Part shown: piece after piece, positions 1 to 64,000 of the stretch
How positions within the stretch are numbered: the stretch's first letter is position 1
Layout of the letters: each line of letters begins with the position of its first letter
Assembly: GCA_951406725.2 (NCBI GenBank)
Contig: OX597820.1
Coordinates: forward strand, 96,348,001 to 96,412,000
DNA: 64,000 nt
Reading direction: 5' to 3'
DNA from: Octopus vulgaris
Taxonomy: Eukaryota
Notes under the pieces: generated by a model
What the model was told of the DNA's origin: nothing
Database searches by the model: none
The model's input: the letters and a program-made list of their open reading frames with translations, nothing else
Made by a program: the position numbers and the translations under genes

Positions 1-541
1 GCGGGTTTCCTTTCTTATGGATCATTCCACATATTTAGATAGATCGCTCTCTATCACTCTCTAGAGAGATAGGGAACGTGAGAGAGGAGTAGTAGGTGTT
101 CATTCCTTGAAAAGCCCCAAATTTCTTCCAAGCAAGTAGACAGAAGCTCAAAAAATGCATTCTAGTTGTGACCTTCCAAATTATTTTAAGAAGGTAAGGC
201 ATGATTTGAGAGAGGTTTGGCTGCTGCTCCTAACAATCGAATGCGTTTGTGACTGTGAGCGAAATGTATTTGGAATAGAGACTTTGAGAAATATTCTTAC
301 GTGTATATTATGTACAATTTCAATGTAAACCGGATGGCAAATGTCTTATACAGAAGTACATTTGCTGGGTAGTAGTAAGGAGGAGTCTTCAAAGTTATTC
401 ATTGCAAATAAGAACCGATTACAATTTAACTTTATAGTAGATCACCAAAAAGTACCTAGAAGTCACCTTTCCAGGATCAGATATTCATGAAAAGGTGCTA
501 TTTTTGTTCAGTTCCTGTGGGTATCCCATCTTTTTGGATAT

Positions 542-630
<89 letters not shown>

Positions 631-1418
631 CATATATATATATATATGCACATATGTATGTATATATATTTATATATATATATATATATAATATATATAT
701 ACACACACATTTAGTTTTATGTTGTTTATAAATTATTTTTTAATAAGCACAATGTATTTAAGTATCACATTATCGACTGCGTCCTTTTTGCGCCAATACG
801 GTTGAATGTCATTTAAAGGAAACTAGACTACTATTTCTACTAAGCCAAGTGGCGATGTAGAATCTTCCCCGTTGGCTTACACAAACTTTACCGTGAAAGC
901 TCTCTCGGTCACCTGTACCTGTGTTGAAGTGGTAGCAAGATACCTCTCATTATTTGGTGTCGCCCGTTACATGCACTACTATTCCACCATGTGTTGCATG
1001 CAGCATTTTCCACGTGAATATTTGCGATGTTGTGAGAGCGAACCGCTTCTAGTGTTTATATTACCAACATGTCTCTGTAGCAATAAAAACATTTAATAAT
1101 CCCTCACTTTCCCCTACCCCATACCTTTCTCTCTCTTTCTCTCTCACTCTCTCGCTATCTGCCTGTCTGCCTCTCTCCATCTTTCTCTCCGTCTCTCTCT
1201 CTCTTTCTCTCACTCTCTCCCTCTCTTTCTCTCTCTCTCCCTTTCTCGCTATTTCTCTCCATTTCTTTCTCATTTACTTGTCCCAGCTTTATTTCTTTTT
1301 TTTTTACTGTCTTCCACATTTTGTCTTTTATCTTTCTTTCCTTGTACTTTCTTTGATTATTTTTCTTTCGTTCTACGGATGGCTTTCTTCCTCAATTTCC
1401 TTCTCTTTCTTTGCTCAG

Positions 1419-1465
<47 letters not shown>

Positions 1466-2356
1466 ACACATACACACACACACACATTCATTCATTCATA
1501 CACGCTATTTACAAACAAACACGATGTTCACACACATACACTGTACACACATACGCTGTACATACATGCACACAAGTCATATGCAAACATACATACATGC
1601 ACAGATACATGCATACATACATTCACACATACGTACGTACGTTCGTACATTTATTCCTCTGTCAGTTATGTTTAAACAGTATGAATACCTGCTTAATCGG
1701 CACGTCACTATAACGCTTCTGGTAAAGACTTTTTGATATCTGAGAGCTAAATATTATTTGCTCTGCAAAGAGCAATCACACCGAGGTATCATCTATCTAA
1801 AAACACTTTCCAAAGGAATAAAACTATTCAATATAATAAACACAACTGTAAGCGACGAAGAGAAATTCTATTATACAGTCTTTACTGAAAAACCTGTGCA
1901 TGAATGAGAAATCCAGATTTTCACATCAGTAGAAATAGAAGTGAAGAATGTTATTCAATCATGTCATATTTTCAGATAATTCACATATTTTGCTGATTAT
2001 TTTATATTTCTTTAGTAAATAATGTTTTATTTCAAAAGATTTTCCTAGATAATTTTTGTGCATAAAAAGTTATAATTCTCAACAGCAACCATACTAATTG
2101 TGATTTTTTTACAGTCATATAATCCTATAATCACTATATTTTACTTTGGTATATATTATTTTTAATGTTTGGGGGGAAAAATTCGTGAAATGTTCCGAAA
2201 GTGATCATTAAACAAATACCCAACAGGTAAAGCACCATTCAAAAGGAGTAAAACATTATGTATGTATGTATGTATGTATGTATGTATGTATGTATGTATG
2301 TATGTATGTATGTATGTATGCATGTATGCATGTATGTATGTGTGTATGAGTGTATA

Positions 2357-2722
<366 letters not shown>

Positions 2723-2799
2723 GTGTATGTATGTATACATATTGAGTATAGAGATACCTCTAAAAGGGAGTATTATTATCGTTTATACCGCTTAAATTT

Positions 2800-4175
2800 T
2801 GTTCACTAATTCCAGCTTATAATATTTCATTGTTATTAAGTGTATATTTATTAAAACCATAATACCTATTTTACTTAGAGTATTTAGGGTTTTGGTCACC
2901 TACAAATTTATCCAAATTATTCTTATTACAGTAGTTATTGTTTGGTCCGTAATATTTCAACTTTTGTTTATAACCGACTTTCATAAGTGCCAAGTTATAA
3001 TAATCTACTGCATTATCAAAAATTTCCTCATTTGACGACAGGTAAGATATCCTTTTTGAAATATTCGAGACCAGAGAAATTGTGACAGATCTAGGATGAT
3101 TACATCTAACATTTATATACCCTAGGTTGGTGTTAGGCTTATGGTAGGGTTTGTGCTTGTCAGTGACAAGGTTTAGGTTCACATCTAGAAAGTTAACTGA
3201 ACTATGTTCGTTTTCAATAGTAATGGATAGACCAATGTTTTTAAAGAATTTATGAAATTTCTTTTTATATGATTCCAATTTTCTATCAAATAGGTTTCTA
3301 AGAGTAAAAAGTGCGCCATCCCTATACAAACCCGCCCCAAGTTCAGAAAATCCTTACTTAAGTTGAGTGGCTGTGTGGTAAGTAGCTTGCTAACCAACCA
3401 CATGGTTCCGGGTTCAGTCCCACTGCGTGGCATCTTGGGCAAGTGTCTTCTGCTATAGCCCCGGGCCGACCAAAGCCTTGTGAGTGGATTTGGTAGACGG
3501 AAACTGAAAGAAGCCTGTCGTATATATGTATATATATATGTGTGTATGTGTTTGTGTGTCTGTGTTTGTCCCCCTAGCATTGCTTGACAACTGATGCTTG
3601 TGTATTTACGTCCCCGTCACTTAGCAGTTCGGCAAACGAGACCGATAGAATATAAGTACTGGGCTTACCAAGAATAAGTCCAGGGGTCGATTTGCTAGAC
3701 TAAAGGCGGTGCTCCAGCACGGCCGCAGTCAAATGACTGAAACAAGTAAAAGAGTAAAAGAGTAAAGAGTAATACCCACAAAATCGGTGACCTGTGACGA
3801 ATCAGCTGATCCCATTGTTATATCAAAGCTATCGTTAGTATACTTTCTAACCCAATATTGGTTGACAAATTTAATAATTGTTTTTTTTTGGCACCTAAGA
3901 TAATGTTAATTTCATTCATATTTAGGTTAGAGTTCTTTCTAGCGAACAAAAGGGCTTTGTTTAGTAATATAGGGTTAACTGAAGAATAATAATTATCTAT
4001 ATCAATTCGTAAAATCTTGGTTCTATTTTTGCTTTCAATTATATTAAACCGGTGTATTACTTCGTGTGTTCGACCAAAGTTACAACTTTAATGTTTTCCT
4101 AACAATCGGCATGAATTTATCAACCATAGTCTTGATTCCTTTACCTAGGTCCGATTTATCTTGGCAAATTAATCT
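2800..4175 (-). mobile_element. Decayed PLE reverse transcriptase interrupted by a SINE
   Basis: Minus strand RLICQDKSDLGK, IDNYYSSV, DSFDITMGSADSSQVTDFVG, LYRDG, NFLDV, YINVRCNHP. Confidence 0.8.
3365..3772 (+). mobile_element. tRNA-derived SINE family A
   Basis: A-box tggctgtgtgg, B-box ggttcagtcc, internal (TA/TG)n, (aaagagta)n tail; multicopy in the window. Confidence 0.9.
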
Positions 4176-4179
4176 TATT

Positions 4180-4800
4180 TTTTCACTAAATAGCAAGAAA
4201 TTGAACAGTTTCTATAACGGTAAAAATAAATGCAATGATGATGAATCACATAACAACCTAAATTTTCCAAATTCTAATGAACGTCAAATTAGATCTCACA
4301 GTGAGGAAAGGGAAGTAACTCACGTAATATGCCATTTTGAATATAGAATTATAAATGAAAAAATTGACGCTAAAGATAAGACTAGTATTGACCACAAATT
4401 TATTGAGAAAGATAAAAATACTCGTTGCGATTGTAAATTTAAAGATGAATGTAAGCTTAATTTTTGTAGATAGAAAAATGTTGTATACAGCTGCAAGGTA
4501 GAAGTCTTTGGACTAAATTACTATTACATTGGATCTACGGCAAATTTTATTAAACGTAGAAACGCCAACCAGAAAACATATTCAGAAGCAAAAATAAATC
4601 AAACTCCACCAGTTTTAGTAAATTTATTTGGGAATTAAAGGACAAACATAAGGATTTTAACCTCAAGTGAGAAATTATCAGCGATGTTAGATCCTATAAA
4701 GTGAATGACACTAGTTATCATCTTTGTACTGAAGAGAGCTTCCAAATTTCAAAATCTAAACACAAACTTCTTAACAGTAAATGCGAATCTAGTTTAGCAT
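4180..4800 (+). mobile_element. Decayed PLE GIY-YIG endonuclease region, inverted relative to the adjacent RT
   Basis: CDC..ECKL..CR*KNVVYSC..YYIGSTANFIKR. Confidence 0.7.
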
Positions 4801-5427
4801 AAATTCGTATAAAAAACTACAAATAAACAAAAATAAAATAAAGCATTAACTTGGATAAAATATAAATTGGATATTTTGATAGATATAGAATATGTCCTAT
4901 AAATTATGATTATAATAACATTCTATTAGGTTGTGTGGAATAAAATACGAGAATAATTCATTATTAGATATAATCGTATAGAAATATTTGTTATAGTAAT
5001 ATTAATAGATTTCCCGAATATGGGTTTTCATTATTTTGTCTAATGATAGAAATGTATGCAATGTATATTCTGATGACGTAGAATACGAATAGCTTAACTG
5101 TAGTAAGTTTGTAGTTTTCAATTGTATCACATGCTGAAACATTAACGCACATACGCACACATGAAATATAAACAAAATTTGATACACAGGCAACGGACTC
5201 TTTTAAATTATTAAAACGCACACGCGAAAATAATTTTAACGTACACATGCACACAAATAAATAGAAACAAAATGTATTATTGCTATTTCAAGATGCAAGC
5301 TTTTAATTTTGAAATTATTTGTTTGTAATTGATTGAGTGAAACAAGTTACAGAGAATTTTGATAAAATGTAGATAAATTGAATTTTATCAGTTAAAACTC
5401 CATTTTCTCCTTATTATATCATATATG

Positions 5428-5466
<39 letters not shown>

Positions 5467-6381
5467 AAATAGAGAAGGAGCGAGTGAGGTGCATATATAC
5501 ATACATTCCTGCATACATAAATGGAGGGTGCTCTGTCGTTTACAACAGCGAGCGTTCCAGTTAATCCGATCAGTAGAACAACCTCCCTGTGGAATTAATG
5601 TGCAAGTGGTTGAGCACTCCACAGACATGCGTACCCTTAACGAAGTTCTCAGGGATATTCAGCGTGACACAGATTGTGACAAGGCAGGCTCTTTGAAATA
5701 CGAATATTATCTGCATGTAGTACATTTATTTCAAAGGACCGACCTTGTGCAACTAATTTTTGGTAGCTGAGTAAAAGTGGAGCCAAGTGAAATGAAGTGT
5801 TTCAATCAAGGACACAAAATACCGCCGGGAATCAAACTCATCACCATACGATCGGAAACCGAACACCCTATCCACTAAGACACACTTCTTTCAACATACG
5901 TACATACATACATACATACATACATACATACATACATACATACATACATACATACATGCTGGTTGCCCCCTCGTTGCACGAAGCTTAATCAATGTTGTTA
6001 TCGTGCAATGCTTGTGCAAGAATATTTTTTTAAAGTGAGGAAAGGCTGTGCACTGAGTCAATCCCACTCACTAAGCAACAGCAGCCATAATCCGAAAAGA
6101 AGAACAAGTCAACATCATCGGTAACCACTGAGCCGCAGGTTTTATGTCGGAGTTATCCCAGTTACTTGAGTTACCTTCTCCTAGAAGGATGCCTTAACAA
6201 AGGCTAGGAGTCCTTCACTCACAATGGTTTAACCGCGCGATCGGGTATTCAGTCAGATTATTTCTATGTCCCCGCGCATGATACAGCCTTAAGACATTTA
6301 TTGGATGGCCGTTGACTCTCAAGAGTTCCTCCGCCCTTTGACATACATACATATACACATACATATATGTGTATGTATCTT

Positions 6382-6444
<63 letters not shown>

Positions 6445-6697
6445 GTCTGTGTGTATGTGTGTGTGTGTGTGTGCATAGATTATAGATCACAACTGTTCGA
6501 CGAACGGAAACATGAAACTCTGAGTGGCAGTCTTCTTTTTTTGTAGAGTTTTTGCAGCTTTAATAAAATTATATTACCTACCGTAGGTATTCGAGTACTA
6601 TTTTTTCAACATTGTACTTATTCGTGAGTATACATGTACACACACACATACACACACACACATACACACACACACATACACACACGCACACACACAC

Positions 6698-6754
<57 letters not shown>

Positions 6755-7060
6755 GTAATTTTTATATTCAACTTAACATGGATACTCTGTTAGAACATAG
6801 AATATTGCGTTATTCACATTGAGAGTTGCTCTCATATAGGCGCTTGCTGCATAAAATCACACACATAGATCGTACTTGACGAAATTTGTCATGGCCGCTT
6901 CCATTCAAATCTCGCTGGTACGATATATTGAACTTCAGCATCTTTTCAGAAGCTGATGTCACAAATGCCCAACAGGCTTATTAAAAATTAATTATTAGCG
7001 ACAGAAGCAGAGTTATTTCTTTATAAGCCTACAGGCTATTGTGCGTGTGTGCGTGCGTGC

Positions 7061-7179
<119 letters not shown>

Positions 7180-7639
7180 CAGCTTCTTAGATGATGGCTG
7201 AATAAGTTCATATAATATGAATAGCGAAACCATAGATTTGGCATGTATTTAATATGAATATATTTAAGCAGTTCCGATTCAACATAATTTACTTCAGCTA
7301 AATCCAACAACTTTGACACAACAATAGACTTTAATAAAAGCAAACACTAGCCTCACAAAGTACAAATTAGTATACTACTTGCATTCATATAATTCTAAAC
7401 ACTTCTCAGCTGGAATAAGTAAAAGTGTCTCTGGTTTATCTATAGGAATATCTTGAACAAAGTAATGTACTGTTTTAATGATGAGCGAGCTAGAAGGGAT
7501 TTCAGCGAAAATGTGGTCTATATGGATAAGACCTACCTTATTACCAGAATACAATCAGAAAGATGAAAGTCACCTATATATAGCACTACAAATGTACTCG
7601 TGGTTGTTATAGCTCTAATAAGGCCTCGTTTCTCACCGT

Positions 7640-8030
7640 CGCTCAAATACCAAAAGCTCTTTAATAAATATAATGCTAAGCTCAGTTATTCCTGTTTTAG
7701 CAACATAGTTTCTTAGGTCAAATGCTCCGAACATAAACACACTATCATAAAAGACATCAACTCATCAACAAACTTGTTGCAATTATGATCCAACCAGTTG
7801 ACCACTCAAGGGATTCAAACTCACCGCAGAAGTATACACAGAACAAATATAACACTATTAAACACCATTAAAAATATAATAACATGGGTCTAATTGCAAA
7901 CACATTTAAGAGCCTTTTCATTTAACATATATGACGTTCAGATCTTCAGATCAAAGAATAAGGAAATTTCACATCTCAAGCAATTTGTCTGGAAACTCAA
8001 TACCAAGAACTGACATAATCCCCAGTATTA
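7640..8030 (+). mobile_element. Possible decayed PLE endonuclease remnant
   Basis: KLSYSC motif at ~7678 and downstream NMGLIANTFK / QFVWKL-like segments. Confidence 0.35.
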
Positions 8031-8401
8031 TAAAGCATCTTCTATAGAAATGCTTTGTACTTTAACAGGTCATATAACTGTATATTTTGTTTTATTGATA
8101 ATATTTTAATAGGTTTCCGAACGGCGGGTTATAACTACCTGAATGGTAAAAGTAATAATGAAACAATCTGTAAAATACTTAACAAGAATGTAGGAGAATT
8201 ATCTAATTGCTGCCAGAAACCACAAAAATTCAGCTTCAGCCAGCTCCATGGCGTAAGTATTTTTACAAATATAGACTTGCACATAATTGTCACCAGAACA
8301 GAAAGTTTAAGCATCTGTAATTCTATTTGTGAGAGCAAAATAATTAAAACCAACTTTACAAATTGCCTAGAGAAATATAATATTCCACTAATGTGTGTGT
8401 A

Positions 8402-8522
<121 letters not shown>

Positions 8523-8532
8523 AAATAATATG

Positions 8533-8690
8533 TGACAATTATTCAATAGCCAAGATAAAACTGTAAGTTTCGGATGCCGAGGTGGAAATCCACAACACAA
8601 TCTCTTCGGTTACCTGGCCATCTGAAAAACGCTAATAATTCCACCTCGGCATCCGAAACTCAGAGTTTTATCTTGGCAATTAAATAATTG

Positions 8691-8693
<3 letters not shown>
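8533..8693. repeat. (TA)n-flanked inverted repeat with ~55-bp arms and an HHR-like 3' half
   Basis: 8533-8588 vs 8639-8693; contains GAAACTCAGAGTT. Confidence 0.7.
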
Positions 8694-8778
<85 letters not shown>

Positions 8779-8914
8779 CTTTACTGCCCACAAGGGGCTA
8801 AACATAGAGGGGACAAACAAGGACAGACGAAGGGGATTGAGTCGATTATATCGCCCCCAGTGCGAAACTGGTACTTTATTTATCGACCCCGAAAGGATGA
8901 AAAGCATATATATA

Positions 8915-9344
8915 GGCGCAGGAGTGACTGTGTGGTAAGTAGCTTGCTAACCAACCACAAGGTTCCGGGTTCAGTCCCACTGCGTGGCATCTTGAGCAAG
9001 TGTCTTCTGCTATAGCCCCGGGCCGACCAATGCCTTGTGAGTGGATTTGGTAGACTGAAACTGAAAGAAGCCCATCGAGTATATATATGTATATATATAT
9101 AAGTGTGTGTGTATGTGTTTGTGTGTCTGTGTTTGTCCCCCTAGCATTGCTTGACAACCGGTGCTGGTGTGTTTATTTCCCCCGTTACTTAGCGGTTCGG
9201 CAAAAGAGACCGATAGAATAAGTACTGGGCTTACAAAAGAATAAGTCCCGGGGTCGAGATGCTCGATTAAAAGGCGGTGCTTCAGCATGGCCGCAGTCAA
9301 ATGACTGAAACAAGTAAAAGAGAGTAAAGAGTAAAGAGTAAAGA

Positions 9345-9346
<2 letters not shown>
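8915..9346 (+). mobile_element. SINE family A, full length
   Basis: Matches 3365-3772; starts ggcgcaggagtg. Confidence 0.9.
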
Positions 9347-9402
<56 letters not shown>

Positions 9403-9424
9403 GAGGAGGAGGAGGAGGAGGAGG

Positions 9425-9759
9425 AGACCCCCTTCGGTCATGAATGACCATGGGATTGCACTAAGAAAGTTACCCTCCGCGGCACAAGTCCGGGCAAGGT
9501 TGTTTGTGGAAGGCTAGCATTCGCCCATGCATACCACCCTCTCCTCTCCACATCACGGATATTATCCAAAGGAAAGGCAAAAGGCCGATACAGCATGGCA
9601 CCAGTGACGTCGCAACTCGTTTCTACAGCTGAGTGAACTGGAGCAACGTGAAATAAAATATCTTGCTCAAGAACACAACACGCAGCCCGGTCCGGGAATC
9701 GAACTCACAACCTCACGATCGTAAGCTCGATGCTATAACCACTGAGCCATGCGCCTTCA
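9425..9759 (-). mobile_element. tRNA-derived SINE family B
   Basis: gaaggcgcatggctcagtggtta..gagttcgattccc head (A and B boxes), then cttgagcaaga..tttatttcacgttgctccag. Confidence 0.85.
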
Positions 9760-10007
9760 CACACACACACACACACATGCCTACACACACGCACAAGCAT
9801 ACACACACATACACATATATATATATATGTGTGTGTGTATAAAATATTAGAAAAAAACTGACCTTTTATCAATTCAAAATGAATAATTAAATTACACCAT
9901 CTAGAAAATTACATATAATAGAAAAGTTAAAATTAAAATAACAATAAAAAGTAAAGATTAAGTAATTTACAAAAATAATATAATGTATATAATATAATAG
10001 GTAGAAA

Positions 10008-10094
10008 AACGACACGTGTTTCGCTGATATATTTAAGAAATAATTATAGTAGTAGAGAAATCACTTCCATATAAATATAGTCGCTCATCGGGTT
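10008..10094 (-). ncRNA. Hammerhead-like motif with CCGATGA core and long stem II
   Basis: Minus strand: aac / CCGATGA / GC...GC / GAAAC-ACGT-GTC / gtt, in a (TA)n-flanked AT-rich element. Confidence 0.5.
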
Positions 10095-10139
10095 AAAAAT
10101 AAAATCGAACAATAAAATAATTAATTAATAAATATACTT

Positions 10140-10196
<57 letters not shown>

Positions 10197-10539
10197 GATA
10201 TATATATATATGAAAATTCTAAATATACATAAGTGAAAAATAAAATAATACTTCAATAATTAAATACTTTAAAATTAAATAAAATACACAAAGCTATTAC
10301 AAGTCATTAAATTTTAATCAAAATAAGAAATGTTTCAAATATAGACAAACTCCTTAAATAAGCTAACCATATAATAAAAATACATGTGTAGTATCTATAG
10401 ATTTAATATAACAATCTATAACAAAATATCAAATAATATAATACCTAATTAACTTAAATGTAGTATTACAAATACATAATCTACCTATATATCAATATAT
10501 AATATAATATATTATAATGAAAAAAAACAGAAAACACTT

Positions 10540-11157
10540 CATACGCCAAAGATGAAGTGGTACGACGTATATCACGCGCAGTTAAACAAGAAGGACGACC
10601 TGGACAATGTTTATTGCTTAGCTGTCCGGAAGTGTTGTACTCCGGAATTACTTTGGCAACTGTGTTTTCGCTAATATCTATTCGTTTGCTAATTAGCTTG
10701 TATCCTAAACCATTCTTGTTCAAATTCAAAATAATTTTCTTCAAATCTTCAGACATTCTTTTCCTTTTGGTGCCATTTTAATTACAATGAAGAAGATTTT
10801 CACTACGATACACAAATCAGAATTCTTACAGATGCAACAACAATGACCGGTGTAAAAATTCCAGGAGAAATAATTTATTAGAATTGAAATTATCAGCAAT
10901 ATCTGAATTTAGTTTTTTAAAAAAGTGGCTAAAATACGGAATATAGCAAATTTCCTTTAGGGTGTACATATTTTTGTAATGTTTGAGAATTAACATTTCG
11001 TTCATATCTTTGAAAATGCTTATTGATTGTGTGTTGTTTGCATGTATAATATACTTTATTCAGTGTAAATTTCGATTGATTTCCTTCGATGTTATCAAAG
11101 TAATGAGAATTTTACTGAAATTTTTTAGAGGTGTACATACTTTTGTGAGATACTGTA
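10540..11157 (-). mobile_element. Tc1-like transposon 5' remnant
   Basis: HTH-like SEDLKKII..GLGYKLISKRIDISENTV..GRP. Terminus TA-CAGTATCTCACAAAAGTATGTACACC, with an inner repeat at ~10958-10978. Confidence 0.8.
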
Positions 11158-11158
11158 T

Positions 11159-11212
<54 letters not shown>

Positions 11213-11497
11213 CGTATGTATGTATGTTGTGTGCGCGCGTGTGTATGAGTATGTATATTAATGATAGTAAAATAGGAGGTTGGTGAGAAATTACGAAGCT
11301 GTAATTAATAAAACTGAACTGTGGGAACGATTGGAAACTAAAGTGGGTGAGAGAGCTGGGAGAGGAATTGAAAGAGTCATCTAGACATATACAGAGAAAA
11401 CACAAGATAAGAGAAAAAAGGAAGTTTGAACATATATAATAATGAATAGAAGGGTAATACATCCAAACAGACATGTATGTACACACACAGCCACATA

Positions 11498-12047
11498 CTT
11501 TCGGACAATTCATGAGGCACCCATTTTACAAATTTAGGAACCTTTCCAAGTTGTTGAAGATGACGATGTGTGATTTGAACTAAGCTTTATTGCTAATTCT
11601 TCAGCTGATAATGCAGGATTTTCTTCAATTATTGCCTCAAAGAGCTTATCATCAAACTCAACTGGACGTCCTGTTCGATCTTCATCTTCAAGGCTGTAAT
11701 CTCCACTTCTGAATTTTGAAAACCATCTCCTCCAAGTTATTTCATTCAAGCATTCTTTCCCATAAACTGAGTGTATGTTTCGAGTCGCTTCGGCTGCAGA
11801 GTTTCCTTTTTTGTACTCAAAAAAGAATTATGTGTCTTAAATGCTCTTTGGATACTTCCATGTTAGAAAGGGTTTTAATCAAAGAAATTTTAATTCTATT
11901 ATTCTGTAAAATAATATTTAATTAGTTTAAATGTACACAAATGCATAAAAATAATTTTTAATTCCATTAGACATTCTAAAATACTATTAAAATCCATTCA
12001 ATTTTAAAAATGGTAAAATCAGACAGAACTTATGGGATAACTTGATA
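11498..12047 (-). mobile_element. Mariner transposon 5' remnant
   Basis: ATG at 11861: MEVSKEHLRHIILFEY..RRWFSKFRSGDYSLEDEDRTGRP..WVPHEL. Mariner-like terminus at ~12015-12047. Confidence 0.85.
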
Positions 12048-12049
12048 TA

Positions 12050-12510
12050 TGTATGTCATTATTTAGTTTTATTTCAATATTTCATGCCAATAAAGAGCCA
12101 GTTTCTAACTTAGATCCAAGGCTCCTTCATTGGAATTTCAACAACTTCAACAGGATATTTTTTCAGTTAATATGCAGTACTTGGAGTCAGTGCCTGTGCA
12201 GATTTGTATGTTTTGTTTCATGTATGTATTCTCATGTGTATAGTTGCATGTCTAGGCATACACACATATATACTTAAATGAAAAACTTTTAGAAAGTTTT
12301 ATAGATTTTTACAGTTCCAGTGATGGCTTGGATCTGTAGCCTTCGAACTATCTTTCTCCTTTCTGGTTTTGAGAAGACTAATTTCTCAATATTGGTACTT
12401 AGGCGGTGTGTTACATATCTCAGTGCCCTAATATTTACAAGTATAAACCTGAACTTGTAATCTGGGTAGAGTAACTACATTTCTACATAGTTCAGCGTAG
12501 GTATGTATGG
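12050..12510 (-). mobile_element. 3' end remnant of an RLE-type LINE
   Basis: Minus-strand translation TYAEL..LLYPDYKFRFIL..ALRYV..RRLQIQAITGTVKI resembles an RLE C-terminus. Confidence 0.55.
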
Positions 12511-12654
12511 GGTTTTTGTGTATATGGGTTGGACTTTAAATTGCATTCGGTAATGGCGCCCTAGTTTTGGAGTTTAGGAGTGCCCAGATTTGTTTATAGG
12601 ATGTGGAACTGCCTTTTAGCCACTATTACTCCCAAATCTACTCTAATCTGAAGG

Positions 12655-13447
12655 ACACTATTAGGCAAATCAACCGTCACTCAATAAATAAATGTCCAGT
12701 TCTTTTCCCACTGACTGTTGGCACTACCTACCTGTGCACTTCCTGATAATTTAAATCGGATCTGCGAACATGAAAACAAACGGCAGCCATTATCGTGTAG
12801 AAGCAATATTACTGTTGTCCCAAATTATTAGGCAGGTGTCCCCAATTTAAGTGTCATTATGGGTCAGAAACGTGATCTTGTCTCGAATGGGAAGTCTACC
12901 ATCGTGTCAGAGCTTGGAAAAGGAAAAACAACCATAGAAATATCAAAAATACTGGGAAGCGATCACCGAACAGTGAAGATATTTGTACATTCTCTAATTT
13001 CTGTCCGGTCGAGGGCATATAGGGATAAGACGAGGGTTGTTTCGACTAGTACTTTGTCACGTGTGAAAAGGGAAGTCGGGAGGAACCCATGTCCTGGAGT
13101 GTCCTGAAGAGGCGCGTTTACCATGATGGGCGGCAGTTGTCAAGTAAAGTTGCCCTCTGGAATGCTATTGTAGATGCCGCTCAAAGCATGGATACAAGAG
13201 GTTATCATCACCTTAAGAAATTCAATGGATCAGCGCATGAGGAAGGTTATTGCATATGGAGGGTCATACATCAAACATTTGGAGCTGTACGACATCATAA
13301 TCCCATTATTATTTTCAGACGAACTTATTATGTTTACCATTAAGTCCTTTATAAATAATGTTCTTGTTAATCCTTTACTATTGAATTAAATAAACGTTTA
13401 TTCTGACACAATTATCATTTTTATTATACTTGCCTAACAATTTGTAA
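12655..13447 (+). mobile_element. Internally deleted Tc1-like element
   Basis: MGQKRDL..EISKILG.DHRTVK N-terminus fused to a WSVLKRRVY..LWNAI C-terminus. ttaggca / tgcctaa terminal motifs. Confidence 0.75.
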
Positions 13448-15287
13448 CGGTGAAAATGTTGTCCTATCACAGAAACGACCACCATTTATTGGTGTCTGCA
13501 GTGGAACGCAGTGTATTAACACTTACCAGGATTCCAGCTGGGGTTAATTTTCACGTAAAATCCATCGAGAATAAAGGACTTCTAACTGTTGCTACAGTAT
13601 CATTCTCGCAGAGGGACATTCTGATGTAACATCTGTGTTTGCTCGTGATTGCTGGTTATCTCGTTTCGGCTTGTCAAAAGGTACTAATTACGGAATCTCA
13701 GAGAGTGATATTCGTGTTGTACAAGCGTTTATCACTATAATCCAAAACTGTAGAAATTTCTCTTTATAGGGTCCTCAGTTGACACTCCAAGCATTGAAAG
13801 CCCTATGATGAACGACTAGTGATATGTACAGATCTAACCAACGGGAAAATTACATTTACAAATCCGCAGATAGGGAGCAGGAGTCTCATTCTAACACCAT
13901 TCCCATGTCTTCCTATGACAGGGATCAACTCTATGGGGAAGGGGAAGATTCTTGAGGGTGAGCAGCCCTTTTTTAGGGAGAGTACTGCTCATCCATTTTA
14001 TTGGCAACAAAATACAAAGCGATAGCACTATTCTATGAAGTGGTAAAGTTTATTTTTACTAGTGTCAAAAATTTAACGAACTAACTCGGGGAAATTTAAA
14101 CATTCACAACGCAAATTTTAAAATATATACAGTTAAATATATATATAATAAAAACTTCAGAAATTAATTGTATACGAACATTTAAATATAAATGTACACA
14201 ACAATATATTTAGAAATATAAACAAATGCTTGTGGTGGCGACGATTACCGATAAACATATAAAAGAACACAGAATCAAGAGAAAAACGAATTAGAAAGGG
14301 CGAAATAGCATAGAACATCCAAATAAACCGAAATCTAACCGCAATAAAAGAAGAGAGATAATTAGAATATTTTTCTCTCTGTAAGGAAGATAAACAAAAT
14401 AAATGAAATAATAAAAATTTTGAAAATAGACGAATCACATTGAAAGCTGCCTTATATATTTTGCTCAAGTAAGTAGGGGAAAAACATGGGACTTAGCATA
14501 TTTAGTTTGAATACACATGCCCAAATTTACCATTTTTTCCAAGTTGCCTAGCAACGAATAAGTTGTGATTAAAGAAGAACATTTTTATTTTAACAATCGA
14601 AACAAGACTGAGAAACACTAATGACTGATATAAATATATACAACAATACTTAAACAAATTGCGAAAAGAAACAATTAATGAAAGAGATTTAGCCTACAGA
14701 TCCATTACTGTGAAGTCATTTAATTGGGTCATTTACAAGTTTTCAAAATCAAGGCAAATTTCACCTACATTTTAATCAGTTGAACTTGTGTAAACGTGAT
14801 ACCTCTATTTTTAGATACACAATATAATTAATAAGAATTTTTTAAAATATGAAAATTTTTCATGAGTAGATTTTAATCTCTATTTGGAATACAAAATTAT
14901 ACGCTTGAAATTGTTCTCAACGCTATGAGATTTGATAAAGATATTGTATATTATTGGTAAACGGGTCTGGAATTAACGTGTAGTTACAGTCAATGCTTTA
15001 ATTTTATTCCTTTTGTGGTTTCAGCCAGTGGCTCGTTCTTACTAACCTAAGAATATATTTGAACCCGACACTTATTATGCTATAAAACCAATTTATTGAT
15101 TCGGTAAGTTATGGACTAGAAAAGGACGCAACATGACATTCCGTGTAAAGGGGGGTAATAATAAAGAAAAAAAGTCATACATATATACCTATATATATAT
15201 ATGTATATATAATTACGCAAGCACACACATATAAAAAGCATATATGAATATATATGTGTGAATGTGTGGGTGTGCATACATACATAC

Positions 15288-15337
<50 letters not shown>

Positions 15338-15649
15338 GAGAATTCATAAAAAAAGAAAAGACTAAGGCAGGTGGTGTAGACAACAAACAGATGTATTTAT
15401 AGGCTGACTACGAAGGAGTAATGCTTGAGCTGTGAAATCTTCCGTGCATTAATTTCAACTCTCCTTATTACTATCTGCATTGTTTCTGTCCGGGTAAACT
15501 GACTTCTGGCTGACTTTATTATTATCACACTACCCTCTGTGCGTGCGTATTTATAGTTGTTACTACTTTAGTCACATGATCGAAGTTTGAGCCAGATCGC
15601 ACCATTTTTCTTTCTGGCTTTACGGATATATATATATATATACATATAT

Positions 15650-15736
<87 letters not shown>

Positions 15737-15971
15737 GTGATATAGATATATACATATACATATAAATATGTTTATAAGTATATATACATATATAAATATA
15801 TCTACTCTTTTACTTGTTTCAGTCATTTGACTGCGCCCATGCTGGAGCACCGCCTATATATATGTATATATATATACATACATACATTCATACATACATA
15901 CATACATACATACAAAGATATATATAAATACACAGTGAAACTAACAGAATTGAAACTAATATATATATATA

Positions 15972-16370
15972 CAGCAGGAGGTAAGTAGCTTGCTAACCAA
16001 CCACATGGTTCCGGGTTCAGTCCCACTGCGTGGCACCTTGGGCAAGTGTCTTCTACTATAGCCTCGGGCCGACCAAAGCCTTGTGAGTGGATTTGGTAGA
16101 CGGAAACTGAAAGAAGCCTGTCGTATATATGTATATATATATATGTATGTGTATGTGTGTTTGTGTGTCTGTGTTTGTCTCCCTAGCATTGCTTGACAAC
16201 CGATGCTGGTGTGTTTACGTCCCCATCACTTAGCGGTTCGGCAAAAGAGACCGATAGAATAAGTACTGGGGTTACAAAGAATAAGTCCCGGGGTCGATTT
16301 CCTCCACTAAAGGCGGTGCTCCAGCATGGCCGCAGTCAAATGACTGAAACAAGTAAAAGAGTAAAAGAGT
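15972..16370 (+). mobile_element. SINE family A
   Basis: Matches 3365-3772. Confidence 0.9.
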
Positions 16371-16644
16371 ATATATACAAACTGAAAGTATTATCTCACA
16401 ATACAATAGAGATGTCATTGTTTCGCTTTTGACAAGTAATACAGAAATATTGTAAAAGCTAAGAGATTTTAGGTAAGAAGTTTAAAATATTTTGGCCCAT
16501 GACACTGCATGGATCCTAAGTAAGGCATGTGTACAATTTGAATGAAATCCGTTGGGTAGTTCTCGTGTTTTAGTGATGCACACATACAGACACACAGACA
16601 CACAGACAGACACGCATACTCAGTTTTATATAGATAGATATATG

Positions 16645-16691
<47 letters not shown>

Positions 16692-17729
16692 GTATATATA
16701 CATACATGATTATGTATATGAAAATGATTACATACATACATCCACGTGTGTAAGTATGTATGTATATGTCACTTCTTGGCTTCCGGAGCATATAATATAA
16801 GATCAACGTTTTAACGAAACTAAACTTCGTATGGCTAAAATGCAATATGTTTGTCTTTCTCATAATCTGAATATGGTTTTTCCCAAAGCGCATGCAACTA
16901 ACAGAATGTTGCATGCAATAGCTTTATCATTTAATGTAGTTTAAGGCTTTCATTTCCAGCAAATTCTGCGATATGTTCCTCGTGTGATTATCAAATGATA
17001 TCAGATTAAAATCATGCACAAACCTGCAGGGCTTCTTCTTCTTCTTAAATCAGATCTGCTCTGCTCGTTTTAATATTCCTGAGTGCCATCTGGTATCATA
17101 ATGCTGAAATGAATGTTGTTTTAAGTTGACAGCAAATATGCTATCGAGCAATACGAAGTATCGTAAACCATTATACCTTATTGAAAATTGTAGTATACAA
17201 TATTGTTTGGAGAATATTTCTTCAAATATACTATTTCAATCCAGCTCCCTGAATGAAGCTAAGTTCACGAAGCCAACATGCAATTTCTCCACACACACAC
17301 ACACACATGCACACATACACACACACACATGCATGTACACGCGCGCGCACGCATACACTTACATTGCATATATATATATATGCATCCATACATACATATA
17401 TATTTATATATACATATTATGTATATATATATAAATATATATACATGCATATATATGTATACAGGCATATGTATAGATGTATATGTATATATACACATGT
17501 ACATATACGTATATACGTATGCATATATATATATATATATATATATATAAGTATATATACGTATATACGTATGTATATATGTATATATATATATAAGTAT
17601 ATATACGTATGTATGTATATAAAATACGTATGTTCATGTATATATGTGTGTGTGTGTGTGTATACATATGTATAAATATATATATGCATATATAGATGCA
17701 TATATATATATGTATATATATATATATAT

Positions 17730-17992
17730 GAAGGTGCATGGCTCAGTGGTTAGAGCGTCGAGCTTACGATCGAGAGGTTGTGAGCTCGAATCCCGGACCG
17801 GGCTGCGTGTTGTGTTCTTCAGCTACACACTTTATTTCACGTTGCTCCAGTTCACTCAGCTGTAGAAATGAGTTGCGACGTCACATGTGCCAAGCTGTAT
17901 CGGCCGTTGCCTTTCTCTTGCCCGGACTTGTGCCTGGGAGGGTAACTTTCTAAGTGCAATCCTATGGTCTGTGTCGTAACTGAAGGGATCTC
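17730..17992 (+). mobile_element. SINE family B
   Basis: Matches 9425-9759. Confidence 0.85.
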
Positions 17993-18020
17993 AGAATATG
18001 TATGAATATATATATAAATG

Positions 18021-18089
<69 letters not shown>

Positions 18090-18199
18090 ATATATAAGTA
18101 TATATATGTATATATATATGTGTGTATATATATATACATATATATATAAATAAATATATATCTATATATACACACATACATATACATGTAAATGTATAG

Positions 18200-18254
<55 letters not shown>

Positions 18255-18265
18255 TATATACTTAC

Positions 18266-18299
<34 letters not shown>

Positions 18300-18669
18300 C
18301 AAAATGCTAGCTCATCACCTTTAATAATTACAAACTTTAGCGCAGGCCAATAAATTTAGGGGGTGGTATTATTTGATTACTTCTATCTCAGTATTCTATT
18401 GTGGTTAGAGTGAGATAGAGAGAAGGGGGAGAACGAGAGCGGGGGTACAAAAGGGAAAATCAGAGACCATCGAGCTCAGAATTGGTTTTGTAGTTTACCC
18501 TTTCCTTCTCCTTTTTACTCTCTATTTCATCTACTTCTCCCTGTTCTTCTCTTTCTTTCTTTACTACACCCATTTCCCTTTCCTCTCTACTTTCCCTCCC
18601 TCTCTGTTTCTTGTTTTAAATAACAACAATAACAACTACAACAAAAACAACAACAATATCAATAATTCT

Positions 18670-19517
18670 TTCTTCTACAAGCACAAGACTACCTGAAATT
18701 TTGGATGAGGGAGATAGTTGATTACTTCGCCCCTAGTGCTTCACTGGTGCTTACTTCATCGACTGCGAAACGATGAAAGGCTAAGTCTATCGCGACGCAA
18801 CTTGAAACAATATTATTAATAATTATTTCTACTCTAGGCACAAGACTTTAAAAATTGGGGGGAAGGGGCCTAATCGATTATATCAACCCCGGTGCGTAAC
18901 TGGTACTTACTTCATCAACCCCGAAAGGATGAAAGGCAAAGTCGACCTCGGCGGAATTTGAACTCGGAACGTAACGGCAAACGAAATCACGCTAAGCATT
19001 TCGCCCGGCGTTCTAACGATTTTGCTAGCTCGCCACTTTAACACAATATTATTAATAATAATGCAGGCCTGTTACCAGTTTAAATATGCCTGAGATATTT
19101 TCGAACTCGTAAGAAAGCCTTTCTCTCAAGTACATTTTTATGGTTTCGAAAATGCCTCAAGCATACTTGAACTGGTAACAAGTTTGTATTTATACACACC
19201 ACTGCTTAACGTTTCTACTCCAAAAATCCTTTCTACTATAGGCACAAGGTTTGAAACTTGGGGGGAGGGGCCAGTTGATTAGAGGGACCTCAGTGCATAA
19301 TTAAATAAGTACCAGTTACGCACTGGGGTCGATATAATCGACTTAATCCGTTTGTCTGTCCTTGATTGTCCTCTCTGTGTTCGGCCCCTTGTGAGTAGTA
19401 AAGAAATAGGTACTTAATTTATCGACCCCCGAAAATATGAAAGGCAAAGTTGACCTCGGAGGAATTTGAACTCAGAATGTAGCGACGGGTGAGATATTGT
19501 TAAGCATTTCGCCCGGC
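18670..19517 (-). mobile_element. Cluster of SINE family C copies, one nested in the opposite orientation; another fragment at 8775-8905
   Basis: Recurrent cgaaaggatgaaaggcaaagtcgacctcggcggaatttgaactc and gcatttcgcccggc. Confidence 0.8.
19062..19190. repeat. Short imperfect inverted repeat, MITE-like
   Basis: tgttaccagtttaaatatgcctgagatattttcgaa vs ttcgaaaatgcctcaagcatacttgaactggtaaca. Confidence 0.55.
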
Positions 19518-19547
<30 letters not shown>

Positions 19548-19552
<5 letters not shown>

Positions 19553-20106
19553 GCCCTGGTGCAGTACCAGGCAGTGGCTCTCATGGCTTCTGATCTTAAC
19601 TGATTGGAAGTGTCATCATGTAGATTGTTTTGTCTTGGTATAAAAGAGGGGCTACAGCAAATATTCTGCTCAGTACCACAGATTTGCTTGTCAGTTGTTT
19701 GACCATAACCAGTTGAGCATGTTCCTTAATGGCTGACGATATGTGCATCTCTGATCACGAGCAGAAGTTGTGGGGGAGCATCATAGCAGTGTGTTGAAAG
19801 GAATTCTTGGAGGTTTGGATAATTCACCTTTGGAAACATGGGTGTTTCGTTCAACATCCTTAAACAATCCTTATTCAGGGATCTTTTGAGCGTGATGGGC
19901 TACTCGACCTGAAGAAAATTCTAACTGGGCCCCACCTGCAAGGTCATGCATCGTTTATCTTGATGTGAGATCACCATGTCGCGCACATATGGTTGTGATG
20001 CATGTGCTTGGTGTACCTTTATCAGACGGGTAGTTATGATGGGTATACTGGGCTTCGTATATTTTACCCCAGTGTCACTTTGATGGCATGCACTGCTCTC
20101 TCACTC

Positions 20107-20107
<1 letters not shown>
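19548..20107. mobile_element. Unclassified ~560-bp element bracketed by (TAA)n tracts
   Basis: GC-richer non-coding block between (TAA)n runs, adjoining a truncated SINE and the Dong-like LINE. Confidence 0.45.
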
Positions 20108-20161
<54 letters not shown>

Positions 20162-20163
<2 letters not shown>

Positions 20164-21743
20164 TTGGCCTCGATAAATGTGCAAAAGCTACCTTTATCAA
20201 AGGAAAAATGACAAATACATCTAACATTTACCTCGACCAGCAGAATGTCATAGGGGTAATTGAATGGGACATAATAAGGCATTCAGTGATGAAGGAAAGC
20301 ATCAGGAGAGGATGTTATCGCAGAGTAAGAGCAATACTCAAGACAGAACTGAATGCGAGAATCAGGATCGAAGCTATCAATGCTGTAGCCATACTAGTCG
20401 CGACTTACAGTTTCAATATCGTTAACTGGTCAATTACTGAAATATGTAATCTTGACAGAAAAATACGAAAACTGTTGACAATGCATAGAATGCCCCACCT
20501 AAGGCAGATATAGAACGATTTATCTGCCAAGAAAAGAGGGAGGCTGTGGACTTTTACAACTGGCAATAACAATGAAGATTGCTACAATTGGCCTTAACAC
20601 CTACCTGAAATGGATGTTAAAACTCGTCTCAAAAAAAGAAAACAAGAAAGCATCATACTCAGTAACAAAACAGGCAAAGGAATATCTAAGTGAATTCCGA
20701 ATACAACAAATTTTGGAATTAGACATACAAGAACCAAGCACAGAAAAAGCTAAGCGCATGAAAATCCGTGCTAAAACTGCTGCCTTAGATATTCTGAATG
20801 ATAAATGGCAAGAAAAAACTCTCAATGGCAAATACCCAAAGAGAGCGAATAATGCAGATGTTGACAAAGCCCTGACCCAACAATGGCTAATGGCCTCAGG
20901 CTTAAAATCTGAAACAGAAGGGTTTATCATAGCAGCTCAAGATCAATGCCTGTCTACAAGGAACTACCAGGCCAACATATTAAAGAACGGTAGTAGCCCA
21001 ATATGTCGTGTATGTCAACAACAAAATGAAACCATTGATCATGTTGTCTCCAAGTGCAGTCTTCTTGCGCCTACAGAGTACCTCAACAGGCATGATAGAG
21101 CTGCACAATATATTCACTGGGTAATTTGCAAAAGCCTAGACTTGCCCCATGATAAAAAGTGATGGGAACACAAACCACCTCCAGTGCTTGAAAATGACCA
21201 CATCTCACTCCTCTGGAAATTCACCATTCAAACTGACAGAAAGATAGATGCGAATAGTCCAGACATCATAGTAAAAGACTTCAGACAAAAAACAGGCCTC
21301 TTCATTGATATGACTGTCCCAATCGATATAAACGTATCTGTCAAGACCTACCAGAAACAGAGCAAATATAAAGATCTGGAAATAGAAATCAGCAAAATGT
21401 GGAACCTGAAGACTAAAACAATACCTGTTGTCATAGGTGCCCTGGGAATGATAGCAAAATGGGCTGATTGCTACCTAACTCAGATTCCAGGAAACCCCAA
21501 AATGGCAGAAATTCAAAAGATAGTGCTCATGGGAACTGCTCATATCCTACGCAAAATACTTTCTATGTAATCTCAAGTTTTAAAACAAACAATTTTGTTA
21601 AGGTTTTTTAAACGTTCACTAGTACAACACTAAGTACAAAACCAAATATATGGCACCCTAGGCATAACATCAACTTTTTGTCTCTTGAGGTCTCTTAATG
21701 AGACTTGGAGGCAACTTGTACAAATGTAAAGCAAAAGTCGAAC

Positions 21744-21745
<2 letters not shown>
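20162..21745 (+). mobile_element. 5'-truncated R4/Dong-like LINE (RT thumb, CCHC, RLE), decayed
   Basis: ORFs 20208-20513, 20572-21162 (ETEGFIIAAQDQ, CRVC..ETIDHVVSKC, RHD) and 21184-21570 (PDII, PVVIGALG). (AAT)n on both sides. Confidence 0.9.
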
Positions 21746-21815
<70 letters not shown>

Positions 21816-22669
21816 GCATGTGTGTGTGTGCGTCTGTGCTTGTATGTGCGACAACGTTTGGTATCACATACACACAGTGATACATCAGTGAGAAAAGCTC
21901 TTAAATTTCAATTTTCTTCTGTTTAGCTATTTTGTAACTTTAACGACGTGATAGGAGGGACATAATGATACGTCATTTCTTGCAGCGCTGAGTATAGCTT
22001 AGGGAAAGAACAGATTCCATTTTCTTCCACCAGTGTGAACACATAAAATTGTGATGAAACTATTATTGGAGAATATAAAGTGTTATAAAATTCGATGAGA
22101 AAATATTGTGCATTTTTTATTCAGTGATCACTTATGGCTGGAAAATATGATCAACAGAATAAAACAGTTTATGCTCTTTCTGTCTTAAGTGATTCCCCAA
22201 CAATTTTACACCTGATTATATCTACTGTAATGGAAGTGTAAAGTAATTTGGATACGTGTTGGTATTTCAAACTAAAATCAAGATTATGTCTTTATGACTT
22301 ATTGACGGTGTGCATAGAAGAGTAACAGGTCTGAACTAGAGGACTTTTGTTAGGGTTTGCAACATATATTTATTATTGACTATTTTCTGTATGAATATGT
22401 GTGTTAACATAGCAGTGTGTATACAGCTATATATACGTGTATAAAGGTCGGCAACAGAACCTGTTAACAAGCAATTTCGTTTTGAAAAGTTGGTTAGTTT
22501 TCTATTTTCAAAACGAAAACGAATACTAACACGACTCAAGCAGATTTATGCAATTAGGAAAAGGATGAAACTAACAAAAGCAATCTGGTAAATGGTGAAA
22601 CTTAGAAAAGCATTCCTAACATTCTGTAATACTATATGAATATACGCTGTGTTGTGCATAAAATATATA

Positions 22670-23541
22670 CGAGGTCTGATCAATAAGTATACGGAATGTT
22701 GCCATAGTAACGAAGCTAAAGCACGTAGAACAGAGTCGCTTGCTAAAGATTGGCTTTCAATGCTGCTGTGCATGCGCACGAAGTTTTAACGTTCTAGCTC
22801 ACTTCCGTTTTTTACAGCAGTACTTGAAAGAAGATGTGTAGCGTGTGATCGTTGCATTGGCCATGACAGAGAAATTTGTCAAAGACCTACGCAATGTTGC
22901 GGAAAGTATATGGAGAGTAGTTTATGAGCCGCATACAAGTGTACGAGTGGTTCAGATGTTTCCAAGATGTCCGGGAAAATGTCGATATTGACGAACGCTC
23001 TGGGAGACCCGCAATCAGTGGAAGTGAGAAAAACATCGCAGATGTGCGTGCAGCTGTGAGAGAAAATCGTCGATTCACCATCCATAAGTTATCAGAGGAT
23101 GTGCAGATTAGTTACGGTTCAGTTCATTACCACTGCAGATTTGTGTATGAGACGCGTGTCTGCCAAGTTTGCGCCAAAACTGCTTTCAGCGGACCAAGAA
23201 GACACTTGGGTTTTAGTTGCACAAAATCTCCTTGATTGTATCGAGAACGATGAAAGATTTGTGAAAACCTTGCATAGGCCTCTAATCAGGTATCACTAAG
23301 CTTTTTGGCAAATTTTGATGCAGATTCTCTGCTCAACTTTCTGTCAAATTCAATGCGACGATCACGCACTACACACCTTTCTTCCAAGCACTGCTGTAAA
23401 CAGCGAAAGTAAGCTAGAACGTTAAAACTTAATGCGTATGCACAGCAGAGTTCAAGGACACTCTGTACCAAGTGGTTTTACCCTACATGTTTTAGCTTCA
23501 TTACTATGGCAACTGTCCGGATATTTATTGATCAGACCACG
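22670..23541 (+). mobile_element. Mariner-derived element with TA target duplication and ~210-bp terminal inverted repeats
   Basis: TA-CGAGGTCTGATCAATAAGTAT ... ATATTTATTGATCAGACCACG-TA. Protein remnant MSRIQVYEWFRCF..ERSGRP..RVSAKFAPKLL. Confidence 0.85.
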
Positions 23542-25266
23542 TATTTACTTGATAACTAGTCGTCTGAAGCACAAAGATAACTTAAGTTATCTTCCGTGTT
23601 AATAACATAAATACCTATTCCTTATATTACAGATAAATAATATTGAATGGGGAAATGATTCGATATTCTGAAGGAAATTCCAGACGTCTTTTTTCCGTAT
23701 TCCCAATGCATAAATGTTTAAAAAGTCGCATATACCAGTATACATATACATGTACACTTTATACTTCCTCATAATAGTATTATCTACGATTAAATGCCAA
23801 AGCATTTCGTTCTACATCTGCCTCCTGTTTACTGATATCATATTGCTGTATCTTTTGAAAGTCAATTGTTGGTTTGTACTTCAAAGACTTAGAGGAATTT
23901 TTTTCTCTTTTTTTCCTTATCTTTTTTTCCTTATTTTCTTATTCTTTATTTTATTTTACTCTTTACATATCAACGCATTTAGTAACTTTACAAGTTAATC
24001 ATATGCAATCAGTTTAGCACAGGTATGACCTTCTGTTCTCCTGTATAGGAACTTACTGGAATCCTGGTAGGAGAGTATAGTACACCAGTTTGACTTATAT
24101 CTTTGCTTATGTCAATAGATATAAGTGATATGATGATAGATTGATGAATGCAGTCAGATGTACGACCTCAAAACTACTTTACAAGCATTATTTCTATCTC
24201 CCCCTCTCTCTCTCTCTCACTGTGTTTCTCTCTTTCTATACACATACAAAATCACATATATATACATCCATATATATGTTTGTATATAGATACTGTGTAT
24301 ATATAAATATATATATATATAGAGAGAGGGGGGGTTGATAGATAGAGAAAAGATAGAAGAGAGAGATAAGACACGTCCAGTCCTTACGACAGTCCTGAAA
24401 GAAAAGAAAGATAATCACGTGCTCGTTCTGGTCTAATGACTTCCCCCACCCCATATAAGTTTTCGGTCGGTTTCCTTGTATATATATATATATATTCGAC
24501 GAGCTGTTTCCAGTTGCCGCCTATCAAATCCACTCATAAATCTAAGGCTTTGATCGGCCCGGGACTATAGAGGCACTTGCTTATATATATCTATATATGT
24601 GCGTATGAATGCATGTATGTATCCATATGTGAGGAGAGTGTTCGCAAATAAATATGGACATGCACATGTTGCGGTTAGTCAAATATAATTGTAAGTCAAA
24701 TAGTTACCAATTTTATCCTGTTAGATCCGAAATTTGAGCAAACCATTGTCGTCTGCGTTGGCAAAAATTGATCCTTTAAAGAGTTTATATGAGAAAGCGT
24801 CCATTGAATTCATTTGCCAAGCGAAGTGAAACAACCGGATGTTTCCGACACATGACCTTATTAGGAAAGAAAGAGAAAGCACATAGAAAAATATAGAGAT
24901 TAACCGCTGAGATCACAAGATTGCGGATGAGAAAATAATAACGTCAAGGAGTGATGTAGAATGGTTGGTGGGGATAATGAACACGAAAAAAGATTATCCC
25001 TGTCATGAAGTTCTCGTCTTCTGGATTCTTCTTATTAATTACGGAGCTTCTAAACTGTTTTGTCAGATTTCCAACCTCTTTGTATTCACTACTGAGACGA
25101 ACTTCAGAATCAGTCAATCAATTAGCAAACTGGCAAATCACCAAAACTCCCATTTCGTGAGTACTTCATTAGTATCTGGGGAAAGTAATCAATTTCCACT
25201 TATTGTCTAGAAAAGATAAACACCATACATCACGTAGAGTTCACACGCGCGTGCACACACATACAC

Positions 25267-25312
<46 letters not shown>

Positions 25313-25743
25313 CGCAATGCAACGCACATGATACACATACACATATCAGATTCACTTGCCCAAACACATATCAGACACACTTCTATACATACATAGATTC
25401 GTACATATACAACGCTTCAGAACCTAGACGCACATACAAGTGTTAAAAAAAAAACATACATTTTCATACACATTTCTTTCTAAACTTAAGATGTGTGAAG
25501 CACCGACTTTTTAGAAGCTTTCTTTCTCATCACAAAACAAACGTTATTTTCTATAGACACAGAGATCGATGTTTGTTGAGGTGATACACAGACGACTGAG
25601 TTGATCTTTATTTAAGGATGGTTCTTATTTTATTGACCGCAGGTGAAGTTAACGACAGCTGTACTGTTTCTGTATATTCCCTGCCCTCTTCTTATTGTCT
25701 AGAAAAGATAAACATCATACATCATCTTATAACAAATACAAAA

Positions 25744-26069
25744 TTGTATTATTTTACGTAAGTTGGAATGAGAAGTCGTGTAGTTTCGTAGATTTTTTTC
25801 AAAGACAATAGTAGCCTGAGCGAAATAATAAAAAAATATTAATTTACATCGTGGAATACATTCTTATCACACACTTTAAACTTTCTACATCATATAACAA
25901 TACCATGTATTTTTAACAACAGCAAATGCCTTGAAGATATATGGATGTAGTCCACTGTGCTATCTTTGAATATTATTTCGCTCAGGCTACTATTGTCTTT
26001 GAAAAAAAATATACGAAACCACACAACTTCTCATTCCAACTTAAAATAATTCAACGTAAAATAATACAA
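25744..26069. repeat. Inverted repeat, MITE-like or fold-back, ~85-bp arms
   Basis: aagttggaatgagaagt...tcaaagacaatagtagcctgagcgaaataata vs tattatttcgctcaggctactattgtctttga...acttctcattccaactt. Confidence 0.7.
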
Positions 26070-26444
26070 CCATTAACGTAAAATATACAACCATTAATTC
26101 ATTATCCTCAATAGTGAGATGCTACTGTTTGATATTATTAAGGTACGATGTGTCGGCTTGGTTGTTGCTAGAGTTGCTTGTTGCCTAAGGTGATCTCTTC
26201 GGCTATTTATGGAGTTGTACTATATGACGTTTGGGAAACAAGACTGCTGTTCTTGCTGCATCGGTTCGTCTTCGTTGCTTTCCTTTCTCCTTTTGTTTCC
26301 GACGCCATTCAGTTCTTTCTGAGTAAAAGGCCCTGAAGTGGTTTTACTAGAATATGTGCAGAAAGAAGGTCTGTTCGTTGCATTATTAGTTTCATGTCCT
26401 TTGTTTCGCACGTTCAAATTGGACACAGCTCTGGTGTGGCCTTA

Positions 26445-26852
26445 CTCTTACTCTCTTTTACTCTTTTACTTGTTTCAGTCATTTGACTGCGGCCATACTG
26501 GAGCACCGCCTTTAATCGAGCAACTCGACCCGGGATTATTTTTTTGTAAGCCCAGTACTTATTCTATCGGTCTCTTTTGCCGAACCGCTAAGTAACGGGG
26601 ACATAAACACACCAGCATCGGTTGTCAAGCAATGTTAGGGGGACAAACACACACACGCATATATATATATATATATATATACATATATACGACGGGCTTC
26701 TTTCAGTTTCCGTCTACCAAATCAACTCACAAGGCTTTGGTCGGCCCGAGGCTATAGTAGAAGACACTTGCCCAAGATGCCACGCAATGGGACTGAACCC
26801 GGAACCATGTGGTTTGTAAACAAGCTACTTACCACACAGCCACTCCTGCGCC
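26445..26852 (-). mobile_element. SINE family A
   Basis: Reverse complement of family A. Confidence 0.9.
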
Positions 26853-26894
26853 TTTGGACTTTTGGATCCAAACGGAAAGTGTGCATCAGACTAT

Positions 26895-26996
<102 letters not shown>

Positions 26997-27519
26997 TGTG
27001 ATGTTGAGGGGACTACTATACCTTGAAATGGTCGGGATATACAAATCATAAGTATTTATTACACTTAGTAGTAATAAATGCACATTATAGTAGTTTTGAT
27101 ACTTTCTCTCTCCATCAGTCTTGATGTCCTGTCATTCAATAACCATTAAACTTCAAACACAATTACTATAAATTATAGTAACTACACACTTTAACTTCAG
27201 GCCTTTTTAAACATTTTATTGCTATCAAGATCTAAATTGAAACGGCAAACAATCTTTTGAACAAGACAATTGCTCTATTTTAGAACTGTTTTATCAAAAG
27301 TACAGTTTTATTGACTAGAGATGAATGTTGATGTATATGAATATGGAAGGAATATTAGTTCTTGAAATATCTTTTGTATTCTGACATATTTAATCAATAA
27401 TTGTTTGTTGTTTAACCATTTGTCAACTCTGATTTTGCAGAGCTATCGTCAGAAACATACTAACAACGGCCTCTCTACTTGTGTGTGTGTGTATGTGTGC
27501 GTTTGTGTGTGTGTGTGTT

Positions 27520-27626
<107 letters not shown>

Positions 27627-27875
27627 AAAGGTAAGATTCCGGGATCAAGGTGTAGGAAGTTAATGAGCTACAAGCAGTCTGTAGAAGATATAAAAAAAAC
27701 AATTTCCAGGAAGAATTATTGGCGCAGAAGATTTTGAATTTTTCCCCTATCGAAATACGATAAGCTGAAAAAAGGTTGTTTTATAGTTAACGGTTAGCAA
27801 CTGGGGTTGCTGAATATGCGAATAATTATCCAGTAGCCCGAATTTTATCTACTCCATTTCCTAATTTTTGTGTGC

Positions 27876-27953
<78 letters not shown>

Positions 27954-28175
27954 GAGTAAAACAATTAGTTTTAAATCTCTGAGCGAGAAATAAGTTGTAA
28001 TAGTACTACAGAGAAAAGTCTATTTACCAACGTAAAGTGGTAGTCCTGATTAGGACGGGGTTACTACCTTTTTTTAGCACGACTACGCCGATATACATGT
28101 ATGTATATTAATGTGAATATGTGTATACGTGTATGCAGGCGTATGTTTATATGTGTATATGCATACATATACATA

Positions 28176-28272
<97 letters not shown>

Positions 28273-29380
28273 GTATATACATTATACGAGCAAAACGCCC
28301 CCATCCGTTAAACCAAATTTTCTCAAAACAACTTGTCCGACCGTCCCATAGGCCTCTCCTTTGAGAAACACTGATTTAAACTAAATTTGAGACACCAGCA
28401 AAAGAAGAAGTAAAGATAGACTTTTTTTTTTATTCCAAAGAAAAACGATTTTATTCACACAAGTATGCAACGGAAGAGTTTAAAGTACCAGTAATGATAA
28501 GGCTGTTGACTGGGAGAACATAAACATGGTTTAAATAGTAAGCTTGGCAGGAAAGAAACGTGCCTTTAAGCAGTACAAAAACAACAAAAAATGGAAGGTG
28601 CAGTTATGTACAGGTAGACAGAAGAAAACCAGGACAAAAACGATGCATGCAAATAGGTTAGCTGGAGGTAAATCTAGATGGAAAAGCATGATGAATTTTT
28701 GAGAACGTAGCTGGGACAAAAATAAGTTTATCCCATAAAACATAAAGGAAATCAACTTGGGGCGATTTTTTATGAAAAGCAACAACCTAGGGAACTAAGT
28801 AACTAATTTTAAGCATGAAAATAGTATTTTCTTCCTTGAATAAAAAGCAATCAGTGTTTTTTTTTTCATTAAAAAATAATTAAGCACGCCTTTATTTCAA
28901 TAAAATTTTTGGTTTTGTTAAACGAAGTTAAGGCAAAAAAAACTTCTTGAGAAACCAAATAGTCTTTCCTTCCTTCTTGCCAAGTTTGAAGAAAATATCT
29001 CTTTTGCATCTTATATTTTTGGTCTCTTAAATATACTGCATTTTGTGGCCTTATTTCAAGCCAGCCGGCTTTTTTTGCGCAAACTGCACATGCATTTTTC
29101 TCGCGTACGCGTAGTATCGATCGCAACAGATGATGTACTTGCGCGTACAAATGCACGTTTCCACGGCTTTATCGATCGCATTCTCACCTGGAATCGATTT
29201 TTGTAATTTTTTCAAGACTTATACACGCCCTGATACTGTCGGTATCTACATATGAAATTTGAGCGCAATCGGATGGAGGATACCTGGGATCCTAGAAGAC
29301 ACACACACAGATAGAACGGATTTTATGTAATAGATATATATGTGTATATGCGAGTGTATTAACACGCGCGCATGTGTGTG

Positions 29381-29488
<108 letters not shown>

Positions 29489-30013
29489 GCTTTGCACAGA
29501 CGTGTGTATCTTGATTTACGTACGAATCTATGCACATATTCATATATGCTATATACGTATATTTATGTATATATACATGTGTGAACCTGTCTATACGGCT
29601 TTTTATACATGTATATGTATATATTCGTCCATGCGTGTGCGTATGCGCGTGTATCTAGTTGTATGTATATACCCATATACTTGAATGTGCGTGCGTGCGT
29701 GAGTGCATATGTATATATGCGTATATATATTTCTGTGTATGTATATATGCGTCTAAGCACGAACAGAAAAAGAATTTTCGTCTAAGTATTATCTTCCTTT
29801 CAACTTCTACTTCCTTTGCTTTTTCCTTACAGTTACAACAGCGAAAGCTGATGACGTCATTTTCTCTAAACTAGAATTTATACTTTCCACGTTCACATTT
29901 GAAATTTTTGCATTTCAGTAATTTTTCTTTGATTATACTCATCCTCGAATTTGATGGACATATAAGCGGTACGTAAGCCGACTCAAGAAATCTCTAGTGA
30001 GACTTTTATGGAT

Positions 30014-30055
30014 GTACCTGAAGAGACCCAGAACGGGTCGAAACTTACGTTGTAC
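30014..30055 (+). ncRNA. Type I hammerhead ribozyme, canonical core
   Basis: GTAC / CTGAAGA / GACCC-agaac-GGGTC / GAAAC-ttac-GTT / GTAC, followed by AATAAA at 30058. Confidence 0.85.
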
Positions 30056-30215
30056 TCAATAAAGTCTATTACACATTCCATCTCCTATTTTATTAATACT
30101 GTTATCCCAACCGCCACTACGAAATCCCTGCAGTAAATCAACGGATAACAACAGGTAATCGAAACTGCCGGTGCTTTACTCATCATCCATTTATACATTT
30201 TATACAATAACTCCA

Positions 30216-30277
<62 letters not shown>

Positions 30278-30932
30278 AGAATTCACGAAAAATACAAAAG
30301 ACGAAGACAGGTGGTGTAGAAAACAAATAAGTGTATTAGTATCACGCTCGGGAATTGAAAAAGTCTTTTGCGTTTCGAGCCTACGCTCTTCAACAGAAAG
30401 GAACACAGAAAGAAACAAGGAGAGAAAGAATGTGTGAAGTGGCTACCGATATATATTAATGTGAGTTTAGAGGGCTATATTATCTGGGCGGGTACCGTGG
30501 TAGCTCACAGTTATGTTCCAGCTTGCGGCTAACTGCATCAGTTAGTATTTAGCATCTATGATGACAAGGAGTTGCTACTCACGCTGTAAATTCCTCCGAT
30601 GGATAATTCTATATTCGTTTCACTGGATGTTAATATTATCTGGAGTGTATACTAGCAATAATTATAATGATATAGAATATGGAGAATATGTCAAACAACA
30701 TATTTTTATGGTTACGACGATCTCCACATATTTCCACTGCACAGAAAATTATGCTCGGTTGCATATGCAACTACCCTTACTCTGTGCAGTGGAAACGTAT
30801 GGAGGTCACCCTAACCCTAAAAGTATCCCGTATGACATTGTAAAATAAAAAGAAATAAATTTTGAGGATGTACCAGTCTTGATATTCTCTATCATTATAA
30901 TTATTGCCAACATATATATATATATATATATC

Positions 30933-31169
30933 TTTACATGCAGTTAAATATTTGTCTCCGATCGTAGAGTGATCAATGGTTTCGCATCCATAAAGATTTA
31001 AGATTCATGGACAGCATTGAGTCTAACGAGCCGTCCATGATGCTTAACGCGTTATTGATGTGAAACCATTGGTCACTCTATGACCGGACATATATTTAAC
31101 TGCATGTAAATACACAACTGCTTTATTCTTTAGAGTGTGCTTCTTGTTCTAATATATGATCCACTGACG

Positions 31170-31170
<1 letters not shown>
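30933..31170. repeat. (TA)n-flanked fold-back, ~80-bp arms plus ~58-nt tail
   Basis: 30933-31014 vs 31030-31110; contains GAAAC-CATTG-GTC. Confidence 0.7.
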
Positions 31171-31227
<57 letters not shown>

Positions 31228-31295
31228 GTGTTGTGGGTGTGTACTATCTATCTCACACACTCACATTTTTTCTCTCCTTGTTTCTTTCTGTGTTC

Positions 31296-31331
31296 CTTTC
31301 TGCTGAAGAGCTTAGGCTCGAAACGTAAAAG
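31296..31331 (+). ncRNA. Hammerhead-like variant (CTGNNGA-A core) in a short repeat family; also at 30365-30400 (-) and 54379-54414 (-)
   Basis: CTTT / CTGCTGA-a / GAGC-ttag-GCTC / GAAACGTA / AAAG. The other copies have CTGTTGA and CTGTAGA cores. Confidence 0.55.
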
Positions 31332-33189
31332 ACTTTGAAGGAAATTTAGCTTTTATTTCCAACAGATTGGGCAACTGCATCGAAGATCTCTCATTGATTC
31401 GACAACAGCTTAGTTTAATTTTCATAGTAGGGAAATAGTTTATTTATTATCTACTATTAATCTCGAAGGGTAAGTTATTATCAGCTAAGCACCGAACTTA
31501 ATGTCCTAATATTTTGCTTTGCTTTCTTGATTTTTCATCTTACTGTCCTTCTGTAAGCAAATTTATTTCATTATAAATTCAACTGAATATATAGTTTCCT
31601 TAAAGAAAATTTCTCCGTACTAAAAAGAAGACTTTTATTATATCTAAGATACTTTTATAAATTCAGCTTTTTATAACACCAAATCAAATCTCGATATTCG
31701 AAGAATATTTTTCAAGTATTTTCAAATTCCAGTCTTTCTAGAATAAATCACACATTTTCATCATCACTTAACCTCGATTAAACATTTCGACTGGGTTTTT
31801 CGATTTCTTACAATATACTTCAGAGCCAGATCAGATAAAAATTTTCTTATGTTGAAATCTGTTATAAAGCTATCACTCTACTTATCTATGTTACAGAGAA
31901 GACGCACATACTTAAGCCATCAGTATTGCTACTGAGATGAAGTACGTGACTTAATGAGTGAATTCGTCCATTTCTTTGAATTATACGCTCTATGTTTTCT
32001 TTATCTCTTGCATTCTAAACTATAGTGTCTTTGTTAAATTTTGTACACGGTTCTTGTAAGTTTAAAACGTTAAAATAGGGAAACTGCAAGATTTTCTATA
32101 ATGCAATTTATTTTCACGCTTTGTTGCAACAGAATTTGCTGTCAGTTCACACTTTATTTGCTAAAAATATAAAGCAAACTTTTGCTTAGATGATGAATAT
32201 AATGAAGAAAGACAACTTATGGATCTGTGCTTCAAGCAATATCAAATCTGTCAATAGAAGATACAGTGACAGCAAAGATATTATACAACGAAGAAGCGAG
32301 CGTTATTCATGGAAATCCATTGTTGCAGAAATTTTTTAAATATTGATGGAAAAATGAGGAATTTTAACAGATAGGTAAGTAAAAATAACTCAAATATATT
32401 CACTAGTGTTAGACAAAAATAGTATCATTTTCATCTAATTTTTGCGAATTCTTTCTCTATTCAGATGTAGGTTACTTCACAAAGCAAGTTCATCTTTTTA
32501 GCAATAAATGTGCGATATGTACACATCCAAGATTTGCTTGAAAATTATCCATGAGAAGATATATTGTTATACTATTCAAGCCCTTGCTTCTTTCTATGAA
32601 GGTCTAAAGACTTTCAGAGTTGCTTAACTAGATGTGTAGGTGCTCCGCAGCCCGTGGAGGAAAAAGACGTGAAACTACAGAGGAAGACAAGCACCAACAT
32701 TGAGGAAGAAGAGAAAAATGACAGCTGGGAGATAGCAGAGAAAAAAAGAAAAGAGAGGATACATGTGGTAAAGAATGACCCCCAACCCACCCGGCCCCCA
32801 CCCACACCCACTCTCCCCATGCCCGGTCTGACAAAAAAGCAATTGCAAACACACAGGAGCCTCAAATTTACCCCCCAACCACCACCACCGCCCCCTGTAA
32901 AGAAAAATACGCATTGATGTACAATGAATAGAATGAGGAACTGGATAATGAGATACAATCGTGGGACGGAATTGTCAAGGTTGGTGTAGCAGGTGCAAGG
33001 GGTCAGTCCGAAAACAATTATTGAGTGCTAACGGACCCGGGGAGCTTGTGGGAGCTGCATAAGTACGTGGAAGATTACGACTGCTAGTGGTGGGTCAAAA
33101 AAATAGACACCAGTACAATGCCGAAAAGAATAAGGTACGTTGATATTTTAAAGAAATATGATATAGACATTTTGAAAAAAATATGTGGA

Positions 33190-33875
33190 TTAACTATTTG
33201 ATAGAATCGACTATCGGTATCTGGCGGTGGTCCTCGAGGAGGTCGGGTTGGACCCGAGTTTCCGCGGTTGGATTGCTTGCTTTGTACAGCGACATCGAGT
33301 GAACGTCTTTTTTCTTTTTTTTTTTTTCGAAATCGTTCGGGATTGAATGCTCAGTACGCCATGGATGTCCCTTGTCACCGCTTCTGTATGTATTGGCTTT
33401 TGAGTCATTGCTGTGGAAGCTGGAAACGTTGGGGAGCGTGTCATATGATCTGTGGTGTGGAAGAGGTACTACTGCGTATGCGGATGATATTTCCATCATC
33501 GTATCTGAAGAAGGGCAGCTTCCTTATGTAGAAAACGCCATCAAAGGATACGAGGCGGGTGGAAGGTGCAAAGGACAAGTCGGTCGGCTTGCAGCTCAGC
33601 AACTGAAGGGGCAAGTCGATGTCATCCAATAACGTCGTAGGGCGTTGGACGGAAGGTCCACTTACGTTGCTAGGGATCTGGTTCGGTTCAGACTTCCGGA
33701 TAGAGAAGAATTGAAGCGAGGTCACGGATAAGTTGACTGCCCTTACCCAGACCTGGTCTGCGCGGGCGTTATCCTTGGTAGGAAGAGAGTAGGTGGGGCA
33801 GATATTCATAGCATCTGTCATCACCTACTGCCTAACCGTTGTGCCTTGCTCCGATTTGTGGTTGAACAAGTTGAT
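33190..33875 (+). mobile_element. L1/Tx1-like reverse transcriptase remnant
   Basis: GCPLSPLLYVLAFE, AYADDISII, LLGIWFG. Confidence 0.75.
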
Positions 33876-34207
33876 GAATATATGTACGTAAGTATGTGTG
33901 ATGCGTGTATGTATATATATATATATACTAGCAGTATCGCCCGGCGTTGCTCGGGTTTGTAAGGGAAATAACTATATAAGCATTTTTAGAGAGTTATAGC
34001 CAAAAAGTAGCAAAAAAATGCATTAAAAATTGAAAAAAAATTAAGGTAAATTTTTCTTTAAATCGTTGACACATCGTAGATATTTTTAGAGAGTTACTTC
34101 CCTTATATAAAAGCGAAAAAAATGCATTAAAATGGAAAAATATGATGGTAATTGTTTTTTAAATCGTAGACTCATCGTAGACGCGCGCTAATACCCAGAA
34201 GGGCTCG

Positions 34208-34463
34208 TTTGTTATTCTGGGTAACTTTCTGTAAAATTATTAAAATTTTGTTCAAACATCGCTATAGAAAATGGGTTATTAGCTAATATTCAATTGGGTA
34301 TACAACAAAATTTTACGATAGAATTTGTTATTCTGGGTAACTTTCTGTAAAATTATTAAAATTTTGTTCAAACATCGCTATAGAAAATGGGTTATTAGCT
34401 AATATTCAATTGGGTATACAACAAAATTTTACGATAGAATTTGTTATTCTGGGTAACTTTCTG
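34208..34463 (+). repeat. 116-bp tandem repeat, ~2.2 copies
   Basis: Unit tttgttattctgggtaac...acgatagaa starts at 34208, 34324 and 34440. Confidence 0.9.
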
Positions 34464-34544
34464 ATACCCATAATAATATTTATGGCAAAATAGGCCTTAA
34501 TTTCATTTAAGATTGTGGGAAATAACAAACTATCCTTTCTTTCG

Positions 34545-34750
34545 GTTTGTTTACGTTTAGCGTAATGATTTCAAATAGGCTCATTCGAAAAAGTAAATAG
34601 AAATAGTCTAAGGCTTTACTCTTCTGGGAAAGTCTGTGGCTAGGTCCAGTTTCTTCAGAAAACTCACCGAAAGAAACAGTTTTTAAATTTTCACTCCATT
34701 CAGGTACCAATTCGTTTTCTTTATCGCTGTCGGATTCACTGTTTTCACTT
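34545..34750 (-). pseudogene. piggyBac-like transposase N-terminal fragment
   Basis: SENSESDSDKE..EW..FSEETGP..ALDYFYLLF..LFEII resembles the PGBD/piggyBac N-terminal pattern. Confidence 0.5.
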
Positions 34751-35062
34751 TAATAGCTGCCAACTTGCAAAGACAAAGGAGGAGAAGGGTGATAGCGTCA
34801 GTGAAACAATTCGCTCCCTTTGTGTGTGTGTGCGTTTGCGTGTGGTGTAAACCAGACTAAGAAAAGCATTTGACACACACACCAGAATGTGAGTTTTCTG
34901 TAAATTTTGCTTAATTGGAGTTTAAATTTTAAAAACTGGACCTGGCATGACGCGATGCATTGTACTCTCAAAAATGGTAGGTAAATTGTAATTGAAGAAA
35001 TCCTATATTGTAGATTTGTATAACTCCCAAAGGGAGGCAGATAAAATCTGCCTTTTATAATA

Positions 35063-35180
<118 letters not shown>

Positions 35181-35246
35181 TATATATACATTAGATATAT
35201 ATACATACATAGATAAATTGACTGACAGATACGTTCATACATACAT

Positions 35247-35247
<1 letters not shown>

Positions 35248-35339
<92 letters not shown>
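35248..35339 (+). repeat. (GATA)n microsatellite, representative of many (TA)n, (CA)n, (TACA)n and (TAA)n tracts in the window
   Basis: Directly visible. Confidence 0.95.
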
Positions 35340-35727
35340 GAAGAAAGTAGTGAGATGATAAAGAAGAGAAACAGTTAATAAGAAGTTAGAAAATTTTTAA
35401 ATTTATGAAACAAAGATCTAAATTAAAGAGTTTAAAAACGTAAACTGAAATGACTTATAATTTTCAATAATTTATTTTCTTCCATTGTGTGTTTTAACAT
35501 TTATAGTAAGTTTAACACAATAATCTAGTATATATAAATCGCAGTTTGTGCGTGTATAATGTCTAACGCATACGTTTCTACGATTCTCAATCGATTTTCA
35601 TCAAACTTTACACACATTAGTTATATCTCGAGGATGGTCATGCACTATAATATTTTGCCCAGAGCTCCTGTGTAAATGGACATCAATGGGCATAGTGTAT
35701 GTATGTATGGTCTTCCATACTTTTTTA

Positions 35728-35803
<76 letters not shown>

Positions 35804-35805
<2 letters not shown>

Positions 35806-36128
35806 CAAAGGGTAAAATTAATTAATTAAGTAGTAAGCAATAATTTCACCAAGTAGAATTCGGCATGAAAAAGGACCATTTCACGGTAAACTTGAGTAAT
35901 ACTTTATAATTAGGGTTCAGCAAAGATTTGCTTTACCACATAGCGCAGTTTAGAAATAGCAGCCAAAAACCTTAGCTATTTCCTCTACTTTAAAAAGGGA
36001 CTCCCGGAAAAAAACAAACGGGAGTCCCTTTTTAAAGTAGAGGAAATAGCTAAGGTTTTTTTAGCTGCTATTTCTATACTTCGGTATGTGATAAAGCAAA
36101 TCTTTGCTGAACCCTAATTATAAAGTAT
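35804..36128. mobile_element. Fold-back element of the same family as 63386-63935, opposite orientation
   Basis: Arms 35899-36006 and 36019-36128, tail 35804-35898. Shares tttagaaatagcag, caccaagtaga.ttcggcatg and aattaattaa motifs. (TA)n on both sides. Confidence 0.8.
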
Positions 36129-36129
36129 A

Positions 36130-36179
<50 letters not shown>

Positions 36180-36188
<9 letters not shown>

Positions 36189-37568
36189 GAGTTTGTGTGT
36201 TTGTGTGTGTGTGTGTGTGTATGTGTGTGTGTGTATGTGCGTATGTTCCTTATGCATTCCAAAACCGAGTTGCCGTTTTTGACGTATGAGGTATCCAAAG
36301 ATTAAGTAAGGTTTTGGCTACCAAACTATATTTTCATTCATTTATTTGCATTACAAAAATTTAAGATTATCTTAAACGACATCTTTTATCACCAACATCA
36401 CAACAACGATGACGTCACATTTTCTATATGTGTTCGCGCGTTCGTTACGTACGTTAGGCCGATGACTTACAAGTATATGTGTATGACGGTGTTTGTGTCT
36501 GTCAGCATACATACATTTTTGTGACGACTGACACACATACACACACATCAAAAGACCCAGACGCACACAGGGACAGAGATAGGCCTGAGGTGTGCGTTAA
36601 TGTATGTATGTGTGTGTGTGTCTTAGTATATGTATGTGACGTCCCCCACCCAACAGTCAAACGCTCTGATACTGAAAGTTACAACGACTAGGTTTCAATA
36701 GAAAATGAAAATAGTTTCACGCTTTCAATTTCAACCAAAATTACATTGTTTGATTACGAGACTGACGATGTATGAATAATGAAAGTAATATTTCTCCGAA
36801 TTAGTCACATCTGGATTATAATAAAGAAAGTTCCTACGGCGATCTTTCGTGTTCCTTGCGAAACTGTCATCTGCGTTCATTAATTTCCGTAAAAAAATTT
36901 TATTTATTTAATTTTGTTTTAAAGTGAGCGGAGAAAATGAAAAATGTATGGACGTGTATATGAAATGGATGTGTGTGTGTGTGAGAGAGAGAGAGGAAGC
37001 GGGAAAGAGAAAGAGAGAGGAAGAGAGAGAGGAAGGGAGAAAGAGAGAGAGACAAGAAGGGAGAAACATAGAGAGAGGAAAGGAGAAGGAGAGCGAGAAA
37101 GAGAGTGGCTGAAGGTGTGTATTGTTATGTATACGTACATACATCAATACATATGCATACATCTTTTTGTTTGTACATGTGCATGTGTTAGTGTGAGAGC
37201 GAGAGAGTGGGTGAGTGAACGTGTATGTAAGTAGCACTCACTCTCTCTCTCTCTCTCTCACATACACACACGCGCGCACACACGTCCATCTCATATACAC
37301 GTTCGTACATTTTTCACCTTCTCCTCTCGCTTTAACGAACAAAACAGTTGATCCGAATAACAGTTCGTTGACAACTTTGAGGGTTATAACGAAACAGCCG
37401 CTGTTTATTATCCGTGTACCAAATAAACTATGTTATTCACTCAACAACTCTTTTTTACAACTAAAATAACCTCGGTAACTACGCGGTCGACACGCCGAAA
37501 TGTTTATATACATACAACTCTGTAAAAATGCATGGTAGATTCGGGCTGCGGCATTCGCTGTTAGTTTA
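36180..37568 (-). mobile_element. Probable Helitron/HINE-like non-autonomous element; related 3' ends at ~16440-16638, ~29240-29335 and ~35522-35690
   Basis: Shared layout of an aaatttga..aatc(c)g segment, a (CA/CAGA)n tract and a TTTTAT..AGAT terminus, inserted in (TA)n. Confidence 0.4.
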
Positions 37569-39990
37569 TGTGCAGGCTATGTGGGAAGACAGAATAAAGG
37601 GTTTTTGTTAGTTTATCTCTCTGAAAAAATAGCTCCCTTTGTTGTAGAATAAAATAAACTCGCGGAGGGGAAGTTTCATCATCTTCTTTCAATTTCCTTA
37701 CACCATTTATGTGGCTGTTTCTGACAAGAAATTTCGCTATCATGTAAAACCACCATTTTTTGTAGTCATTATCTGTAATCTACTCCCAAAACACTTCAGT
37801 GCCTCGACTTTGCATCGCTTGCGAACTTATATGTTCTATGGCCATTAAAGTGTAACGACATCCACAATAACCAGCCTTCAATTTGGTTTTCCGTTCCTAG
37901 GTTAATCGGAAACATAGATTGCCGTGCTACTCATAAACCTTCTCGTTAGTTCAATTATTTAGTGAAACAAATACCACCAAAGCAACTTAAACCGTCCAAA
38001 GAACAGGTGCATTTGCTAGTTTAATATAAAATTAGGATGCTCCCAAGGTACAACAAAACTAGATTAACTTTAACTGAAAACATTGCAGATGATATTTTAA
38101 TACTTTTTTGATTGTGAAGACCAATTCAAAATACGTCATATGTAGACAATATTAATGTTGTGCTGGTGAAATTATATGCCAAACCACTTTAGATGTTAAA
38201 CAAAGAAGTCCTCAAGTCAATGAGAGTAACTACGTCGTCCATTATAAAGCGAGAAATAGCACCAAAATCTCTCAACTCACACTATACTATCTTTATGACA
38301 AACAACGGCTTACTTGATAGCATAGTCTAAGATATTCTATGCCTAAATAAATGGACTGTATGCGGGTTGAATGTTTTACATCACAGGTCTGTTTCACCAG
38401 AGCTGAAATGGATATCAAACCAACAATAACTAGCAATGAAAGATCTCCCGGAAACTACACAAGAATAATTCCCATCCCTTATTAATCACTTTAAGCTTTA
38501 ATCTAGGTTTTAAATCGATATGAAATCCAGATTTTAAGTGTTCGCTATTTATGTCACAGGGTCCAACACGTGAAAAGTATAGACCTTAATGTCATTACAG
38601 TCACGGAAATCCTGGCACAGTCTTTTAATCTTTAATAGAATTTTAACATGGCTGGCTACTTGTTTCGCAAAGACGATTTTAATCGCCATGGTGACGATGT
38701 GAGAAACTTTCCGTGCTCAAACTTTTAGGTAACTCGTTACAGCGATTTGAACCAGTCGCAATAAGAATTATTTCGCACCGTGTCTACATAAACACCTCAA
38801 TACTTCTACTCGGAGTTGTTTACCATCTCCAGTACTACTATGAAGACACAAAGCTTTTTTGACAAATCTTGAGTTTCATCTGGGAAAACAGCTACTTCAG
38901 TTTTCATTACTTGTGAGTTCATATACTCAGAGATTCCGTGGGAAAAACTTTCGCTGTTAACAATTTGTCTGCTATTTACTGCAGAATCTGAAACTACTCT
39001 TCGCATCAATACCGCAGTACCTTTAGACGTTCCAATCACGCTACCATATTTGAAAATATTCTTTATGGGTAAAAAGGTAAGTCGTATCTACAGAACTGGT
39101 TGCTAGTGTCAAACAACAACAACCGAAAATCTACAAGTCAGTCAGGGAACTTCTAATAAGCATTCGAAATGTTAGAAATAGTTGCCAGTTTAACCACCTA
39201 CACTATGCTGCCTTAAAAGGTGAAGTGCATTGAATGATACAGCTCTAGATCAAATATGTCTACAAGAAGCAAAACGATGCGTGGAAGATGTCTCGTCATA
39301 TGTTTACTGATCCAGAGTTGACCTAAGATGAACAACAGCATCAATGACGATAACAGTAATGAGTTAGGATATTTCTATATAGCCAATGAATTTGCTAAAA
39401 ATAGCAACCAAATATTCCTTATGTCGTTTTATGCTGCCTTATGAAAATTAGGGAAAGACCTATGATAATTTTGTGCTAGATAACATTCTGCCACAAAAGT
39501 TAAAGACGAGGTAGTCAGGATAGTCAGGGCGGGTATATTTTGATCTGAACATAAGCAACAATAATAACAACAATAGCAGCAGGAATATCTAAATTGACTG
39601 AACAAATATTCGAAAGTGTTTAGGAACACGTTTATGAGATACACAATAATGCACTGAAAAGGTTTTTTTTTTTTTTTTGTGTGTGTGAATGAAAAAAGAA
39701 TATTAAAGATTCCTTAAGAAACAAGATATCGAAATATCTATACAAGTTTCTTCACACTGCTTCTTATTTCACATAGTGTTGATACACATCTACATTTAAT
39801 CACACGTTATCGAATTCATTTCTCTTTATAGAAATAATTCAACTATGTTTGAATAATATATAAGTTTTCTATGCGGAAGTATGATTTCCCAGACACACAG
39901 AATTGAAATGGTGCCATACAGGTTTCCGGATAATTCAACAATGTTTCGTGAATATTGCTCTGAATATTACTATTGTTATCCTAATTATTA

Positions 39991-40050
<60 letters not shown>

Positions 40051-42194
40051 GAGCAGGATGTTTTCGGCAATAAATACAAAAGGAAAGCGATATTTAGACG
40101 GAAAACACACTAAAGCATATAATATAATCCGTTATTGTGTGAGATTATATTGCCAATAATAGTTCTGTAAATGGTAACAATAATACATCAAGCTTTCTGC
40201 ATAATGTTTCAATTGAATTTACGATCTCTACTGTAATGCATTACCAGAAATACCATAATAATCAATTAATCATTTATATGGAACAGATAAACGTCTATCA
40301 GGGTTAGTCTCCCCAAAGTTATACAAGTTTAGTAATAAGCAGATACAGTAGATGATCACTTTTGTTGAAGTAAATCTCTTTCAGATAACTCAATCCTAAC
40401 TCAATCGGTCGAGGAAGTGTTTCAAATTTTACTGAAAATGCACGTAATACGACCAGCGGAACCAATTATATTCTAGAAATACCTATGTTATGCTATGACT
40501 TGGATAATTTTTATGCGTTTGTATTTCAGAAATATTTCGATGAGAAAACATATCTGCTATTTATTATAGAACTAAACGTCTTCCTCACATATATTTTTTA
40601 AACTAGTGTCAAGTGAACGACCCCCATAAAAATATGCCAGTGATATTTTCTCTATCCAACAAACAATTTGATGTTACCCAATGCATTCAGATTTTATTGG
40701 TTTGTAGTTTAGCCAATACAGCTTTTTTTGTCTGAAATAAAATTGGAGGAACCAGACAGAACAATCCATTAAAATATAATATATGGAAATAAGACAAGTT
40801 GCTGCAAATGAAGAAGCAACAGTAAATTTTCTTGTACAACAAACCAATGCGCCTACATTATTTTAAGCACTAGTATCAATACCCGCGTACTCAGGATGGT
40901 GGTTGGTTCATTTAGTAAAATGTGCCGGACAAAATGTATTTGGTATTTACTTAGATACTGAATCTACATCTAGCTATGTTGTTTTCAACCATTCTGGAAT
41001 CGGTAAGGGAGCGCTAGTTCATGTACAGGTAACTACTTAGTTAGTTATACGCCGCTTCAGTTGTGGGTATATTAGGAATAAGTGCGGTATATTATATGAT
41101 CAATAAGGAAATCTGTTTCAATAGTTTATTTTTAAAACGGACGTAGGGGGAAATGCCCCGTTTTATTGGGTGGATTTCTACCCTATGTGTGTAAGTATGA
41201 TATCAATATTCATTCAAATGAACACGATAGCTAACTGTCTCTTGTAACAGTATGTTTTCTGGTGATATTATTTGTGAGATCACTAGATCTTATAAATATC
41301 ACTAGATCTCCAGGGATAAAATCAGCTGTGAATAATTAGTACCACATTAAGACATTACAAACAAAAAGATTAGAAAATGACAAATATCTTCCAGATAAAT
41401 GTAAAAAAGTTGAAATGTATTAAAAGCGATAAAGTTTAAATTTGGTTTGGTGGATCTCCGTCGTTTTATGCGATGATGATTCCGTTGTTCGATCAACTGA
41501 ATTATTCGCTTCTGAATTTACTTGGAAGTGGTTGAGCTTCCATAGACAGATGTACTCTTAACTTAATTCTCGGACAGAATTACGATGACATAGTGTGTGA
41601 CAAAGCTGTACCTTCTGAATTATATGCACAATCCATCCGACAAGCTTGCATATGAATCTACCCGACCTGACATACAAAGCTTTGGTAAACTCGAAGCTAT
41701 AGAAAGTAGGATTTGCCTAACGTACACAGTTAGGTCAAAACTAGAACTTCGTGGATGTGAAGCGAACTTAATCATTCTACTTTACTTACCAGCACAACAT
41801 TGAATACTACCTACAAATACAGGATTCTGTTGCTTGAAACGTTTAGCAAAATCTGTACAATATTTTATATTTTCCTGTAAAAGTACAACATAGCTGCAAT
41901 ACCATAGCGCAGAATTTAAGACGGAGAATGACAACGATTTTTTTTCTTATCATAGAAAAATCGCATTTTTCTACAAAGATAAATCACCATTCTTTTAAAC
42001 AAAATAAAACATTGCGGTCCAACAAGCAAGGCTAATTCCAATGAAATGGAATCATCTTGGGATGAGATTATATTTCCAGAAATATTGTTCAAAGTATAGT
42101 GGAGATTAATCATAAAGAAACAATATCTTGAATGGCAAAATAAAACCTTGGATCGCCTGTCATACTTTAAACAACACTCTCTTCTCCTTCCCGC

Positions 42195-42229
<35 letters not shown>

Positions 42230-42389
42230 ACACAATCACTTTACACACGTACACACATACACACATGCACAAAACAGATAAACACATATTTACATATATA
42301 CATACACACACACATGCATACGTACATACATATATATGTGTGTGTGTGTACGTATTATGTGTATATATATATATACATACACACACAAA

Positions 42390-42448
<59 letters not shown>

Positions 42449-42589
42449 GGATAGAGAAACAGATTGAGAAATACAATTAGTTACATCTGAATAAGAACAT
42501 CTATGTGCAGGTAAATATATGTATGTATGTATGTATGTATGTGTGTGTGTGTACATTATTGACATTTGTCCTCATCTTGTTTGTTGTTA

Positions 42590-42633
42590 ACACAACGTTT
42601 CGGCTGATATACCCTCCAGCCTTCATCAGGTGT
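42590..42633 (-). ncRNA. Minimal hammerhead ribozyme at the 3' end of a PLE
   Basis: Minus strand: ACAC / CTGATGA-a / GGCTG-10 nt-CAGCC / GAAACGTT / GTGT. Palindromic AACGTT stem III is typical of dimeric PLE HHRs. Confidence 0.8.
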
Positions 42634-42685
42634 ATTGGGGAAATTTCGAACCTGGGGTTCCCATTCTAAGTTGTTGTTCTTGTTG

Positions 42686-42774
<89 letters not shown>

Positions 42775-45700
42775 TCTTTTTCTTTCAAATTTGCTTCCAT
42801 TTCTTGCCGAGTGTCTTCCCGACTCCTAGGGAAAAGAAACTCATAGTATACATTGGTAGGCCATTAAACTAAACTCACTAGTTCGTTCATTTTTTTTTTT
42901 AAGTTAAATTAAAATACATGGGTAGTAATAGTTCTCACATCGACAATGATCTTCTCAATACGTGTGATGTACCAGTTAAGACAATCTTTTGCACTTCTTG
43001 CAGAGATGGTAAGTCAGGGATCATTCTCATATAATTTTCGGTTCCCTTCTTGATCCTACGATCACTGGTATTGTAACCGCCTTGAGATGCCACATTTTCT
43101 CAATTTCAATAAGCAGGTCTTTATATTTTCTGAGCTTGTCAAACTCTTTCGCCGAGATATTATGATCACAGGGGATGCTCATGTCGATCAATAAGCAAAC
43201 TTTATTGTTTTGATCTTTTACAACAATATCCGGTTTATTGGCTTTGATGGTTCGGTCTGTATGTACTAGAAAGTCCCACAGAATCGTTACATTTTCTCCT
43301 TCAGTTACAGCTTCAGGGTGGTGATTATACCACTTGTCGGCAGTTTTGATATTGTAATGCCGACTTATTAGCCAGTGTAGATATTGGCCAACTCTGTCAT
43401 GTCTTAATTTATACTCCACTGGTGCTAAGATTTTACATCCAGAGATTAGGTGGTCCACTGTTTCAATCATGTCGTTGCAGAATCGGCATTTTGGGTCTGC
43501 TCCATTTTTCATCACAATGGCCTGGTAGTTCCGGGTTAATAGGCTTTGATCTTGAGCAGCCAGGATGAAACCTTCGCTCTCTGCTTTTAGCCCTGAGCTC
43601 CGTATCCACTGATGGGTTTACTTCTGGTCAACATCAGCTTGTTTGCCACGGGCCACATATTTGCCGTGCAGAGGTTTCTCCTCCCACCTATCAGCCAATT
43701 GCTCGTGCGCTTTTTTCGTTGCCATTATTTTCACCTTCTTTGAAACAATAATTGCCGTACTTCCCTCGGGTTGTTCAGTTTGGGTATCCTGCACGAGATC
43801 AATAGCAAATTTTTTGCTTTCCTTTATGATAGAATGAAGCTTCTTTCATCTCTTGTGATTTTCCACGAGCTTTAGCATCCAGTCATTCGTTATTTCAAGA
43901 TATTTGGCCAGTCCAATTGTGATTGTTTTGTAAGCTAGTTCAAATTGGATCAGGCCTCGACCTCCTTGGGCTCTGGGAAGGTAAAGGCAATCTACGTCTG
44001 CCTTTGGGTGGTGCATCCTATTACAACTCAGCAGCTTGCGTATTTTCCTATCTATATTCTTTACTTCACTCATATTCCAGTTCAACACATTGTAGCTATA
44101 AGTAACAACTGGAACTGCTAAGGAATTTATAGCTAACACCTTGTTACGTGCATTTAGTTCAGATTTCAGGACTGCACGAACTCTCCTATAACATTCCTTC
44201 CTGATCTTCTCTTTCATGCTTGCATGCTGAATACCAGAGCCTTCATTTATCCCTAAATATTTGTATGTTTGTTCTTGCTCAAGCTCTCTTATGACTGTGT
44301 CAACATCTAACACGACTGAATTTGTAGTCTTCACTTTCCCTTTTTGGAAAGTGGTCTTGGCACACTTCTCAAGCCCAAACTCCATCCCGATGTCATCGCT
44401 GAATGCTTTCAGAGTGCGCAATAGGCCTTCAAGTTCATTATCGTCTTTACCATAACGTTTTAAGTCATCCATACAAAATAGATAGCTTATTTTTTTATTG
44501 GCAATTTTATACCCATACCCTGTTCTGTTTATTTCACTTGTAAGGGGTATTAGGGCTATGCAGAATAGTAAAGGTGAAAGTGAGTCACCTTGAAAAATTC
44601 CACAGTTGATGTTTATATTTTCTGAGGCAAGTACTCCATTAGAGTGGTATAATTGGAGATTCGTATTCCACAACGACATATTGTGCTTCAGGAAGCTTGA
44701 AATCACAGGGGAAATTTTGAAGATGTCCAGCGATCTCAAGATCCATGGATGCGGTATACTGTTGAAGGCCTTTTTATAGTCAATCCATGCGGAGCTGAGA
44801 TTTCTGCGCTTGTTGTGATAGTTGTCAAGGATCATACGATTAATTAGCAGTTGATCTTTGCATCCGTATGAGCCTCGGCGGCACCCTTTTTGTTCAATGG
44901 GGAAAATATCGTTCTTCTCCATGAATGCATATGTTTTCTCCGCCAGGATAGATGTTAGGATTTTATACGTGGTGGATAGACAAGTTATAGGCCGATAGTT
45001 TTTTGGAAGGTTGATTTCGTTATTCTTTGGGAGTAGGTAAGTAATACCACTTGCTAACCATTCAGGTGTTTTCTTTGGGTCTCTCATAATTCCATTGAGC
45101 AGCTGAACTAGCTTATCGTTTGCGCATGGGAGCGATGCGAGCCAGAAATTCGGCACCCTATCTTTACCGGGGGATTTCCAATTATGGGCCTTCGTGAGTG
45201 CCTTTCTTAGGTCTGCTATTGTGATGTCTTCCCATGCTTGTTGTTGTAAATTTTGGTAGGATCCTTCAGTTTGTATAATCCAGTCTGTATTTATGTTGTA
45301 CATCTTCTTGTCACTCCAAAAGCTTTGAACTTCTTCCATGGGAGGGGGGTCTTTAACGGTTACTTTCTCCTTCCCTATTTCTCTGTAGAATTTTTTGGCA
45401 TTGGATGTGAACAGCTTATTTTGCTTGTAAAACTTGTTTCTCTTCTCAAATCTTCGTATTCTTTGGACTTTTGCTTGGACTTTTTGTTTCAGCGTTTCTT
45501 TTATTGATATCAGTTCTTCTTTTGGTGAGGATCCAAATTTTCTCTTCATCTTTCTTCCTGTTCTGGATCTTACATCATTTCCACATATTAGTTCATTTAA
45601 TATTAATATTTCCCCTCTCATAAATTCAATCTCTTTTTCAATTTTACTTCTCCAGGTTTGATTTCTTCCCAGGTTTGGTTTTCTTTGTTTTTTCGGGGGC

Positions 45701-46685
45701 ATACAGCTGGTTTCAATTGCTCGAGCAGAAGCGTAAATAATTTCATTTAACTCAGTAAAATCAGGTTTTAATTCTTGTATTATTTCATTTGTTACATAGT
45801 TGCCAATTTTGATTTGTTTTTTACTTTGGTTTGTATTTGAGAATTTATGAAGTGGTTTTCTATCATTCATACTTGTATGTCTTACAACTTCAAGTGTATT
45901 CAGGATTTTCTGCCTCATTCTGCCATAGGCTCTCTGTGTTCTTCAGCAAATGCGAGATCTTCAGTTACTGTTGTTTTTTCATTTTCCTGGCTATCTTTAA
46001 CAGGTTCAATAGAATTTCTTGTACCTTCAGGCCTTTGCGTACTTTGGTCAGATGGCAATATTTCAATTAAGCCTCGTGGCGGGCTATACTGTTCATCTGA
46101 TTCTTCATTTCCTTTGTGTCTTATATTTATGTCATTTTCCGTTGCGTGCTTGATCGCGCTTATTTCACTGTCTGTGAGTCTGTTATTTCTAAGGATATCC
46201 CTCCTCACATTTGCTAATTTGTTCTCGTCCAAATAGGGCCTACTGTCTTGATTCCGTGTTCTCCATATACTGTAAGAGTTTGCGGTGTGTGTCTCTTGAG
46301 ATGGCCTACCTAATGCATAGTAATAAGCGTATATTACTTCTTTATGCTCTTCTCGGGTCCATTTGTTCCGTTTACATTTTTCTTTCCGTGGTGGTTGTGG
46401 TGGTGAACTTGGAGGGCTCGAGTTGGGGAATTTCCCGTTCAAGTGACCATCCATGTCCGTATTCGGAGAAGAGTTTGTGCCAGTTGATGACTTTTCGATC
46501 CCAGGCTGGCTCTTCCCTGGGGGACGCGCTTCCAGATTAACCATAGGACAAGCGATTTGGTATACTGATTTAGTTTTCCTTTTAGTTTCCAAAAACATTT
46601 TGGTGCTACGATAATGTTATCATTTTTTAGCTTTGATTGGCTAGTGGGGAGACGGCCATCATTGCCGTTACAATTATAATCGTAC
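42775..46685 (-). mobile_element. Near full-length R4/Dong-like non-LTR retrotransposon (RT + CCHC + restriction-like endonuclease), frameshifted, in (TAA)n
   Basis: ORFs 45915-46598, 43846-45918 (YRPITCL, WIDYKKAF, GIFQGDSLSPLLF, CMDD) and 43027-43515 (CRFC..ETVDHLISGC, RHD, KPDI, K..KY..L). (ATT)n at 42689-42773 and 46687-46749. Confidence 0.92.
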
Positions 46686-46749
<64 letters not shown>

Positions 46750-47777
46750 GTCATCGAACTCGGAATCTTGGGGTTAGAATCTTAACCACTATGTCATATG
46801 CCCGTAGGCAATTATGGAGTGAATTTTAGGATTAATAAATCTAACATTTTCCTATCCTTCCTAAATACCGGTTCCCATATGCTACTCATATCTGCACACG
46901 GTCTGCTTAGGAAGTTGCTGTGTCCTTGCATATGTGTTGTTTCTTTTAGTTTTCGTATTTTCCAGTGATGTGCTCTGTCTATTATTTTAATTTCATCTCA
47001 CAGGGGGCAGGTGGTCTCCATTTTTCCATACAGGATCAGCTATACACGATTTATCAATATCTCCTCGTGTCACAGCTTTGCGATGTTCGTCTTCCCTTAT
47101 CTTGAGGGGACGGAATGTTTCGCCTTTGTATAACCTACTACAGCTGCATGAGATGAAGTATACGCTGTCTTTGGTCATATTCTCTTCTATTGGTGGTTTT
47201 ACACGAAGGTGATCTTTGCGAAGTGTTATATTACTCTTGAATACTGTCCTGATGTCATATGAGCCACATATATTTTGTATCTTTTCGGAGACGCCTTTCA
47301 CATAGGGTAGACAGCCTGTGGACAGTTTATTGGTTTCATCCTCCCTCTCCATAATTGGAGTGGATAATATGTTTTGTGGGTAGTTGTTGCTTAATAGATC
47401 GTTATTGAACTTGATCGTTTCTTCGTGGTGTGTCTCACGATCTCTACTTATATTCTATGCTCGGTGTTTTAGGCATTCTATACTGTTTGAATGGTGGAAA
47501 TTGAAGTTGAGGTATCGTCCAGTGAAGGTCAACTCCAATTCCCACCATCCATACAGTGTAAAGAGAGGGATTGCTCAATGCATAAAACATGGTGCAAAGA
47601 ATATAAGTAGCGATCGTGATACACACCGCGAAGAAATGATCACGCTCAATAACAATCTATTAAGCAACAACCCGAAAACATACTATCCACTCCAATTATG
47701 AAAAAAAACAGAGGAAGAAACCAATAAACTGTCCACAGTCTATCTACCCATGTGAAAGGCCGGTCCGAAAAGATACA
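46750..47777 (-). mobile_element. Degenerate Penelope/Poseidon-type PLE C-terminus with an old inverted duplication; its 3' end lies at ~42555-42690
   Basis: ORF 46993-47352 has LPYVKGVSEKI, VYFISCSCSRLYKGET..RxxEH. NSHHPYSVKRGI occurs on the + strand. 47276-47467 is a diverged inverted copy of 47577-47777. Confidence 0.8.
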
Positions 47778-47947
47778 TAAGATATATATATTGATATATA
47801 CATACATACATACATACATACATATACATAAACATATACATGTGTATATATATGCATATTTATGTATATTTGTATATACATACATACACACATAGACATG
47901 TATATGTATATAATGTATGTATGTATGCATATATATATATGTGTGTG

Positions 47948-47995
<48 letters not shown>

Positions 47996-48599
47996 TACAC
48001 ACATACATACATACATACATACATACATACATACATACATACATACATACATACATACATACATACATACATACTTCAGAACTAACATTTCTTTGTACCC
48101 ATAAACATTATTTTTTCAGATCTGACACTATCTACCGCGCCTTCACAAAGAAAAGGAGAAAAACACACAGACAGAAAGAAAATGTCCTACCAATTTGAAG
48201 ACTATGGAGATATTTGCAAAACATTTCATTGAATTTTTTCTTCGATTTGATTGTTTTTCCTGTTTTACTTTCTTAGTTGAATAAGTCGAAAAGGCTGAAA
48301 CCGGTACAAAATGCATTTCATGCTAAAAGTATTTTAGCATTTTCTACCTTGTCTTATTTTCCTTATTTGTGTGTGTAGTGTGGTGTATTGATCATAACAT
48401 ATAGCCAGAGTTCTGGATGAACACACTATAATATTGTTCGTATTACTCGTAGCATACACGTGGGTACAGCGTTTGAATAGTGTATTCACATTCGGCTCTG
48501 TAAATTTTGGATGTGTTGGTTGGATATCTGTTACATGATGTCGCTCGATTATGTGCATATTCGGCCATGGCACTTTCAAATTTTATATAAATTGGAAAT

Positions 48600-48662
48600 A
48601 TTATACTGAAGAGAAAAGTAAGTAAAACTTAAAATACTTTAATCTCGAAACGCGTATATAAT
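48600..48662 (+). ncRNA. Minimal hammerhead ribozyme in a PLE pLTR-like fragment
   Basis: ATTATA / CTGAAGA / GA-AAAGTA...TACTTT..TC / GAAACGCGTA / TATAAT. Downstream sequence (48775-48818) matches the arm ends of the 35.8 kb and 63.4 kb fold-backs. Confidence 0.75.
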
Positions 48663-48826
48663 TAATCCTGGTCGTGTTGATTCCTTGTTTTTTCTCTTTG
48701 CCTTCGTAAAAAAGTATGTTTACCGTCATGGAGGTTCTTATAGTAGTATAAAAGTAATGTTTAACTCCTTTTTCTAATTTCGGTATGTAGTGAAGCAGTT
48801 AGCTGAACCCTAATTATAATTATATA

Positions 48827-48910
<84 letters not shown>

Positions 48911-48951
48911 CAAATATATCTATACATATATATATATATATATATCTATAC

Positions 48952-49092
<141 letters not shown>

Positions 49093-49111
49093 TATATATA
49101 CATACATATAT

Positions 49112-49370
49112 GGTGACGCAATGGCCCAGTGGTTAGGGCAGCGGACTCGAGGTTGTAGGATCGCGGTTTCGATTCCCAGACCGTGATTCCCAGAGGGTGA
49201 TAGCGATCCCTGCTGTACTCTTTCGCCACAACTTTCTCTCACTCTTTCTTCTGTTGCTCGCTTAGCCAGCGGGGTGGCGTCACTTGAAGGCTAAAACAAT
49301 GCAAAGCGTATTGTGACCAGCGATGTGTAGCAACATCTGATAGCCTGGTCGGTCACGGTGATCACGGTGA
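49112..49370 (+). mobile_element. tRNA-headed SINE, distinct family
   Basis: tggcccagtggttagg..ggtttcgattccc head and (cacggtgat)n tail, in (TA)n. Confidence 0.7.
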
Positions 49371-49594
49371 TATATACATATACATATATATATACATATA
49401 ATTCCAAGAGAGTTAGAGGTTGTGAATCCAGCCAACTAAGGAATAATATCTATCCAATATACTGCTGGTAGAATACCCAATCATTAATACACACGTGTTT
49501 TGTCGTTGCATGGAAATTATTCTACTGAATGTAATAAATGAGTCACGGTAAATAGTTGTTTTACTCGTAATTTATACGGCAATAAGAAAATTAA

Positions 49595-49838
49595 TTTATT
49601 TTAAAAAATAACAATTATAACAATATACATACATGTATAACATATTATGCTTTACATATATAAAAATACAGGTAATTATTAAAATATATAACGTAGAACA
49701 TAGAAAATAGAATAGTAGAATAGTTTCTATGTTCAGCGTTATATATTTTGATAATTACTGGTATTTTTATATATGTAAATCATAATATGCTATACATGTA
49801 TGTATATTGTTATAACTGTTTTCTTTTTAATAAATAAA
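49595..49838. repeat. AT-rich inverted repeat, ~110-bp arms
   Basis: caatatacatacatgtata...gaacatagaaa vs tttctatgttc...tatacatgtatgtatattg. Confidence 0.7.
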
Positions 49839-49922
49839 GACATAATATAATGTCTAAAAGTTGATGAATACCATCACTAGATCTCCTCCATTTTCTTATT
49901 GCCGTATATATATATATCTATA

Positions 49923-49956
<34 letters not shown>

Positions 49957-50435
49957 CATGCATGCATGTATGTATGTATGTGTGTATGTATGTATGTATG
50001 TATGTATGTATGTATGTATGTATGTATGTATGTATGTATGTATGTATGTATGTATGTATGTATGTATGTATGTATATAAAATATAGCTTCAGGCCCACCA
50101 AATCCTTGTGACCGGATTTCGTACACGGAAACTGAACGAAGACTGTCGTATATATGTGCATGTGTGTATGTTAGTGTGTGTGTCTGTGCTTGTGCCCCCA
50201 CCATCACTTGACGACAGATGTTGCTGTGTTTAAGTCCCCGTAACTTAGCCGTTTAGCAAAACACACCGATAGAAGTACTAGGCTTACAAAAAATAAATCC
50301 TAGGGTCGATGTTTTCGACTAAAGGCGGTGCTCCAGCATAGCGACAGTCACATAAGTGAAACAAGTAAAATAATAAAAAAAAACTATGCCGTTTTAATCC
50401 CGAGCAACGCCGGATATCTCTGCTAGTATACATAT

Positions 50436-50466
<31 letters not shown>

Positions 50467-51176
50467 CGTATAGTAAATACATAACGGTGTTCAAATTTTA
50501 GCATTTTTATTTCAGTTGTTTCGTATTTCCTTACTAGTTTTTTATAGTTTGATTGGAAATATAATGTTCCTGAATTCATATTCGACGTTCCCAAACATTC
50601 GCAGTATCATTTTCAAGAACTGAATATACGTGCTGTTTGTACTGTTTCTTATATACTGGTTGAATTTATGTAGACTTAGCCACCAATTAACTGTCGTGTT
50701 GATTTGCATGATGCGGTCACTTTTTTTACTGTTATATTCCTGTGCCAGTATCCAGGTATATTCAGAAAATGTGACTGTAAATGTGTTGAAATGATAAATA
50801 TGAATTTAGGAACTTTATTGTTTCATCCGAACTGTAAAAAAGGTACTATTAAGAAAATACTAAAAATCTAAGTTATAAAAGATAAAACTTGAACAATCGT
50901 GCATTTTACGAAGCTTCTATAATAGAAAAGCAGTTCCCCTTTTATATATATATTGGTGTGCATTCAAAGCAATGAATACTTGTATTCAAAGTAATGATTA
51001 GTAACTTACGAAACCGGTATGCTTGAATCTTTTTAACAATTCACAATAATGACTTTTATTACTTTTATTCCTACCTCAGTTCATCTAATTGTATATATCT
51101 TTCGTTACTTTTCATAAAATGCCTTTACTTTTTTGATTTACAATATGCATTTTCGTTTATTTTTCTTACTTTCTCC

Positions 51177-51256
<80 letters not shown>

Positions 51257-51439
51257 CATAGACGATAGTCTTCACATCAACTGTCCAGTACCATAACAAC
51301 AAATGAGAACCAACCCACAATCCTGCAATAAAATTAACAAAGAGGTAAAAGCCATGGCCGTGGGTGCAACTTTTAATATATTGATTGCAGGCCAAGGGTT
51401 TTAGTAAATCATAAAGCATATATCATGATCAAAGGCCAT

Positions 51440-52660
51440 ACGGAAAACTTTGCTCCTAGCCTTAAGCGTAGATTAATAAACCCAGCAAAATTTGAGATCG
51501 GATTAGTAAGAAAGTTTTAAAAGGAAGATTAATAACATCGTGAGAAAAGCCTCTAATATTAATTGAATAAACAAATTTAATACAATCCTTACTTACTTAA
51601 TATATATGATAACCATCTTATCAAATTTACCCAACTTGACATAATATAGTTTTATCTTTCGCTCTCTAAAATATTATTATGTAAAGCACTAAATCTTGCT
51701 AAAATTTGTAACACCATAAGTGAGAGAGATTATAATGCAAGCTAAAATGGTTCTGATTTTTCCTTGAAAATCCATCTTGGTTAAAAGGTCTGACCTGGAC
51801 AGTTTCTTCAATGTAAACAGACGTACATCTTTGTAAAACTATACATCTTGAATATGTTAAATAAGAAGTCTACCTCTACAGACTTTAACCATCATGCAGA
51901 TGACGAAGGAGTTGATTCTAAAAATGCCAAAGGGTCTACACAAGATACATGAATAAAAGATAATCTAAATTTCTGTACATATCTCAAATTCACAATAGTG
52001 AATTTATAATTAATTTACTTGGTGTCATCCTAGATTTAATTACTAATTCTTATTAACCATTTCGATAATAGAAAAGGAAAAGCTCGCTATTGTTAAATAG
52101 GTTTATACCAGCCACCTACAGTACACAAATATCTTACCAACAATCTAAGTAGAATGATTTCAAATTGTTACTCTGGTAAACGTTTGACAACTAAGTCTTT
52201 TAAGGTTAAATCTATTATGTTTGAATCCACTTGCTTAAAAACGCGTTGGATCAAATATAGTACGTACATTCTCAATCCTAGAACCACCTATACAAAGAAA
52301 AGTCTTCGAAAACTTTTCTGTTTACTCCTTACACACTTAAGTTAGCTCCAACACAGCAAAACCTCATTCAAAATTGAACTGATAGTAGCCACAAGTATAC
52401 AAATCCCTTCAACACCAAAGTAACACCAAAGTAAGTTTAGTTGTCTATATAAATAATATTATAACCTATGAACCCGCCATACCGACTGACGTTGATTGTT
52501 CATTAAGAGACAGCAGTACATATCTCTTGAATGGATTCTATAATTCAGAATTTATAGTAAACAAAACAGAAATTAACCAAAGTTTTCGAACCTCGTTACA
52601 ACTCCAGAACGCTATATATAAAAGGTAATAATGCTGATAACCTCAGAACTATTTACAATG
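51440..52660 (+). mobile_element. Highly decayed PLE remnant
   Basis: RLINPAKFEIGLV at ~51470, then fragmentary RT and EN-like segments broken by stops. Confidence 0.55.
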
Positions 52661-52669
52661 TATAAATAT

Positions 52670-53350
52670 CTTTTTCTACTCTAGGCACAAGGCCCGGTTT
52701 TGGGGGAAGGGGGCCAGTCGATTAGATCGACCCCAGTATGCAAGTGGTACTTAATTTATCGAGCCCAAAAGGATGAAAAGCAAAGTCGACCTCAGTGGAA
52801 TTTGAACTCAGAAAGTAAAGAAAGACGAAATACCTATTTCTTTACAACCCACAAGGGGCTAAACACAGAGGGGACAAACAAGGACAGACAAACGGATTAA
52901 GTCGATTACATCAACACCAGTGCGTAACTGGTACTTAATTTATCGACCCCGAAAGGATGAAAGGCAAAATCGACCTCAGCGGAATTTGAACTCACAACGT
53001 AACGACAGACGAAATACCGCTAGCATTTCGCCCGGCGTGCTAATGATTCTGTCAGCTCGCCGCCTTATAACGTAGCGGCAGACGAAATACCTATTTCTTT
53101 ACTACACATAAGGGACTAAACACAAAGACGACAAACAAGGACAGACAAACGGATTAAGTCGATTACATTGACCCCAGTGCGTAACTGGTACTTATTTAAT
53201 CGACCCCGAAAGGATGAAAGGCAAAGTCGACCTCGACGGAATTTGAACTCAGAACGTAACGGTAAACGAAATACCTATTTCTTTACTACCCACAAGGGGC
53301 TAAACACGGAGAGGACAAACATGGACCGACAAACGGATTGAGTCGACTAT
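52670..53350 (-). mobile_element. Head-to-tail array of about four partial SINE family C copies
   Basis: gacgaaatacctatttcttta..ggacagacaaacggattaagtcga..gaaaggatgaaaggcaaa..ggaatttgaactca repeated. Confidence 0.85.
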
Positions 53351-54165
53351 ATCCTGTTGGATAATAGTGCAATTATGGATGATCATACGAATAGGCGAGT
53401 CCTTGAAAATATACAGGAAGATATTAGAGTTTAGGCTTTTACAAATGAGGCATTCTTCGAATACAAAAAGAGCATTGTTTGACTCTTTCAAGTCTATAAC
53501 TGAGGTTTTACTTTGATCTTGATGGGCGCCGAATGAAAGGAACATTCATTATAAATTAATGAATATTTCATAACTAAATATTATTTTAAGCCAGTCTTCC
53601 TTTTTAATCCTACTTTTATTGCTCTTAGTAAATTGCAAATTATTTTAAACATTTTGTTCCTGATAGTCTTGTATTTTTTTTTAATACTTAAATTGAAGTC
53701 TTTCTGTAGTTGACCTCTTATATTTTACTGTTGCAGGCAACTGTGCTTCTTTGGAACTGGCCTTTCAAATAGATTGCGTTTATTTGTCTGATAAAATGGA
53801 AACTTTTTTTCTAAACAGCACTGACGAATATACATATACTTGATTTAATATTTTTTTTAACAGGAAGCCATTGTCAAAGAAAGAAAAAATATAGTGTTAT
53901 TTTGTCAGATGACAATTCAATAACTTTATAAAATATTGATATAGCTTAAAGTAAATCAAATGTCAGAGACAAATTTGACATTTACTGATTAAATTACGAC
54001 AGTATTTCACCCGTCGTATATCATAATATATCATATAACTGAAGTAACTTGTTACTTATCAGGGAGGTAACTACTTTTTATTTCCTATCAAAATATTATT
54101 AGGAAAACAACAAATTTCATCCTATACATACATACATACATACATATTCAATACTATATATATTT

Positions 54166-54286
<121 letters not shown>

Positions 54287-54540
54287 GGGAGAGTTTACGA
54301 AAAAAACAAAAGACGAAAACAGGTGGTGTACAAAACAAACAGATGTATATTAGTATAACGCTCAGGAATAGAAAAAGTTTTTTACGTTTCGAGCCTACGC
54401 TCTTCTACAGAAAGGGACACAGAAAAAAACAAGGAGAGAAACAGATATATACATATATACATATATGTGTGTGTCTGTGTGCATAAGTGTACGTATATGT
54501 ATACATGTGTATATAGATATACATATATATACACACATAT

Positions 54541-54905
54541 GAAGGCGCATGACTCACTGGTTAGAGTGTAGAGCTTACTATCGTGACGTTGTGAGTTCGA
54601 TTCTCGGACCGGGCTGCGTGTTGTGTTCTTGAGCAAGACACTTTATTTCACGTTCCTCCAATTCACACAGCTGTAGAAATCAGTTGCAACATCACAGCTG
54701 CCAAGCTGTATCGGCCTCTGTCGTTCCCTTGGATAGCATCGGTGGCGTGGAGAGGGGAGGCTGGTATACACGGGCAACTGCTGGTCTTCCATAAAATCAA
54801 CCTTAGGTTGTGCGTTCACCGATGAGGCGACTTTCCGCTCAGACTTGTACTCCGGAGGGGAACCTCTTTGGTGTACCCATGGCCATTCGCGACTGACGGA
54901 GTCGA
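54541..54905 (+). mobile_element. SINE family B; a related diverged copy lies at ~5525-5890 (-)
   Basis: Matches 9425-9759. Confidence 0.85.
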
Positions 54906-55014
54906 GTTTAATACACACACACACACACACATTTATGTATTCGTTTTGCAAGATTCCTGGTGTGAAATCGTGTGTTGTCACATTGTTATATTTCGGGATT
55001 CTTTTATTCTATTA

Positions 55015-55398
55015 TTTTTTTACTTGTTTCAGTTGTTTGACTACGGCCATGCTGGAACGCCACCCTAAGGGGTTGTAGTCGAATAAATCGATCCCAGGAC
55101 TTATTCTTTGTAAGCCTAGCACTTATTAGGTCGCACCCTTTTGCTGAACCGCTAAGTTACAGGGACGGAATGACACCAACATCGGTTGTCAAACGACAGT
55201 GGTGGGAATAAACAGACACAAACATACAAGTATATACGACGAGTTTCTTTCAGTTTCCATCTACCAAATCCACTCACAAGGCTTTGCTAGGCCTGAAACT
55301 ATAGTAGAAGACACTTGCCGAAGGTGCCAAGCAGTGGGTCTGAACCCAGAATCATGTGGTTGGAAAGTAATCTTCTTATCACACAGCCACGCATGCAC
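55015..55398 (-). mobile_element. SINE family A, diverged; partial copies also at 50087-50375 (+) and 24495-24580 (-)
   Basis: Sequence similarity to family A. Confidence 0.8.
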
Positions 55399-56635
55399 CT
55401 ATATTCTGTTACGTCATAGAAAGACAAAATGCACTAAACAGAACAGGAGGATACACATGAGATAAAAGGGTTGCTGGAGAGGTCACAAATGTGTGACAAA
55501 AGATTTCCAGACGATGGTCATAAGATAAAATAAGAACAATAATAGACGAGTGAAGAACGAATGTATAGTGCGTGGCAAGAAAACAAAAAAATGACCATCC
55601 CGAAATATAACAAACTCATTGATATTCAAGAACTATGATAATTTGCCTAATTTTTTCATGTGCGTTATGAAGAGTATAATTTCATTTGCACCGCTCAGAT
55701 AGCAGTTCAGATAACTCTAAAAGGCCGTTTTTAAATTACCCAAAAGCAAATGATTTTAATAGCATCTTCAGGCCCCAGTACTTTATTCTTCCAGCTCTAG
55801 ACCTTGAATTATAACAGCTCATTCTTCGAACATGTTCTGAAATAGCTGCACTACGAACATTAAACGCAGTCAAATGAAGGAAGATAAGTCACACTGAAAG
55901 AAAAAAAGTTTTGAGCAGTTGACAATGATGAATCTGTACACATGGAATTAATTCATCTCGATTCTCTAAAGACCTTTAACATAAAGCATGTAATTTATCA
56001 CAAAACGTGTAAAGATGATTCAAAACTGTAACTTCATTTACAAATTCGTCGACACAAAACTCAAGCTGGTGTTGGAACAGCGTCAAACACTTTTATCAGT
56101 AAAATCATCGCGAAATAGTTTTACAAAGCTTGAATTTTGTTCTACCATAATTGTCGCTATATCAATTACAATTAATGTCACATATAATTTTAGTTACTGC
56201 ATGGAAAGAAAAACTACTTTGCTAACTTAGAAGCCCATTATAGATACAATTTGCATTTGCGCCAAGTTTTAAATGTCTTAATTCATAAAGGATGACAAAA
56301 TTGGCAAGTCTCATCACTTGCAACTCTCATTCAGACTACAAGAAAAGTTTTACCATTAATAATAGAATATGTTAGATTCTTTATTCTTTGGAAATTATAT
56401 TTCTCACCACTTTTCTCTCGTATTTGGTTTCTAACGTAGTTTATAATATCTGTACATGTTCTACGAGGTGGAAGAACGTACGTACGCTTAGGCAGTTTCT
56501 TCATTTCATTTCCATATAAGACATGTATGTGGATAACCTACAAAACTTATCTTGCTTTCGTTTCGAAATTTTATTCTCTTATTCTCTAGTTGATTATATA
56601 TATATATATATATATATACATACATATACATATAC

Positions 56636-56696
<61 letters not shown>

Positions 56697-56824
56697 AGTA
56701 AAGTGTGAAAAAACGACAGAAGGCTTAAATGTTAAAAAATATATATATTTGTGTCAAAATGTCTGGAGAATATTGGAAAAATTTTTTTTCCTTTCCTTAA
56801 AATGACATAATTTTAAAATTTTTA

Positions 56825-56864
56825 AAGAAATTACCGGTTTCGCGTGTAGCTTTTCAAATTTCTT
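56825..56864 (-). ncRNA. Mirror copy of the U3-A8 hammerhead-like motif in the left arm
   Basis: Reverse complement of 61549-61588. Confidence 0.7.
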
Positions 56865-56999
56865 GTGACGTTATGTTTATATTGCATGGAATTATCGTTG
56901 TTTTTACTTCCAGGAGATTTCTAAATAAGGGGAGGTAGTGAGTGATTTTTTCCGGTGTAGGGGAGATAATCGCTTAAAAATTTTTTTCCCATTTCCTTG

Positions 57000-59244
57000 T
57001 TAATTTCTCTGTGTCAGTATGTTCGGATGGTTGAGTCTGGGTTTGTACTTTTCAATGAAGAATGTTTCCTTGTTCAGTCTCATTTGTGTTGATGATCCGA
57101 AAGCACATTGGTAAAATGGGAAGATTAAAAATTGTGGCAGTAGTTGCTTTGCGCATTTCTCAATGTGCTCACTAAAAGGTATCATTCTATATTCTGGGAA
57201 TGCAATCTGTTGTCGATGCAGTGTGCATCTGCGCCTGAGTGATAGTCCCGTGGAACCCACGTAGTCTTGGTGGCAGCCCGAGCATTTAATAACATAAATT
57301 ATGTTTTCAGAGGCACAAGTAAAGTTAGATTTGATCTTAAATTTCTGTCCTTCTTTAAAGAAGAATTCTGATCCTTCCAATAGGTTAGGACATGTTGCAC
57401 AGTTCGATCTACCACATTTTTATACTTTTGCATCCGTAATTTTAGAAGACAATTTTGCCTTTGTGAGAATCTTTTTAAGTGATTTAGGCTGTTTGTAGCT
57501 TTTAATGATTTGGTGTATGTTTAGAATTTCCTTTAATTTTGGGTTTTTATGAAGTATTGGTAAATTCTGGGTGATGATGGTGAAGGCTTCTTTGTTTCTG
57601 GGGTTGTATGTAGATATGTAAGGTAGTATTTTCGGGGAAGGTGTGTTGTTGTGTTGAACTTTTCTTAAAGTTTCTATGTTGATTTCTGTTGCACGTCTGA
57701 TCCCATCCTCTATGAGTTGAGCTGGGTAATGTCTGTCAATTAGGGTGTTTTTGAGTTCTTGCAGTCTAAAGTTCCTGGTATTTTGTTCTGACACTATTGT
57801 GCATATCCTTCTTGCAAGGTTGAAGGGGATGTTTGTTTTAGTGTGTCTTGGGTGGCATGAATTAAAAGAAGGTATTGTTTGGCGTCTGTGGCTTTGTAAA
57901 AAATGTCTGTTTCTATTTTAAGGTTAATTTTTTTAATTAGTATATCCAAGAACGGGAGCTCCTTTTGGTTGTATTCCATTGTGAACTGTATATTTGGGTT
58001 TATGCTGTTCAATAGGTTTTTAAATTTTAGGAGTTTATCTATGTTTTCATTCCAGAGAATGAAACAATCGTCTAGGAATCGTTTCCAATTCTCTTTTATG
58101 TATTGAGAGAGGGAGTTTCCAAAGATTGATAGAGATTCCTGGTAAATGATTATTTCCATGTATCCCATTGTTAAGTTCGCAATGACTGGTGCTGCCCTTG
58201 TACCCATAGCAATTCCGGATTTTTGACGGTAAAATGTATTGTCAAACATGAAGTGGTTATTGTGTAGGATGAATTCAATTGATTTAGTAATGAATTCCTT
58301 ACTGATCCTTTTTGGTATTTCTTCCGGAAATTGGTCTAACCAGAATTGTATTGCCTCCAGTCCATAATTATGAGGTATACTGGTATACAAGTTGACTACA
58401 TCAAATGAAACCAGGATTGTTTCTTCCTTGGTTTTTTTTGGAAGGTGGTTTAACATATCTAAGTCATCTCTGATATGGCTATCGATATGTTTAAGGAAGG
58501 GTTTCAAGAGGATGTCCATAAGTAGACTTAGTCTGTGTGTTTCACAGGTTGGGCCAGCTACAATGGGTCGTAGTTTTAGGTCCCCGGATTAGGTGTGTGT
58601 ATGTATGTCTTTGGTGATTTTTTAATGGTTTCATTTATAATTTGACTTTTATGAATTTTTGGCAGACCATAGAAAAGGCTAGGTTTGCATTTGAAGTTTG
58701 TTAGGAAATCAATCTCTTTCTCTTTGGTTGTTAGTTCCTTTTCATGGGTTTTAATTAGTGAAGATAGAGTTTTCATTATTTTTTGTGGGGTGTAGTTGGT
58801 AATTTTTTCATAATGTAGGTCGTCATCAAGCAAGGAAATTACAAGATTTCTGTAGTATGATGTATCCATTATTACAACTGCATTTCCCTTGTCTGCTTCC
58901 TTAATGGTTATATCCTCATCATTTTGAAGTTCTATCAGTTCTTTCCATTGTGTAGTGTTAAAATTTGGGTTAGCTTTCTGTTTATGTATAGTATGGTAGG
59001 GGAAGTTCTCAATGTGGTTACAGAATTCGTCAAGATCTTTATTTCTTCCTCTGTGTGGGATGTGTTCACTTTTGTTCTTGACTAGTGATTCATCTTCAGT
59101 ATTGAAACTGTTTGATGCTTCTGCTAGTCTTAATTTTCTGCAAAATTCTGTTATATTATCCTTGAGTTCATTTAGGTTTGCTCTGCGTGGAGTTGGTGTA
59201 AATTTGAGCCCTTTTGCGAGGATGTCAATTTTTATGTTAGAAAG
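57000..59244 (-). pseudogene. PLE RT + GIY-YIG polyprotein, left arm, two frameshifts and one premature stop
   Basis: ORFs 58576-59406, 57794-58519, 57420-57794 and 57000-57380 reproduce the right-arm protein. The spacer adds the upstream PLE motif LAKGLKFTPTP. Confidence 0.93.
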
Positions 59245-59245
59245 A

Positions 59246-61412
59246 AATGAACTCAAGGATAATATAACAGAATTTTGCAGAAAATTAAGACTAGCAGAAG
59301 CATCAAACAGTTTCAATACTGAAGATGAATCACTTGTCAAGAACAAAAGTGAACACATCCCACACAGAGGAAGAAATAAAGATCTTGACGAATTCTGTAA
59401 CCACATTGAGAACTTCCCCTACCATACTATACATAAACAGAAAGCTAACCCAAATTTTAACACTACACAATGGAAAGAACTGATAGAACTCCAAAATGAT
59501 GAAGATATAACCATTAAGGAAGCGGACAAGGGAAATGCAGTTGTAATAATGGATACATCATACTACAGAAATCTTGTAATTTCCTTGCTTGATGAAGACC
59601 TACATTATGAAAAAATTACCAACTACACCCCACAAAAAATAATGAAAACTCTATCTTCACTAATTAAAACCCACGAAAAGGAACTGACAACCAAAGAGAT
59701 TGATTTCCTAACAAACTTTAAATGCAAACCTAGCCTTTTCTATGGTCTGCCAAAAATTCATAAAAGTCAAATTATAAATGAAACCATTAAAAAATCACCA
59801 AAGACATACATACACACACCTAATCCGGGGACCTAAAACTACGACCCATTGTAGCTGGCCCAACCTGTGAAACACACAGACTAAGTCTACTTATGGACAT
59901 CCTCTTGAAACCCTTCCTTAAACATATCGATAGCCATATCAGAGATGACTTAGATATGTTAAACCACCTTCCAAAAAAACCAAGGAAGAAACAATCCTGG
60001 TTTCATTTGATGTAGTCAACTTGTATACCAGTATACCTCATAATTATGGACTGGAGGCAATACAATTCTGGTTAGACCAATTTCCGGAAGAAATACCAAA
60101 AAGGATCAGTAAGGAATTCATTACTAAATCAATTGAATTCATCCTACACAATAACCACTTCATGTTTGACAATACATTTTACCGTCAAAAATCCGGAATT
60201 GCTATGGGTACAAGGGCAGCACCAGTCATTGCGAACTTAACAATGGGATACATGGAAATAATCATTTACCAGGAATCTCTATCAATCTTTGGAAACTCCC
60301 TCTCTCAATACATAAAAGAGAATTGGAAACGATTCCTAGACGATTGTTTCATTCTCTGGAATGAAAACATAGATAAACTCCTAAAATTTAAAAACCTATT
60401 GAACAGCATAAACCCAAATATACAGTTCACAATGGAATACAACCAAAAGGAGCTCCCGTTCTTGGATATACTAATTAAAAAAATTAACCTTAAAATAGAA
60501 ACAGACATTTTTTACAAAGCCACAGACGCCAAACAATACCTTCTTTTTAATTCATGCCACCCAAGACACACTAAAACAAACATCCCCTTCAACCTTGCAA
60601 GAAGGATATGCACAATAGTGTCAGAACAAAATACCAGGAACTTTAGACTGCAAGAACTCAAAAACACCCTAATTGACAGACATTACCCAGCTCAACTCAT
60701 AGAGGATGGGATCAGACGTGCAACAGAAATCAACATAGAAACTTTAAGAAAAGTTCAACACAACAACACACCTTCCCCGAAAATACTACCTTACATATCT
60801 ACATACAACCCCAGAAACAAAGAAGCCTTCACCATCATCACCCAGAATTTACCAATACTTCATAAAAACCCAAAATTAAAGGAAATTCTAAACATACACC
60901 AAATCATTAAAAGCTACAAACAGCCTAAATCACTTAAAAAGATTCTCACAAAGGCAAAATTGTCTTCTAAAATTACGGATGCAAAAGTAAAAAAATGTGG
61001 TAGATCGAACTGTGCAACATGTCCTAACCTATTGGAAGGATCAGAATTCTTCTTTAAAGAAGGACAGAAATTTAAGATCAAATCTAACTTTACTTGTGCC
61101 TCTGAAAACATAATTTATGTTATTAAATGCTCGGGCTGCCACCAAGACTACGTGGGTTCCACGGGACTATCACTCAGGCGCAGATGCACACTGCATCGAC
61201 AACAGATTGCATTCCCAGAATATAGAATGATACCTTTTAGTGAGCACATTGAGAAATGCGCAAAGCAACTACTGCCACAATTTTTAATCTTCCCATTTTA
61301 CCAATGTGCTTTCGGATCATCAACACAAATGAGACTGAACAAGGAAACATTCTTCATTGAAAAGTACAAACCCAGACTCAACCATCCGAACATACTGACA
61401 CAGAGAAATTAA
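59246..61412 (+). pseudogene. PLE reverse transcriptase + GIY-YIG endonuclease polyprotein, right arm, two frameshifts (~59830, ~59975)
   Basis: Motifs: KEADKGNAVV, FYGLPKIHK, RPIV, SFDVVNLYTSIP, QKSGIAMGT, RFLDD, FLDI, SCHP, Cys linker CGRSNCATC, GIY-YIG-like IIYVIKC..DYVGST..RCTLH. ORFs 59012-59836 and 60021-61412. Confidence 0.93.
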
Positions 61413-61548
61413 CAAGGAAATGGGAAAAAAAATTTTTAAGCGATTATCTCCCCTACACCGGAAAAAATCACTCACTACCTCCCCTTATTTAGAAATCTCC
61501 TGGAAGTAAAAACAACGATAATTCCATGCAATATAAACATAACGTCAC

Positions 61549-61588
61549 AAGAAATTTGAAAAGCTACACGCGAAACCGGTAATTTCTT
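61549..61588 (+). ncRNA. Minimal type I hammerhead-like ribozyme, U3-A8 core variant, in PLE 3' UTR
   Basis: aagaaat / TTGAAAA / GC-tacac-GC / GAAACCGGTA / atttctt: 7-bp stem I, palindromic stem III (ACCGGT), GUA cleavage triplet. Confidence 0.7.
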
Positions 61589-62602
61589 TAAAAATTTTAA
61601 AATTATGTCATTTTAAGGAAAGGAAAAAAAATTTTTCCAATATTCTCCAGACATTTTGACACAAATATATATATTTTTTAACATTTAAGCCTTCTGTCGT
61701 TTTTTCACACTTTACTATTTTCTTATATATTCACCCACGTGATTTACCAAACAAACTTTCTTATCTATATATATATATATATACATATATACATATATAC
61801 ATATATATATAGTCGTCATTAATTTTATGCTTAAAATTCCTTTAACTCTAACTTTTTAGTCGGTGGGGTCACTCTCACTTCTACACCTATTTTATTAACA
61901 CTATCACTAACGAATCAAAGTAATTCCAGAGTAACCACACATGCTGCATGCACTACAATCTAAATTTTCTGAGTTCAACAATTATATTCTTTTTGCTTAA
62001 GTCCACTTCTTGTGATCAACAGTCTGGTAGATCAGATTTTTCAATATTTTTCGAAGTTTCGTACTTGCACGTGCAACATCAAGTGAAATCACATTAGTAA
62101 GATAATTATTTTAAAATAATTCAACTCTCTTTGTAATTTGTTCTCACTATTTCTTACTTCTCTTGGTCGTTCTAATCTTACCCAAGCGCTATATCATTTA
62201 AAATTGTAAATTCTCACTTGAACATCATTGAAATAAGTATTGTCCAGCGTAATACCATTGCAATTTCAAGTTAGAGAAGTCTAAATGATAAGCCATAGCA
62301 AGTAACAACCGTTGTACAAGCGGCTATGTACACACAGTTACCCTCATATTAAAAGACAACCCAAGGTCCATAAAATGCTGATTATGTCAATAAGTTGTGC
62401 ATGTACAACCAAAGTTGTATAGAGAGAAACAGCTAACCAAGCAATCTGAAACACGTGACATACAGGGCATCGAATGAAAAATAAAATATTAATCATCATC
62501 ACAATTAATATATTTAGTGCTGCTTTTTGAGTGAGTTTGAGGTGAATCAGAAGACCCTTCGTCATATATATTTAGCGTTATATACATGTATATATTTTAC
62601 GT

Positions 62603-62636
<34 letters not shown>

Positions 62637-62640
62637 TGTA

Positions 62641-62714
<74 letters not shown>

Positions 62715-62953
62715 TTTAACGAAGCTTTAGCGAGAAGCAGTGTTTAGGTATGAGTAAAATTTAGGTTAGTTTTAATCAAAATAGCTTGAAACATCGATGT
62801 CAGAGATTCCTAATAGAGGGCGACACCGAAAGAACCGGTGTTTTCATACCTTTTTACCATAAGAGAGATTTCTTCTCCATGGTAACTGCAGTGTATTTGC
62901 CTTTTAGCAGTTGAAATGGCACAAACATATTCCGACTTGCCTAAATTCTGCTC

Positions 62954-63021
<68 letters not shown>

Positions 63022-63258
63022 CAACACGGATGCAGCACGAAGCTTTGTCAGTGAACAAGTCGCGGTCTCAAAGCGACGAAAATATTTTGACAAATTAAAT
63101 TTAAATATTGAAGTGAATCTAACGGTTTTGTGTGTTTCTTAAATGGCTTATAAACACCTTCCACGCCGCAATTGTTTTCGTTCCAGCACACGATCTCAGA
63201 TCAAGTCACTCGCTATGCAAGTACATCTCCGTAATATATATATATATATATATATACT

Positions 63259-63289
<31 letters not shown>

Positions 63290-63305
63290 GTATTTATGTA
63301 TGTAA

Positions 63306-63385
<80 letters not shown>

Positions 63386-63389
<4 letters not shown>

Positions 63390-63931
63390 ATACTAAGTAA
63401 TTAAGGGTTTAGCAACGAATTGCCTCACCAACACACCGAATTTAGAAATAGCAGTCAAAGAGATATAGCTATTCCTTCTACTAAAAGGGGGATCTCAGTA
63501 AAAACACAGCACTTGAAAGGCAAACACAGACAGGTAAGAAAAGAAAGAATGAAATGACGGCAATCTATCATGCAATTTTAAGTTACCTACGGACGTACGT
63601 TTCGAGATCAAACTTGATCTCGAAACGTACGTCCGTAGGTAACTTAAAATTGCATGATAGATTGCCGTCATTTCATTCTTTCTTTCTTACCTGTCTGTGT
63701 TTGCCTTTCAAGTGCTGTGTTTTTACTGAGATCCCCCTTTTAGTAGAAGGAATAGCTATATCTCTTTGACTGCTATTTCTAAATTCGGTGTGTTGGTGAG
63801 GCAATTCGTTGCTAAACCCTTAATTACTTAGTATTACTTAAATTTTCCTCGAATGGGGCTTTTACATGCCGAAATCTACTTGGTGTAATTGATAATTATC
63901 CCTAATTAATTAATTTCACCCTTTATTATTA

Positions 63932-63935
<4 letters not shown>
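63386..63935. mobile_element. Fold-back PLE pLTR fragment: ~225-bp near-perfect palindrome plus ~97-nt tail, (TA)n-flanked
   Basis: 63386-63611 pairs with 63614-63838 (2-nt loop, one 1-nt indel). Arms contain GAAAC-GTAC-GTC, an HHR 3' half. Confidence 0.85.
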
Positions 63936-63979
<44 letters not shown>

Positions 63980-64000
63980 TGTTTGCTTTTATGTTCAGTT

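Follow-up and report, generated by a model that had tools for sequence, protein, structure and literature searches.

Why do the two arms of a palindrome differ mainly beside its centre, and there mainly at silent codon positions? This question is raised by a locus of Octopus vulgaris in the window, i.e. the whole 64-kb stretch of DNA that was analysed, which contains no N gaps. By pairwise alignment of the arms, positions 56692-61721 form an inverted repeat with a 71-nt centre (56692-61765 counting the tail), and this is a head-to-head pair of 5'-truncated Penelope-like retroelements inserted in (TA)n, with the following parts:

56692-59245, minus strand: left arm, a 5'-truncated Penelope-like copy that starts at position 1437 of the ~3990-nt unit, has no tail and is a mosaic of an inner B1 and an outer A part
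59245-61721, plus strand: right arm, a 5'-truncated copy that starts at unit position 1509 and is subfamily A at 80/80 diagnostic sites
59174-59244, minus strand: unpaired centre of 71 nt, additional 5' sequence of the left arm
61731-61765, plus strand: PLE tail of 35 nt, the first bases of the next unit, absent from the other end
56594-56691, no strand: target microsatellite (TA)n/(CATA)n on the left, read from the sequence
61766-61811, no strand: target microsatellite (TA)n/(CATA)n on the right, likewise

The arms diverge outward and both run into (TA)n, with a tail only on the right arm; a check for target-site duplication found both insertion ends within the microsatellite. The right arm codes for RT and C-terminal GIY-YIG pieces, its frame being broken near 59830 and 59973. 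The arms meet with a 1-nt overlap, and a genome-wide search for a second copy of this junction, as a possible source locus would have it, returned a single match, the locus itself. A read fold-back artefact is ruled out, because the symmetry ends at the element termini, the flanks are unlike and the tail stands at one side only. A 7-nt motif precedes both truncation points, but it was rejected as a signal since it is not enriched at 139 arm ends. By eye, a separate palindrome of ~400 bp was seen at 63440-63837 (centre near 63618) next to (TA)n, as well as a tRNA-like head, probably of a SINE, at 54545-54620.

The coding pieces match RVT_1 (E=3.7e-6) and GIY-YIG (E=0.029) in Pfam, both below the curated cut-offs, and a PDB sequence search gave no RT match. 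The translations contain the RT motifs GIAMG and RFLDD, the EN motif IIYVIKCSGC and the N-terminal motifs GLKF and ADKG, which match the GxKF/Y and DKG motifs of EN+ Penelope-like elements as named in the text available of PMC8557442. A CCHH motif is present in the GIY-YIG domain (CxxC at aa 394-397, then H416 and H433 of the 487-aa piece), and a CX4CxxC linker (CGRSNCATC at aa 350) lies upstream of the C-terminal EN. The same source lists a CX2-5CxxC linker before a C-terminal EN, together with microsatellite bias, among the features of Neptune/Nematis, and by its linker motif only the element appears Neptune-like. The Naiad clade is ruled out, as its EN is N-terminal and the one found here C-terminal. 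Layouts of 127 regions show that 5' truncation, partial tandems (pLTR) and an adjacent inverted copy all occur in the family, and a 26-nt word of the element's 3' part recurs exactly at 1112 places of the 2.8-Gb genome. Rfam gave no hammerhead ribozyme at E<=1 in 56500-61900, where both arms lack the 5' 1.4 kb of the unit, and its matches at the locus were microsatellite noise only.

A sequence-only reading of the locus had listed eight inner substitutions between the arms, and the alignment returned exactly these, at right-arm positions 59335, 59491, 59503, 59524, 59596, 59674, 59686 and 59719. All lie at codon position 3, seven of them synonymous and one an E/D exchange, and the accompanying in-frame 6-bp indel is indeed there, as a tandem duplication in the left arm (58720-58725). 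For the outer ~2 kb the reading was right about a single substitution, located at 60990 (57422 in the left arm, where it makes a stop), but it had counted two homopolymer indels where there are three (59973, 60544 and 61425). The frameshift near 59830 was correctly assigned to both arms, which have a short G run in common. The chance of eight out of eight substitutions at third positions is P=1.5e-4, that of at least seven synonymous ones among eight P=7e-5 to 6e-4, and that of at least eight out of nine falling within the inner 19% of the arm P=1.4e-5; the inner clustering and the silent bias are far above chance, and a uniform spread without codon bias was not seen.

Six of the eight inner substitutions are alleles of the B1 subfamily that are carried by the left arm, and 59335 is a common polymorphism of the family. 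At 59674 the odd allele sits on the right arm and was found elsewhere in only two, much older copies. The right arm also combines its 59335 allele with a 59463 allele, a pair seen in 1 of 44 copies that bear this 59335 allele; it might come from a rare source, a reversion or a small patch.

The subfamilies were derived from family copies in 127, later 152, regions of the same genome. As these regions were picked by similarity and by allele-specific words, they are not a random sample of a family with 1112 exact matches. The copies comprise a young group, A, and a number of older ones. B1 was defined by three outer sites only (11 copies), and its comparison with 64 A copies gave 80 diagnostic sites. 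The right arm has the A allele at every one of them, whereas in the left arm an unbroken run of six sites (right-arm 59491-59719) has B1 alleles and the remaining 74 have A alleles. The mixture is confined to the left arm, whose relevant features are these:

58693-59083, minus strand: foreign tract of the left arm, with the B1-diagnostic alleles 58927, 58915, 58894, 58822, 58732 and 58693, plus 59083
58592-58692, minus strand: interval of the B1-to-A switch, 101 nt in which no diagnostic site separates A from B1 (59720-59820 in the right arm)
58720-58725, minus strand: 6-bp in-frame tandem duplication within the foreign tract, 1 match in the entire genome

Beyond its own locus the duplication was found nowhere in the genome, and none of the assembled B1 copies has it. 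No substitution separates the left arm from two B1 copies over unit positions 1572-2084 (129 copies compared), and the mismatches of this arm to the best single parent decrease from 7 to 0 with a patch and to 1 with a single switch; the closed patch that leaves 0 residual mismatches spans unit 1599-1983. Towards the centre, the foreign tract may reach the 5' end of the left arm or may stop before 59111. This end is ambiguous because the nearest informative site, 59307, is polymorphic in B1, the left arm having the allele of A and of 2/10 B1 copies, so that a single switch and a closed patch fit equally well.

Trees of 49 rows, comprising 14 of the 64 A copies drawn at random and all other copies that span the region, gave conflicting results for the inner and the outer segment. 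In the outer segment the left and right arms are sisters inside A, whereas in the inner segment a topology that forces both arms inside A is rejected with p-AU 4e-8 (the inner bootstrap not being fully settled). The proposal that the inner arms come from two different source lineages is thus borne out by the conflict between the trees and by the B1 identity over 1572-2084. The six B1 alleles are entirely absent from 82 of the 86 A-backbone copies, three have one of them, and only the left arm has all six. Likewise, reading the loci of 61 B-word and 15 B1-word places yielded no other copy with a B1 inner and an A outer part, and C3:121076909, considered as a second such mosaic, was rejected because it has only the single 59719 allele in common. 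A mosaic scan that tested 223 of 243 segments returned four "clean" mosaics by its cut-off, of which only the left arm of the palindrome has well-separated parents and a break inside the ORF; the same scan missed C1:206444564.

The silent character of the differences can be traced to the subfamilies themselves. A and B1 are distinguished by 52 sites in this ORF part, of which 34 are third positions and 37 are synonymous. The private changes in A copies are evenly spread over third, second and first positions (37/32/40) and only 25 of 109 are synonymous, in agreement with the earlier argument that decay would not favour silent sites. Because subfamily divergence has this bias (37/52 synonymous) and decay does not (25/109), the bias was imported with the tract and results from selection that acted on the source lineages rather than here. 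Post-insertion decay of the ordinary kind, or sequencing noise, could account for 59674, 60990 and the homopolymer indels, but private changes are even over codon positions and the six tract alleles are exactly those of B1. For the six-site block it is refuted, and as an explanation of the arm differences we find it scarcely credible.

Two further sites bear on the origin of the outer arms:

61506, plus strand: allele confined to the two arms, in 2/107 sites read, both of them here (left equivalent about 56907)
59826-59829, plus strand: short G run (frameshift) in both arms, in 7/149 sites read, 5 of them in other loci

The short G run may be a recurrent homopolymer error. The outer arms share one origin, as both carry the 61506 allele that was seen in no other copy read. 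Each arm has 1-2 private substitutions, and to judge from this the palindrome insertion looks very young. These shared marks could also be obtained from two insertions, namely an older B1 copy followed by a head-to-head A copy, if arm-to-arm conversion later overwrote the outer 2 kb of the left arm; such a course would explain both the private 61506 allele and the common short G run. However, the 1-nt-overlap junction lacks a microsatellite, as in most of the 77 dimers from single events. The tail obeys the one-ended rule, A alleles continue to the terminus of the left arm, and the B1 tract is without any private substitution. We therefore think that two insertions are very improbable.

A further possibility is that the mosaic was made in the computer, if a paralog path or mis-mapped reads were put into the inner left arm during correction or polishing. 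Homopolymer lengths that differ among arms and copies indicate an imperfect consensus, and the tract has about the length of one short-read fragment. Among the public contig pieces listed, none spans the junction, contains the 6-bp duplication or has the right-arm 59674 allele, and in one contig run all contigs over 59674 carry the family allele; as contigs drop rare variants and may come from other individuals, these absences weigh neither way. Against an artefact, mis-mapped reads would mostly be of A type, whereas the alleles found constitute one exact and rare haplotype with a duplication that would have no source in any assembled B1 copy. Moreover, only 1 of 86 A-backbone copies has the block, the junction is unique, and the window is gap-free. 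Family alleles of both types were seen in four public contig runs, whose individuals may differ from the assembled animal, and independent read sets contain the B alleles as well, in pieces that show 0 other letters. Lineages that are recombinant at many loci additionally point to a biological process in this family, and altogether we regard an assembly artefact as improbable.

How unusual the locus is can be judged from the other members of the family. In the 152 regions there are 92 head-to-head junctions; 69 of 71 scorable dimers have a tail at exactly one end (21 not scorable), and the dimer spacers are long, the median being 1484 nt. Of the 77 head-to-head pairs whose arms overlap by at least 150 nt, 62 show at most one difference at family-polymorphic sites and 24 have private alleles common to both arms, which indicates that dimer arms normally come from one source. 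In C17:6530306 (L168), an older dimer, the tail-less short arm has two A-type alleles less than 20 nt from its inner end. C1:72978798 was rejected as a two-source dimer, as both of its arms belong to the same lineage despite 8 polymorphic differences between them.

Junctions can also recur. Two of 90 distinct junctions were found at two loci each, with private alleles in common, so that inner arm sequence can travel with a junction. One pair consists of C1:72978232-72981670 (L224) and C2:118266954-118270400 (L246), whose unit 1112/3405 junction was likely inherited through RNA, since private alleles of the short arm are shared and the flanks are unrelated. The other pair, C1:206440050-206445520 (L233) and C2:37909808-37915270 (L236), has the same junction, shared private alleles and 470 nt of common downstream flank, for which 3' transduction or a mis-join is possible. 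In the former of these two loci, the tail-less arm C1:206444564 changes subfamily between unit positions 3337 and 3385, but it may be a mis-join because it lies between two assembly N gaps and shares the 470-nt flank with its sister locus.

Recombination is also visible on the level of lineages. Up to unit position 1968, 13 informative sites group A with B1, whereas from position 2085 on 10 of 14 informative sites group B1 with another lineage. The relationship of A, B1 and B1b hence changes within unit 1503-2085 (window about 59240-59821), which means that one multi-copy lineage is recombinant. As this signal is carried by many loci, it cannot be a local assembly error, and judged by these sites recombination between subfamilies is real in this Penelope family. 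The break overlaps the switch interval of the left arm, but the interval is wide and the overlap may be due to chance.

The reading that we favour over the others, at roughly even odds, is that a B1 RNA acted as second template in the making of the tail-less arm, be it here or in an unseen source dimer. Each target end would prime its own cDNA at the 3' end of the element, yielding one with and one without a tail, and both primings would normally draw on RNA from one source. At this locus, synthesis of the tail-less cDNA would have used A RNA for about 1.9 kb, moved to B1 RNA inside the 101-nt identical stretch, slipped by 6 nt and ended at unit position 1437, after which it would have joined the other cDNA, ending at 1509, by the 1-nt overlap. 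In a variant of this scheme, junction and inner arm would have been inherited through the RNA of a source dimer with a B1 arm, of which none was found in this assembly. The one-ended tail points to two separately primed cDNAs, and these fit better than a fold-back of one cDNA, from which one would expect the same end twice. In the twin priming of L1, a part of a single RNA becomes inverted, without duplication of the 3' end. According to the sections available of PMC11167929, Poseidon_Ac starts RT at two sites in vitro and extends both strands of the target, and the one-ended tails of the octopus family match this behaviour. Arkhipova et al. propose self-priming for the inversions in the corresponding part of PMC3846280, but the one-ended tail and the median 1.5-kb spacer found here would favour two primings. 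Any estimate for the second template, in our case a balanced one, has to include that it would need B1 RNA and that B1 copies, with a mean of 2.6 private changes per kb against 0.8 in A, are the older ones on average. B1 activity may nevertheless overlap A activity, as some B1 copies have only 0-1 private changes per kb.

Ectopic gene conversion matches the sequence about as well as a second template. Both arms would then have been inserted as A from one template, and a later break near the centre would have been repaired from a genomic B1 copy over a tract of 0.39-0.51 kb. The tract length and the place beside the palindrome centre suit break repair. The closed patch at unit 1599-1983 leaves no residual mismatch, B1 RNA is not required, and the 59335/59463 pair of the right arm could be a small arm-to-arm patch. 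A precedent may be the solo B1 copy C10:93018622 (L256), in which ~150 nt of the 3' UTR come from another lineage and look like a closed patch. On the other hand, B1 donors are few, with 13 of 15 B1-word matches (left arm included) compared with 122 A matches and the adjacent arm, an objection that is tempered by the fact that conversion from an A donor would be nearly invisible. Furthermore, the insertion looks very young, leaving little time, and 82 of 86 A-backbone copies are devoid of any of the six alleles. We therefore see gene conversion as possible, but rather unlikely.

The mosaic is well supported in the assembly, and its mechanism lies between two ordinary processes and a model with two RNAs. 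The general form of this model would be that each insertion involves two RNAs, one per arm, which are held by a protein dimer and as a rule share their source locus, though on occasion they belong to different subfamilies, with the RT switching between them; we put this forward only tentatively and with more doubt than confidence. If it is true, a non-viral retroelement would undergo retrovirus-like recombination, and the young and dominant A lineage or its B1 sister would be explained as a recombinant broken in the same 0.6-kb interval. The origin of Penelope-like head-to-head inversions is stated as an open question in the relevant passages of PMC8557442 and PMC3846280. A dimer has a built-in control for such studies, as one arm shows the expected state of the other, and with hundreds of young dimers with marked subfamilies in this family the fold-back, one-RNA and two-RNA models become countably distinct. 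If a two-source arm were verified, it would give direct evidence from the genome for a second template, and a route to new subfamilies. The mosaic would be a rare snapshot of Penelope recombination if it is the product of a second template, and a clean but ordinary example if it is due to gene conversion.

Judged from the portions available of the cited papers, the element class and the palindrome form are already known, as are template switching in LINE-1 (PMC13174262) and recombinant subfamilies in Alu (PMC3672193). In the openly accessible literature that was searched, no Penelope dimer whose arms belong to two subfamilies was found described. With canonical EN+ Penelope-like insertions, as far as Craig et al. 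2021 (PMC8557442) and Arkhipova et al. 2013 (PMC3846280) present them in the sections available, the locus shares the head-to-head inverted copy, 5' truncation and partial tandems, and also the one-ended 30-40-bp tail, the (TA)n targets, the CX2-5CxxC linker and the C-terminal GIY-YIG. Arms of unlike subfamilies, or a subfamily switch within an arm, are found here and are undescribed in those sections.

The TPRT of Poseidon_Ac (Frangieh et al. 2024, PMC11167929, in the portion available) is similar in that both strands are cut and extended and targets are AT-rich; a protein dimer is predicted, and two adjacent RT start sites bound the tail. Poseidon_Ac belongs to another clade, however, and that portion contains neither a two-RNA test nor template switching. 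In LINE-1 chimeras, according to the text available of PMC13174262, the RT likewise changes over to another RNA, or the products of two primings at the same break become joined, and the partners tend to be active simultaneously; unlike here, the RNAs that are combined (U6, Alu, mRNA) are not related to each other and lack long homology where they meet. Chimeric Alu subfamilies, as described in the available part of PMC3672193, differ in being DNA-level SINE recombinants that are inferred from consensus sequences without a paired arm as internal control, but they resemble the A/B1 lineages in that new subfamilies arise by recombination of older ones.
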